This document shows positions 1-58,692 of a DNA stretch of 58,692 nt, one piece after another. Both the position numbers and the translations under genes were made by a program. Every line of letters begins with the position of its first letter. Position 1 is the stretch's first letter. Below the pieces are notes generated by a model. The model worked only from the letters and a program-made list of their open reading frames with translations. It ran no database searches and had not been told where the DNA came from. The DNA comes from Elainellaceae cyanobacterium. Lineage in GTDB: Bacteria > Cyanobacteriota > Cyanobacteriia > CAZCXK01. The stretch lies in contig JBNPEG010000001.1 in the NCBI GenBank assembly GCA_051117555.1, positions 45,334 to 104,025 on the forward strand, written 5' to 3'.

Positions 1-25
1 GATTTTAGATTTTAGATTTTGGATT
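1..25. repeat. Heptamer short tandem repeat (GATTTTA/G), STRR-like
   Basis: gattttagattttagattttggatt at the window edge; a related array lies at ~52630-52659. Confidence 0.7.
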
Positions 26-31
26 GCAGCC

Positions 32-63
32 GTAGGGTGATGTTAGCGTCAGCGTAACGCACC
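32..63 (+). repeat. GTAG-type REP-like palindrome
   Basis: GTAG followed by imperfect hairpin ggtgatgttagc-gtca-gcgtaacgcacc, downstream of pyrC. Confidence 0.55.
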
Positions 64-97
64 ACCATGAGAGTCTCCATCACACAGCATGTCCGGT

Positions 98-1363
98 TTA
101 CCTTGCCCAGGTTTTCACCACCTTGCCGGTGATCGATTGTCCGAGCCAGGGCGTATTGGAGGAGCGAGATTTGAGCGTCTTAGGAGTCACCTGCCAGGAT
201 TCGTTTGGGTCAAACAGCACCAACTCAGCAGGGCTCATCGGCATAAGAACGGGAGGCTGCTGCCCCAAACAGTGACACGGACGGATGCTCAGGCAGTTCC
301 ACAGAGAGAGAGCTGACCAGCCTTCCTGGACGACTAGAGTTTGCCAAAGTAGTGGCAGAGCAAGCTCTAATCCGATCGCGCCGGGTGGGGTTTCTGCAAA
401 CGAAACCATTTTTTCTTCGTAGGTGTAGGGGCTATGGTCGATGGCGATCGCATCTAAGACGCCTTTTTGAAGACCTTGAATCAGGGCCTGTCGATCGTCA
501 GAATTGCCGAGCGGCGGGGCGAGTCGCAGACTCGGATCATAGCTTTGAGCATCTTCACTGCTGCACACCAGATGCATCCAGGTTGTGCTAGCCGTGATGG
601 GAATGCCCCTCTCTTTTGCGGCTTGAATCAACTCGACACCCCGTTGGGTCGATATCCGCATTAGATGAACGGGCGTTTGAATCGCGGCAATGCACTCTAG
701 CAAGGCAGCCAGAGCGGCTGTTTCAGATATAGCCGGATCGCCGGGCAGCCCAAGTTGAATGGAGACAGAACCTTCTCTCAGTGCACCGTTTCCTGCCAGT
801 TCTCGATGGTATGCCCAAAGCGCAATCGGCATGTTGAGAGGCTGAGCATACTCTAATAGCCTGCGAATCAATCCCCACTGTTGTAACGGGAGACTGTCAG
901 CCAACCCAACCACGCCTGCGGCAGCCAAGTCCCCCAGTTCTGCCATGTGGGTGCCGTTACTCCCGACGGTCAGCGATCCCCAAAACCCGATTTGAATGGC
1001 GTCAGACGACATCGACTTGACGCGCGATCGCATTAAATTCAAGCTAGCAGGCGTATCGAGCGGCGGATTGGTATCAGGTAGGATCGTCAGTCGGGTAAAC
1101 CCACCCGCTAGCGCAGCTTGACTCAGAGAATCAAGCGTTTCTCGACTCTCAAATCCGGGTTCGCCAGAGTGGCTATATAGGTCGACGAGCCCCGGCGCTA
1201 GGACCAACCCAGGCCGATCATATACCTGAGCATCATCGGGTACTGTTTCGATGCGATCGCCCATCGACTCGATACGTCCCTCGACAATCAGCACATCTGC
1301 GATGCGATCGCTCTCCATAAATGGATTTAAGACTCGGACTTGGCGCAGCAGTTCGATCGACAT
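98..1363 (-). CDS. pyrC: Dihydroorotase (amidohydrolase family, cyanobacterial type)
   Basis: APGLVDLYSHSGEPG, AALAGGFT, PDTNPPLD, IAIDHSP, SSNTPWLG motifs. Confidence 0.85.
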   Translation of the reverse strand: MSIELLRQVRVLNPFMESDRIADVLIVEGRIESMGDRIETVPDDAQVYDRPGLVLAPGLVDLYSHSGEPGFESRETLDSLSQAALAGGFTRLTILPDTNPPLDTPASLNLMRSRVKSMSSDAIQIGFWGSLTVGSNGTHMAELGDLAAAGVVGLADSLPLQQWGLIRRLLEYAQPLNMPIALWAYHRELAGNGALREGSVSIQLGLPGDPAISETAALAALLECIAAIQTPVHLMRISTQRGVELIQAAKERGIPITASTTWMHLVCSSEDAQSYDPSLRLAPPLGNSDDRQALIQGLQKGVLDAIAIDHSPYTYEEKMVSFAETPPGAIGLELALPLLWQTLVVQEGWSALSLWNCLSIRPCHCLGQQPPVLMPMSPAELVLFDPNESWQVTPKTLKSRSSNTPWLGQSITGKVVKTWAR

Positions 1364-1492
1364 GGTGGGGGCAGAAGACGCGTAGGGACGGAGAAAATTG
1401 AGCGAATTATTTTGCAGTCTGACCTCTTACACCATATCGAACAGCGTACCGTTTGCCTCAACGATGAGCGATTCCTTGCCCATTCCCTCGCC

Positions 1493-2779
1493 CTATTGAC
1501 TCAGGGCTTGAATCTGCTGATTAAAGTAGTCGATTCGGTAATTAAGCTGTCGTGCGAGCTGCAATCCTTGACGAAATGCACTGACAGCTTCGGTTGTTTC
1601 GCCCTGGATGCGATAGATTTGACCAATCGAATCGTAGGCATTCATTATGCCGTAGGTATTGTAAGACTGCTGTTCAACATCGATCAGCAATTGATAGACC
1701 ACAAGGGCGTCTTGGGGGCGATCGAGCGAAAGATACAACTCGGCAAGTCGTTGAAGTGCATCGCTAGCATAGCCATAATATTGAACCGATCGCGCGACTG
1801 CAAATGCTTCTTGATAGGTGGGTGCAGCCAGATCAGGACGATCGATGGCGAGATAGTTGTTGGCTAGCGCAATTTTGAGAGCGGGAATCTGAGTATATTG
1901 CTGAGCATTTTCATAAATGATCGCCAATTCCTGCTGTATGGCGATCGCCTGCTCAGGTTGACTGTCTTGGTCGTAGATATACGCAAGCTGTTCTAGGTGT
2001 TGAATCTCGGCTTGGCGATCGCCTAGTTCACGGGCAAGCGTGAGTAGCTGCTGATATGCCACAGCCGCGCGGGGATAATCAAACCAGGCAAGATGGAGTT
2101 CTCCCAACGCTGTGAGAGTTTGCTGTTCTAGTGGCACATTCCCCTGCTGACGAGCCTGCACCAAAATTTGGTCATACAGATTCACAGCTAAATCACGAGC
2201 CCGGAGCGATTGATACGCCTGGGCAATTTGCAGCAGCAAATCATAGTTGGGTGGGGTCTGAGCCTGGAGTTCTTGCTCAATCTCTCTAAGGCGCTGGGTG
2301 ATAATTCGCACTTCAGTCGTTTGGCTATCTTCCCAGGCGATACTCCCGACTCGGCTCAAAGCAGCCACCTCTTCTTCAACGCCCAAAACCCGTCTAAGCC
2401 GAAGTTCACGAATCCAGATGTCAAACGCCTCGTCGGCATTGCCGCTGGCATATTGCGCCTGAGCTTGCAGCCGCAGTTCTTCGAGAGCCGCGGTCAACAC
2501 TCGACGCTCTTGTGGGCTGAGTGGGCGATCGACGACCAGACGAGGCAGTAACGGATCAGATTCGTCGACATCGAGCGGACTGGGCGGGAATGATTCAAGT
2601 TGTTCTGGCTGGGGAACGTCCTGTGCAGGTGCTTGAGGAAGGTCTTGAGCCGGCTCCTGAGCGTCTTGGACAGGTTCTTGAGCTAACCCATGAGGAGATC
2701 CTGCCAATATGCTCGCGGCGATCGCGCCCACCAAACTTCCTTTCCACAGGGAATGCCAACAGACTGAGTGTAAAATCAT
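1493..2779 (-). CDS. Secreted tetratricopeptide-repeat protein
   Basis: Signal-like N-terminus, Q/P-rich linker (AQEPVQDAQEPAQDLPQAPAQDVPQ), repeated TPR-like helices; ATG at 2779 preferred over the track start at 2866. Confidence 0.7.
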   Translation of the reverse strand: MILHSVCWHSLWKGSLVGAIAASILAGSPHGLAQEPVQDAQEPAQDLPQAPAQDVPQPEQLESFPPSPLDVDESDPLLPRLVVDRPLSPQERRVLTAALEELRLQAQAQYASGNADEAFDIWIRELRLRRVLGVEEEVAALSRVGSIAWEDSQTTEVRIITQRLREIEQELQAQTPPNYDLLLQIAQAYQSLRARDLAVNLYDQILVQARQQGNVPLEQQTLTALGELHLAWFDYPRAAVAYQQLLTLARELGDRQAEIQHLEQLAYIYDQDSQPEQAIAIQQELAIIYENAQQYTQIPALKIALANNYLAIDRPDLAAPTYQEAFAVARSVQYYGYASDALQRLAELYLSLDRPQDALVVYQLLIDVEQQSYNTYGIMNAYDSIGQIYRIQGETTEAVSAFRQGLQLARQLNYRIDYFNQQIQALSQ

Positions 2780-2982
2780 GGGTCCTGCTTTGATCAAAGA
2801 AAGACGTGAATCTAGTAATAAATTTAGACGTAGAGCCCAGGTTGTCTCAACCGCAAGCAACCGCATTTCGTCTGAACTCTTACTAGCTTACATAACGATA
2901 ATAGATGGATTGATTCCCAATCGACCTGTTTATACTTACTGTCTCGTTGCTCAGTCTCCAGGCAAATTGAACGAATTTCCTG

Positions 2983-3064
2983 TATAGGTTTGTGTAGTGA
3001 GATCCCGCGCCGCGCGGGGGCTCACTACAGGGTCAACGTCCTAACGCGAGAGCATACGGCTATA
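2983..3064 (+). repeat. Dispersed repeat family A, copy 1 (5'-degenerate)
   Basis: Central GC hairpin and 3' motif gtcaacgtcctaacgcgagagcatacggctata shared with other copies. Confidence 0.75.
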
Positions 3065-3221
3065 AATGGGTTCAGATTCATAGAACCTGGCAATGGGGTA
3101 TCTATCTACGCAGCTACCAGGTGATTGAAGGCACGTCAGATCTAAATTCAAAGGTGACGTGAACATGGCATAATAAAATGCATTTTGGATTGTGTATTAA
3201 CGTCTATCAGCAGGGGACATT

Positions 3222-4502
3222 GTGAGAGTACTAGTTGTTGGCAGCGGAGGTCGAGAACACGCTCTTGCTTGGAAGTTATCCCAATCAGAGAAGATTCGAG
3301 AAGTTTTTTGTGTTCCCGGCAATGGCGGCACGGCTAAACTACCGAAATGTCGAAATCTAGCGCTTGGAGTCCATGATTTTGAGGGAATCGGACGACTTTC
3401 TCTGGTTCATAATGTTGCTGTTGTTATTGTCGGCCCCGAAGATCCCTTAGCAGCGGGCATTACCGATTACCTTAACGCACAGGGAGTGATTGTCTTTGGC
3501 CCCACACAAGCGGGAGCGCAGATTGAGTCGAGTAAGTCTTGGGCAAAATCGTTGATGCAAGACGCAGGGATTCCAACTGCACAGGCCGTCCTATTCACGG
3601 AGCCTCAAAAGGCGAAAGCATACGTGAATGCTCAGGGTGCGCCTATTGTGGTCAAAGCAGATGGGCTGGCATCTGGGAAAGGCGTGACGGTTGCTCCTAC
3701 GGTTGAATCTGCTGAAGCTGCAATCGAGGAGTCGTTTGGCGGACGATTTGGCGAGGCAGGAAAGCAGATTGTCATCGAGGAATATTTGACGGGGCAGGAG
3801 GTATCGGTCTTAGCGGTTACCGATGGGCTGACGATTCGCCCGTTGCTGCCGGCTCAAGACCATAAGCCCATTGGCGAAGGAGACACGGGCGCAAATACGG
3901 GCGGCATGGGAGCCTATGCGCCGACTCCCCTGGTCACCACGGCGCTGATTGATCGCATTCAGCAAGATATTCTCGAACCTGCGATCGCCACCCTACAAAC
4001 TCGGGGGATTGATTACCGGGGTGTGTTATATGCAGGTTTGATGATCACCCCAGACGGACATCCAAAGGTGATTGAGTTTAACTGCCGCTTTGGTGATCCT
4101 GAAACACAAGTCGTATTACCGCTCTTAGAAACACCGTTAGAAGACGTGATGCTCGCCTGTGCTCAGCAACGGTTGGCACAGCTTCCCCCGATCGCCTGGA
4201 AATCAGGCGCGGCTGCCTGTGTTGTGATGGCATCGGGCGGATATCCAGACGCTTATTCTAAGGGATGCACGATCACAGGACTGAGCGAGGCGGAAGAAAC
4301 GGGGGCAACGGTTTTCCACGCAGGAACCCGAATCAATCAGAACCAGCTTGTTACAGACGGGGGGCGAGTATTAGGCGTAACGGGAATGGGAGAGACATTT
4401 GAAGGGGCGATCGCCCATGCCTATCGGGCAGTTGAGTGCATCCAATTTGAGGGAGCTTATTATCGCCGAGATATTGGGTATCGAGTACTCCAGCGATCCT
4501 GA
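3222..4502 (+). CDS. purD: Phosphoribosylamine--glycine ligase
   Basis: VVGSGGREHAL, VKADGLASGKGV, GANTGGMGAY, EFNCRFGDPE. Confidence 0.97.
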   Translation: MRVLVVGSGGREHALAWKLSQSEKIREVFCVPGNGGTAKLPKCRNLALGVHDFEGIGRLSLVHNVAVVIVGPEDPLAAGITDYLNAQGVIVFGPTQAGAQIESSKSWAKSLMQDAGIPTAQAVLFTEPQKAKAYVNAQGAPIVVKADGLASGKGVTVAPTVESAEAAIEESFGGRFGEAGKQIVIEEYLTGQEVSVLAVTDGLTIRPLLPAQDHKPIGEGDTGANTGGMGAYAPTPLVTTALIDRIQQDILEPAIATLQTRGIDYRGVLYAGLMITPDGHPKVIEFNCRFGDPETQVVLPLLETPLEDVMLACAQQRLAQLPPIAWKSGAAACVVMASGGYPDAYSKGCTITGLSEAEETGATVFHAGTRINQNQLVTDGGRVLGVTGMGETFEGAIAHAYRAVECIQFEGAYYRRDIGYRVLQRS

Positions 4503-4651
4503 GATTATGCACATTTATATAGTCTGATTTACAAGTGCGATCGCCGGGATGACCGTTAGCGTGTAACAATAAAAGCGAAACCAATTGAATACAATTGTGT
4601 TTTGATTTAGCGCAAACGTCGCGAGTTACGTTTGATTCCTGCGAGTATAAA

Positions 4652-6721
4652 TTGTTAGCTCTACTCAACCAAATTCGAGAAATCTTTGCTAGATGGTGGT
4701 CGGAATTCACCCTCCAGACCCGCCTAATGGCGGCTGCCACGCTGGTCGTCTCGCTGATCATGAGCGGTCTGACCTTCTGGGCAGTCAACACAATCCAGCA
4801 AGATGCGCGTCTGAACGACACTCGGTTTGGGCGCGATTTGGGATTGCTGCTGGCCGCGAATGTTGCGCCCCTGATCGGTGAAGACAATCGCACCGAGCTC
4901 GCTCGATTTTCTCATCGATTTTACAGCAGTACGTCGAGCATCCGCTACATGCTCTACGCCGACGAAGATGGCAATATCTTTTTCGGCATTCCATTTTCTG
5001 AGTCTGAGGTGCAAAATTCTTTGACCATTCGGCGGCGAATGCAGTTGCCAGAGAGTTACACCGAGAATATCGATACCCCGATGGTGCGGCAGCATCTTAC
5101 TCCCGATGGTCAGGTAACGGATGTGTTTGTGCCGCTCAACCACAACGGCAACTATCTGGGCGTTTTGGCGATCGGCATTAATCCCAATCCAACGGTTGTT
5201 GCCTCGTCTCACCTGACGCGAGACGTAACGATTGCCGTGTTTGTCTCAATTTGGGTGATGGTCATCTTAGGGGCAGTGTTCAATGCCTTAACGATTACCA
5301 AACCGATCAAGGAATTGCTCGTTGGCGTCAAAAATATTGCGGCTGGAAACTTTAAGCAGCGCATTGATCTGCCGCTCGGAGGCGAACTCGGAGAGCTCAT
5401 TCTCAATTTCAACGAGATGGCAGAGCGCCTGGAGCGCTACGAAGAGCAAAATATCGAAGAACTCACGGCAGAAAAGGCGAAACTAGAAACTCTGGTTGCA
5501 ACCATTGCAGATGGTGCGGTCTTGCTTGATGCCGATATGCATGTCGTCCTGGCAAATCCGACTGCCCGTCGCCTGTTTGGGTGGGAGGGCTATGACGACG
5601 TGCTGTCATCAAACGTGCTCGACTTCTTGCCGGCCCCCGTCAAGGCAGAGCTAGGGCATCCGCTGTATAAGATTGCCATGGGTGGGTTTCATACCGAGCA
5701 TCTGCGTGAACGAGAAGCCACCGAATTTCGAATTACGTTTCCAGAACCCACTCGTCGCACCGTTCGGATTTTACTTACGACGGTCCTCGATCAGGCAAAA
5801 GAGCATCTGAAAGGCATCGCCATTACGGTGCAAGATATTACTCGTGAGGTTGAGCTTAACGAAGCAAAAAGTCAGTTTATTAGCAACGTGTCTCACGAGC
5901 TTAGGACCCCTCTTTTTAATATCAAGTCATTCATTGAAACCCTGCACGACTACGGCGAAGATTTAACGGACACCGAACGACGAGAATTTCTGGATACCGC
6001 CAATCGGGAAACGGATCGCTTGACGCGCTTAGTGAATGATGTGCTGGACTTGTCTCGACTCGAGTCGAACCGACGCTATCGATTTGAAGCGGTTGAAATC
6101 GCCCAAGCTGTTGAGCAGACGCTGCGCACCTACCAACTCAACGCTAGAGATAAAGGCATCGAACTGATCCAAGATCTGGATCCAGATTTGCCTCCTGTAT
6201 TTGGCAACTACGATTTGTTGTTGCAGGTCTTTGCCAATTTGATTGGGAATGCGCTCAAATTTACACAACCGGGCGGATATGCAGCAATTCGGGCATATCA
6301 GCTAGAGCAACCGGGCGATCGCACCAATTTACCCAGCCATGTCCGCATCGAAATCTCAGATACCGGAATTGGCATAGACCCTGATGATCAAGAAGCAATT
6401 TTCGATCGCTTCTTCCGCGTCGAGAATCGAGTTCACACGTTAGAAGGCACGGGGCTTGGATTGTCTATCGTGCGCAATATTATTGAAAAACATCACAGCT
6501 CAGTTCATCTAATCAGTGAGGTCGGTGTTGGTACGACCTTTTGGTTTGATTTATCGGTTTATGAAGACGGAATATCGGTTTTAGATGACCGCAAAAGGCT
6601 GGATAGAGCCAAAGTTTCTCAGGAATCAAATTCTACGATACCGGTTGACGCTGCGGAGTCGATGGAAATCAGCCCACTCGCATTCACCTCAGTAAACGCA
6701 GATACGCTAACGAATGATTGA
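4652..6721 (+). CDS. nblS: Multi-stress sensor histidine kinase Hik33/NblS/DspA
   Basis: WWSEFTLQTRLMAAAT N-terminus, 2 TM, HAMP, PAS, NVSHELRTPL H-box, HATPase; follows purD as in other cyanobacteria; TTG start at 4652 inferred. Confidence 0.93.
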   Translation: MLALLNQIREIFARWWSEFTLQTRLMAAATLVVSLIMSGLTFWAVNTIQQDARLNDTRFGRDLGLLLAANVAPLIGEDNRTELARFSHRFYSSTSSIRYMLYADEDGNIFFGIPFSESEVQNSLTIRRRMQLPESYTENIDTPMVRQHLTPDGQVTDVFVPLNHNGNYLGVLAIGINPNPTVVASSHLTRDVTIAVFVSIWVMVILGAVFNALTITKPIKELLVGVKNIAAGNFKQRIDLPLGGELGELILNFNEMAERLERYEEQNIEELTAEKAKLETLVATIADGAVLLDADMHVVLANPTARRLFGWEGYDDVLSSNVLDFLPAPVKAELGHPLYKIAMGGFHTEHLREREATEFRITFPEPTRRTVRILLTTVLDQAKEHLKGIAITVQDITREVELNEAKSQFISNVSHELRTPLFNIKSFIETLHDYGEDLTDTERREFLDTANRETDRLTRLVNDVLDLSRLESNRRYRFEAVEIAQAVEQTLRTYQLNARDKGIELIQDLDPDLPPVFGNYDLLLQVFANLIGNALKFTQPGGYAAIRAYQLEQPGDRTNLPSHVRIEISDTGIGIDPDDQEAIFDRFFRVENRVHTLEGTGLGLSIVRNIIEKHHSSVHLISEVGVGTTFWFDLSVYEDGISVLDDRKRLDRAKVSQESNSTIPVDAAESMEISPLAFTSVNADTLTND

Positions 6722-6728
6722 CTGCAAC

Positions 6729-7508
6729 TTAATGATTGACCAAGACTGATTCTTGAGGGGGGCCTCTCAGCAAATCAGTGATTTCTTCCCGATAGTCTTG
6801 GAAATCAGCTTGGCGGCGAATGTGATAGTCGCGGTCAACCGGTAAGCAAATGGATGTTTCTCGCTGAACTGTCCCCGGACGCGCTGACAACGTGTAGATT
6901 CGCTGAGCTAAGAATACAGCTTCGTCAACATCGTGGGTAATCATCAAAATGGTTGTGTGGGTGCGTCGCCAAATCTGAAGCAGAAATTGTTGCATGGCTT
7001 CTTTGGTCTGCACGTCTAGCGCTCCAAACGGCTCATCCATCAGCAGCACCTTCGGCTGCGACGCTAGCGCACGGGCGATCGCCACCCGTTGTTTCATGCC
7101 GCCTGATAGCTCTTTAGGATGAGATGTGGCAAACTGCGCGAGCCCGACCACATCCAGATAATACGAGACTTGCTCCCGACGAATTGATTTTGAAACACCT
7201 CTAAGCTTTAGGCCAAACCCTACATTATCTGCGACCGTCATCCAGGGATATAGCGTATAGCGTTGAAACACCATGCCTCGATCGGCTCCAGGCCCAATCA
7301 CAGGAACTCCATCGACAGCGATGTTTCCTGCCGTTGGCAGATCTAATCCTGCGATCAGTCGCAGCAGAGTTGACTTACCTGATCCCGATGCACCCACGAC
7401 ACAGACGAATTCACCCGTTTTGACATGCAAATTGATATCTTTCAAGGCAACTAGAGGACCTTGACGCGTTTCGAATTGCTTATAGAGATGAGAGACTTCG
7501 AGGTGCAT
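6729..7508 (-). CDS. ABC transporter ATP-binding protein (NitT/TauT family; guanidine-cluster importer)
   Basis: GASGSGKST Walker A, LSGGMKQR, LLMDEPFGALD. Confidence 0.92.
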   Translation of the reverse strand: MHLEVSHLYKQFETRQGPLVALKDINLHVKTGEFVCVVGASGSGKSTLLRLIAGLDLPTAGNIAVDGVPVIGPGADRGMVFQRYTLYPWMTVADNVGFGLKLRGVSKSIRREQVSYYLDVVGLAQFATSHPKELSGGMKQRVAIARALASQPKVLLMDEPFGALDVQTKEAMQQFLLQIWRRTHTTILMITHDVDEAVFLAQRIYTLSARPGTVQRETSICLPVDRDYHIRRQADFQDYREEITDLLRGPPQESVLVNH

Positions 7509-7613
7509 ACATTTAAGGAGATCAGCAGGGCAGAGAGTAGGGGAGAGAGAATTGCTAAGAAATGCTTGGGGGGGAGACCAGTTCGGCGACCTCTAAGGCA
7601 CCCTCTACTCGCA

Positions 7614-8456
7614 CTAATCAAATGCCCATTTACAGGTAGAGCGCAGCAGCCAGCGTAATGAGAGATCGAGCACAAATCCAATTAGCCCCAGAATGATTAG
7701 GCAGGCAAAGATTTCATCCGTTCTAAAGAACTTTTGAGCGATTTCGATGCGTTTGCCTAAGCCGCTTTCGGCGGCAACCAGTTCAGCAACGACGACTAAA
7801 TTCCAGGCTGCCGCCATGTTGATGCGGAAGGTGTCGAGGATATTGGGCACTACATACGGTGTGATCACCTGAAACAGAATTTGACGCCTTAAACCACCCA
7901 GCGTATAGGTGGTTTCAATCAAATCTTTGGGGACAAACTTGACCGCATCCATAATCATCAGAATGTTATAAAACACGACTCCGATGAAAATTAGCGCGAG
8001 CTTAGGCTCTTCACCTAAGCCGAGATAGATAATCAGCAGGGGGATAAACGCCGGTGCAGGCATATAGCGCATAATGCCGATGATGGGTTCTAGCATCGAA
8101 CGAACACTGGCAAACGCTCCCATCGAAATCCCAATGGGGACAGAGATAATCGCCGCTAAGATAAACCCGCCGACCACCCGAAGAAAGCTTGCTAGCGTGT
8201 CACTCAGCAGAAACCCTTGCTGCCAAAGCTCTCCGATTGCAGTCGCTACTTGCACCGGGCTAGGGAGAAACTTTGGATTCACGATTCCAAGGCTAGACAC
8301 GACCCACCAGAGACCGAAAGGAACGGCTACTGATAGCCCAGTGAGTACCCAACTGAGCGATCGCGGCACATCTTCAGCAATCCGCCAAAAAACGGTGGGT
8401 CTTGATGCCTGATGCTCTAACGTGGGTTGTGCAGATTCAGCAGATAGGTGGGTCAC
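7614..8456 (-). CDS. ABC transporter permease (NitT/TauT family)
   Basis: Multiple TM helices, FLPSP, AWNLVVVAELVAAESGLG. Confidence 0.9.
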   Translation of the reverse strand: MTHLSAESAQPTLEHQASRPTVFWRIAEDVPRSLSWVLTGLSVAVPFGLWWVVSSLGIVNPKFLPSPVQVATAIGELWQQGFLLSDTLASFLRVVGGFILAAIISVPIGISMGAFASVRSMLEPIIGIMRYMPAPAFIPLLIIYLGLGEEPKLALIFIGVVFYNILMIMDAVKFVPKDLIETTYTLGGLRRQILFQVITPYVVPNILDTFRINMAAAWNLVVVAELVAAESGLGKRIEIAQKFFRTDEIFACLIILGLIGFVLDLSLRWLLRSTCKWAFD

Positions 8457-8514
8457 GGCTAACGCAATAAAGAACTCTAACGCTCACGCTAAATTGGGGT
8501 CAATTGAAGAGCCG

Positions 8515-9561
8515 TTACTGAGACTCAGCATAGGCCTGGACAAATTGATCGTCTAGCACAGCATCCAAATCGGGTGCTTCTGGAATAAACCCAACCTGCA
8601 CCATGAAATCAGCCATGACCTCAGCAGCATAGGGCATGTGCTCCATAGTATCGCCGGGGGAAAACGCTTCTAAATTTTCTTCCAGCGTAAAAATCTCAGT
8701 TCCCTCCAGATATTTATTAAACTCATCTGAGCTAATACTGGCACGCTCTGCCATGATTTCATTGGCTTGATCCGGATTTTCGTCCATAAACGCGAGAATA
8801 TCAAACCAGGTATCTACCAAGGCTTGAACCTGATCAGGCTGCTCATCGATTAGGGTTTGACTCACCACAAGTAAATCTGGAATTGCTCCTGGAAATTCTT
8901 TAGAACTTACTAATTCCTTGCTGCCGTCTCGCTCTAATGCAGTTTCCCAGAAAGGAACCCATCCAGCGAACGCATCAACCTGGCCCGCAGCGAATGCGGC
9001 GGCGGCTGCTCCAGTTTCTAGGTTCTTGATTTGAACATTTTCACGAGATAGCCCTGCCTCTTCGAGGGACAGGGTTAATAGAAAGTCTCCGACTACGCCT
9101 TCTTCGAGCGCGATGGTCTTGCCTTGTAGGTCTTCGACTGAGCCAATTTCCTCCGAGACGATGATCTTATCGTTGCCCGCCGAGTTGTCATTGACCAGTA
9201 CGGCAACTTCACCGTTCACGGCATCGCCAGCAAATGAGATGGTGTCATTGAGGGTTTGGCAGTTTGCATCGAGCTGCCCTGCGGCAAGGGCTTCCATCGA
9301 TGACAAATAGCCATCAAACCAGATGAGCTCGACATTGGCACCGTTTGCTTCGAACAGTCCTTCCTTTTCAGCGATCGCCCAAGGCCACCACCCTGCCCAA
9401 CTGCTGTATCCCATCTTGATGGGCTCTCCGCTGACTTCAGCAGTTTCGGGTGTCGTAGAGTCATCGGTTGCTGACGGCTCGGGAGACTGAGCGCAACTGA
9501 CAACAACTAGAAGGCTGCAAACAAAGGCTGCACATAGCGGTAAAAGCTTTCGGATATTCAT
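8515..9561 (-). CDS. ABC transporter substrate-binding lipoprotein (probable guanidine-type, Sll1080-like)
   Basis: Lipobox VVSC, GYSSWAGWWPW, NDNSAGNDKI; SD-like GAGAGGTGAG before ATG 9561; linked to gdmH. Confidence 0.85.
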   Translation of the reverse strand: MNIRKLLPLCAAFVCSLLVVVSCAQSPEPSATDDSTTPETAEVSGEPIKMGYSSWAGWWPWAIAEKEGLFEANGANVELIWFDGYLSSMEALAAGQLDANCQTLNDTISFAGDAVNGEVAVLVNDNSAGNDKIIVSEEIGSVEDLQGKTIALEEGVVGDFLLTLSLEEAGLSRENVQIKNLETGAAAAAFAAGQVDAFAGWVPFWETALERDGSKELVSSKEFPGAIPDLLVVSQTLIDEQPDQVQALVDTWFDILAFMDENPDQANEIMAERASISSDEFNKYLEGTEIFTLEENLEAFSPGDTMEHMPYAAEVMADFMVQVGFIPEAPDLDAVLDDQFVQAYAESQ

Positions 9562-9619
9562 CTCACCTCTCACAACATCTACTATCTACCGTACGACTTA
9601 GAAGCGTTTGACTATTACT

Positions 9620-9676
9620 AGCATTTTGCTTACTGAGCATTTTGCCTACTGAGCATTTTGCTTACTGAGCATTTTG
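9620..9676. repeat. 16-bp tandem repeat, ~3.5 copies
   Basis: agcattttgc(t/c)tactg x3 plus agcattttg. Confidence 0.9.
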
Positions 9677-9725
9677 TCGGTTCGTACCATTTCGTGGCTG
9701 TATTCACGCCCTGCATACGAAGAAA

Positions 9726-9787
9726 TATAGCGGTATGCGCTTGGGTTAAGTACGGTAGTGTACTTGACGCAATGGCACATTGCTATA
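9726..9787. repeat. TATAGC-bounded miniature repeat family B
   Basis: Both ends resemble the reverse complement of the element at 31479-31571. Confidence 0.6.
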
Positions 9788-9829
9788 TGTATCCAGTTCA
9801 ATTTCAATAAACATATAGACTTCCTGTCG

Positions 9830-9872
9830 AGGATAGAAGCTGTAGAACACCAAGATTGTTGTGATCAATACA
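9830..9872 (-). promoter_or_regulatory. Putative NtcA-activated promoter of the ABC importer
   Basis: Minus strand GTA-TTGATCAC-AAC, 22 nt, then TATCCT (TA-N3-T); one mismatch to GTA-N8-TAC. Confidence 0.65.
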
Positions 9873-10129
9873 TTCTGTGAGTCTTTTTACTAAATCATTA
9901 ATCTAAAAACGTAGAAACTGCTCCATACATTTTTAGAGTGGGCTTAAGCTACTACCGTCGTAAACGACATTGCAAATAATTGAGATTACATTGAGGTTAC
10001 GTGGGCGAAGCAGTATCAAAATCAGGGCGGTGTTGATTGGGTGGATCGTACGTTCTCAGGGTAAGACGTCGGGACGGTTCTACATTTTCCAACCCCAGGC
10101 ATTGCACCAGAGGCGTCGCAGCCAATGCC

Positions 10130-10618
10130 CTACACAAGCGTGTATTTATACTCAGCTTTTAACAGCTTTAAGGTGATTTGAGACTCGTAGTGGATGATGC
10201 CATCTACGCGATGGAGTTTGTCAAAAAAGGCGAGCAAGTCTTCGTGCGTCCCAAAATAAATGTCAACCACAATATTGAATCGCCCGGTCGTAATCGCAAC
10301 AAATCTCACTTCATCGAGTTGAGCAAGGGTCTCGGCAACCTCATCGACTTTTCCGCTTTCAGCATTCAGCGAGACGATCAAGAAATGGGGCATCCCCAGT
10401 TTTTCTGGATTAGGCCACGCCAAAACTTTAATCACACCCGATTGCAATAGCCGCTGGACACGATATCGGGCAGTTGCTTCGGGGATATTGAGCCGTTTTG
10501 CAATCTCGGTAAATGCCATCCGACCATCGAGGCGCAGCAAGTCGATCACATGTTGATCGATGGGGTCAAGAGGCGTGTTGTTAGGATTTGATTTTGAGTC
10601 ACTCAAGAGCATAGTCAC
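10130..10618 (-). CDS. Lrp/AsnC family transcriptional regulator
   Basis: LDPIDQHVIDLLRLDGRMAFTEIAKRLNIPEATARYRVQRL HTH plus C-terminal RAM domain (AITTGRFNI). Confidence 0.92.
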   Translation of the reverse strand: MTMLLSDSKSNPNNTPLDPIDQHVIDLLRLDGRMAFTEIAKRLNIPEATARYRVQRLLQSGVIKVLAWPNPEKLGMPHFLIVSLNAESGKVDEVAETLAQLDEVRFVAITTGRFNIVVDIYFGTHEDLLAFFDKLHRVDGIIHYESQITLKLLKAEYKYTLV

Positions 10619-10833
10619 ATAGATAGACTGCTTAATATTGCATTTCGTTGATAAATTAAATCATCACAATATTTATCATGATTCCTCAATTTTCTAACAC
10701 AAAATTACGTCAGTAACAATTCAAACAGTTTTAGATTAATGAATTCATTACTATTAAAAGTTGACGAAGAACAGCGCTGTTATACCGCGTTATACCGCGG
10801 CGTTTTGTAGGCATTTGGGCCGAAGGAGGGAGG

Positions 10834-11853
10834 GTGAAAGACGCATCCGAGAGGGAGGGTATCCGTTGGAAGAATGGATTGGCGATCGCCAGTACCCTAT
10901 TTGAATATGGGATTAGCATCAGCCTGCTCATTCAACCCCTCTGGATTCTCAAACTCGTGGGCGTGATTCTCCTAACACACAGTTTCGTGTGGTCAGCAGT
11001 ACTCACCCATGAGTTTATTCATGGAACTATCTTTAAGGCGCGATCGCTCAACGCAGGATTTGGGCGGCTGATGACTCATCTCAACGGTGCGTGTTATGCG
11101 CCTTACGAAGATATCGTGCAGCATCATTTCAACCACCATATCTATCATGTAGATTTGGTGCCCTTTGATAGTCCGACCTACTTCAAGAGGCTTCCGTCCC
11201 CAATTCGACGCCTATTCGTGGCGCTGGAGTGGGTCTACTTTCCAGTCTTTGAATTTGTGATGCGATCGCGCTTGATATTGGCCCCGTTTCAAGGTGTAGG
11301 GCAATCTTTAGAGCAATCTTCAGGGCGATCGCGTCTGCGCTGGCGCACGCTCTTTCTCCTGACCTATCGGTGTGCACTCTTGGGTCTATTAGGTTGGGTG
11401 TCGTGGAGCGGGCTACTGCTATATGGAATTTCGTATATTTGTTTTGTAAATCTGATGCGGTTTGCGGATGCCTTTCACCATACCTATGACTATGTCGTAA
11501 CTGGAGAACCTATTCCAACGCGCGATCGCGCCTACGAAGATGCAAATACATTTTCAAATCTCGTCTCGATTAATCATCCGTGGCTAAATCTGCTCTACCT
11601 AAATTTTGGCTACCATAATGCCCATCACCACGACATGCGCTGCCCCTGGTATGCGCTTCCAGACCTTCATCGACGGCTATATGGGAGTCAGTCAAAGGCG
11701 ATCATTCCTCTGTCGCAGCTTATTCTCAACTATCACCAATTCAGAATTGAGCGGCTATTTGGCGGCCAGAGTGCTGCTCCGTCCGAGGCTCACCCTCCCG
11801 CTCTAGCAGACCTCATCGGAGGAGTGGGGGTTTCATTCTTGACGCCGCCTTAA
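10834..11853 (+). CDS. Membrane fatty-acid desaturase/hydroxylase superfamily di-iron protein
   Basis: Three His boxes HEFIH, HFNHH, HNAHH; TM segments; start uncertain. Confidence 0.85.
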   Translation: MKDASEREGIRWKNGLAIASTLFEYGISISLLIQPLWILKLVGVILLTHSFVWSAVLTHEFIHGTIFKARSLNAGFGRLMTHLNGACYAPYEDIVQHHFNHHIYHVDLVPFDSPTYFKRLPSPIRRLFVALEWVYFPVFEFVMRSRLILAPFQGVGQSLEQSSGRSRLRWRTLFLLTYRCALLGLLGWVSWSGLLLYGISYICFVNLMRFADAFHHTYDYVVTGEPIPTRDRAYEDANTFSNLVSINHPWLNLLYLNFGYHNAHHHDMRCPWYALPDLHRRLYGSQSKAIIPLSQLILNYHQFRIERLFGGQSAAPSEAHPPALADLIGGVGVSFLTPP

Positions 11854-11889
11854 TGGCTTTGCCTTTTGCCTTTTCCTTCTGCCTTTTGC

Positions 11890-12144
11890 TATAGCAATCC
11901 CAAATCAGTTGTGTGAAAACCCAAAGGGGTTTGGGGACTTCGTCCCCGTATGCGTTTAGCGCATGTGTGAGATCCCCCGCTGACGCTGCCCGAAAAAGGG
12001 GGCTATTTACAGGGTGTTGAAGTCCCCTTTTTCAAGGGGGATTTAGGGGGATCTCTAGGGCGTTACGCTAAATACATACTCGTCCCCAAGAAGGGGGCAA
12101 CGTCCCCTCCACCCCCTTCTTATGAATCATTTAGGACTGCTATA
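11890..12144. mobile_element. Composite nested miniature inverted-repeat element
   Basis: Outer TIR tatagcaatcccaaat/atttaggactgctata; inner element 11948-12079 with 14-bp TIR (12/14) and 8-bp direct repeat TCGTCCCC on both sides. Confidence 0.8.
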
Positions 12145-12840
12145 TACCTTACTGGTCATATCCGTGTGTCTCGCGCTGACTTGTGCCTTTACCCAGTTAA
12201 ACCATGTATCAAGGCCATCGCCTGTTTTGGCTGAAACTGGGATAATCGTTGCATGAGAATTCATCTGCCGCACATTTGCCACAATCGTCTCGACATTGAC
12301 GTCAAGATGAGGCGCCAAATCCATTTTAGTGATCAGCAAACAGTCGGCTTCTTGAAACATAATCGGATACTTGAGCGGCTTGTCTTCGCCTTCTGTAATG
12401 CTTAGCAGTGCAACTTTTGCATGTTCGCCTACTTCAAACTCAGCCGGACATACCAAATTCCCAACATTTTCAACCAACACCAGGTCAAAGTCGGCAGGAG
12501 TGTAGTTGTGTTCGAGCTGATGAATACCTCCTGCCACCATCCTTGAGTCAAGATGGCACGATCGCCCCGTATTAATCGCAATTACCGGAACCCCATACTG
12601 CCGCAGGCGATCGGCATCTAGTTCGGTTGTCATGTCGCCTTCAATCACTGCAATCTTCAACTCTGAGCACAGCGCCGCCAACGTGCGTTCTAAAAGAACA
12701 GTCTTGCCTGCGCCAGGGCTGCTCATGATATTGAGACAGGTGATACCCCATGTATCAAAGTGCGATCGGTTATGGTCTGCGCCATCTTGATTGGCATGGA
12801 GGAGATTGATTCCGAGAGCGGTGTCAATGGGTTGATGCAT
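12127..12840 (-). CDS. hypB: HypB-type Ni-insertion GTPase (GhaB-like accessory for guanidine hydrolase)
   Basis: [44 protein letters not shown] 12840 overlaps the end of the hypA homolog. Confidence 0.92.
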
Positions 12841-13201
12841 GGTTAGACGTCGAGGGGTGATGTTCAATGCGATCGATCTTGAGTTCTCGTCCAGAGCGGA
12901 TATCGTCCATTGGAGCATTACACGTTGGGCACGCATAGCGATCGCCCATGTCAGGATAATACTCGTGCTGGCAGGAGTGACAAAACGCGATCAGGGGAGT
13001 TTCTCGAATGTTCAGCGTTGTATGTTCCAAAAACGTGTTTTGAGTTTGGATATCAAATGCAAACCGCAAACTCGCGGGCTCGACACAGGTAAACTGCCCC
13101 ACGATTAGATGAATGGTCGTGATGGACGGCTGCTCAGGCTGAGAGTCCCACCAATCTTTGACGGTGAGAATGAGCGCCTTGGTCATGTCTGTTTCATGCA
13201 T
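12824..13201 (-). CDS. hypA: HypA-type Ni metallochaperone (GhaA-like)
   Basis: MHE start, CHSC...CPTC zinc site, [11 protein letters not shown]. Confidence 0.92.
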
Positions 13202-13271
13202 ATCAATTCATGCAGACCCAAAACGGTGTGAGAAGTGAAACTAGTCCTTCAAGGATGGTGGATAGGCGTCA

Positions 13272-14465
13272 TTATGCCCATGCTGCATCGACTGCCATAT
13301 TCGCGTCTGCGTGAATATAGGCAGGGTTCTGGGCGCGAGGAAGCTGACCCGACAGCACCAGGTGCGCCATCGTGTCGCAAATCACGCGGGTCGCCATCAG
13401 TGACGTGATGTCGCTGATGTCATAGGGAGGCGATACTTCAACCACTTCTAATCCGCAGACTGGCGCATTTTGAACAATTTTGCCTAGCAGATAAAGGGCT
13501 TCACGGGGTAAGAGCCCACCCGGTTCGGGCCAGCCTGTCCCAGGGACAAATCCGGCATCAATGCAGTCAATATCAAAGCTGATATAAACGCAGTCGGTGC
13601 CATCCAGCGCCTTTTCTAAGGCAAAGTCAACTGCCGCATCTAGCCCCATCTCCGTGATATCGGTGACCGTGAGAATATTGGTTGCCCGCTCTCGGCAAAC
13701 CTTAACGCCTTGACGAGGCACCTGCCACCCGCCGATGCCAAGCTGTACGAGATTCTTCGCCGGAGCGTTTTCCATATTGGTCGCATGAAACCACGGGCAG
13801 GTATGCATGCGTTCGTCTAGGTCAGTCTCTTGGGTATCCACATGGCGATCGAAGTGAATGATTCCGACCTTTTTGTCGCCCAAATGTCGACACACTCCAC
13901 GCACAGTGGGAAACCCAATCGAGTGATCGCCCCCTAAAATGATTGGGAATGCCCCAGAACTAAAAATATGGGCGACCCCTTTCGAGATTTGGTCAAATGA
14001 TTTTTCATTGTTGGCTGGAATGGTAAAAACATCCCCCACATCACATAGGGTAATTTGCTCCCGCAGGTCAATCCCCAATTCAAAATTGTAGGGCGTGTAG
14101 AGAGCGGAGATGCGACGGATGCCCTGGGGGCCAAACCGCGTGCCCGGACGATAGGTTGTGCCGCTATCGTGCGGGACCCCCACGATCGCCACATCATAGG
14201 TGCCGACCTGACGCACATCTTCTAAATAAGGCGCTTTGAGGAAGGTATTGATACCCGCATAATGGGGCAATTCGCCTCGGGAAAACGTTGGAATTGAGCG
14301 ATCGCGCACGCTGTCTGCCGCTTCTAGCCCGTACTCCAAACCTCTAGACACCTCTTGCTGCCATCCTGTCATGGGCAGATGGGCTTCTCTCTCTAATGCG
14401 TGTTGAGCTTGAGTATGGGACGGTGACTCAGAATCCGGGCTTTGAAATAGGGGGTTTTCAGTCAT
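13272..14465 (-). CDS. gdmH: Ni-dependent guanidine hydrolase (ureohydrolase/agmatinase family, Sll1077-like)
   Basis: GWQQEV...IPTFSRGELPHYAGINTFLKAPY N-terminus, GGDHSIG, HFDRHVDTQE, RMHTCPW, SFDIDCIDAGFVPGTGWPEPGG; followed by hypA/hypB homologs. Confidence 0.9.
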   Translation of the reverse strand: MTENPLFQSPDSESPSHTQAQHALEREAHLPMTGWQQEVSRGLEYGLEAADSVRDRSIPTFSRGELPHYAGINTFLKAPYLEDVRQVGTYDVAIVGVPHDSGTTYRPGTRFGPQGIRRISALYTPYNFELGIDLREQITLCDVGDVFTIPANNEKSFDQISKGVAHIFSSGAFPIILGGDHSIGFPTVRGVCRHLGDKKVGIIHFDRHVDTQETDLDERMHTCPWFHATNMENAPAKNLVQLGIGGWQVPRQGVKVCRERATNILTVTDITEMGLDAAVDFALEKALDGTDCVYISFDIDCIDAGFVPGTGWPEPGGLLPREALYLLGKIVQNAPVCGLEVVEVSPPYDISDITSLMATRVICDTMAHLVLSGQLPRAQNPAYIHADANMAVDAAWA

Positions 14466-14661
14466 GTATTCAACCAACGCTGTTGAGACAAAAATCTAAT
14501 TGAGCTTCTAGAGTTAGCAACAAATAAACTCTGTAAATGTGCTAAAAACTACCAAATGGGCATCGTTGCCTCAGACACAATGATTTGTGAGGCGTTACCA
14601 AGTTTACTGTAAAGACGCAACAGACTTCATGTATTTCAGCTACATTTCCAATCGTGTGGAA

Positions 14662-14754
14662 TATAGCGATCCTAAATCGCGTGTGAATTGTGTATGAGCG
14701 GTGGGGCGGACGGCGCCCGCCCCACAGGCTCACAACCCATCTGGGATTGCTATA
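14662..14754. mobile_element. Miniature inverted-repeat element with the same TIR family as 11890-12144
   Basis: tatagcgatcctaaat ... atctgggattgctata enclosing palindrome gtggggcgg-acggcgc-ccgccccac. Confidence 0.7.
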
Positions 14755-14908
14755 GATTCAATTCGGTTTAGTACCTGGGTTAAGTTGGCGGGTCTACCCA
14801 CTGGTTTCCGATGCTTGGTATACTTCGTCATCTCGCCTAAATCCGTAGGATAGGAATTGGCGGGTTGGCTATAGGCGAAACTGTCGTTTTTGGGGTGCCC
14901 AAACAGGT

Positions 14909-16075
14909 ATGGATTTGCTTGAATATCAGGCTAAAGAGTTATTCCGTCAATATGGTATTCCGATTTTGCCATCTCAACGGATACAAAACCTCCAGGATCT
15001 TAAGAATCTCGAGATTCCCTATCCGATTGTGTTGAAGTCTCAAGTTCGTGTTGGAGGACGAGCAAAAGCTGGAGGCATTCGGTTTGTCGAAAATACGATT
15101 GATGCGATCGCCGCTGCCCAAGCATTGTTTAAGTTGCCGATTTCGGGTGATTGCCCTCAAGTGCTTTTAGCTGAAGCTAGATACAATTCTGAGCAGGAGC
15201 TATATTTGGCGATTGTGATCGATACTCAAGCTCGTCGTCCCGTATTGTTAGGGTCGGTTCAGGGTGGAGTCGGTATTGATTTAGCGATTGACCATATTCA
15301 AAAAGTAATTGTTGAGCAAGAGTTTACGTCATTCTATGCCCGCAAACTGGCGCTCAAAATGGGACTCAGCGGTGGCGTATTCCAGTCGGTAAGCCGTCTA
15401 ATCGAGCAAATGTGCCGACTGTTTATCGATAAAGATCTGGATCTGATTGAGATTAATCCTCTGGCGATTAACCCATCAGGAGACGTAATGGCATTAGATG
15501 GTAAGGTGACAGTTAACGAGGTCGCGTTGGGACGACATGATGATTTAGCCCAGCTAAAACCACACGTGACCCCGTCATCAGAGAGCTTACGGCGATCGCC
15601 CTCGCTACCAAGCCTTGAACCGGTTTCTCTGGGTGGAGACATTGGCATCGTATGCAATGGAGCCGGACTAACCATGACTACTCTAGATATGGTGTGTCAA
15701 GCGGGCGGCACCCCTGCTCATGTGCTTAATATTGGCGGAGAGTGCCGATATTCTTGGTCTTCGGCGATGCTGTTAGATCGCGTCGAGCATGGGCTCAGTC
15801 TGTTGACTCAGCTCCCAGATGTCCGCGTCATATTAGTCAATATCTTCAGCAATGGTGTCCCGTGTAGTCAAATTGCGGCAACCATCGCTCGCCATATTCG
15901 TCTAAATGCTCAAGAGCCGGTTCCTAGATTGGTAGTGCGGCTGGTAGGACAGCCGTTAGATCAGGCAAGAGACATTCTCTCGGCAGCCGATTTGGCCTTA
16001 GTGGATCAACTCGATGCCGCTGTTGACCAAGTTATCACCATGAGCCATCCTGAGCGGGCAAAGTCGTCGGCTTAA
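14909..16075 (+). CDS. sucC: Succinate--CoA ligase beta subunit
   Basis: MDLLEYQAKELF, GGRAKAGG, IEINPL, ALDGK, NGAGL. Confidence 0.9.
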   Translation: MDLLEYQAKELFRQYGIPILPSQRIQNLQDLKNLEIPYPIVLKSQVRVGGRAKAGGIRFVENTIDAIAAAQALFKLPISGDCPQVLLAEARYNSEQELYLAIVIDTQARRPVLLGSVQGGVGIDLAIDHIQKVIVEQEFTSFYARKLALKMGLSGGVFQSVSRLIEQMCRLFIDKDLDLIEINPLAINPSGDVMALDGKVTVNEVALGRHDDLAQLKPHVTPSSESLRRSPSLPSLEPVSLGGDIGIVCNGAGLTMTTLDMVCQAGGTPAHVLNIGGECRYSWSSAMLLDRVEHGLSLLTQLPDVRVILVNIFSNGVPCSQIAATIARHIRLNAQEPVPRLVVRLVGQPLDQARDILSAADLALVDQLDAAVDQVITMSHPERAKSSA

Positions 16076-16158
16076 GAGTCAAACAGCATCGACACAATGT
16101 CTTAATGTCGCAAAACGAAGGAGGGAATGCTGGCTTCTTAGCATATTGAGGAACTGTC

Positions 16159-17070
16159 ATGAACTTCACAGCAGACAGCAAGGTGCTCGTTCAAGGGATT
16201 CTTGACCCATTAAGTTTGATTCATACGCCCTTGATGCAGTCCTATGGCACGCAAGTTGTGGGTGGAATTAGCCCAGGGCATGGCGGTGAACAGCATCAGG
16301 GAATTCCAATCTTTGATCTGGTTGAGGAAGCGATACACACCCTTGGTGAGGTGGATATCGCTATTTTGTTTGTTCAGCCTTATCTCGCACTGGATGCAGC
16401 ACTGGAGGCGATCGCCGCAGGAATTCGCCAAATCGTCATCATTACGGCTGGTATGCCTCCTTTAGATATGGTCAAACTGAGCCGCAAAGCAGACGCCACA
16501 CAAACCACAATTATTGGGCCAAATAGTCCGGGGCTCATCATCCCTGGGCACTTGCTAGTCGGCACCCATCCAGCTCATTGTTACAGACCAGGCTCGATTG
16601 GTCTTCTGAGTCGCAGCGGAACCCTCACCTATGAAATTGCTCTAGGTTTAACTCGCGCAGGCTTAGGACAGTCTGCAGCAGTGAGTATTGGCAGCGACCC
16701 AGTCGTCGGGTCTTCATTTCAGCAATGGCTCCACTGGTTTGATACTGACGACCAGACCGACATTATTCTTGTAGCTGGAAAAGCTGGAAACAGCGGCGAA
16801 GAACTCGCTGCCCAATATATTGCAGATGTTATCCAAAAACCCGTCGTGGCGTATGTTGCTGGGCACAACGTGCCTCACGACCCGCCCCTCGGGCATGCTC
16901 AGGCAATCACCATGTCTCGTCTAACGAATTTAAGTGGCGATCGGGGAACCGCGGCGAGTAAAGTGGCAGCGTTTAGAAAAGCAGGGGTGCCAGTCGCAGA
17001 TTGTCCAGCCGATCTGTCTCGACTGATCAAAAAAGAGCTAAAACGCTATAGTAAGCCAATCCGCCTATGA
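16159..17070 (+). CDS. sucD: Succinate--CoA ligase alpha subunit
   Basis: VLVQGI, IIGPNSPG, SRSGTLTYE, LGHA phospho-His. Confidence 0.9.
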   Translation: MNFTADSKVLVQGILDPLSLIHTPLMQSYGTQVVGGISPGHGGEQHQGIPIFDLVEEAIHTLGEVDIAILFVQPYLALDAALEAIAAGIRQIVIITAGMPPLDMVKLSRKADATQTTIIGPNSPGLIIPGHLLVGTHPAHCYRPGSIGLLSRSGTLTYEIALGLTRAGLGQSAAVSIGSDPVVGSSFQQWLHWFDTDDQTDIILVAGKAGNSGEELAAQYIADVIQKPVVAYVAGHNVPHDPPLGHAQAITMSRLTNLSGDRGTAASKVAAFRKAGVPVADCPADLSRLIKKELKRYSKPIRL

Positions 17071-17091
17071 TGCGTTTGTAATGACATGCGT

Positions 17092-18027
17092 CTAAATATG
17101 CTGGTGGTCAGACTCCGACACATGCAGTGATAAGGGTTCTGGCAAATTTACGAAATGAGCCGTGTGAACATAGGGCTGGTGCAGGCAAATCAGTTGGGCG
17201 AGGGTGCGCTTGAGCTGAGTGCGCGGAATGATCGAGTCAATAAACCCATGTGCGAGCAAATATTCTGAGGTTTGGAAGTCATCCGGCAGCTTTTCTCGTA
17301 ATGTTTGCTCAACCACTCGTCTTCCAGCAAAGCCAATTGTTGCCTTGGGCTCTGCCAAAATAATATCGCCTAGCATCGCAAAGCTGGCCGTCACTCCGCC
17401 CGTAGTGGGATGGGTCAAGATTGGCACGTATAAGAGGCGTGCTTCACGATGGCGTTGAAGCGCACCAGAAATTTTCGCCATTTGGCACAAACTGAGCATC
17501 CCCTCCTGCATGCGGGCTCCGCCCGACGCACAAACGATGGAGACGGGCAATCGTTCCCAGGTTGCTCGCTCAATCAGGCGAGTTAGCTTTTCACCGACGA
17601 CCGATCCCATACTGCCGCCCATAAAGCGGAAATCCATAACGCCGAGCGCAATAGGCAGACCGTCAAGCTGCCCCAATCCCGTCTGCACGGCATCGGTCAG
17701 CCCCGTTTTAGATTGGTACTCTCGAATCCGGTCGCTATAGGCTTTGCGATCGCGAAATTTGAGAGCATCAACAGGCTGGATATCTTCATCGAGAGACTGC
17801 CATGTATGGGGATCAATCAACTGCTGAATTCGTTCTCCGCTGTCAATCCGATGATGATGACCGCAATCTAAGCAAACCATCAAATTGGAGCGCAGATCTT
17901 TCGCGTACGTCAAGACGCCGCATGACTCACACTTGCTCCATAAACCATCTGCAATTTCTCGCTGTTGCCGCTCTTTACTGATCGGCTCTGATTTTCTTCG
18001 ATTTGCAAACCAATCAAACAAAGACAT
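17092..18027 (-). CDS. accD: Acetyl-CoA carboxylase carboxyltransferase beta subunit
   Basis: [13 protein letters not shown] zinc ribbon, [22 protein letters not shown]. Confidence 0.97.
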
Positions 18028-18090
18028 GAATACTTACTTGGTTCCTTTAATAAGGGGTCTATCGAAATTTTGTTAAATACTGAACAGTCT

Positions 18091-18315
18091 CTATTCTTCC
18101 AGATCTTCGGCATAATCTTCGACTGGACTAAGCAAAAGCAACGCCGTCCAGCGGTCTTGAGGACGAACCTGCACTGCGGCGGGCATACCACAGCCAAAGT
18201 GTGGAACCACTCCGTGGCTGACAACCCGTGCAGGAATTTCATGGGCAGCTAGCATTTGCTGCATTAGCTCAGCTTCCCAGCGGGTTCCGGTTGTTTTTAG
18301 GGTGATCCAAGTCAC
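18091..18315 (-). CDS. Small conserved hypothetical protein (DUF2007-like)
   Basis: WEAELMQQMLAAHEIPARV...VQVRPQD pattern; co-oriented between pilD and accD. Confidence 0.65.
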   Translation of the reverse strand: MTWITLKTTGTRWEAELMQQMLAAHEIPARVVSHGVVPHFGCGMPAAVQVRPQDRWTALLLLSPVEDYAEDLEE

Positions 18316-18383
18316 TGGACGATCTTATCAGAGGACGGAATATTAGATGTCTGAGTTAGGCCGGGTGACATAGATAGTTCTGA

Positions 18384-18470
18384 TATAGCCCTACAGGCTT
18401 GGATTGGTCTGTAGGACCCGCGTGCCGCAGGGGTTACAGACGTTAGATGTCCTACGAGAGCATACGGTTA
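18384..18470 (+). repeat. Dispersed repeat family A, copy 2
   Basis: tatagccctacaggcttggatt ... gtcctacgagagcatacggtta. Confidence 0.7.
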
Positions 18471-18600
18471 GACACCACTAAGGGTATAAGACTTACTCAA
18501 GGCTTCGATAAAAGATGTCTATCGCTCTATGCACTTAAATTAAATATGCACTTGAATCAAACCAGATGGGCTGCATTTCATCAGGATTTTGCTAGCAGAT

Positions 18601-19422
18601 CTAAAGACTTGGAAAAAAGAACTGGAGATAAGCCTCTAGCAGCGTCTCGCCAAAGAATAGCGTCAAGATAGCGCCTAACGCAAGAAATGGACCAAACGGA
18701 ATGGGTTGTCGGCGACTTAATATGCCAAGGGCGATCGCCCCTCCTCCAATCACTGCACCTATTAGACATGCGAGGAACCCAGACAGCAAGAGCGCCTTCC
18801 AGCCCAACCAGGCTCCCATCATCGCGGCTAACTTTGCATCGCCTCCCCCCATTGCTGTCTGCCCAAACGCAACTGAGCCGACTACAGTGATGACGTCAAA
18901 GAGCCAAAGCCCAATGACAGCCCCCAAGATGCCAACCATCATCTGCTCGGCTGTCCCAGAGAGGGTAGGCATATTAGCCCAACCGATCCCCAGTTGAAAA
19001 AAGATGCCGATCACTAAACCAGACTGCGTTAGGGGATTGGGCAGGGTCATGGTGTCGAGGTCAATGAGCGACAGAGCTAACAACCAGCTTGTAAATGCCC
19101 AGTAGCCGACAATAATCCACGGATTGTCAAATGCGGAGGCGATCGCCACAAAGAGTAAGCCAGTTGCAGCTTCGACAACCGGATATCGCGCCGAAATGGG
19201 GTGATTGCAATAGCGGCAGCGACCTCGCAACCACAGCCACCCCAAGACAGGAACATTGTCATAGCTCTTTAATCGATGAAGGCAATGAGGACAGCGAGAG
19301 GGCGGAAACAGCAGTGATATTTTGGCGGGAAGCCGATAGATCACCACATTCAAAAAGCTGCCAATGGAGGCTCCTAGAAAAAAGACAATCAGCGTCTTGA
19401 GCCCCAACACAATTACATCCAT
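18601..19422 (-). CDS. pilD: Type IV prepilin peptidase/N-methyltransferase
   Basis: GSFLNVVIYRLP, CPHC/CRYC, IDLDTM, MGGGDAKL, IPFGPFL. Confidence 0.95.
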   Translation of the reverse strand: MDVIVLGLKTLIVFFLGASIGSFLNVVIYRLPAKISLLFPPSRCPHCLHRLKSYDNVPVLGWLWLRGRCRYCNHPISARYPVVEAATGLLFVAIASAFDNPWIIVGYWAFTSWLLALSLIDLDTMTLPNPLTQSGLVIGIFFQLGIGWANMPTLSGTAEQMMVGILGAVIGLWLFDVITVVGSVAFGQTAMGGGDAKLAAMMGAWLGWKALLLSGFLACLIGAVIGGGAIALGILSRRQPIPFGPFLALGAILTLFFGETLLEAYLQFFFPSL

Positions 19423-19470
19423 ACCGTGAATTGCAGTCTGATGAGGGGGTAAAAAGCAGGTGTGCGTCTG

Positions 19471-19731
19471 TTAGGACGTGAGAATGTGCTGGATCGGCAC
19501 AAAACACTCTTGAGGAAGTAAAACTGGGCGATCGGTGAAAATAATTTGCCCTCGGTACGTAAATCGGTCAATTGCGACGCCTAGCGGACGTTGAGCTTGA
19601 CTCGGATGAACCTCGCAAAAGTCATGATAAATATGCCGAGCAGCATGCACAATTGCCGGGTCGGAGAATAAACCGTCTCTAGGATTGGCTTGACCAGCTC
19701 TACGGCTGGTATCGTGTTGTGACACGTACAC
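19471..19731 (-). CDS. Conserved cyanobacterial hypothetical protein
   Basis: Co-oriented between leuB and pilD; RPLGVAI...PVLLPQECFVP. Confidence 0.65.
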   Translation of the reverse strand: MYVSQHDTSRRAGQANPRDGLFSDPAIVHAARHIYHDFCEVHPSQAQRPLGVAIDRFTYRGQIIFTDRPVLLPQECFVPIQHILTS

Positions 19732-19863
19732 GACTAATTTATCTCTACTCTGATAGCTAGACTTTAGGCGATTTGTCTACGGACATCAAGATTTCTAAAT
19801 TCTCGGGTACAAAACGAATGACTATTGTTTAGCAGGTTTGTAGAGAAATCACGAATGCTGTCA

Positions 19864-20958
19864 TCATGGCGATCGCTTGGCGATCGCATCGAGTAAAACG
19901 GCTCCCATGTCTCGACAGCCAACCTGCGTCATAGTGGGCGACATAATATCGCCCGTTCGATAGCCTGCATCTAACACATCAAGAACCGCCTGCTCAATCT
20001 GATCAGCTATGACAGGCTGATTGAGCCCATAGCGCATCATCATGGCTGCACTCAAAACTTGAGCCATCGGATTGGCTTTATCGTGTCCGGCGATATCAGG
20101 CGCAGACCCATGCACCGGCTCAAACACCCCCGGCCCAGAACTGCCTAAACTGGCAGACGGCAACATGCCAATACTGCCTGTGAGCATCGCGGCAGCATCA
20201 GAGAGAATATCACCAAAGAGATTGCCCGTCACAATCGTGTCAAACTGTTTGGGCGATCGCACAAGCTGCATCGCCGCATTGTCGACATATAAATGCGAAA
20301 GTTCCACATCGGGATATTCACTGGCAAGCTGGCTCATGCGATCGCGCCATAGCTGAGAGACTTCTAACACATTGGCTTTATCAACCGAACAGAGCCTACC
20401 GCTCCGTTTTTGAGCCGTTTCGAAGGCGACTCGCCCAATTCGATCCACTTCAGTCTCGGTATACGCCATCGTATTAACCCCACGGCTTTCCCCCGTTTCC
20501 GTGGAGAAGATTCCTTTGGGTTTCCCGAAATAGATCCCTCCGGTCAATTCCCGGACAACCATCAAATCGACTCCGTCTACCACATCCCGTTTTAGCGTCG
20601 AAGCGTCAACGAGCTGAGGCAAAATTCTGGCAGGACGCAAATTCGCAAACAACTTTAGCCCCGCGCGCAAGCCTAGTAACCCTCGTTCGGGGCGTTGGTG
20701 GGCCGGTAGAGTATCCCACTTGTATCCCCCAATCGCAGCGAGCAAAACTGCGTCGCTATCCCGACAGAGATCGAGCGTATCAGCAGGCAAGGGATCACCC
20801 GTCGCGTCGATCGCCGACCCTCCAATCAAACCCGTTTGAAAATCGAATGTAACGGCAAACTGCTGACCTACAGTTTTCAAGACATCCACCGCAACAGCTA
20901 TAATTTCTGGACCGATTCCGTCGCCTGGAAGAAGAGTGATGCGGTAGTTTTGGGTCAT
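19864..20958 (-). CDS. leuB: 3-isopropylmalate dehydrogenase
   Basis: [42 protein letters not shown]. Confidence 0.97.
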
Positions 20959-21194
20959 CGGTGTGAATCAACTCCTGCTTGATATAAAGTCCACTTAATC
21001 CTGGATCAGTTCAATGAAAATCAGCAAAACCGCTTAAAGTGATGTCCATGCTCTGGAGCAGCCAGGGAACCGCTGATAGCCGATATCAATAGCCGGTAGC
21101 TGCTCCGAACATGCGAAGTTGTTTTCTAACAAGCCTTGGGTCAGTATTTTATCTCAATCAGCACACTCTACCGAGGTGGATGACTGGCGGATGA

Positions 21195-21304
21195 CTAGTA
21201 CCGTTTGGCAGCAATAAGCCGACCATTTGAGAGCGGTCATCTTGCCCGCGGCGTGAGCGAGACGCTCACACTATGGTTATGAAACTTCCGCCGTCTTGTA
21301 CTAG
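21195..21304. mobile_element. CTAG-bounded miniature element
   Basis: ctagtac ... gtactag termini with internal hairpin gtgagcg-aga-cgctcac, inside a ggatgact(a/g) repeat run. Confidence 0.55.
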
Positions 21305-21342
21305 GGGATGACTAATGGATGTTTTACAAAAGTCCTGATTTT

Positions 21343-21654
21343 TTAACTCCGAGTCAAGAACTCAATTCGAGGCACGAGGGGGTCTTCAACAACGCCAATG
21401 CCTGTAAAATTCCATCGGCTTAACAAACTCCCAACCTGAGTACTCGGAATAGATTCAACGGCGAAGCGATTAGCAACGCCTGAACTGTGCGTGTTGAGAT
21501 AACTCAGTGCATCTGCATGCTCTTTGAATAAAAGCAGAAACTTTGAGACTGACTCAGACTCTGCCTGGGGCGATTCTGCCGGTTGCCGTGAACGAGCCGC
21601 AAGATATTGACCATCAGCACGAGAGCGAATCAGATAATAGACTTGGGAAAGCAT
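21343..21654 (-). CDS. Conserved cyanobacterial hypothetical protein
   Basis: 103-aa ATG ORF, YYLIRSRADGQYL...FKEHADALSYLNTH; divergent from hetR. Confidence 0.7.
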   Translation of the reverse strand: MLSQVYYLIRSRADGQYLAARSRQPAESPQAESESVSKFLLLFKEHADALSYLNTHSSGVANRFAVESIPSTQVGSLLSRWNFTGIGVVEDPLVPRIEFLTRS

Positions 21655-21718
21655 AGATTCAACTGTCTCCGATTCTTGGACACGGGACGTGGTTTAGATT
21701 ATCAATCTTTAATGGATT

Positions 21719-21930
21719 TATAGCTCTATGGGCTCAGATTTGTGTGTAGCCCCCCTGATTGACTGACAGAACTTTGGTTTGCGGCCGTTGTAGACGCATA
21801 GCGGCTTCTTGCAGAGTCACTGCTGCTATACAGTCGAAACCGCCAGCCTCTGATCTTTTGTCAGTCAATCAGACCCCAGGCGCGCGGGCTACACACGTTT
21901 AGCGTCCTAACGCAAGAGCATAAAGCCACA
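21719..21930 (+). mobile_element. Repeat family A copy 3, carrying an inserted 118-bp TIR element
   Basis: Family A ends; inner 21755-21872 bounded by perfect 14-bp IR ctgattgactgaca/tgtcagtcaatcag. Confidence 0.75.
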
Positions 21931-21989
21931 GCATCGAATCTCGGGTTGATCAAGAGATGTGATTCGTAATAAAGGTTTGTATCGGACCT

Positions 21990-22017
21990 TCCGGATACGA
22001 GGCAAAATTTTCGTAAA
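21990..22017 (+). promoter_or_regulatory. Putative DIF1-type promoter of hetR
   Basis: TCCGGA, 17 nt, GTAAA, ~240 nt upstream of the hetR ATG. Confidence 0.55.
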
Positions 22018-22213
22018 TAGGTACAGGCGGTCAAGGAGACGCGATCCATATAGAGAAAGTCCGTTTATTCGAAAGAATTCAGTGATTTTCCTGATTTTCA
22101 GGAATTGGCGATGCTGTATGGATCAAAATGATTTAAGCTGAGAATGTCTTAATTCCAATCGCCTAACTTCAGATAGGGTGCTGCACATCACTACGACTTT
22201 TTGTTGTTTGTAA

Positions 22214-23137
<924 letters not shown>

Positions 23138-23186
23138 ATCAAAACTCATTAGAATTTGATGGTGCTGATGTTTAGTGTGAATCACA

Positions 23187-24242
23187 TCACGCTTGATTTG
23201 AGTATTCATCAAGGCGAGGAGCGTCGTGGATAAATGCCCCCGTCAAGAAAAGGACAGTTTCTGAGTCGAGAACACCGTTGATGGTAAGGCGATGGTCGCG
23301 TTGGAATTGACGAATCGCCTTAGTTAGGTTTGCTGAGGCTTGGGGAGTATCCAGATATCCCAACTGATGAAGATATTGCGCAGCTTCGACATTCGTTAAA
23401 TACATATCGGATGGGCGAACAATAGGAACATACTGATCTCGCCAAATGTAGTTGAACGTCGAGCGATCTAAGTGAAAAATTTCGCCTCTAGACGGATCGG
23501 CGATCGTCGCAACGCGATTCGTTAGACCCAGTAATGCAACCGCGTGAGGAAGCTTCCGATTTCCGTCAAAGAGCCAGACTGCTAATATGCCTGGGCGGTT
23601 AATCTGCTGCATGTCTTGCCAGGTTGACTGCAACTCGACCCCATCCATGTCCAGTTTCTGAGCTGCAACAATCAGTTGCGGCATTGTTGTACCCAGGCGG
23701 CTAGTTCCTGCCAATTCTGCCACGTCAGATTCTGAGGCAGAAATTCCCCAATATTTTAAGAGCGTGGCGAGTGCTGCTGGGGCACAACTACTGTCTGATG
23801 TTTGGCGATACACGCCATTTGACTGGAGATTGTTGTGAAGGGACGCATGAATCGGAGACAAAAAGTACGACTCTACGCCACTAAAGCCTGCTAACCCTAG
23901 AACGCCGACTAGGATTATGGAAAACACTTGGAGTCTAGCGGTATACCAACTCACTGTAAACGCCATGCCGCAGGCCCCAAGAAGAAACACCCTAAGCATT
24001 GTCCAGGAAATTCGCATCCCGTAAAATCGCCATTCAAGCGGTAGAGCCTGCATTTGGGGAACGCTGATGGTGATGATGAGTAAAAATACATATATCCCTA
24101 AAAACGCTAGGGATGCAGGAGTCTTGCTTTTGAATAGGTCATTTGCCGTTGCGCCCTGACGGAGCATGACACGTCCTAATCGCATGCCCCAAATAAAGAA
24201 GAGTATCCCCAAGAAAAAGGTCAGCAATAATCCTGATAGCAC
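23187..24242 (-). CDS. Membrane-anchored C39-like cysteine peptidase with C-terminal peptidoglycan-binding domain
   Basis: About 4 N-terminal TMs; RQTSDSSCAPAALAT, PHAVAL, IADP; AIRQFQRDHRLTINGVLDSET. Confidence 0.8.
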   Translation of the reverse strand: MLSGLLLTFFLGILFFIWGMRLGRVMLRQGATANDLFKSKTPASLAFLGIYVFLLIITISVPQMQALPLEWRFYGMRISWTMLRVFLLGACGMAFTVSWYTARLQVFSIILVGVLGLAGFSGVESYFLSPIHASLHNNLQSNGVYRQTSDSSCAPAALATLLKYWGISASESDVAELAGTSRLGTTMPQLIVAAQKLDMDGVELQSTWQDMQQINRPGILAVWLFDGNRKLPHAVALLGLTNRVATIADPSRGEIFHLDRSTFNYIWRDQYVPIVRPSDMYLTNVEAAQYLHQLGYLDTPQASANLTKAIRQFQRDHRLTINGVLDSETVLFLTGAFIHDAPRLDEYSNQA

Positions 24243-24567
24243 GTCGGAATTCCTTTTGTGGTGAATAATATCGAACGAGATGAAGGGAATGGGGAATTTA
24301 GATCGGTCGGCAGGTTGAATAAAGAGGGCACACCATCATTACAGGATTGCGAAACAATGCAAATTAAATAAGCCCCAAATAAGTGCCTCAATATTCTTAC
24401 AGAAGATAAATATAGATTCCGCAGAACTCCTATTAAGATTCTACGAATATTTTGGGTTACGTCTGACCGGGCGCTTGCAGCATCCGATCAGCACTTCTTT
24501 ATCACGAGTGACATCCCCGAATGCAGTATTCTCAAAATGAGCAATGAAGAGACGGTTGTGAATTCAT

Positions 24568-25809
24568 ATGCAACTGAATCGAGAGCATCAACGAGGTGTT
24601 CTGTTGAGGTTAAAAATGGCGATCGCCCTGCTAGGAGTGTCGTTCGTCATTCCCTCTCTAACCCTAGCCTCACCTCCCTCCAGATTGCAGACGTCCCAGT
24701 ACCTACGGATGGTAGGGTCGAATCATCAGGGAATCACGTTAACATCGGTGCTAGAACTATTTGTTCCATCGTTTCCATCGTTTAATAGCTCGCGCTTAGA
24801 TGCACAATTGCGCCAATATTCGGTGTATTTGGCGAATTTAGGCGCTCCCGATGTGTTAATCGTGGGGAGTTCGCGATCGCTTCAGGGAATTGATCCCACC
24901 GAGTTTCGGCGTGCGCTCATGGAGCAAGGATATCCAGAATTAACCATTTATAATCTCAGCGTAAATGGGGCGACGGCTCAAGTCGTCAATTTGATAATTC
25001 AAGATATTCTCACGCGAGAGCAGCTTCCTCACGTATTAATTTGGGCAGGGGGATCACGGGCATTTAACAGCAGCCGAGATGATACTACATACCGCAACAT
25101 CCTGGCCTCTCAAGGCTATCAGCATCTAACGACCGGAGGGCATCCCATTCCCAATTGGGGCACGGTTTTGCTAAATCAAAATCAGGGAGTAAACGAATGC
25201 TGGGACTTGCTTGACCCATGGCAGGCCATTCAATCATCGCCAGCGTCACTTACAACTCGGTTAGCATGCTTACAGTCTGACGGATCATCCTCGAGTCAAC
25301 CCTTAATCCCGCATTCGGCCATTCGTGCTCAGCGGAAGCTGCAATCCCAGCTAGATTTACAGTCTAGTGATATCGATGCAACTGGATTTCTCGCTATCGA
25401 AGAGCACTTTGATCCAGCTACTTACTATCAACGACATCCGAGGGTGTCAGGACAATATGATGCCGATTACGTGCCGTTCGAGCTCGACGGTGAACAGACC
25501 CAGGCGGCGATCGCCCTAGCTAGATTTGCTCACTATCACTGGATGCCGCTGATATTTGTGAATCTCCCCCTCAGTCAAGATTATTTAGATCCCGTCCGAC
25601 GCGACTATGAAGCTCAATTTCGCCAACATATGCAGGCGATCGCCACTCAAGAAGGGTTTGCGTTCCATGATTTCAATCACGGTGAACTCACCCAAAATCA
25701 TTACTTTGCCGACCCGAGTCATCTCAATCAGCACGGAGCCAAGGCGGTGGGGCGATCGCTTGCGACCCACTCCGTAATTCCACGGTCAACAGTTCAATTT
25801 GAGCAATAA
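24568..25809 (+). CDS. Secreted SGNH-like hydrolase/acyltransferase-fold protein (DUF1574-like)
   Basis: VGSSR, NGAT and DPSHLN blocks; N-terminal signal-like segment. Confidence 0.65.
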   Translation: MQLNREHQRGVLLRLKMAIALLGVSFVIPSLTLASPPSRLQTSQYLRMVGSNHQGITLTSVLELFVPSFPSFNSSRLDAQLRQYSVYLANLGAPDVLIVGSSRSLQGIDPTEFRRALMEQGYPELTIYNLSVNGATAQVVNLIIQDILTREQLPHVLIWAGGSRAFNSSRDDTTYRNILASQGYQHLTTGGHPIPNWGTVLLNQNQGVNECWDLLDPWQAIQSSPASLTTRLACLQSDGSSSSQPLIPHSAIRAQRKLQSQLDLQSSDIDATGFLAIEEHFDPATYYQRHPRVSGQYDADYVPFELDGEQTQAAIALARFAHYHWMPLIFVNLPLSQDYLDPVRRDYEAQFRQHMQAIATQEGFAFHDFNHGELTQNHYFADPSHLNQHGAKAVGRSLATHSVIPRSTVQFEQ

Positions 25810-26149
25810 TTTTCATGAATGCTACGTAAAGCAAATCAAATATTGCTACAAAAACCGATGAACTCTTGCGAATGACTCCCCCAACGAAAGTCGCTACAGT
25901 TAATTTGGTAACGTCATGCGAGTTTCAACGGGTGCTCAATCTCTACAGGGTGCTGGATTTGGTAAGGCGTTCCGTTCCGAATCGATTTCGACGAATTATA
26001 GGCATTGCATCATAAAGGGGGAACGCCATGAGGGGAGACAACCCTTTGATGAGTGCGCCAGGATGTCTTAAATTTCCCTTACATCGGAGCGTCGGGCACT
26101 ACTCATATCTAGGTCTAAGATTTTGAGCTATCGAGGTTTCAAAGCGATT

Positions 26150-26359
26150 ATGTATCTTGCCGAATTTGCGTTTGCAGGAACCAAAGAGCTAGCGGACGAG
26201 CTACTCATTCAAGCGCCGACGGAAGCTAAAGCGAAGCATTTTGCCAACGAATATGCGAGAAACTGGGGAATCGAGCTTTTTTCTATAGCTCCTGCCAGCC
26301 AACAAAAGTTGCGCCTCTATACAGTCTCACCAGAATCGATGCATGCCGAGGTCAACTGA
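26150..26359 (+). CDS. Small hypothetical protein
   Basis: ATG ORF MYLAEFAF... (69 aa) following a long leader. Confidence 0.55.
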   Translation: MYLAEFAFAGTKELADELLIQAPTEAKAKHFANEYARNWGIELFSIAPASQQKLRLYTVSPESMHAEVN

Positions 26360-26405
26360 TAATGTTGATCCAGATGAGCATGTTGATCCAGACGAGCACC
26401 ATTCC

Positions 26406-27926
26406 TCAGGGTCCTTGGGTCTGGGATTGGTGCCAATCAGCCGCTTTTGTCTGGATTGATTCCAATTCCTCAGATGACATCTTATCGAGGTTTGACAAAA
26501 TTAGGTTCATGCGGCCTTGAGATTTCAAGCGATCCCGGTGGCGTGCAAGAAAATCCCAGTAGAAAAAATTAAACGGGCAGGCGTCTTCACCCGTGCGATC
26601 GCGCTTATCATATCGGCACCCTTTGCAGTAATCACTCATGCGATTGATGTAGTTAGCGGATGAAGCATACGGTTTAGAAGCCAAAACACCGCCGTCTGCA
26701 AACAGCCCCATGCCGATCACATTAGTCTGCATTACCCAGTCGTAGGCATCGATAAACGCTGCATGAAACCAATTTTCTACTGCTTGCGGAGATAATCCGG
26801 CGATCAGTGCAAAATTGCTGAGGATCATCAACCGCTGAATATGGTGGGCATATGCAGTCTGTTCAACCTGCTTCAAAACCTGATGGAGACAATTCATCTC
26901 GGTCTTGTCAGCATTCCAAAAGAAATCGGGTAATGGCTGAGTGTGCTCAAACCAGTTTTGTTCTGGATAATCATCGTCTACGTGAGCATAAAGCCCTTTC
27001 ATAAATTCTCGCCATCCTAAAACCTGCCGGATAAAGCCTTCGATGCTGTTGAGGGGCAGGTCACGGTTCTCGTATGCCTGTTCAGCCGCTTGAATAACTT
27101 CAAAAGGATGAAGTAAGCCTAGATTGAGATAGGGAGAAAGCAGGGCATGCCAAAGCGTGGTTTCGCCCGTGACCATTGCATCTTGATAGGGGCCAAAGGT
27201 TGGCAAGCGATGATCAATGAAATATTCTAAAACGCTCAATGCTTGCTCGCGGGTCACCGCCCACCGAAACGGTTCGATATCACCATAGGTTGAAAATCCC
27301 TGAGACGTGACCCAATCGATGACCTCCTTTGTAGTGTCATCGGGTTCAAACCAGAGTGGTGCAGGTGGAGTAAGGTCACCCTTGGGAGGTTTACGATTGG
27401 CTTTATCAAAGTTCCATTGGCCTCCGGTGGGGTCTTTGTCGCCGTCCATTAAGACGCGGAACCGTTTGCGACTCTCTCGATAAAACGTTTCCATTAACAA
27501 AGATTTTCGCCCATCTGCCCAGTTTGAAAATGATCCATCTGTCCAAATGAAATGATTGTTTGGAACTAGAGTAATTTCACAGGACAGATCTAGGTCGTGA
27601 ATCAGTCGAGCAAAGGGGCGATCGCTCGGAGCCATGACTCGCAACTCGGCGATCTGATGCTGTTGAACCCAGTGCTTGAGAGGTGTTTCAAAATCCTCGG
27701 CAATCTCATAGGTGACTGACCATTCATCGCGACGCAGTTCGTCTGCAAAATGCCGCATTGCCGACCAAACAAGCACTAGCTTCTGTCGATGATAGGGACG
27801 CACTTGGGCATGCTGAGCTGACTCAATGAGGATAACGGGCGTCTTGGTTTTCTGATGGTCACAGGCTTGTAGAGCAGCCTGCTTCTGCCAGAGTTGATCC
27901 CCTAAAACCCAAACTCCAATTGTCAT
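26406..27926 (-). CDS. Cryptochrome/photolyase family, FeS-BCP (PhrB/CryB-type (6-4) photolyase)
   Basis: WVLGDQL, GGQWNFD, FGPYQDAM, EGFIRQVLGWRE, AHHIQRLM, DYCKGC...ACPFN Fe-S cysteines. Confidence 0.9.
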   Translation of the reverse strand: MTIGVWVLGDQLWQKQAALQACDHQKTKTPVILIESAQHAQVRPYHRQKLVLVWSAMRHFADELRRDEWSVTYEIAEDFETPLKHWVQQHQIAELRVMAPSDRPFARLIHDLDLSCEITLVPNNHFIWTDGSFSNWADGRKSLLMETFYRESRKRFRVLMDGDKDPTGGQWNFDKANRKPPKGDLTPPAPLWFEPDDTTKEVIDWVTSQGFSTYGDIEPFRWAVTREQALSVLEYFIDHRLPTFGPYQDAMVTGETTLWHALLSPYLNLGLLHPFEVIQAAEQAYENRDLPLNSIEGFIRQVLGWREFMKGLYAHVDDDYPEQNWFEHTQPLPDFFWNADKTEMNCLHQVLKQVEQTAYAHHIQRLMILSNFALIAGLSPQAVENWFHAAFIDAYDWVMQTNVIGMGLFADGGVLASKPYASSANYINRMSDYCKGCRYDKRDRTGEDACPFNFFYWDFLARHRDRLKSQGRMNLILSNLDKMSSEELESIQTKAADWHQSQTQGP

Positions 27927-27955
27927 TCTGTATGACTCAATAGCTCACCGTGATT

Positions 27956-27973
27956 AATGTAGCAATTTGTAAC
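27956..27973 (-). promoter_or_regulatory. Putative HLR1 (RpaB) direct repeat upstream of the photolyase
   Basis: Minus strand GTTACAAA-TT-GCTACATT. Confidence 0.45.
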
Positions 27974-28010
27974 GGTTAGAGCATCATGAGAGCATCACGT
28001 ATCGGAAGAT

Positions 28011-28373
28011 TTAGTCAACTGAATTAGATGACTGAGGCGATGCAGTCCCATCCTTTTTAATTAACAGTTGAATGCCGAGCGCAATTAATCCAAGCGTCGT
28101 AATTCCAAAAATCCCCATCCCCAATGCGCTCATGCCCATGACGAGCGTCCGCACAAGCACCGCAAGTTTGATCGCTAATTCATTGCCAGATGGAATGGGT
28201 TTATTCGCAAACGTTTGAGCGATTGAAATCGTCAAAAGATAAAGGGCGATCGTAAATGGGAATGAGATTAGCGCTCCGACGAAACATCGTAAGGGAGTTG
28301 GTGACGTTGACTGCCGTCCAGGAGTTTTCGAACCTGAGGACGTTGCTTGAGAATCGGGAGGTTGATTAGACAT
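28011..28373 (-). CDS. DUF3082-like membrane protein
   Basis: PTPLRC, two TMs, follows ispE as commonly seen in cyanobacteria; ATG 28373 preferred. Confidence 0.7.
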   Translation of the reverse strand: MSNQPPDSQATSSGSKTPGRQSTSPTPLRCFVGALISFPFTIALYLLTISIAQTFANKPIPSGNELAIKLAVLVRTLVMGMSALGMGIFGITTLGLIALGIQLLIKKDGTASPQSSNSVD

Positions 28374-28453
28374 AGAAACCGTAGAAGGTGAACAGTACGA
28401 TAAATTTTTCAGCGGAACAATGCGGGGGAAGCTGCTGGGTGACACGGGCAGCA

Positions 28454-29398
28454 TTATTGAGCAAGCCGAATCCCTAGCGGGGCAAATTGAGTGACCCAGA
28501 CATCTAGGTCTGGATCTGCGATGGTGTTGCGAATCTGATCTTGCACCTGTTTGGCATGATCGAGAGATTCCGCCAGAGCAAAAACAGTGGGTCCAGATCC
28601 TGACATCATTGTCCCCAATGGCGTGAGGGCAGAGAGTTCATCTTTTAGCTTGGCAACCTGAGGATGAGCTGGCAACACAATTCGTTCTAAGTCATTGTGG
28701 AGCAGTTGACCGATTTTGGCATAGTCGTGGTGGCTGATTGCAGTTACGATCGCCCCTGAATGAACCCGTTCTCGACGTGCGCTCAGCCCCTGTGCATTGG
28801 ATGTATACGTATCTCCAAACTGTTGCCGATAGGTCGTATATGCCCAAGCCGTTGAGATTTCAAGATTGCGATATTTAGCTAATACGAGATACCGATTTTC
28901 TAGGGTGGGCAATGCTGATAGGTTTTCCCCACGTCCCGTTGCAAGAGCCGTTCCTCCAGCCAGACAAAATGGCACGTCTGAGCCAATCTGAGATCCTAAA
29001 TCCTGGAGTTCTGCCTGGGTGAGTCCTAATTGCCACATCAAATTTAAACCCACCAGCACGGCAGCAGCGTTCGTTGACCCTCCTGCCAGACCTGCCCCGA
29101 TTGGAATCATTTTCTGGATAGAAATTTCAACTCCTCCATACCGGTCAAATACATCTGAAAACTGCTGTCGCATCAGGTCGGCAGCGCGATATGCCAAATT
29201 GCTTGTATCCGTAGGAACGCCGGGATAATCGCAGCGCACCCGAATCTGATCAACACCGAGCGATCGCAACTCGATCTGATCTGCAAGCGCAATGCTTTGC
29301 AACACCATGGCGAGTTCGTGATACCCGTCGGGGCGATCGCCAATAATTTCTAAATAGAGATTAATTTTGGCTGGAGCAATCAGGGAATAGGATCGCAT
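28454..29398 (-). CDS. ispE: 4-diphosphocytidyl-2-C-methyl-D-erythritol kinase
   Basis: APAKINLYL, IPIGAGLAGGS, GSDVPF, MSGSGPT. Confidence 0.97.
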   Translation of the reverse strand: MRSYSLIAPAKINLYLEIIGDRPDGYHELAMVLQSIALADQIELRSLGVDQIRVRCDYPGVPTDTSNLAYRAADLMRQQFSDVFDRYGGVEISIQKMIPIGAGLAGGSTNAAAVLVGLNLMWQLGLTQAELQDLGSQIGSDVPFCLAGGTALATGRGENLSALPTLENRYLVLAKYRNLEISTAWAYTTYRQQFGDTYTSNAQGLSARRERVHSGAIVTAISHHDYAKIGQLLHNDLERIVLPAHPQVAKLKDELSALTPLGTMMSGSGPTVFALAESLDHAKQVQDQIRNTIADPDLDVWVTQFAPLGIRLAQ

Positions 29399-29535
29399 AG
29401 CTCTGTTAAGTTACTACAGATTGTTTATCGACAAGGAATAGACCTGAATTGTACGCTGAGCGATTACTCTAAAACACAAAGTAATAGGAAAGAACATCAT
29501 AGACTGATACCCCTAATCATTCGCTTGACCGTCAA

Positions 29536-30378
29536 TCAACGGTTGGATAGTTCTCGCTGACTGAGATGATTGCTTAATGCAATCCAATCCGTTACGCCCA
29601 AATCTTCGGCACGCGCTTGAGGATTGAGATCTAGCCTCTCTAGCACCTCAATCAGGCGATCGCGCTCAATCAAATTTTTGAGATTGTTTCGCAGCATTTT
29701 ACGCTTAGCGTTAAACCCCAGTTTGACAAGCAGCTCCAAATCTCGGGGATTTTCAACTGAGGGGGCTATAGAGCGAGGGCGCAGTCTCACCACAGCAGAT
29801 TCTACGGCTGGCGGAGGCGTAAAGGCTTTTGGAGGAACCCCACACACGAGCTCACAATCTGCCAAATATTGAATACGCACTGATAACGCACCAAAATCAC
29901 TAGACCCCGCTTTAGCACACAGTCTCATAGCTACTTCTTTTTGCACCAGTAACACAATCGTGTCAAATGCATCCAGGTTAGGAGCGGCGATTGTACCCAA
30001 CAGCTTCTCAAGAATAGGCCCGGTAATGTAATACGGAATGTTTGCAACTACTTTGTTGGGCGTGTGCCTATCTGACGTGTTTGGCAGGCTCTCGCTTAGG
30101 GTATCTAAATTGAGGCTCAAAATGTCGCCTTCAATCAGAAAAAAGTTGGGAGAATTTTGAAACGTTTTTCGCAGGGCTCTACACAAATCGTGGTCGATTT
30201 CAACGGCGACGACAGATTCTGCTAGCGAAATCAGCCATCGGGTTAAAAGCCCGGTTCCAGGACCAATTTCCAAGATGCGATCGCGCTTAGATATCTGTGC
30301 TGCGGTCACAATCTGATGGAGCACCTTCTCACTGGTGAGCCAATGCTGCCCAAACCGTTTTCGGGGTCGATGATTCAT
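29536..30378 (-). CDS. rsmA: 16S rRNA m6,2A1518/1519 dimethyltransferase
   Basis: KRFGQHWL, LEIGPGTG, VANIPYYIT. Confidence 0.97.
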   Translation of the reverse strand: MNHRPRKRFGQHWLTSEKVLHQIVTAAQISKRDRILEIGPGTGLLTRWLISLAESVVAVEIDHDLCRALRKTFQNSPNFFLIEGDILSLNLDTLSESLPNTSDRHTPNKVVANIPYYITGPILEKLLGTIAAPNLDAFDTIVLLVQKEVAMRLCAKAGSSDFGALSVRIQYLADCELVCGVPPKAFTPPPAVESAVVRLRPRSIAPSVENPRDLELLVKLGFNAKRKMLRNNLKNLIERDRLIEVLERLDLNPQARAEDLGVTDWIALSNHLSQRELSNR

Positions 30379-30649
30379 AGAGTAATCCTATAGAGAAGAG
30401 TCACGCTACCTCTTTTGAATAGTTGTACACAGGAATCTGAATAAACTGAACGGGTGCTTTGTTGTCCAGAATGGTTTGTTGCAAACGCTCTACGGTTGAG
30501 GGTGAGAAAGACTACTCACCTTTGATCAACCGCTGATCAACCGCAGGTTTGGAAAACTCAAACTGATTCTCAGCAAATTTGTGACGTATTTCTATGATTA
30601 GCCTAGTCACTGATTGATGGTAAGGGTAGCTGCCCATTTTATTCAGAGA

Positions 30650-30671
30650 TATAGCCCTACGGGCTCAGATT
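30650..30671 (+). repeat. Repeat family A, isolated left end (copy 4)
   Basis: tatagccctacgggctcagatt. Confidence 0.6.
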
Positions 30672-30794
30672 CTACGCATAAATGCCGATTATTATTTACG
30701 CTCTCATGGTTACATTTAATACATATTTTGTTTTCAATGCGATCGCCGACCGCAATGTATTTCTGATTAATCCTACTCGGAGTTCTAAATCGAC

Positions 30795-31475
30795 ATGAGA
30801 CCCATTCGTGCTGTGGTGTCAACCACTATTGCCGCCCTAAGCTATCTCATTGCAGCTTCATCCGTTATGCCAGCCCGTGCAGCCTCTCTTAGTTTTGACG
30901 TATATAATTTTACAGGCGATTCAGCAAAAGCAAAAATTACGCTCACTGAAGTGGATGAAGGCGTGAAATTTGCAGTTGACGTTGTACCATCGCCCAATAT
31001 CGGCGACCTGCGTGGTGTGTTTTTCAACGTCGCCGATGATTCTCTGCTCAGTGGCCTTTCGATAACCGGTTCTAATTTGGGGGCCTTACAGTTCAACGCA
31101 AATAATGTGATTAATTTAGGGGGAGGAGCAACCCTCAGCGGATATTCAGGTGGAAATTTTGATGCCGGTGTAGAAATTGGCAAATCTGGAATCGGCAAAG
31201 GCGATGATTTCCAGTCCGCTATGTTTACGGTTTCTCACTCCTCTGCCGTACTAACGCTAGAACAGTTCGCCAACCAATATTTTGGAGTCCGAATCACAAG
31301 CGTAGGCTTGAGCGGAACAGCCCGCAGCGGCAGCAGTAAACTAGCGGGACAAGCTCCCGTTCTGACTGAGGAACCACACGTATCAGAAGAACCGACCGAA
31401 GCTCCTGAACCCAGTGCTGCATTGGCACTAGGAGTAGTAGCAATAGGTGCCCAGCGATTCCGTCGTCAGGGATAA
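30795..31475 (+). CDS. PEP-CTERM sorting-domain surface protein
   Basis: Signal peptide (PARAA), G/S/N-rich body, C-terminal APEP + TM + RFRR. Confidence 0.85.
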   Translation: MRPIRAVVSTTIAALSYLIAASSVMPARAASLSFDVYNFTGDSAKAKITLTEVDEGVKFAVDVVPSPNIGDLRGVFFNVADDSLLSGLSITGSNLGALQFNANNVINLGGGATLSGYSGGNFDAGVEIGKSGIGKGDDFQSAMFTVSHSSAVLTLEQFANQYFGVRITSVGLSGTARSGSSKLAGQAPVLTEEPHVSEEPTEAPEPSAALALGVVAIGAQRFRRQG

Positions 31476-31478
31476 ATC

Positions 31479-31571
31479 TATAGTAATTTCAATTGCGCTC
31501 AGTACAGGAATGGTGGTGTGGGGCGCGGGGCGTCCTATACCACCGTGCTTAACTCAATCGCATCCGCTATA
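31479..31571. repeat. TATAG-bounded miniature repeat family B; a further TATAGC hairpin follows at 31576-31612
   Basis: Ends related to 9726-9787; neighbouring hairpin tatagcaaccgctc...gagcggctgctata. Confidence 0.6.
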
Positions 31572-31680
31572 GGCGTATAGCAACCGCTCCAGCTCTTTGA
31601 GCGGCTGCTATAGCTATTGAGAACCAACATCTCATCTGTAATTACGCTAGCCTTATGACAAAGAGATTTCTGACTTCTCG

Positions 31681-34600
31681 TCAAGATTCAGCAATGCCGA
31701 TCCGATGAACTGCTGACGGTTCTATGTCTGACAAAAACATCGCGGAACGATGGGGCATTTCACGACTGAACGAGGACAGGCAGACAGTAAAGCAGGTCCA
31801 TCCTTGATCACTTGTTAGCTGAATGCTGCCGTGGAGATATTCGGTCAGCTTCTTAATCAACGCTAGCCCCAAACCTGTGCCGCCATGTTTCCAAGGATCG
31901 GAGTTAGGAATTCGATAAAACTTATCAAACACGCGATCGCACTCTTCTGGCGAGATTTCCACACCCGAGTTGCAGACCTCTATTTGGAATGTCCCTAAAG
32001 ACTGCGTCTCTGAAGAGAAATCATGATTCAGTCTAGCCGATACGATAATTTTCTCCCCTGCAGGAGTATATTTGCAGGCGTTGTGAAGAAGTTCAGTCAG
32101 GATGCGTTCTAAATAACCATAATCGGTGACCAAAGGAGGCAAATCAGACGCAATCTGGATACGAAGCTGTCGATCGTGCTGTAGCGCCTGTTCTTCAAAC
32201 ACAAATGCCACGTGAGGCATCCAATCTTGAAGTTTAAGGGTAGAGAGCATCAATGGCTCGGTTTCAGAGTCAATGCGAGATAAATCGAGCAAATCATTGA
32301 TGAGATTTGTTTCGCGCTGACATTCGTCCCGCAAAATTTGAAAATAGTGGGCAACCCGACCTGATTCATCCTCTAAGAAACGGTCCTCTCGGAGAATAAT
32401 ATCTAACATCTGAACTGCCATTTTAATACTCGATATGGGAGTCCGGAGTTCGTGGGAAACCGTACTCAAAAAATCGTCTTTGAGATGATTTAATCGAGCT
32501 AATTCTCGAACTTGAGCTTGTGCTTCTTGATATAAACGGGATTGACGAATAGCGATCGCACACTGATTAGCGACCTGCTGTACGAGCTTGATTTCCTGTT
32601 CGCTAAAATCTTCATGCGTCGGACGAAACAGCCATAAATCGCCAAATGTCCCTTGATCGTCCATAATGGGGCACGCTAGCACAGCCGTGCGTATCCAATC
32701 GGGTTGAATCGGTCTAGGGCGGAGTTCGCAGAATTGAATGCTCTCTCCTGCTAAAAGCTGGGGAAGCACGTCAGAAAAATCGGTCAACAGGCCCGACTTG
32801 TTGGGAAACGAATTGAAACTCGAATTACTATACTCGTAGGCGATCGCCAGTATATTTTGCTCGAAGTCATAGGTTGCGATATCACAGCGAGTTGCGTTAA
32901 TCGTTTGGACAATCTCGCGAATCGTGGCGTGCATAATGTGGTGCTCATCAAGGCTATCGCGAACCTTATCTGTAATTCGCTTGAGCGACGCCTCAAAATT
33001 GAGCATTTCTCGGAGCTGAGCCGTCCGTTCTGCAACCTCGTTCTCTAGTCCTTCCTTTAAATACTTGACCTGATGATAGAGCTCCGATTGATGAATGGCG
33101 ATCGCCACCTGACCTGCAATATGCTGAAGGCTATCCATTTCCATTGGTGACCACTGACGACAGTCTGAAAAATGGTGAACAGCTAGCCCCCCCCAAATGG
33201 TGCTGTCTTGAAAAATCGGAATGCAAATTTTGGCGGAAATTTGCTCATCAGGAAACCCATCTAGGTGGTAGGGAACATGAGGTGTGGGTTGAGTGTTCTC
33301 ACGTCGAGGGTTTTTCTGTCGAAGAATCTGATTCGGCAGATGGCAGTCATTGATCATTGCCATCACATGCGTTTTTTTGACTCGACGCCCTTTCACAGAC
33401 TGTGCAAGATCTCGAACAGATTCTGCGATGGCGATCGCCTCATGATTGGGCTCAAATTTGAAGATAACAACTCGATCAGTGCCCAGAAACCGTTGAACTT
33501 CCTCGACCGCCGTTTGCAGAATGTCATTCAGCTGAAGAGATTGGCGAATACGCTGAATCATATTGCTCATCAGCCGTTCTTGATTGGCCTGAAGCCGCAG
33601 CGTGTCTTCCAAGGTCTTGCGTTTCGTGATGTCGAGCATCGTGCCTTGGATGAATTGGGATTGTCCGGTTTGTGCAGACAGGATCACGGCATGATCCTGA
33701 ATCCAAATCGTTTCTCCCGTACGGGTGAGCATGCGATATTCTTGGACATAGGCGTTGGTAGAATCAATTTGAGCCGCAAGCTCCGCTAAGACGCGATCTC
33801 GATCATCAGGATGAAGACATCTGCACCACAGCCCCGCATCTGTCTGCCAGTCACTATATAAGTACCCCAGCATATCTTCAATCTGAGGACTGATATAAAG
33901 CGTCGAGAATGTCTCATCAATCGCCGCCATGTAAGTGACTGCCGGATTTTCTTCTACCAGCGCCTGGTATTTTGCTTCAGAATTGCCCCACGCTTCCATC
34001 GCGTGATGAAGAACCTGCTGGGTTTGTTGGGTTTTAACAATGTGTTGCTGGGCTTCTGTGACATTGATTATCAATGCATCCCAAGATATTTCGCCACTAG
34101 GCTGCGGGGCTGGGCTAGCGATGAGGTGCAGCCAACGCAGTTCACCTGATGAACATTGAACTCGTCCTTGCCAACTCCACAGTTGGGGATGCCGAGCCGC
34201 TTGCTGCAAAGCTTGGTCAAGCGCTAGCCGGTCGCTGGGGTAAATAGAGTCAAGCCACGTTTCTAGATTCAGGTGAACGTCTTCAGGTGCAAATCCAAGC
34301 GTTTCGAGGCTATGAGGATCTATTGTCTGCAGGTGAACTGAACCATCACGTTGCTGAAGACATTGACAGAAAATGCCAGGTAGCACAGCAGCCAATGTCT
34401 GAAATCGAGACTGTTGGGTGCGGCATTGCTGCCGAGAGTTGTCTTGTTGAATGGCGATCGCTACCTGAACCGCAATATAGTCTAAAAGACGCTGGGTTGA
34501 TGCATACTCATCGGAACTAAGCTCGTTATCGACATAGGCCGTGATCAGTCCCCAAGAGGTGTAGTCCAACATAATAGGGGACGCAATTACAGTCGGGTTT

Positions 34601-34932
34601 AGCTCGGATGCAATCAAGGTGTGAGGTATCTTCGAATCCAGGCTGTCAGAGTTGGCATCATCATTGGCTGCCAATTTGCAATCGACCTGACTATGTCGAG
34701 CGGTGACTTGATTTGGCGCGATCGCCTCCGCAATGGTCGTGCGTGTCCCATTCTCGTGTAACTGATGAATATTGACCTGCTCAAGGTTCAGCTCATGGAG
34801 AACATTGGCAGCCACGGTTTGGAGAATTGCCGAGAGCGATTGCGTTTGCTGTATCTGTTGAGCAATTCGGGTGACGAATTCTAATAATGTAGAGTTGTTT
34901 AAAGCCATGTCAGAATGCAATTCGCTCGACAT
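31681..34932 (-). CDS. GAF-PAS-PAS-GAF-GAF sensor histidine kinase
   Basis: RIRQSLQL..TDRVVIFKF GAF, HPDDRDRV PAS, STVSHELRTP, HNACKYT, GGTGLGL. Confidence 0.9.
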   Translation of the reverse strand: MSSELHSDMALNNSTLLEFVTRIAQQIQQTQSLSAILQTVAANVLHELNLEQVNIHQLHENGTRTTIAEAIAPNQVTARHSQVDCKLAANDDANSDSLDSKIPHTLIASELNPTVIASPIMLDYTSWGLITAYVDNELSSDEYASTQRLLDYIAVQVAIAIQQDNSRQQCRTQQSRFQTLAAVLPGIFCQCLQQRDGSVHLQTIDPHSLETLGFAPEDVHLNLETWLDSIYPSDRLALDQALQQAARHPQLWSWQGRVQCSSGELRWLHLIASPAPQPSGEISWDALIINVTEAQQHIVKTQQTQQVLHHAMEAWGNSEAKYQALVEENPAVTYMAAIDETFSTLYISPQIEDMLGYLYSDWQTDAGLWCRCLHPDDRDRVLAELAAQIDSTNAYVQEYRMLTRTGETIWIQDHAVILSAQTGQSQFIQGTMLDITKRKTLEDTLRLQANQERLMSNMIQRIRQSLQLNDILQTAVEEVQRFLGTDRVVIFKFEPNHEAIAIAESVRDLAQSVKGRRVKKTHVMAMINDCHLPNQILRQKNPRRENTQPTPHVPYHLDGFPDEQISAKICIPIFQDSTIWGGLAVHHFSDCRQWSPMEMDSLQHIAGQVAIAIHQSELYHQVKYLKEGLENEVAERTAQLREMLNFEASLKRITDKVRDSLDEHHIMHATIREIVQTINATRCDIATYDFEQNILAIAYEYSNSSFNSFPNKSGLLTDFSDVLPQLLAGESIQFCELRPRPIQPDWIRTAVLACPIMDDQGTFGDLWLFRPTHEDFSEQEIKLVQQVANQCAIAIRQSRLYQEAQAQVRELARLNHLKDDFLSTVSHELRTPISSIKMAVQMLDIILREDRFLEDESGRVAHYFQILRDECQRETNLINDLLDLSRIDSETEPLMLSTLKLQDWMPHVAFVFEEQALQHDRQLRIQIASDLPPLVTDYGYLERILTELLHNACKYTPAGEKIIVSARLNHDFSSETQSLGTFQIEVCNSGVEISPEECDRVFDKFYRIPNSDPWKHGGTGLGLALIKKLTEYLHGSIQLTSDQGWTCFTVCLSSFSREMPHRSAMFLSDIEPSAVHRIGIAES

Positions 34933-35102
34933 ATGAGATTAGACTCAGATGAAAATCCTAATCAAGATTCATTGAGTATATCTAGCTTCTATGTTTCCCG
35001 CGATTGTGATTCTGAGTTATAAAAAAATTGCGATTCAGCATTTTATCGTACTGTGTGCTCAACCTGTTAAATTAAGGGCGCATTCAAGACAGTCATCCAC
35101 CG

Positions 35103-35825
35103 TCAAAGGACGCCCAGGACTTGCCTTTGAAGTTCAAGCAACTCGCTGACTCCTTTTTCTGCCAAATCTAACATTTGGTTCATTTGGGTCCGATTAAAGC
35201 TACCCTCCTCAGCAGTCCCTTGGATCTCAATAATATGTAGGTCTGTATTTAAGACTACGTTTAAGTCTACGGTGGCTGCTAAGTCTTCTGGATAGTTGAG
35301 ATCTAAAAAGGCTTCGTTTTCCAATAACCCCACGGATACCGCCGCTACTTGATGACGCACAGGCGATCGCTCCAGTTCTCCCTCACTCATCAATTTGGCG
35401 ATCGCGTCACTAAGCGCCACAAAGCTGCCCGTAATCGCTGTTGTACGGGTTCCTGCGTCAGCTTGCAGTACATCTGCATCGACAATGAATGTTCGCTCTC
35501 CCAGCGCATCCATATCCAAAACAGACCGGAGACTACGCCCAATCAGCCGTTGAATTTCCTGCGTGCGTCCCGATAGCTTGAGTAGCTCTCTGGGTTGACG
35601 TTGAGTCGTTGCACTGGGCAACATCCGATATTCGGCGGTCAGCCAACCCTGCCCTTTACCCTCCAAGAATCTAGGAACACCTGGCTGTACGCTGACCGTG
35701 CAAAGAACTTTGGTATCTCCGCAATGAGCCAGAACTGAACCTGCTGCAAACCGAGTAAACTGGCGCTCAAACTGAACGGGACGCAACTCATCAGGGTTTC
35801 GATTATCGGGACGTTTCCAAGTCAT
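35103..35825 (-). CDS. rph: Ribonuclease PH
   Basis: [33 protein letters not shown]. Confidence 0.97.
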
Positions 35826-35924
35826 GAAAATTCTGCCTCAAAATCCTCAATCAGAATACCTCACCACCGATTGAGGAGCCAGCGCCAATGACCGAATTTA
35901 AGGCAACCTATTCTAAAAGGCGAA

Positions 35925-36170
35925 TTATTCTAACCGAGTATCCCACCGTAAATAGCCTGAGGTAACTCGATTGCAATCGTCTCCATAGAAACGTTCCCAT
36001 TCATGTGGAGGCTGAATGTGCACACACCAGATGCCGTTTGCGGCGTCGAGTCGTTGCTCGTGCACAAAGAACTTCGCGACCGAAACCGAAATTAGCGTTA
36101 TCAGCCCTCCTAAGCAGATGGCTTCGATCATTTGTAATGGCTGAACTTTGAGGGCGGCGCGATTTGCCAT
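35925..36170 (-). CDS. Small hypothetical membrane protein
   Basis: 81-aa ATG ORF with one TM and two C-terminal Cys, co-oriented with neighbours. Confidence 0.4.
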   Translation of the reverse strand: MANRAALKVQPLQMIEAICLGGLITLISVSVAKFFVHEQRLDAANGIWCVHIQPPHEWERFYGDDCNRVTSGYLRWDTRLE

Positions 36171-36277
36171 GACATCGTTGAGCTATCTAAGCTTGATGGT
36201 GTCGAATATGAAGACACCACTCCCTTTTTTAGAATTCCCAAATTTCTGGGAAAGCGATCACCCGTAATCAGCAGATC

Positions 36278-37150
36278 TTAATTTGAATTAGCGGTATTAG
36301 AGCTGGCTAACGTTGCCCACTCTAAATCAACATGGGATATCTGGTCTAAGACGTATTGTCGTTGCAGCTCATCCAATACCGTGTAAAACTTTTGAGAATT
36401 TGCGTTTTTCAGTTCTCCCTCTACCGCTGCCTTCCAGGTTTCTCGATCTCGAATCAGAGGCTTAGCAGCTAGAGCATACTCTCTCATCATGCGTTCGTCG
36501 AATTGAATTCCAATACATTCACAGAGGTGAGTTAGCACTGCATAGGGATTGCTCACCAATTCTTCATATCTCACTACCACATGATCGGGCTGACCTACGC
36601 AGCGCCGACTAATCTCAATATCCTCAGTCCATCGCTCAATACAATCATCGAGATTTTTCAGATATCGTCCCCAGCGTTCAGGATGGCGCTTTACCAGTTC
36701 AAACATCGATGCGACGACATCGGTTCCATTGCGAACGATGTGGATAATCTTGGTGCTAGGAACAAATGTTTCAATATATTTGATGTAGCGGAGATGATCG
36801 GGAGTTTTTTCTAGCCAGATTTGCTTTCCCTGAGCGTGAGCTAGCTCGTTTAGGATCGTGACAAAATAGCGAGTATATAGCCGAATCAATGGAAATTTAG
36901 GTAAACGCCGCCGCAGTTCAGGGTGTCCGATTTCGGCTAAAAACTGATTGAGCATCGGACGCAGCCGGGGTGCAACTAGCCCCATCGCATAGCGTTTAGA
37001 CCGATATTCGGGTAGAGAAACTAAATATAGAAAAAATTTCGATTCTGGAAATGACAAGATAGCAGGATGAACTGCCAACATGCTCTGAAGCAATGTGGTA
37101 CCCGAACGAGGACAGCCCACAATAAAAATGCCGTCACATGGTTTACCCAT
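36278..37150 (-). CDS. PAPS-dependent sulfotransferase
   Basis: FIVGCPRSGTTLL (5'-PSB), EKTP, VRNGTDVVAS (3'-PB), VRYEEL; ATG 37150 preferred. Confidence 0.88.
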   Translation of the reverse strand: MGKPCDGIFIVGCPRSGTTLLQSMLAVHPAILSFPESKFFLYLVSLPEYRSKRYAMGLVAPRLRPMLNQFLAEIGHPELRRRLPKFPLIRLYTRYFVTILNELAHAQGKQIWLEKTPDHLRYIKYIETFVPSTKIIHIVRNGTDVVASMFELVKRHPERWGRYLKNLDDCIERWTEDIEISRRCVGQPDHVVVRYEELVSNPYAVLTHLCECIGIQFDERMMREYALAAKPLIRDRETWKAAVEGELKNANSQKFYTVLDELQRQYVLDQISHVDLEWATLASSNTANSN

Positions 37151-37169
37151 CGTGTTATCTCTTGGTTGA

Positions 37170-38156
37170 TTAGGGGGTGCGCCGCTGCTGTCGTCGTGTT
37201 CCAAACGTTTTGAGAACTGCTTGGGCCTGTTGAGTGGGCAACAAAATTCCGATCGCGATTTTGGCAGCAATGGTTGTTATAAGCTGAGTCTGACGCCAAA
37301 GGAGAGAGGGTTCGTAGCGGAGAGTCAGGGCAAGACAGCGGGCGATCGCCATACTTCGCCAAAGCGTAGGCTCATCTTCTAATCCTCGGAGCGTCAAATA
37401 TCGATACAAATGGGCAAGGCTTCTAGGTTTCAAGTGCTGGAGCGAAGCGGGTGCTTGAAGGAATGCCCGATTAACAAATTCTAGGGCTTGGCGCTCTTGT
37501 CGTGCCAAATTAGACGTGATCGACCCTGATGTCATGCGATAGAGAATTTGATACTTGGGTACTGTTACAAACCGATAGCGCATGGCAAGACGCAGATAGA
37601 GATCTCGATCTTGACTGCTGAGTAGCGACTCGTCAAACCCTCTAATTTCAGCTAGGGCATGTCGACGAATGAGGGGATTAGACCCGTTTTCTAAAAAATT
37701 CATGACTAGCAGCTTTTCGTAGGCATCGTTGGAGACTGTGATTCGCCGACCTGAGCAAAGAACGTGCCCAGATTCATCGATGAATTGAGTCCAGCTATAG
37801 GCGACCGCCGCATCCGGATTGGTTTGCAATGCATCCAACTGAGCCGCTAACTTGTCAGGAGTCCAAATGTCATCGGCATCCAAGAAAGCGATAAATTCTC
37901 CGGTCGATTCAGCTAATCCACGATTACGGCTAGCGGGTGCTCCTGAGTTAGGTTGTGAGAGAACCCGAATCCGAGAATCATGGATGTTTTGGACGATATC
38001 TAATGAAGCGTCGGTCGATCCGTCATCAATCACAATAATTTCAAAATCGGTTAAAGTTTGCTGCAATACAGAATCAATGGTTTCTAGAACCGTATTCTCC
38101 GCATTAAACATGGGAATGATCACCGAGATTAGCGGCATAGCATATTGACTCTGCAA
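37170..38156 (-). CDS. Family 2 glycosyltransferase
   Basis: ISVIIP, IDDGSTD, AFLDADD, ENGSNPLIRR. Confidence 0.92.
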   Translation of the reverse strand: MQSQYAMPLISVIIPMFNAENTVLETIDSVLQQTLTDFEIIVIDDGSTDASLDIVQNIHDSRIRVLSQPNSGAPASRNRGLAESTGEFIAFLDADDIWTPDKLAAQLDALQTNPDAAVAYSWTQFIDESGHVLCSGRRITVSNDAYEKLLVMNFLENGSNPLIRRHALAEIRGFDESLLSSQDRDLYLRLAMRYRFVTVPKYQILYRMTSGSITSNLARQERQALEFVNRAFLQAPASLQHLKPRSLAHLYRYLTLRGLEDEPTLWRSMAIARCLALTLRYEPSLLWRQTQLITTIAAKIAIGILLPTQQAQAVLKTFGTRRQQRRTP

Positions 38157-38185
38157 TGAGAATAAACGAGCAGCATAACCAGAGT

Positions 38186-39142
38186 TTAGGTTTTGGCAGG
38201 CTTGGCAAATCGTCGCTGAACCGAATTTTTCAGATAAAAAAATGGGCTGAGCAGATTTCCCCAGAAAAACGCTAGTTCACAAGCCAAACCAAGGTCTGTT
38301 CTGATTTTTCCCCGATATTTAATAAGATGTATCAGAATTCGCTTTGAGCTGCCTGCTAAATTTCTAGCCAACAAAATGGGGCGTTGCCATGAGGTTGCGG
38401 GAATCATCCGCAGTTCGCAGGTGCATAACCCGTAGAGATGGGCGATTGATACCAGATAAGGACGCTCTAATCGCCACGCTGGAATATAGTGCTCAATGTT
38501 CATCGCTGGGTTGTACCAAATTTCCCAGCCTGCTTTATGCATATGAAGTGAAATTTCGTAATCATTGCCGCCTCGGCTAGTGCGAATGAATCGACGAGGG
38601 ACGCTCTCAATCCATGCCTGCTTGCGGACGACTAATCCCGCACCTGCTGGCAATCTTAGCTTTTCAGGTTCATAGCGTTTTGGGGTGGTTCCGTGTTTGC
38701 GAACGACAAGAAACGCCTTGATTTTCTCAAAATCGTCAGGAGGAGGCGTTTCATATGAGGGATGAACTTGCCCTCCCATGGCTCCGACGGTTTGATGAGA
38801 TTCTCCAAATTCAAAAGCAGCCACGACCCAATCTGGCGCAGGAAAATTGTCGTCGTCTAAAAAGCCGACGTATCGTCCTTGAGATTCATCGATCGCCCGC
38901 TGTCGGGCAAAGGCTAGACCTTGTTGAGGTTCAAAGCAGTATCGAAGGGGAACAGGTAATGTCCAGTTGGCTTGCAGCGATCGCACAAGGAATTCTGTCT
39001 GATCGCAGCTATTGTTATTGACAATGAGAATTTCCCAAGATAGCGACGGAGGATACTGTTGCGATCGCAATCGTTCGAGCACCCCAGAAATTCGTAACGC
39101 TCCGTTATAGGTAGGAATAGCGACAGTAAAGTCGACGCTCAT
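38186..39142 (-). CDS. hpsE: HpsE-like family 2 glycosyltransferase (copy 2)
   Basis: DFTVAIPTYNG, GFLDDDN, WEIWYNP. Confidence 0.75.
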   Translation of the reverse strand: MSVDFTVAIPTYNGALRISGVLERLRSQQYPPSLSWEILIVNNNSCDQTEFLVRSLQANWTLPVPLRYCFEPQQGLAFARQRAIDESQGRYVGFLDDDNFPAPDWVVAAFEFGESHQTVGAMGGQVHPSYETPPPDDFEKIKAFLVVRKHGTTPKRYEPEKLRLPAGAGLVVRKQAWIESVPRRFIRTSRGGNDYEISLHMHKAGWEIWYNPAMNIEHYIPAWRLERPYLVSIAHLYGLCTCELRMIPATSWQRPILLARNLAGSSKRILIHLIKYRGKIRTDLGLACELAFFWGNLLSPFFYLKNSVQRRFAKPAKT

Positions 39143-39214
39143 GGTTCGACGGCATTATTTTCTAGTTTGACCATTCATCTAGCAATTACCGGGTTTATTA
39201 AGACTCATCGAGCC

Positions 39215-40216
39215 TTATAGAATTTGGCTTTGGACCGGATTGCTCTCCTGGGGAGTCGTAAATTGCTTTTGAGAGGACTTTAGATAGCCTCCTTTCCAAA
39301 GATAAAATGGGCTAATCAAACTGCTCCAGAAGAACTCTAACTCACAAGCCGCAACTACGTCAGTCTTAGCGCGAAGTCGATATTTTAGAAGATGGAGTAC
39401 TATTTTGCGAGTGTCGTTGAGTAGATAGGCCCAAAATGCAAATGGACGCTGCCACGGCTTCACGTTTAGCATGCGGGTGACGTGCCGACTTAACCCCATT
39501 CCTCGAAATAGAGAAATTAAGTAGTATTTCTCTAATCGTTGCCGAGGAATTTTGTGAACGATTTCCATCAGGGGGTTATACCACACTTCCCACTCAGATC
39601 GCTGAATGTAAGAGATCATTTCGAGGTCTTCACCCGCTAGGGGATTATCAGCCAATCGACCGACCAAGATAGGGTCTGTAGGGACATGGTCTAGCCAGAC
39701 ATGTCTGCGAACCACTAGCCCTGCGGAGGGGGGTAAAATCTTGCGGCTTGGTTCGTAGAGAAGCGGTTTAGAACCCCGTTGGGTAATGGCTAAGAAGGGC
39801 GCGATGCGCTCAAAGTGCTTAGGGGGAGGGACCTCATATTCTCCATGAATTCGGCTGCCATAGGCTCCCGCATTGGGATGTTGTTGCCCAAACGCGTGGG
39901 CTTCAGAAACCCAATTGCACGATGGAATATTGTCATCATCTAGAAAACCTACTAAGCTCCCATGTGCTTCTCTAACTGCCCGTGAGCGAGCATATGCGGC
40001 TCCCTGCTTTGGCTCAAAGCAATAGTGAATCGGAACAGGGCTGAATTGTTGATACCGCTGAATGACTGACGCTGTGCGATCGCTGCTGTTGTTGTCAACA
40101 ATGACCACGTCCCAAGAAAATGATTCAGTTCCTATCTGCTTACATAGCTGATCAAGCACCTCAGGTAATCGAAATTCGCCATTATAGGTAGGAATAGCAA
40201 CCGTAAAGTCAACCAT
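39215..40216 (-). CDS. hpsE: HpsE-like family 2 glycosyltransferase (copy 1)
   Basis: MVDFTVAIPTYNGE.RLPEVL, GFLDDDN, LPPSAGLVVR, GEDLE, SLISPFYLW. Confidence 0.8.
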   Translation of the reverse strand: MVDFTVAIPTYNGEFRLPEVLDQLCKQIGTESFSWDVVIVDNNSSDRTASVIQRYQQFSPVPIHYCFEPKQGAAYARSRAVREAHGSLVGFLDDDNIPSCNWVSEAHAFGQQHPNAGAYGSRIHGEYEVPPPKHFERIAPFLAITQRGSKPLLYEPSRKILPPSAGLVVRRHVWLDHVPTDPILVGRLADNPLAGEDLEMISYIQRSEWEVWYNPLMEIVHKIPRQRLEKYYLISLFRGMGLSRHVTRMLNVKPWQRPFAFWAYLLNDTRKIVLHLLKYRLRAKTDVVAACELEFFWSSLISPFYLWKGGYLKSSQKQFTTPQESNPVQSQIL

Positions 40217-40790
40217 GGTTTTAAATAATGAGCAGACAGGATTTAATATCCATGGAAATTTTTGGCAAGCATGTCATGCACATTATATTGGCAAAGCCTT
40301 TGATCAAGAGAGGCATTAAGAGCAGGATTTGATCGAATTGCTGATTATCGATCGAGACGCTCTGAAATGGGGTACTGTTTCTCAGGCATGTTGCTTCTAT
40401 GGTATGCACATTAAAGATGAATGCCCACCGCTAACACACAATTTACAAGCGATTTAGGATCGCTATACATCGCTATACATTGAGGCGAAACTAACGTTAG
40501 GTTTCCCCGTCTATATAGGAATTGAGACGCAAATTAGCGAATTTGGCATCTGTCTTGAGAATGGACTTTCGCCACCAGCAGCAGGAAAACGAAGTAATGT
40601 CGATGCACCTGGCTGAGCACGTTCAGATAAATTAGGGTTTCGTTTCGTTAGCATCGCCTCATCAAGCTCATTTCTAAAGACGGATGATGAATTCGACCCG
40701 TCTTTAAATCAAGCTAGTACAATGAATTCTACGTGGGACAGTTTTTGACGAGCTTCTGTTTTTTTATTTGTGTAGTTTCTCCAACGGCGT

Positions 40791-43064
40791 ATGGCTTCAC
40801 CTCAGCCGCCCTCTCCCCAGCCCCCCAATAAGCCGAAGACGATACTTGGTACGATTACGCAGGCGTTTCAGTCTGTTCAGGCCAAGGTGGATTTCTCTAA
40901 GCTTGCCCTTAAGCCAGATGCTAAGGTTCCTGAACTCTGGGTGCAAGATTCAGAATCAGACCAAGCCGACATCTACCCATTACTTGGCGATCGCTACCTT
41001 TTAGGGCGGAGTTCTAAATCATGCGATATTGTTGTTCGCAATCCCGTGGTCAGCCAAGTTCATCTTTCTGTGACGCGAGACAGTCGACAACCTCGCAATC
41101 CCTTCGTTATCAAAGATGAGAAATCGACAAATGGTATCTATTTGGGTAAGCGGCGAGTTGCTAAACTTCCACTGCGTCATGGAGACATTCTGACACTCGG
41201 GCCCCCTGAATTAGCCGCAGCGGTACGCCTGCAATTTGTCGATCCGCCTCCTTGGTACGTTAAAACTGCGAGATATGGGTTATACGGATTCTTGGGGATT
41301 ACGGTTCTCACGGCAGCATGGATTGGGGCAGAATGGCAGAAATTTTCGGTGCGCCCTCTTCCTGCTTCGGTTCAGGGACCTGTTATTGTGTATGCGGGTG
41401 ATGATGAAACTCCGCTCCGGCCTCCTCGAAATCAAGCTCACATAGAGTTGGCGCGACTGTCAGATTTCTCCCAATATCTGCCCAAAGCCGTGATTGCATC
41501 GGAAGACACACGATACTACTGGCATTTGGGCATTGACCCTCTAGGAATTTTACGAGCTTTAATCACCAATATTCGCGGCGGAGAAATTCGAGAGGGAGGT
41601 AGCACCGTATCGCAGCAGCTTGCGCGGAGTGTCTTTCGAGACTATGTAGGCACAGAGGACTCACCCGCTCGAAAACTGCGCGAAGCCGTTGTCGCACTCA
41701 AATTAGAAACATTTTATAGCAAAGATTTTCTGCTCAAGACTTACCTCAATCGAGTGTATTTAGGAAGCGGCAATTCTGGATTTGAGGACGCAGCTCGGTT
41801 CTATTTTGATAAGTCTGCAAGCGATCTAACTCTTTCGGAAGCAGCTACCCTCGTAGGAATTCTCCCGGCTCCAAATCGGTTTAACCCAGTAAGAGATTAC
41901 GAGGCAGCAGTTTCATTGCGAAATCGAGTTATTAGTCGCATGGCTGCTTTGGGAATGGTCAGTCAAGAAGAGGCTCAACGGGCAAGGCGATCGCGCATTG
42001 AAATTAGTCCAAAAGCTATCGAAGAACTTGAAAGTACAATTGCTCCATATTTCTACGCTCAGATCTTTTTTGAGCTAGAGGCGCTCTTAGGCAGTCAGCT
42101 AGCCCAAGAAGGAAATTTTATCGTTGAAACCGAGCTTGATCCTCGCTTGCAAACATTTGCCGAAAGTTCGCTCGAAAACTCCATCGATACCACGGGTGCA
42201 GCGCTTGGGTTTTCTCAAGGAGCAATCGTTACGTTAGATTCAGCAACGGGGTCGGTGAAGTCAATGGTTGGAGGACTAGATTTCCAACAAAGTCAATTTA
42301 ATCGAGCCACTCAAGCGTTGCGACAACCCGGTTCGACATTTAAGGTATTTGCGTATACTGCTGCCCTTGTACGAGGCATCTCTCCTGGCACCCAATTTTC
42401 GTGCGCTCCGCTCAATTGGGGAGGGCAGTTATTTGAGGGGTGTCGCTCCGGCGCGAGTAGCCAGGATATGCATAGCGGTTTAGCCCGCTCAGAAAACGTA
42501 GTTGCGCTTAGAATTGCCCAAGAAGTTGGGCTTGATGCCGTTGTCCGAGTGGCTCAGCGCATGGGAATTCAATCTGACCTTAACCCTGCCCCAGGTTTAA
42601 TTTTGGGGCAGAGTGAGGTAACGCTAATGGAAATGACGGGAGCCTTCGGGGTCTTAGCAAACCAAGGCGTCTATAATCGTCCCCATCTCATCACTCGCAT
42701 TCTTGACAGCAGCGATTGTGCCAATTCAAACGACTTAAGCACATGTCGGGTTATTTACAGCTACACAGAGGATGCAGAGTCAAATATGTCGGTCATTGAC
42801 TCATCTGTTGCCGATCGAATGACTGGTTTACTTCAGGGGGTCATTCAAGGGGGAACGGGGCGCAATGCTTATATTGGGGTTGGAGAGGCCGGAAAGACAG
42901 GCACCACCAATGACAATATCGATTTGTGGTTTGTAGGGTACGTACCTCGCCAAAATTTAGTCACGGGCATTTGGTTAGGAAATGACGATAATACTCCGAC
43001 ATCAGGGAGCAGCGCTCAGGCTGCTAATCTATGGGGAGACTATATGCAGCAAGTCATACGTTAA
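40791..43064 (+). CDS. FHA-domain class A penicillin-binding protein (transglycosylase/transpeptidase)
   Basis: FHA (LGRS...VSQVH...STNG), TM, SEDTRYY/GGSTVSQQL, PGSTFK, SEN, GKTGT. Confidence 0.92.
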   Translation: MASPQPPSPQPPNKPKTILGTITQAFQSVQAKVDFSKLALKPDAKVPELWVQDSESDQADIYPLLGDRYLLGRSSKSCDIVVRNPVVSQVHLSVTRDSRQPRNPFVIKDEKSTNGIYLGKRRVAKLPLRHGDILTLGPPELAAAVRLQFVDPPPWYVKTARYGLYGFLGITVLTAAWIGAEWQKFSVRPLPASVQGPVIVYAGDDETPLRPPRNQAHIELARLSDFSQYLPKAVIASEDTRYYWHLGIDPLGILRALITNIRGGEIREGGSTVSQQLARSVFRDYVGTEDSPARKLREAVVALKLETFYSKDFLLKTYLNRVYLGSGNSGFEDAARFYFDKSASDLTLSEAATLVGILPAPNRFNPVRDYEAAVSLRNRVISRMAALGMVSQEEAQRARRSRIEISPKAIEELESTIAPYFYAQIFFELEALLGSQLAQEGNFIVETELDPRLQTFAESSLENSIDTTGAALGFSQGAIVTLDSATGSVKSMVGGLDFQQSQFNRATQALRQPGSTFKVFAYTAALVRGISPGTQFSCAPLNWGGQLFEGCRSGASSQDMHSGLARSENVVALRIAQEVGLDAVVRVAQRMGIQSDLNPAPGLILGQSEVTLMEMTGAFGVLANQGVYNRPHLITRILDSSDCANSNDLSTCRVIYSYTEDAESNMSVIDSSVADRMTGLLQGVIQGGTGRNAYIGVGEAGKTGTTNDNIDLWFVGYVPRQNLVTGIWLGNDDNTPTSGSSAQAANLWGDYMQQVIR

Positions 43065-43291
43065 TGATTTGGGATGCTGTTTGTCTGCTCCCCAACGTGA
43101 TTTTACATAAAAAATCTAAAAAGATTTGCTAGATGTAGTGAAGCATAGCTGTCATTCAGGTGGAGATCGGATATGATCGCCGCAAATGCAGTTTGACTAT
43201 AGAAGTATAAGGGAGGCAACCGTGAATCCTGGAACTTCTGTCCAACCGTTTGACTAGCTATATAGTGATTGCACCTGGTTCGGAGAGGATC

Positions 43292-43591
43292 GTGACTATC
43301 TATATTGGGAATTTAGCCTTTCAAGCAACCGAAGATGATATTCGGGAAGTATTCGCTGAGTATGGGACTGTTAAACGAGTGAGTTTACCGACCGATCGAG
43401 AAACGGGGCGAAAACGAGGCTTTGCCTTTGTGGAGATGGAAAATGAAACCGATGAAGATTCTGCTATCAATGAGCTGGATGGGGCTGAATGGATGGGTCG
43501 AGAGATCCGATTAAATAAAGCGAAGCCTCGCGAAACTCGCAAAAGCAATAGTAGCCGAAACGCCGATGCTAGTCTATCTAGCGAAGGCTAG
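43292..43591 (+). CDS. RRM RNA-binding protein (Rbp family)
   Basis: IYIGNL (RNP2), RGFAFVEM (RNP1); GTG start after TTCGGAGA. Confidence 0.92.
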   Translation: MTIYIGNLAFQATEDDIREVFAEYGTVKRVSLPTDRETGRKRGFAFVEMENETDEDSAINELDGAEWMGREIRLNKAKPRETRKSNSSRNADASLSSEG

Positions 43592-43972
43592 TATCTCATT
43601 TAACGCAATTATCCTCTAAGGCAGTCTAGGCAGGTCTGAAATAAAGTTGGACGGGCCGGTCGTTGCCGCTACGATTTAACTCAGGTCGGCCAAGCATAAT
43701 CGCTATGGGCGATCGCCTTAAATTACTAATGCTGTACCGTTCTGCGCTTACTTCTCGATTCAGCCCTAAGACAACTTACGAAATACCGCAAATTGACAGC
43801 TTAGATTGCAACTAAGATTAAAGAATTGAACTCTAAACGCAAAACCTTCGTTATGCTGATTTCAGCTTAACGAATCTCTCTTAGTTTGGATCTCGGCTTT
43901 TGCAATCCGTAACAAAAGAGAATATGAATTGACGATCCGCATTGGGTTGCGGTTACTTGAGTAGCGCCGTTC

Positions 43973-45517
43973 ATGTCTCGGACACGTATTCTAGTCATCC
44001 TAATTGGCATTGTCCTCACATTTGGACTAACCCTGTGGCTAGTTGTGTCGATTAGTCAGCTATACTATACGATCGCGCTCACGTCTCGCTTCTTAGCGAA
44101 CGTTATACTGGTCATCATTCTGGCTGTGTTAGCCGCCTTGATCGGGGCACTCATCTATTACGCAATCCTCTTTCAACGGCCCCGGCAATCGTCACGACGA
44201 CCGATTCCGACCGTTAGCGACCAGAAAGCTGTGGCTGCTGGAGAAACCCTACAGGCGATTCGTCAGCAAGTGTCTCAAATTCAAGATGAAGTTGCCCGAC
44301 AGGTATTACTTGAACGCTCCCGAGACATTGAAGAAAATCTGGCTCGCGGTGAACTACGCGTCGTAATTTTTGGAACAGGTTCGGCTGGTAAGACCTCAGT
44401 TTTAAATGCGATTTTAGGTCGAATTGCGGGTCAAGTAGGCGCTCCCATGGGGACAACTGGCGGCGTGCAAACCTATCGATTTCGCCTAAAAGGAGTCGAG
44501 AGAGAAATTTGGTTTACTGATACGCCAGGAATTTCGGAAGCGGGAATTCAAGGTACTCAGCGAGAACAGATTGCTCGACAATTAGCGACTCAAGCCAGTT
44601 TGCTGCTGTTTGTTATCGACACTGACCTACGGCAGTCGGAATATAAACCGTTGCAGACTCTTGCTGAGATCGGTAAGCGATCGCTGATTGTCTTTAACAA
44701 AGCTGACCTATATACCGACGCTGATTTAGATGCGATTTTGAGCCGGCTTGGGCAACGGGTGCAATCCTTTAATCCCCTTCCAGATATTGTGGCGATCGCA
44801 GCAAACCCCCAACCGATTCAACTCGACACAGGCGAACGGATTCAGCCTGATCCAGATGTTCTTCCTCTACTCAAGCGCATGGCGGTAATTCTGCGGCAAG
44901 AAGGAGAAGATTTGGTCGCAGATAACATTTTGTTACAGTCTCATCGCCTCGGAAAAGAAGCTCGTCAGATTATTAACGAGCAGCGTCATCGTCAAGCCAA
45001 TCAAGTTGTTGAACGGTTCCAGTGGATCAGCGGTGGTGTTATATCGATGACCCCATTACCCGTTGTCGATTTGCTTGCCACTGCGGCCATCAATGCCCAA
45101 ATGGTTGTTGAAATTGGTCGGATATATGGCTGTGATATCAACCTAGATCGAGGGCGAGAACTTGCGATTTCGCTCGCCAAAACTCTCACCGGCTTGGGTA
45201 TTGTTAAAGGAGCCGTCGAACTCTTTTCAATGACCCTACAGCTTAATGCAGGCACCTTTGTAATTGGTCGAGCGATTCAAGGGGTTACAGGTGCCTATCT
45301 AACCCGTATTGCCGGGAAAAGTTTTATCGAATACTTTCGTCGCAATCAAGATTGGGGGGATGGCGGTATCACCGAAGTTGTACAGCACCAGTTTCAGTTA
45401 AACCGGCGGGATGAATTTATTCGATCATTTGTTCAAGAGGCGATCGCCCGCGTTGTCAACCCCATTATCACAGAGACACAGCCTGATTTTGGAGTGCGCG
45501 ATCGCGACAAGATCTAG
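43973..45517 (+). CDS. YcjF/DUF697-family membrane-anchored GTP-binding protein
   Basis: 2 TMs, GTGSAGKTS, DTPG, NKAD, PLPVVDLLA. Confidence 0.85.
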   Translation: MSRTRILVILIGIVLTFGLTLWLVVSISQLYYTIALTSRFLANVILVIILAVLAALIGALIYYAILFQRPRQSSRRPIPTVSDQKAVAAGETLQAIRQQVSQIQDEVARQVLLERSRDIEENLARGELRVVIFGTGSAGKTSVLNAILGRIAGQVGAPMGTTGGVQTYRFRLKGVEREIWFTDTPGISEAGIQGTQREQIARQLATQASLLLFVIDTDLRQSEYKPLQTLAEIGKRSLIVFNKADLYTDADLDAILSRLGQRVQSFNPLPDIVAIAANPQPIQLDTGERIQPDPDVLPLLKRMAVILRQEGEDLVADNILLQSHRLGKEARQIINEQRHRQANQVVERFQWISGGVISMTPLPVVDLLATAAINAQMVVEIGRIYGCDINLDRGRELAISLAKTLTGLGIVKGAVELFSMTLQLNAGTFVIGRAIQGVTGAYLTRIAGKSFIEYFRRNQDWGDGGITEVVQHQFQLNRRDEFIRSFVQEAIARVVNPIITETQPDFGVRDRDKI

Positions 45518-46061
45518 ATCGACATCATAAATTTTTGATTTTTTCAGGAATCCTCTGCAATGGGCGCGTAGATCACCTTAGCAACATACCGATGTTTGCT
45601 ACGGAATAAACGCTCTCCAGATCGCTAATTTTAAGGAGGTTAATTGCCCCTTACGACATACAAGCTATGTCCGATCTATTCCCAATCGCTTATCACATAG
45701 TCACTTGATTAGCCACTAATTAGCCACGATTTTTTGACGTAAATGAAATTGCTTGAGCACTATTTCTGTCCAAAAAAGCAGACGAAAGTGACCTAAAGTT
45801 GGGGGTTGGATTGCAGAATCTTTGCACAACTTTTATCAAATTCAGCTCGAAATTAAAGTCGAGTTTGAGACTTTATAAACCAACTTCCAATCTTTGAAAC
45901 CTCTTTATAAAGAGTCGAGCTAACTTGTTCTAAACTCCAGTGGAAACCCTCACGAAATGGAACATCTATTGTGGTTAGCAAGTCCTAATTATTGGGAATA
46001 CTAACGACAACCGGTGGAGAGCCCCCTAAATTAGTTACCTGGAGCAACTGAGACGATCACT

Positions 46062-47339
46062 ATGCCAGCACAACCGATACCAGTAAAACCTTTCTACGCT
46101 GAGGCAGACTATGATGAGCCTTCTAATGCTCTCGATTTACAGTCGGGTAGTGCAGACCTCAATCAAACCGATATTGATGCTGAGCACACTGCTAGCGACC
46201 TGATCAATTTGGATTTAGATGATGAGGATACTGCGTCTCTCAATCGGGGCGCCAGTCGCCGCACAACCGATTTAGTGCGGATGTATCTTCAAGAGATTGG
46301 TCGAGTCCGCCTTTTGGGGAGAGATGAAGAAGTATCGGAAGCTCAGAAAGTTCAGCGCTACATGCGATTATTAGATCTGTGTCATGAAGCTGCTGAAAGC
46401 GATGACCTAATGCAGCGTTACGCCGAGCTGATTGAGGTTCACGACCGCCTGGCGTCTAATCTTGGGCATCGCCCGTCCTGGGAGCGCTGGGCAAGTGAGG
46501 CTGGAGTTCTGCTCGAAGAGCTTAAACCTACATTGTCACGGGGTCGTCGACGTTGGGCCGAACTCGCAACTATCAGCCTCGAAGAACTTGATCTCGTTCA
46601 ACGTGAAGGAACTGCTGCCAAAGATCACATGATCAAGGCGAATCTGCGGCTCGTTGTCTCAGTTGCCAAGAAATATCAGAATCGAGGACTTGAACTGTTA
46701 GACCTCATTCAGGAAGGCACTCTGGGATTAGAAAGAGCCGTTGATAAGTTTGATCCGACAAAAGGGTATCGGTTTAGCACGTATGCATACTGGTGGATTC
46801 GCCAAGGCATTACACGGGCGATCGCCACTCAAAGTCGAACCATCCGCTTGCCGGTTCACATTACCGAAAAACTCAACAAGATTAAGAAAGCTCAACGTAA
46901 AATTTCTCAACAGAAGGGTCGGACCCCTTCGATTGAAGACATCGCGGCTGAGCTTGATATGACCGCTCCCCAAGTTCGCGAAGTCTTACTGCGCGTGCCC
47001 CGTGCTGTTTCCCTAGAAACCAAGGTCGGCAAAGAGCGAGATACCGAATTAGGTGAACTGCTTGAAACAGATAGCATTTCTCCCGAAGAGACGCTCATGC
47101 GAGAATCTCTCCATCGAGATCTTCAGCAACTGTTGACCGACTTAACGACGCGAGAGCGCGATGTCATTCGCATGCGGTTTGGCTTGGGAGATGGCAATCC
47201 TTATTCGCTAGCGGAAATTGGTCGTGCGCTTGATCTTTCACGAGAGCGCGTTCGGCAGATTGAAGCTAAGGCATTACAAAAACTGCGTCAACCTAAACGC
47301 CGCAATCGCATTCGGGACTACTTAGAGTCATTGACCTAA
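46062..47339 (+). CDS. sigC: Group 2 RNA polymerase sigma factor SigC
   Basis: TTDLVRMYLQEIGRVRLLGRDEEVSEAQKVQRY, ANLRLVVSVAKKY, FSTYAYWWIRQ, SRERVRQIE. Confidence 0.88.
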   Translation: MPAQPIPVKPFYAEADYDEPSNALDLQSGSADLNQTDIDAEHTASDLINLDLDDEDTASLNRGASRRTTDLVRMYLQEIGRVRLLGRDEEVSEAQKVQRYMRLLDLCHEAAESDDLMQRYAELIEVHDRLASNLGHRPSWERWASEAGVLLEELKPTLSRGRRRWAELATISLEELDLVQREGTAAKDHMIKANLRLVVSVAKKYQNRGLELLDLIQEGTLGLERAVDKFDPTKGYRFSTYAYWWIRQGITRAIATQSRTIRLPVHITEKLNKIKKAQRKISQQKGRTPSIEDIAAELDMTAPQVREVLLRVPRAVSLETKVGKERDTELGELLETDSISPEETLMRESLHRDLQQLLTDLTTRERDVIRMRFGLGDGNPYSLAEIGRALDLSRERVRQIEAKALQKLRQPKRRNRIRDYLESLT

Positions 47340-47388
47340 GCCCTGACGTTTTCTCCCTCTCTCTCCAACAGTTGACCGACTCATCCTT

Positions 47389-47415
47389 AAGGCACGATAC
47401 ATCGTGCCTTTTTTT
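47389..47415 (+). terminator. Intrinsic terminator after sigC
   Basis: aaggcacgat-ac-atcgtgcc followed by a T run. Confidence 0.8.
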
Positions 47416-47667
47416 GCGATTTGCGCGTTGAGTCTAGAAAGAGTGGTGTGAGGAATACCGTCCCTAGAGCGCATACTGCTACAAGGGAGGGGAAAGAGAA
47501 ACATTGCGAAGTATAACAGTGTGTTGCAACTCTTAATGTATATAGCGGTTTCCAGACTGTTTCCCTTGATAGACTTAATGACGTGGAATGCAACAAGATA
47601 CCTCGCCTCCTCATTTTGAGTGCGGTAGTAGGTTAGGAGCAACGTCACAAACGAGATAAGAGTAGCA

Positions 47668-48744
47668 ATGGTAGATTCCGTCAAAAAACCTGTTTTTGAA
47701 GAACTCCGACCTGGGATTAAAGCGCCAGCCAAGGAAACCATCCTAACGCCTCGCTTTTATACGACTGACTTTGACGAGATGTCAAATATGGACATCTCGG
47801 TCAATGAGGATGAATTGCGGGCGATCTTGGAAGAATTCCGGGTTGATTACAATCGACATCACTTTGTTCGTGACGAAGAATTTGAACAATCTTGGGATCA
47901 TATCGATGGCGAAACTCGTCGTCTGTTCGTCGAATTTCTAGAGCGTTCTTGCACGGCTGAGTTCTCGGGTTTTCTTCTTTACAAAGAATTATCCCGCAAG
48001 CTTAAAGATAAGAGCCCGGTGTTAGCCGAGTGTTTTTTGCTGATGTCTCGTGATGAAGCTCGTCATGCGGGATTTTTGAATAAGGCAATGTCTGACTTCA
48101 ATCTGTCGCTTGATTTAGGCTTTCTGACGAAGAATCGTAAGTACACCTTCTTTAAGCCAAAGTTTATTTTCTACGCCACATACCTGTCTGAAAAGATTGG
48201 CTATTGGCGTTACATCACCATCTATCGTCATCTAGAATCTCATCCAGAAAATCGTATTTATCCGATTTTCCGCTTCTTTGAGAACTGGTGTCAGGATGAA
48301 AACCGCCACGGCGACTTTTTCGATGCGTTGATGAAATCGCAGCCTCACATTCTCAATGATTGGAAAGCAAGGTTGTGGTGCCGTTTCTTCTTGTTGTCGG
48401 TTTTCGCCACGATGTTTTTGAACGATATTCAGCGCTCTGGGTTTTATGAATCGTTGGGATTAGATGCGCGAGACTATGATATTCATGTCATTCGCAAGAC
48501 CAACGAGACGGCGGGGCGAGTTTTCCCGATTGTGTTGAATGTCGATCATCCAAAATTCTTTGGAATTTTGGATGAGTGTATTCGCAATAATGAGAAGCTT
48601 TCGGCGATCGCCAATTCTGATACGCCCAAGGTGTTCCAGTTGATTCAAAAGCTGCCCTTGTACGCATCCAATATGGTGAAGTTTACGCGGCTTTATTGCA
48701 TGAAGCCTATCGACGTGATGAATCTGCACAGTGCAGTTCGATAG
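47668..48744 (+). CDS. acsF: Mg-protoporphyrin IX monomethyl ester oxidative cyclase
   Basis: [35 protein letters not shown]. Confidence 0.97.
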
Positions 48745-48787
48745 ATGCAGTTCGATAGTTAATTAACTCCTTGTTTGATTGGAGAAA

Positions 48788-48819
48788 GCGGTTCTGCCTG
48801 TGGCGGAGCCGTTTTTTTT
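48788..48819 (+). terminator. Intrinsic terminator after acsF
   Basis: gcggttctgcc-tgt-ggcggagccg followed by a T run. Confidence 0.8.
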
Positions 48820-48864
48820 GGAGTGGCATTTGCTAAGATGCATTGACACTTTTTTTTCCAATGC

Positions 48865-50007
48865 ATGAATTCACAGACTGTTTTGAAGATTGAGGGCGAT
48901 CGCGTCTGGACGATTCTCTCAGCGTTTGTGACATCCACTCTAGTCTCTTTTCCTTCAAGTGCGATCGCATCTCCCATTGATGCGCTCACCTCTAACCAGC
49001 GCGAATCGACTCAACTCTTTGTGTCGTTTAATCCATCCGAACGCTGTTATACCCACCTTGATACCTTTGATAACAAGGGAGTGAGCGACGATACACCAGA
49101 TCATCACCTTTGCGAGTGGCATTTTTCAACGCCATCTGCGGCGACTGCCCCATCACACGGGCTGATTCCAACTGTTGAATTATCGAGCGGTGGCATCGTT
49201 ACACCAGATCCCGATCTTGAAAATTTGAGGAGAGAAATCCCTCACTTGCTGTCGTCATCACATCCAGGGGCGATCGCGCAGACTACTATCCCTGCATCCG
49301 ATCGCGGCCACGAATTATCTAATGATTCGATGAATGATTCTTCTGGTGATTCTAGAGAGACTCCTGATGACTCTATAGAGGATTCTATAGAGTCAGATAA
49401 CTCTGTTGAGCAACTCGACCTCGATCCAGCACTGGTTGAGGACAGTCCGGTTTTCCAGCGTTGGTTAGAGGAAATTCCCGATATCGCTTCTGATATTGAC
49501 CGTGATCCAAGTTTTCGTACCCGCCTCCGCCTTGGCTATGTAGATGTGTGGTCTGCTGACGATGGAGAAGGCTTTACTGTTGGGATTGAAGACGTATTTT
49601 TAGGTCAGACGGGGTTGACGCTCAGCGCAGACTATCAATCAACTTTTGATGGTGAGCATGAATCAGTTGGAGCAAACCTGCGATATTACATCTTACCGCT
49701 GGGTCACTATGTCAATATTGCGCCCCAAGTTGGATATCGAAATCTCGACGTTGAGGGATTTGCTACCGATGGGCTCGACCTCGGAATTCGGGTGATTGCC
49801 GTACCTTCTCGAACTGGAGCGGCTGATATTTCGGTGAGTCAACGCTGGGTGAATCCAGGGAGCGATCGCCACGAAGTGAGTCTCACAACCTTGACCTTTG
49901 GCTATGCTGTAACTCAACGCCTCCGTGTATCAACCGAGTTTGAATGGCAGAAAAACCCGGATGACACTGACAGACGGCTTGGCATCGTATTGGAGTGGAT
50001 GTTGTAA
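48865..50007 (+). CDS. Hypothetical secreted protein with probable C-terminal outer-membrane beta-barrel
   Basis: Signal-like segment, acidic disordered linker, amphipathic strands ending GIVLEWML. Confidence 0.6.
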   Translation: MNSQTVLKIEGDRVWTILSAFVTSTLVSFPSSAIASPIDALTSNQRESTQLFVSFNPSERCYTHLDTFDNKGVSDDTPDHHLCEWHFSTPSAATAPSHGLIPTVELSSGGIVTPDPDLENLRREIPHLLSSSHPGAIAQTTIPASDRGHELSNDSMNDSSGDSRETPDDSIEDSIESDNSVEQLDLDPALVEDSPVFQRWLEEIPDIASDIDRDPSFRTRLRLGYVDVWSADDGEGFTVGIEDVFLGQTGLTLSADYQSTFDGEHESVGANLRYYILPLGHYVNIAPQVGYRNLDVEGFATDGLDLGIRVIAVPSRTGAADISVSQRWVNPGSDRHEVSLTTLTFGYAVTQRLRVSTEFEWQKNPDDTDRRLGIVLEWML

Positions 50008-50318
50008 AAAAAATTTCCCCCAACATTTTAGTCGAAGGAAACTAATCCAGATCCAAACTATGTGGAGAAACATCTCTATGAAAGAGAACCCATGGTAGAC
50101 GCAAACTTTAAAATGCAGATTTTAGGGAATACAGATTAAATGCGCAAAAACCGACGCGACACTTGAATTGGCCTCAACCGCAACACATCCAATCATTTGC
50201 TTGCAATGCGGAACCGCTGCTCTGCGGGATATCTAGATCAAACCCTAAGTAATATGAACAAACTATATCACCGTGATCCTATCGCTGCAACATTCAACGA
50301 TGCTGAATTTGCAAATGA

Positions 50319-50410
50319 TATAGCCCTACGGACTCAGATTTGTGAGTAGAACCCGCGCGGCGCTGAGGTTTTACTCACGTTCAGCTCCTAACGCAAGAGC
50401 ATGAGGCTAT
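50319..50410 (+). repeat. Dispersed repeat family A, copy 5 (full length)
   Basis: tatagccctacggactcagattt ... ctaacgcaagagcatgaggctat. Confidence 0.8.
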
Positions 50411-50446
50411 CATGAACAATAACGTATCGAATACAGGAGGCTACGT

Positions 50447-50521
50447 ATGTCGGTCACGGTCACTCTCACCCCATTTATCACCGTTTGCTGCAGCCACAGA
50501 GCAGCCTCAATATTCGTTTGA
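50447..50521 (+). CDS. Putative 24-aa leader peptide (uORF) of rsgA
   Basis: AGGAGG 6 nt before ATG; MSVTVTLTPFITVCCSHRAASIFV*. Confidence 0.45.
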   Translation: MSVTVTLTPFITVCCSHRAASIFV

Positions 50522-50619
50522 TTAACGCGATTGGGTCGGATTTAGTCGAACGAAGATAGATTGAGAATTCCTCTGTGAGCAGTGTGGCTTGTCATACGTC
50601 ACCACGAGGAATAGTAATC

Positions 50620-51681
50620 ATGCAGTTAGATCAACTCGGCTGGAATTTACGATTTTCCAGTTACTTTCGGGTGTTTGAACAGAGTGGATTCATTCCAGGG
50701 AGAGTGACTGTTCAGCAACGAGCACTTTATCAGGTTTATACCCAGCAGGGAGAAATCCTCGCGGATATATCGGGCGCATTTCGTCATCAGTCGACGTATC
50801 TATCCGATTTTCCAGCAGTCGGAGATTGGGTTGCGCTGCAACTTCATGATGACTCGAATGGAATCATTCACGCTGTGTTGCCGCGAACCAGTCAATTCTC
50901 TCGAAAAGTAGCTGGAAACACGACGGATGAACACGTCCTTGCAGCCAATATAGATACGACTTTTCTCATGTCGGGATTAGATCATGATTTCAATCTCAGG
51001 CGGATTGAGCGTTTTCTCATCATGGCGTGGGAGAGCGGTGCTAAGCCCATTATTATTCTCAACAAAGCCGATCTGTGCAACGATGTTGATTTACGAGTTG
51101 CTGAAGTAGAGGCGATCGCTCCAGGCGTACCCGTTGTGTGTCTGAGTGTGCTGCATCAGTCTGGAGTCGACCCAATCATGCCGTATCTCCGAACAGGCGA
51201 AACTATCGTCTTACTGGGCTCATCGGGGGTTGGCAAATCGACGTTAACTAATCAACTTTTGGGAATCTCGAAGCAGGCTGTGGAGTCAGTTCGACCCGAT
51301 GATAGCCGAGGTCGCCATACGACCACGCATCGAGAATTAGTGCTCACTCCGTCTGGAGCCTTGCTGATTGATACGCCAGGGTTAAGAGAAATCCAGCTTT
51401 GGTCGGGGCACGATGCAATCGATGAGGTGTTCACGGATGTCGAGGAGCTTGCTGAACAGTGTCGCTTTCGAGATTGTCATCATCGGCAAGAACCTGGCTG
51501 TGCAGTACAAAAGGCGATCGCCGATGGGAGGCTTGATCCAGCGAGGCTCACGAGTTATCAAAAACTGAGCAAAGAACTAGATTACGTGACTCGTAAACAA
51601 GATGAGCGCCTGCAATCTAATACAAAAGCCCGTTGGAAACAGATTCATAAAGCGATGCGAAAGCATCCGAAGCGGAGATGA
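50620..51681 (+). CDS. rsgA: Ribosome small subunit-dependent GTPase A (long form)
   Basis: PAVGDWV, NKADL, GSSGVGKST, GRHTTT, DTPG, CRFRDCHH.EPGC. Confidence 0.93.
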   Translation: MQLDQLGWNLRFSSYFRVFEQSGFIPGRVTVQQRALYQVYTQQGEILADISGAFRHQSTYLSDFPAVGDWVALQLHDDSNGIIHAVLPRTSQFSRKVAGNTTDEHVLAANIDTTFLMSGLDHDFNLRRIERFLIMAWESGAKPIIILNKADLCNDVDLRVAEVEAIAPGVPVVCLSVLHQSGVDPIMPYLRTGETIVLLGSSGVGKSTLTNQLLGISKQAVESVRPDDSRGRHTTTHRELVLTPSGALLIDTPGLREIQLWSGHDAIDEVFTDVEELAEQCRFRDCHHRQEPGCAVQKAIADGRLDPARLTSYQKLSKELDYVTRKQDERLQSNTKARWKQIHKAMRKHPKRR

Positions 51682-51691
51682 GAAACGTAGG

Positions 51692-52597
51692 TTATGTCAA
51701 GAACAGGAGCCAAACTCCGCATAACGCAACAAATACACCTAGAAAGGCACGCGGGCTGATTTTTTCGCCTAGACATAGGGCGACTGGCAGAACAAACAAA
51801 GGGCTGGTGGCTGTCAATGACTGGGCGATGCCGGTTTCGGTGTATTTTAGGGCGGTCTGCTGGAGCCAAATGGCTAAAAATGTGCTGGCAAATGCGGTTA
51901 TCGCGACAACCATAAACAGTCGTGGCGATCGCATTGGTTTGAGTGCCTGCGTTCCTTCTTGATGCACCCCAACCCAAATCAGCAATATCATCGTTCCGGC
52001 AATAATTCGAATGAGAGTGCTCCATAGCGGGCTGATCGACGTTTCTGCGAGTGCGGCTCTCGACATCACCGCTCCGCTGGCTTGCCCGAATGCGGCTAGA
52101 ATGCCGAAGCTAATTCCGCGTCCGAGACGGATTTCGCCTCGGATGGCATTGGGCACTCTTTCTGCAACGACCCAGGCAACGCCTGAAATCGTTAAAACGA
52201 TTCCTACATAATCTCTCTTGCTCAGCTGCTCACCCAAAAAGACTAGCGCCAGCAGGGCAGATAGAGGTGGAGCTAGCGACTCCATAAGCAAGGCTCGTCG
52301 AGCCCCTAGACAATTAATCGAGGTGAAAAACGCAGTATCGCCAAACCCGATGCCTACGATGCCGCTGATCACCAGTAGTCCGATGGTGATATGGCTTACA
52401 TCCGGTCGATGCGCGTCTGTGAGCACCAGCGTCATGAGAATCATGGCGATCGCCATCACTCCCTTGGTGAAATTAAGTGCCAATGGAGAAAGCTGACGCC
52501 CAACGCTAGCGTAAATGATTGAGGCGATCGCCCAGATGAATGCAGCGCTTAGGGCAGCAATTTCACCTCTAAATTCGAGAAGCACGGCGTGGGTCAC
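51692..52597 (-). CDS. DMT/EamA family transporter
   Basis: About 10 TMs in two EamA-like repeats (FLGEQL, CLGEKI). Confidence 0.88.
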   Translation of the reverse strand: MTHAVLLEFRGEIAALSAAFIWAIASIIYASVGRQLSPLALNFTKGVMAIAMILMTLVLTDAHRPDVSHITIGLLVISGIVGIGFGDTAFFTSINCLGARRALLMESLAPPLSALLALVFLGEQLSKRDYVGIVLTISGVAWVVAERVPNAIRGEIRLGRGISFGILAAFGQASGAVMSRAALAETSISPLWSTLIRIIAGTMILLIWVGVHQEGTQALKPMRSPRLFMVVAITAFASTFLAIWLQQTALKYTETGIAQSLTATSPLFVLPVALCLGEKISPRAFLGVFVALCGVWLLFLT

Positions 52598-52629
52598 TGA
52601 TGATGAGAGGGTACTAACGGGTTATACCA

Positions 52630-52659
52630 ATTTTGGATTTTGGATTTTGAATTTTGGAG
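52630..52659. repeat. Heptamer tandem repeat (ATTTTGG), STRR-like
   Basis: attttggattttggattttgaattttgga. Confidence 0.7.
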
Positions 52660-52694
52660 AGGTGTGACGTCCCTTTGGGAGTAATTTTCTTGCG

Positions 52695-54218
52695 TTAGAG
52701 GCTTAATTTATCTAATAACTCTCTCACCTTTTGCGGCTCGACTAAGCTATTCGCGCACAGAATGCCGGACGCCGCTACAGCCGGGACGCCAATCCCAGGC
52801 ATAGTGCTATCTCCGACGCGATATAGCCCTTTGATGGGAGTCTGACAGCTCGGAAACATCCCTTCACCAGCGGCGATCGCCGGACCATACGTGCCCTGGT
52901 AGCGGCGCAGAAATCGCGCGTGGGTCAATGGGGTGCCAATGAGTTCTAAGACGACTCTTGCTCGAATATCAGGAATGACTCGCTCTAAGGCACGATACAG
53001 AGGTTCTGCCCGTTCTCGCTTGCGATCGCCATAGTGCTCATCTCGCTGCCATGGCTCATAGGGTTCTAACGTGTAGGCATGAACGGCGTGATGATTGGAC
53101 GGGGCTTGGCTATCGTCCCACACGGTTGGAATTGAGATCATGCAGGTGTTACCCGGAACTGTAATATCGTGGTCAGACTCGTGAACTACCACGTGATGTC
53201 CGGTCAGGGAGTCTAAGCCGTCTGCCCGAATCCCTAAGTGCAGATGCATAAAACTTTCAACTGCGGGGGTTTTGAGGGCATCTTGGCGAACGCTAGACGG
53301 CAAATCCTCCGGTTTGATTAGGCTCGAATAGGTATCCCAAATGGTGGCATTAGAAATGATGACTGGCGCATGAAATATTTCACCATTGCGGAGTTGGATA
53401 CCGACCGCTCTGCCCTCTTTGACCTGAATAGTTTCGACATGAGCATTGAGGTGCAACCGACCGCCCCACTTTTCTAAGCCGCGCACTAATGCTTGCACGA
53501 GCGCACCACTGCCCCCCACCGGATAATCAATGACCGAATGGGTGCGTTCACCAAGCATAAACGCGACTTCGGGTGCGATCGTGCCATTTGCCTTGAGCCC
53601 TGACAACAAAAAGCATTCCACATCCACAAGACGACGCACCCACGGGTCATGAACGGTTTGCTCTACCAACGCCCCGACCGAGCCTTGAATCGTACCGATG
53701 TGGGGCAACAGCTTCAGCAATGCCCACGGATAGCGGCTGAGAAGCAGGGGCAGAGCATTCAAGTCTGCTCGCAGCGCAAGAGTCGGAATCTCACGTAACG
53801 CGTCATAGAGATTGAGGAGTCGCTGTTCTAGCTGCTCGAATTCGCGTGACCCTTGAGGTGTGATCTGGGCGATCGCCTCTCGATACGACTCGGCATCGCC
53901 GTAAATCGGAATCGTATGGTCGGGAAAATGATAGTGCCCCAACGGGTCATACCGAACGGCGTCAATAGGTTCTTCGAGGGCATCAAAGACTTGCCGCAGT
54001 GGATTAAGAGAATTTGCATCGCTCAATCCACAATAAAACGAAGGCCCCGAATCAAACTCAAATCCCCGTCGAGAGAAGCTATGAGCCGCACCCCCTGGAA
54101 TAGCATGGCTTTCACATACCATCACCTGCCAGCCATATCGAGCTAATAGGCTCGCAGCAACTAACCCACCGATTCCACTGCCAATTACGATTGCATCTGC
54201 GTCTTGCATGTGAACCAA
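52695..54218 (-). CDS. FAD-dependent oxidoreductase, phytoene desaturase/carotenoid isomerase-like family
   Basis: IGSGIGGL, FDSGPS, GTPLTHARFL, GDSTMPGIGVPAVAASG. Confidence 0.85.
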   Translation of the reverse strand: MVHMQDADAIVIGSGIGGLVAASLLARYGWQVMVCESHAIPGGAAHSFSRRGFEFDSGPSFYCGLSDANSLNPLRQVFDALEEPIDAVRYDPLGHYHFPDHTIPIYGDAESYREAIAQITPQGSREFEQLEQRLLNLYDALREIPTLALRADLNALPLLLSRYPWALLKLLPHIGTIQGSVGALVEQTVHDPWVRRLVDVECFLLSGLKANGTIAPEVAFMLGERTHSVIDYPVGGSGALVQALVRGLEKWGGRLHLNAHVETIQVKEGRAVGIQLRNGEIFHAPVIISNATIWDTYSSLIKPEDLPSSVRQDALKTPAVESFMHLHLGIRADGLDSLTGHHVVVHESDHDITVPGNTCMISIPTVWDDSQAPSNHHAVHAYTLEPYEPWQRDEHYGDRKRERAEPLYRALERVIPDIRARVVLELIGTPLTHARFLRRYQGTYGPAIAAGEGMFPSCQTPIKGLYRVGDSTMPGIGVPAVAASGILCANSLVEPQKVRELLDKLSL

Positions 54219-54525
54219 TTAACCTAATGCAAATAACTATGTTGAATCACGCTAGCTCGTTGTGATTGTAGCGAGTTTGAGCTGCGCGCACCGGCGAATC
54301 AATGCAGACTCTAAAGATAATCTTGATGTTTGCTGGTCTAGTGACCAAGAGATGCGATAACGGAAGGGCGCGTGGCACTAATGGGCGCGATTTAACCAAA
54401 TCTAAAGGTTTGCAACCACTTTAATTCATTCGATGGATAGAGTATTAGCCTGTCTACAGGATGTTAACAAGGAATGTAGCAGGTCTCCGAAAAAGATTGA
54501 TGCCCACTCAAGAAGGTGATAACTA

Positions 54526-54954
54526 ATGACACAGGCAAAACAAGGCGATACTGTAAAGGTTCACTACACAGGAAAGCTAGAAGACGGCACTGTGTTTGAT
54601 TCTTCACAAGATCGCAATCCCTTAGAATTTTCGATTGGTGAGGGCGGTCTGATTCCAGGGTTCGAAACGGCTGTAATCGGTATGACTCCAGGAGATTCTA
54701 AGACAGCACAAATTCCATCGACTCAGGCGTATGGTCCGCATCATCCGGATATGGTAATCGCGGTCGAAAAGGAAAAGATGCCGGACGATATATCTGTGGA
54801 GCTAGGACAGCAGTTGTTCATTCGCCAAGAAAATGGTCAACCCATTCCTGTCACGGTGACTGAAGTTTCAAACGGATCGGTTACGCTGGATGCCAATCAT
54901 CCGCTCGCCGGAAAGGATTTGACGTTTGATATTCAGCTTCTAGAAATTGTTTAG
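54526..54954 (+). CDS. FKBP-type peptidyl-prolyl cis-trans isomerase (SlyD/FkpB-like, no His tail)
   Basis: VKVHYTGKLEDGTVFDSS, LIPGFE, DANHPLAGKDL. Confidence 0.93.
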   Translation: MTQAKQGDTVKVHYTGKLEDGTVFDSSQDRNPLEFSIGEGGLIPGFETAVIGMTPGDSKTAQIPSTQAYGPHHPDMVIAVEKEKMPDDISVELGQQLFIRQENGQPIPVTVTEVSNGSVTLDANHPLAGKDLTFDIQLLEIV

Positions 54955-55347
54955 CTGAGACGTTGATGCGCACCGATAATGCGCTCAGAGATAGTGCGTC
55001 AGAGATAGTGCGTCACAAGTGACACGATGCAGTTCTGATGTGATTGACAGTTGCATACGGGTATTTTTCTGAGGAAATGCGTGCGATCGCTCTCGTGCTT
55101 AGCGTTTCCTCAGTTTTCTTTGGGCTAAAACTCAGGAACATCCTGCTTAATACTCATAAGTGCGGAAATTAGCACCCTGTAATGACAAAGGCTAGGCATC
55201 GACGAATGTTGTCAATCGACCGCATGTTATCCAGGACACATCCGGAGCTTCTAGACGTATCCGCCCCGGCACTGTTCTCTCGATTGCCTGACCTTTTCCA
55301 TTGAGTGCTATATCCAATCCCGTGAGCTGTTAGGAATATCGCATACT

Positions 55348-56127
55348 ATGAATTCTGACTGTGAGCTTGACTCTGTTCTCGTCGTCATTCCGGCTCGTGA
55401 TGAAGAAGCGACAATTGGCAGAGTGATTCAAGAGCTACAGACCATTGGCTTAACTCAAATTCGGGTGGTCGATAATGGCAGCCGCGATCGCACCGCCGCG
55501 ATCGCGCGCACATCGGGGGCAGAGGTTTGCTGGGAACCGCATCCGGGATATGGTCGAGCCTGCTGGCGCGGATTAGAAAAATGTCCGACCTCGATCGAAT
55601 GGATTTTGTTTTGTGATGGGGATGGCAGTGATGATTTAGCCCAGATTTTTCAGTTTTTGGATGCTCGAGGCGAGTTTGATTTTATTCTTGGAAATCGCTG
55701 TGCAACACAAGCCGGACGCGATGCCATGACCCCTGTCCAGCGATTTGGCAATGCCCTAGCAACTCGATTAATCGATTGGGGATGGGGCTACGCATATCGA
55801 GATTTGGGCCCCTTGCGGCTGATCCGTCAATCTGCGCTAGAGCATATTAATATGCGCGATCGCGGCTTTGGCTGGACAGTGGAGATGCAAGTCAGAGCCA
55901 TTGAGTGTCATCTGCGAATTCTGGAAATTCCAGTGCGATATCGGCGTCGCCAGGGCGGAGACTCGAAAATTTCGGGCACGGTTTCAGGCAGCGTTCGGGC
56001 GGGGACGATTATTCTCAGCACGCTTGGATATCTGTTTGCCCGTCGTCTAATTCAACCCAAGGTCTTAATAGGCAAACCATCTAAGCAGCGATCGTTATCC
56101 AAGAGTTCTAACAAGAGCCTCAAATGA
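55348..56127 (+). CDS. Family 2 glycosyltransferase (DPM/DPG synthase-like)
   Basis: VIPARDEE, VDNGSRD, DGDGSD, DLGPLR, GWTVEMQ, SKISGT. Confidence 0.9.
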   Translation: MNSDCELDSVLVVIPARDEEATIGRVIQELQTIGLTQIRVVDNGSRDRTAAIARTSGAEVCWEPHPGYGRACWRGLEKCPTSIEWILFCDGDGSDDLAQIFQFLDARGEFDFILGNRCATQAGRDAMTPVQRFGNALATRLIDWGWGYAYRDLGPLRLIRQSALEHINMRDRGFGWTVEMQVRAIECHLRILEIPVRYRRRQGGDSKISGTVSGSVRAGTIILSTLGYLFARRLIQPKVLIGKPSKQRSLSKSSNKSLK

Positions 56128-57578
56128 GTGGAAACGAGAGTGAAGTATTTCATCAGCAGCCTTGTCAGACGCGCTTAGTGGCTGCGATCGCATCGATGCT
56201 GATCATTGGCTGTGTGGTGATCTGCCCGCATGGGAATTTTGTGGAGGATGGCGTTGCGCCACAGTTTTGGATGGGCATCGGCATCCTAAGTTTGGGGTTT
56301 GCCCTGACCTGGCAACTTCGCTCAGTCAATGGGCTTTGGTTTTGGGCGATCGCCCTTACAACTCGTCTAATCTTGCTGCCTATGTATCCGGGTGATGACA
56401 TCTGGCGCTATTTATGGGAAGGGTACATTCAAACGCTAGGCTTTAGCCCATTTCATCTACCGCCTCTTGCGCCTGAACTGGTGCCTTACCGGACGGAGTG
56501 GTGGTCTTTGATTAATCATCCAACTGTCTCTGCAATCTATCCTCCCATTACTCAGTTAGGGTTTCGAGGATTAGCGGCGATCGCCCCGTCGGTTTTGATA
56601 TTTAAGTTGGGTTTTGTAGGTGCTGATGTAGGGCTATGCTGGCTGCTGAGTCGTCGATTTGGATATGTGAATGCGCTGGTATATGCCTGGAATCCTCTGA
56701 TTCTCTATTCATTTGCGGGAGGCGGACATTATGATAGCTGGTTTCTGCTGCCGCTAGTGGCTGCTTGGCTCATGGATGATTCATTTCAGAGAAGTGATTC
56801 AGAATTCTCCAACAAATCCTCCAACATCGGTGTTTCATCGCCTCATCTCCAGTCCGCGGTTTCACACCGAAAATCTGAGGCAACAGTAGACGGCCAAGTA
56901 GTCTGGAGTGCCCTGCTAGTGGGCATTAGCGTTGCTGTGAAATGGATTTCACTACCAATTTTAGGATTTTTAGCATGGCGATCGCTCACTCAACGTCGAG
57001 GGGTGCAACTGGGTCTAGTTTTAATAGTAGGAGCGCTGCCCATGAGTATCGGTGTGCTTCAGTTTTGCTCAGCGGATGCTTGCCCCTTGATTCCAACCGG
57101 ATCGGTGTTTGTGTCTCATGGTCGTAGTGCAGATTTGATTCCCTATCTGGTGAGCAACATTTGGGAACCCTCACGCTGGGAAAATTGGCTATTCTTATTT
57201 CCTCTCGGGGGCTTCGGTCTGTGGCTCTTGTGGCGATCGCCGACTTTTCTCGGGTTTACAGAATGGTATTTAGCATTACTGCTAGTTCTATCCCCAATCA
57301 TTCACGGCTGGTATTTTACGTGGCTGGTTCCCTTTGCAGTCGCAAGTCGCAACTGGGGCACTCGGTTGGTTAGCCTTTCCGCGTTTATCTATTTTGTACT
57401 CCCCCATCGGCAATCGTTAGGAGATACAAGCTGGCTATTGGGTGATTGGGAACGACTCCTATTATGGCTCCCATTCTTGTTAGGATGGGCTGCATCTCTG
57501 AGAGGATGTTTGGAAAAGGGTCTGGCGGTTATAGACGCTTGCGGCTTCTCGAAGAGTAAACCGCGCCTACACAAATAA
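56124..57578 (+). CDS. Multi-TM GT-C (GT87-like) glycosyltransferase
   Basis: DDIWRYLWEG, IYPP, AWNPL...GGHYD; ATGA overlap with the GT2 gene. Confidence 0.75.
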   Translation: MSGNESEVFHQQPCQTRLVAAIASMLIIGCVVICPHGNFVEDGVAPQFWMGIGILSLGFALTWQLRSVNGLWFWAIALTTRLILLPMYPGDDIWRYLWEGYIQTLGFSPFHLPPLAPELVPYRTEWWSLINHPTVSAIYPPITQLGFRGLAAIAPSVLIFKLGFVGADVGLCWLLSRRFGYVNALVYAWNPLILYSFAGGGHYDSWFLLPLVAAWLMDDSFQRSDSEFSNKSSNIGVSSPHLQSAVSHRKSEATVDGQVVWSALLVGISVAVKWISLPILGFLAWRSLTQRRGVQLGLVLIVGALPMSIGVLQFCSADACPLIPTGSVFVSHGRSADLIPYLVSNIWEPSRWENWLFLFPLGGFGLWLLWRSPTFLGFTEWYLALLLVLSPIIHGWYFTWLVPFAVASRNWGTRLVSLSAFIYFVLPHRQSLGDTSWLLGDWERLLLWLPFLLGWAASLRGCLEKGLAVIDACGFSKSKPRLHK

Positions 57579-57650
57579 AGTCCGCCTACGCGGACTCTAA
57601 CAAAACCACGAGTTTAGAACCTGCGGAGGCAGGTTTTGTCCGTGTAGCCT
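57578..57650. repeat. Cyanobacterial REP-like double-hairpin repeat
   Basis: agtccgc-ctac-gcggact and aacctgc-ggag-gcaggtt hairpins. Confidence 0.65.
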
Positions 57651-57900
57651 GCGTTTCGCAAGCGACATGTAACGCGTTCGCGTAGCGTTCCGAAGGAAAG
57701 CGTCTCTGTCAAGAGAACTGTAGTCGCCAAGGCAACAAGGGATCAAGAAAGACGTTTAGAAATAGGATGAAGGGCGTTTCGAAAATCGTTTACAAAATTA
57801 AATAATCTATGAGCGAATACTATAATTATTCAGCTAATAAATTTTTTCTAACTATTGCAGATAAACGACAGGATTCGTTACCAACAGAACTAGTGGCGTG

Positions 57901-57953
57901 GCACTATGGGCTCACCACACGTTCAACGTCCTAACGCGAGAGCCTAAGTCTAT
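57901..57953 (+). repeat. Repeat family A, internally deleted copy 6
   Basis: gcactatgggctca joined directly to ccacacgttcaacgtcctaacgcgagagc. Confidence 0.7.
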
Positions 57954-57978
57954 CCAATAGTGGGGCGCAATTTTCTGA

Positions 57979-57996
57979 ATTACATAACGTTACTTT
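57979..57996 (+). promoter_or_regulatory. Putative HLR1 (RpaB) site upstream of psbA
   Basis: ATTACATA-AC-GTTACTTT with 10-bp periodicity. Confidence 0.4.
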
Positions 57997-58163
57997 TCCT
58001 GTTGCATAACTTTGTCAAAGCTGCGGTTTTTATTTAGAAATATTGCTCATATCCCCAATAAAACTCGAATTCAAAATAATATAAATTACAGTTCGGTTTC
58101 TAACTTTCAGAAACTCGTTTTTCATCATCCATTCATTTTTGTTCATTAAACGTACTCATTGCT

Positions 58164-58692
58164 ATGACTACTACCCTAAGACAGCGTGAAAGTTCCACAC
58201 TGTGGGAGCGGTTTTGTGACTGGGTAACAAGCACCGAGAATCGCCTGTACGTAGGCTGGTTTGGAGTGTTGATGATTCCTTGCTTGCTAACCGCAACTAT
58301 CTGTTTCATCATCGCATTCGTCGCGGCTCCTCCCGTTGACATCGACGGTATCCGCGAGCCCGTTGCCGGTAGCCTCATCTACGGCAACAACATCATCTCC
58401 GGCGCAGTTGTGCCATCGTCCAACGCAATTGGACTGCACTTATACCCCATCTGGGAAGCCGCATCCTTAGATGAGTGGCTCTACAACGGTGGTCCTTACC
58501 AGCTTGTTGTGTTCCACTTCTTGATTGGAGTCTTTGCTTACATGGGACGTGAGTGGGAACTCTCCTACCGTCTCGGCATGCGCCCTTGGATCTGTGTTGC
58601 CTACTCTGCACCTGTTGCAGCAGCCAGCGCAGTCTTCCTAATCTACCCGATTGGACAAGGCAGCTTCTCCGACGGCATGCCCCTGGGCATCT
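58164..58692 (+). CDS. psbA: Photosystem II D1 protein (partial; runs off the window, so absent from the ORF track)
   Basis: Manual translation: [39 protein letters not shown]...[15 protein letters not shown]...[18 protein letters not shown]...[13 protein letters not shown]. Confidence 0.98.

Follow-up and report, generated by a model that had tools for sequence, protein, structure and literature searches.

A cyanobacterial guanidine cluster that carries an Lrp/AsnC gene and no detectable guanidine riboswitch raises the question of whether a regulatory protein can take the place of the RNA. Excerpts of a 2025 minireview describe riboswitches as the only known guanidine receptors, transporters and enzymes aside, and allow that regulatory proteins may exist (PMC12186494). 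We examined such a cluster within a 58,692-nt stretch of DNA from an Elainellaceae cyanobacterium, referred to here as the window.

We lean towards the view that this is a guanidine cluster with an added lrp–desaturase module, in which the Lrp would control the desaturase-like gene and gimABC as well; judged from the control regions, the first of these is plausible and the second is perhaps the case. An unlikely alternative is that the pair is a passenger unit inserted between guanidine operons, unconnected to them in regulation or metabolism, the box and promoter described below reflecting common NtcA control or chance. The sequence-only reading of this DNA had suggested that the Lrp may replace the riboswitch. 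In the form in which the RAM domain would recognise guanidine or a closely related guanidino compound, and the Lrp would activate both gdmH-ghaAB and gimABC in the presence of the substrate, we consider this decidedly unlikely.

Gene Content of the Cluster

The cluster lies at 6729–14477 of the window and comprises gdmH-ghaA(hypA)-ghaB(hypB) and gimABC, all on the minus strand, with the Lrp/AsnC gene (minus) and a divergent fatty acid (FA) desaturase-family gene (plus) between ghaB and gimA. The gene content and order given in the sequence-only reading were borne out by Pfam and NCBIfam profile searches, which yielded the following assignments.

6729–7508, minus strand: gimC, ABC transporter ATPase (PF00005, ABC_tran, E = 4.5e-33; best NCBIfam match of the taurine/nitrate ATPase type)
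7614–8456, minus strand: gimB, ABC transporter permease (PF00528, BPD_transp_1, E = 2.5e-24; TauC-like)
8515–9573, minus strand: gimA, NMT1/SsuA-type substrate-binding protein (PF13379 and PF09084; TIGR01728 at 273 bits, above cut-off)
10130–10618, minus strand: Lrp/AsnC regulator with HTH and RAM domains (PF13412; PF13404, E = 4.6e-11; PF01037, E = 2.8e-10)
10834–11853, plus strand: putative FA-desaturase-family membrane di-iron protein (PF00487, E = 1.5e-32)
12127–12936, minus strand: ghaB, hypB-like nickel GTPase (TIGR00073 at 304 bits, above cut-off)
12824–13201, minus strand: ghaA, hypA-like nickel chaperone (TIGR00100 at 114.7 bits, above cut-off)
13272–14477, minus strand: gdmH, Ni-dependent guanidine hydrolase ortholog (PF00491, arginase family)

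GdmH aligns over residues 22–400 with the guanidine hydrolase of Synechocystis, whose crystal structure is known (7esr/7oi1; E = 2e-239, 797.8 bits), and its identity across cyanobacterial families is 81–99%. The nickel-insertion genes ghaAB stand directly 3′ of gdmH, as expected of a GdmH cluster. The products of gimABC form an NMT1/SsuA-type importer linked to gdmH, a putative guanidine importer by homology: GimA is 45–82% identical to the products of gdmH-adjacent gimA genes in relatives, and homologous gimABC adjoins gdmH at 13 of 25 loci mapped. Judged by the identity of its genes, the locus is an authentic cluster for guanidine assimilation, made up of gdmH-ghaAB and gimABC. The system itself is known; the regulatory addition to it is unusual and lineage-restricted. 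A histidine kinase gene adjoining gimC was considered as an alternative sensor and set aside; it lies 3′ of purD, in what is ordinary synteny in relatives.

The translation of the desaturase-like gene contains three histidine boxes, and the protein has the features that define the PF00487 superfamily. It is named “putative fatty acid desaturase” in the protein atlas, and a search for a solved structural relative found none.

Guanidine Riboswitches at gdmH Loci

Run over the entire window with gathering thresholds, cmscan found no match to any of 4227 Rfam families, guanidine-III (RF01763) included, and a scan of positions 6000–15500 at E ≤ 10 returned two unrelated matches alone, one to a snoRNA from Tetrahymena and one to a plant-virus pseudoknot. 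Searches of the window’s own genome, which is 100% complete, likewise yielded no guanidine-I (RF00442) or guanidine-II (RF01068) match. The statement in the sequence-only reading that guanidine-I hallmarks are lacking thus holds, and a riboswitch upstream of gdmH, the finding named there as speaking against protein-based sensing, was looked for by Infernal scan and not found. The possibility that the leaders conceal an unrecognised or new riboswitch was also rejected, as leader folding energies did not surpass those of shuffled sequences (z = 0.44 and −0.68) and the permissive Rfam matches were unrelated.

The survey sample comprised 68 full-length gdmH loci from 151 cyanobacterial genomes, 67 of them testable and one at a contig edge. 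RF00442 was found directly upstream of gdmH at 49 of the 67 testable loci and was missing there at 18. Broken down over all 68 loci, 44 have a same-strand upstream match above cut-off, five have one below cut-off, two have a divergent RF00442 alone, and 16 have none. When the window and 11 riboswitch-less loci were re-scanned at gathering thresholds no riboswitch appeared, and two control loci were positive. Cyanobacterial gdmH loci without a guanidine-I riboswitch are common, at about a quarter, and the riboswitch is therefore no defining feature of the gdmH cluster.

The Lrp Subfamily and Its Linkage to gdmH

The solved structures nearest to the window Lrp are 7fby, PH0140 and FL11/PH1519. 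By sequence, it is a member of a cyanobacterial subfamily of local regulators, throughout which the recognition helix is invariant. The protein is 99% identical in the same-genus genome G001, where neighbouring genes are at 86–93%, which indicates that it is under strong constraint. The subfamily has expanded into numerous paralogs that accompany distinct catabolic clusters, and its neighbours are varied nitrogen-compound catabolic genes, encoding desaturase-like, creatininase, arginase-family, amidohydrolase, Rieske and ABC transporter proteins. Counted over 77 loci (GTDB species), the commonest partner is a desaturase-like gene within 3.5 kb (17 loci), with creatininase at 12, arginase-family hydrolase at eight and gdmH at two. 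The survey also flags Lrp-linked nitrogen-scavenging clusters in filamentous cyanobacteria, in which genes of the creatininase, arginase-family, Rieske, desaturase-like and amidohydrolase types occur in combination. An alignment shows an aspartate (within QLDEVRF in the window) common to the gdmH- and gim-linked clades and to G027.

A link between Lrp/AsnC proteins and guanidine in cyanobacteria did not come up in the literature searches made, and the term “Lrp” does not occur in the main text of the excerpted Synechocystis study (PMC12704784).

The recurrence of creatininase and arginase-family partners would suit a sensor of guanidino compounds. Characterised RAM domains bind amino acids, which speaks against one for guanidine itself. 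The genomic distribution is similarly divided. An Lrp adjacent to gdmH is found in two genera only (genomes G000, G001, G005 and G053), all four loci lack RF00442, the Lrps of the two genera form separate clades in the tree, and none of the 49 riboswitch-bearing loci has a subfamily Lrp nearby. In G005 and G053, of a Leptolyngbya-like genus, lrp is divergent from gdmH across ∼165 bp, and this region holds the NtcA-type promoter of gdmH inside the conserved lrp control region. These observations favour an Lrp acting in place of the riboswitch. Against it, 12 of the 16 loci without any RF00442 also have no Lrp nearby, so riboswitch loss requires no Lrp, and in a 401-genome sample the two genes are adjacent in just four of the 27 genomes possessing both.

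The sequence-only reading had also named unlinking of the lrp–desaturase pair from gdmH in relatives as evidence to the contrary, and this was found in part. In the same-family genome G003, desaturase-lrp-gimABC is kept and gdmH is on another contig; in the same-genus genome G002, lrp is cleanly deleted from an otherwise intact cluster, and a 63%-identical paralog is still present. The deletion without visible change to the cluster also fits a passenger unit, as does the occurrence of the pair in many unrelated contexts; the paralogous pair in the window’s genome adjoins a Bmp-type ABC transporter, an alpha/beta hydrolase and an amidohydrolase. The recurrence of the pairing itself favours the module of our preferred reading: there are two pairs each in G000 and G001, and one each in G002 (the paralog), G003, G149, G125 and G027. 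Two observations speak against a passenger. Two genera of the family retain desaturase-lrp-gimABC in that order, even when gdmH has been relocated, and a second genus has independently placed an Lrp of the same subfamily against gdmH.

Promoters and Shared Elements

We searched both strands for the NtcA-type geometry GTA-N8-WAC-N21-23-TAN3T, where “NtcA-type” is a sequence-pattern label and the protein that binds GTA-N8-AAC could be NtcA, Lrp or both. The control regions of the cluster contain the following features.

9611–9803, no strand: insert in the gimA leader, in the window’s genome only, with no counterpart in G001 or G002
9830–9871, minus strand: predicted NtcA-type promoter of gimABC (GTA-N8-AAC, 22 nt, TATCCT), identical in G001 and G002
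9891–9912, minus strand: shared box, gimA side, 18 of 22 nt in common with the lrp–desaturase intergenic box, in inverted orientation
10619–10833, no strand: lrp–desaturase intergenic region, candidate bidirectional control region with NtcA-type promoter and shared box
10713–10754, plus strand: predicted NtcA-type promoter of the desaturase-like gene (GTA-N8-AAC, 22 nt, TACTAT)
10725–10746: shared box, desaturase side, within the lrp–desaturase control region
14478–14908, minus strand: region upstream of gdmH, lacking a riboswitch and any recognisable NtcA-type promoter

The geometry occurs twice in the window, at the promoters of the desaturase-like gene and of gimA. An estimate from base odds puts the chance expectation for a window of this size at ∼2–3 matches, which counts against our preferred reading, and the weight therefore falls on the positions of the two matches and not on their number. 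The predicted gimABC promoter sits in a block (9804–9988) that is ∼90% conserved in comparison with G002. Across the subfamily, the geometry was found on the strand of the divergent gene in 24 of 76 lrp-upstream regions, on the lrp strand in none of the 76, and in one of 279 control segments. A 44-column model was derived from 19 lrp-upstream regions, all belonging to other genera; its best match in the 58.7-kb window is the lrp–desaturase region (10709–10752, minus strand) and its second is the gimA upstream block, a ranking that argues against the pair being a mere passenger. Motif finding relied on word enrichment and anchoring, a Gibbs-type search having given a mixed, low-information motif.

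The shared box, which supports the reading we prefer, has modest statistics, as the passenger alternative would have it: a score of 18/22 was reached by one of 200 shuffles for the window and by three of 200 for G001, where the match is also 18/22, and no match to the box was found upstream of gimA in G002, G003, G005 or G053. Its 11-mer core was rejected as a genome-wide regulon marker, with 22 matches against three for the reversed control, most in coding frames and four in a repeat family; it is consequently weak alone, which also counts against the reading we prefer. So does G002, which has the gimA promoter block and no lrp, making the local Lrp dispensable there. Elsewhere in the window’s genome NtcA-type promoters precede glnA (TAC form) and genes for an amidase, a PuuE-like deacetylase, a Rieske protein, glycogen phosphorylase and phosphoketolase (AAC form). 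This set fits a nitrogen-stress regulon, and the AAC-type promoters before unrelated genes are in keeping with a passenger under common NtcA control.

Two further candidates in the gimA-leader insert were discarded. A 16-nt unit is repeated 3.9 times at 9615–9676, and this tandem repeat, considered as a regulator array, is specific to this genome. A perfect GTA-N8-TAC palindrome (9750–9763), considered as the NtcA site of gimA, falls within sequence missing from G001 and G002, and GTA-N8-TAC is at chance level window-wide (seven found, 4.3 expected).

Upstream of gdmH, the last ∼190 nt are conserved in G001 and G002, and an ∼81-nt GC-rich insert is specific to the window’s genome. The NtcA-type pattern, matched at gimA, is not matched here; it found the gdmH promoter in seven of 25 loci scanned and is thus of low sensitivity. 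A GTA-N7-TAC sequence at 14631–14643 was rejected on account of its spacing and its lack of conservation in G001 and G002. In the window, the sequence upstream of gdmH yielded no Lrp-associated element; its best agreement with the lrp control region is 15 of 22 nt, equalled by 174 of 200 shuffles, and a distance of 3.9 kb separates lrp from the promoter region of gdmH. These results weigh against activation of gdmH by the Lrp in the window. The interpretation offered in the sequence-only reading is, overall, supported in part.

A Proposed Model for Regulation

In the reading we favour, the two-gene module that lies between the two transcription units, consisting of a gene for a desaturase-family di-iron oxygenase and a divergent lrp, would represent one of the “Lrp plus nitrogen-compound catabolic operon” units of filamentous cyanobacteria. 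The Lrp is predicted to bind in the lrp–desaturase control region and from there to control its own expression and, through the NtcA-type promoter, that of the desaturase-like gene; in the window’s genus, it would probably also modulate the box-carrying NtcA-type promoter of gimABC directly downstream. Nitrogen limitation, acting through NtcA, would be the basal signal, to which Lrp would add a substrate-specific one, its ligand more likely being amino-acid-like or a guanidino precursor than free guanidine. The gdmH-ghaAB unit would be transcribed from its own promoter, with no sign of Lrp control.

With the subfamily, substrate-specific control has a concrete candidate protein whose putative DNA targets are defined, and the cleanest case is the G005/G053-type locus and not the window. 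Should the Lrp sense no guanidino compound, the locus would be a guanidine cluster of the ordinary kind, controlled by NtcA and carrying a passenger module. The most far-reaching proposal, that the subfamily provides the first proteins to sense guanidine or guanidino compounds, taking the place of the riboswitch by gating gdmH directly across the ∼165 bp of G005/G053 and, in the window’s genus, coupling gimABC uptake and a desaturase-family oxygenase that frees guanidine from a substituted guanidine to the presence of substrate, is very unlikely.

Comparison With Known Systems

Lrp/AsnC “feast/famine” local regulators that are divergent from the catabolic operon under their control include FL11/PH1519 and DoeX of ectoine catabolism. 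The window Lrp resembles them in its HTH and RAM domains, its divergence from a catabolic gene, its conserved intergenic sequence and its paralog expansion, and differs in its desaturase-family partner gene and in the NtcA-type promoter within its control region.

The closest cluster is sll1077-sll1082 of Synechocystis sp. PCC 6803; its six genes recur here in unchanged order, GdmH is orthologous and, as in the window, there are two separate units. Excerpts of the Synechocystis study describe sll1077-1079 and sll1080-1082 as two NtcA-dependent units with RF00442 in the gdmH leader, in agreement with the background given in the sequence-only reading, and the NtcA-dependent gimA promoter reported there is a precedent for the NtcA-type promoter, identified by sequence pattern, before gimA in the window (PMC12704784). 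Unlike Synechocystis, the window has no RF00442 in the gdmH leader and no recognisable NtcA-type site upstream of gdmH, and has two extra genes, lrp and the desaturase-like gene, between ghaB and gimA.

An oxygenase gene embedded in a guanidine utilisation cluster is also a feature of the methylguanidine dioxygenase operons, in which, as excerpts of that work describe, a dioxygenase and a lyase occur within a guanidine-riboswitch operon (PMC12508155). By analogy, the embedded oxygenase suggests that substituted guanidines may be funnelled to guanidine or urea. The methylguanidine enzyme, a soluble 2-oxoglutarate dioxygenase, is controlled by the riboswitch, whereas that of the window is a putative membrane di-iron desaturase-family protein encoded beside a protein regulator.

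Gene content of the guanidine cluster

The gene set and order proposed from the sequence alone are present, with gdmH-hypA-hypB and the ABC importer genes gimABC on the minus strand, separated by an Lrp/AsnC gene and a plus-strand desaturase-like gene.

6729-7508, minus strand, gimC
7614-8456, minus strand, gimB
8515-9573, minus strand, gimA
10130-10618, minus strand, Lrp/AsnC gene (lrp)
10834-11853, plus strand, desaturase-family gene (PF00487)
12127-12936, minus strand, hypB/ghaB
12824-13201, minus strand, hypA/ghaA
13272-14477, minus strand, gdmH (arginase-family)

For the arginase-family protein, the match to the solved Synechocystis guanidine hydrolase has E = 2e-239, and identity between cyanobacterial families is 81-99%. 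Housekeeping genes flank the cluster, with purD and a PAS/HAMP histidine kinase beyond one end and sucCD and accD beyond the other.

Riboswitch absence and its frequency

No Rfam family reaches its gathering threshold in the window and, at E ≤ 10, positions 6000-15500 hold no guanidine riboswitch, the sole matches being to a Tetrahymena snoRNA model and to a plant-virus pseudoknot. Neither guanidine-I nor guanidine-II has a match in the genome that the window comes from, which is 100% complete, and both leaders fold no better than shuffled sequences. The claim of no visible riboswitch is upheld by the Rfam scan and this genome search.

A gdmH match was found in 74 of 151 sampled cyanobacterial genomes (E ≤ 1e-100). 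Six of these copies (G106, G032, G074, G015, G066, G006), three of which have the guanidine-I riboswitch (RF00442) upstream, were left out as incomplete or broken, which gave 68 full-length loci. RF00442 lies directly upstream, on the same strand and above cut-off, at 44/68, scores below cut-off (36-59 bits) at five, is only divergently oriented at two, and is entirely missing at 16; one further locus lies at a contig edge. The 16 loci represent seven families and include 4/4 genomes of the window's family. The survey filters were stricter than the gathering thresholds, and a re-scan at the latter of the window and 11 riboswitch-less loci (G057, G091, G108 and G120 left out) detected no riboswitch, with two controls positive. 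Because 16/68 loci in seven families lack RF00442, its absence is ordinary.

Back-to-back divergent guanidine-I riboswitch pairs, 200-400 nt apart, occur at G058:C1:293675-294178, G041:C9:41579-42120 and G133:C5:2948785-2949386 (genome:contig:positions), with further divergent pairs at this spacing at G109:C38:93341-93851 and G014:C74:222026-222512. Genome G027 (locus L056, 7367-12938) has a second guanidine-I riboswitch (9755-9878, 74.7 bits), located in front of an NMT1-type ABC transporter, and a phytochelatin synthase gene is the sole gene between this transporter and an Lrp-desaturase pair.

The Lrp subfamily and its neighbours

GTDB species were searched with an alignment of the Lrp subfamily (the regulator's cyanobacterial relatives), giving 80 loci, 77 of them with a usable Lrp match.

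Genes within 3.5 kb of lrp (loci of 77)
Desaturase-like gene, 17
Creatininase, 12
Amidohydrolase, 9
PuuE-like deacetylase, 8
Second arginase-family hydrolase, 8
Rieske oxygenase, 7
gdmH, 2
None of the queried neighbours, 31

Because of these counts, we infer that members of the subfamily locally regulate nitrogen-compound catabolic clusters of varied kinds. Its recognition helix is invariant in the alignment and its RAM domain variable. The lrp and desaturase-like genes inserted here belong to a recurrent family of Lrp-plus-catabolic-gene modules. The window's desaturase-family protein has intact histidine boxes and such genes elsewhere accompany creatininase, amidohydrolase and deacetylase genes, which together suggest a putative catabolic oxygenase, not a lipid desaturase.

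In about ten cyanobacteria (loci L117, L119, L125, L128, L133, L146 and others), a Rieske oxygenase gene is divergent from lrp, followed by genes for a creatininase and an arginase-family hydrolase with about 33% identity to GdmH; this cluster may encode a creatinine/creatine-type pathway.

Linkage of lrp to gdmH

Linkage of the Lrp/desaturase pair to gdmH is only partly conserved in relatives. Gene order is kept in the congener G001, whose Lrp is 99% identical, compared with 86-93% for hypA, hypB, desaturase and sucCD, while in the family member G003 desaturase-lrp-gimABC-kinase and gdmH-hypA-hypB lie on different contigs. In the congener G002 the local lrp is dispensable: a clean 587-bp deletion (L034 7184/7185; window 9989-10575) removes all but the first 43 nt of lrp and leaves the desaturase gene, intergenic region and gimA promoter block in place.

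The window's genome (G000), G001 and G002 each have a paralogous pair of desaturase and Lrp genes (63% and about 41% identity), adjoining a Bmp-type ABC transporter, alpha/beta hydrolase and amidohydrolase. On G000 contig C150 (L058, 128-8549), a Bmp/PnrA-type transporter lies on one side of the pair and the alpha/beta hydrolase and a 531-aa amidohydrolase on the other.

Across a 401-genome sample, gdmH occurs in 180 (E ≤ 1e-200), the Lrp subfamily in 42 (E ≤ 1e-35) and both in 27, of which only G000, G001, G005 and G053 have them adjacent, plus probably G088, where both genes lie at contig ends. The gdmH-adjacent Lrps come from two genera and form separate well-supported clades, the tree leaving deeper branching unresolved. 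The proposed anti-correlation of riboswitch and Lrp gene holds insofar as every genome with Lrp adjoining gdmH lacks RF00442, but this adjacency is confined to those two genera. In G005 and G053, of a Leptolyngbya-like genus, lrp and gdmH are divergent, about 165 bp apart, and no desaturase gene accompanies them; further along the cluster come a glutamine-synthetase-like gene, ghaB, gimABC, a Rieske oxygenase and a hydrolase. This arrangement is the strongest support for the idea that Lrp replaces the riboswitch, though in a genus other than the window's.

The glutamine-synthetase-like gene (453 aa) lies between ghaA and ghaB (G005, L047 6572-9346; G053, L067), and the Rieske oxygenase and alpha/beta hydrolase genes lie downstream of gimC. 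G011 (L051) has a gap of about 1.6 kb at the position of this insert.

Control regions and NtcA-type promoters

Word enrichment identified a core element in 23/75 lrp-upstream regions versus 2/192 control segments. On the opposite strand it reads GTA-N8-AAC, then TAN3T after 21-23 nt, a geometry that corresponds to the NtcA-activated promoter consensus cited in PMC12704784. The pattern GTA-N8-WAC-N21-23-TAN3T matches the divergent-gene strand in 24/76 lrp-upstream regions (21 with AAC), 1/279 controls, and the lrp strand in none. The whole window holds two matches.

9830-9871, minus strand, pattern match before gimA
10713-10754, plus strand, pattern match before the desaturase-like gene

Only their positions are informative, because chance alone would give about two to three matches in such a window. 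The gimA site has the same sequence in G001 and G002. Scored with a 44-column model (19 loci, other genera), the lrp-desaturase region comes out top in the window and the gimA block second; the two share 18/22 nt of a box, equalled by 1/200 shuffles (likewise 18/22 in G001, 3/200 shuffles). No comparable match between the two regions is seen in G002, G003, G005 or G053. The region upstream of gdmH shares no element with either (15/22 nt; 174/200 shuffles equal) and has no NtcA-type site by pattern, leaving Lrp control of gdmH in the window without support.

Where the pattern detects a gdmH promoter in riboswitch-bearing relatives, that promoter is of the canonical TAC form and lies 260-370 nt upstream; the gdmH promoter of G005/G053 is of the AAC form and lies 82 nt upstream, within the lrp control region. 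Genome-wide in G000, the TAC form occurs at glnA and the AAC form at amidase, PuuE-like deacetylase, Rieske protein, glycogen phosphorylase and phosphoketolase genes. Because of these occurrences, the AAC form looks like a general nitrogen-stress promoter and not an Lrp-specific mark.

On G000 contig C92 (959-5132; L185, L186), two AAC-type NtcA-like promoters within 3 kb precede Rieske-domain and PuuE-like deacetylase genes, a cluster of the kind adjoining Lrp genes in other genomes; no Lrp was noticed there. The gimA leader carries an insert (9611-9803) found in this genome only, without counterpart in G001 or G002, comprising 3.9 copies of a 16-nt unit (9615-9676) and a perfect GTA-N8-TAC palindrome (9750-9763), after which comes TATATT. 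Also specific to this genome is a GC-rich, hairpin-like insert of about 81 nt upstream of gdmH (about 14665-14745), with a sigma-70-like hexamer pair (14687-14660) at its edge. A repeat element of about 55 nt, present four times in G000 (L084, L086, L087, L093; contigs C152, C187, C203, C240), happens to include an 11-mer from the shared box.

Regulation and comparison with the reference system

Lrp would most likely act on its own gene and the divergent desaturase-like gene and, in the window's genus, plausibly on gimABC too. In our literature searches, no paper linked Lrp/AsnC to guanidine in cyanobacteria; the word "Lrp" is absent from PMC12704784. Guanidine-binding regulatory proteins are still to be found, according to a 2025 minireview (PMC12186494). 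The Synechocystis reference system comprises two NtcA-dependent units with RF00442 in the gdmH leader, as described in PMC12704784, with which the sequence-only reading's account of NtcA and riboswitch control agrees. The window's cluster belongs to this known type of system and shows its common riboswitch-less state.
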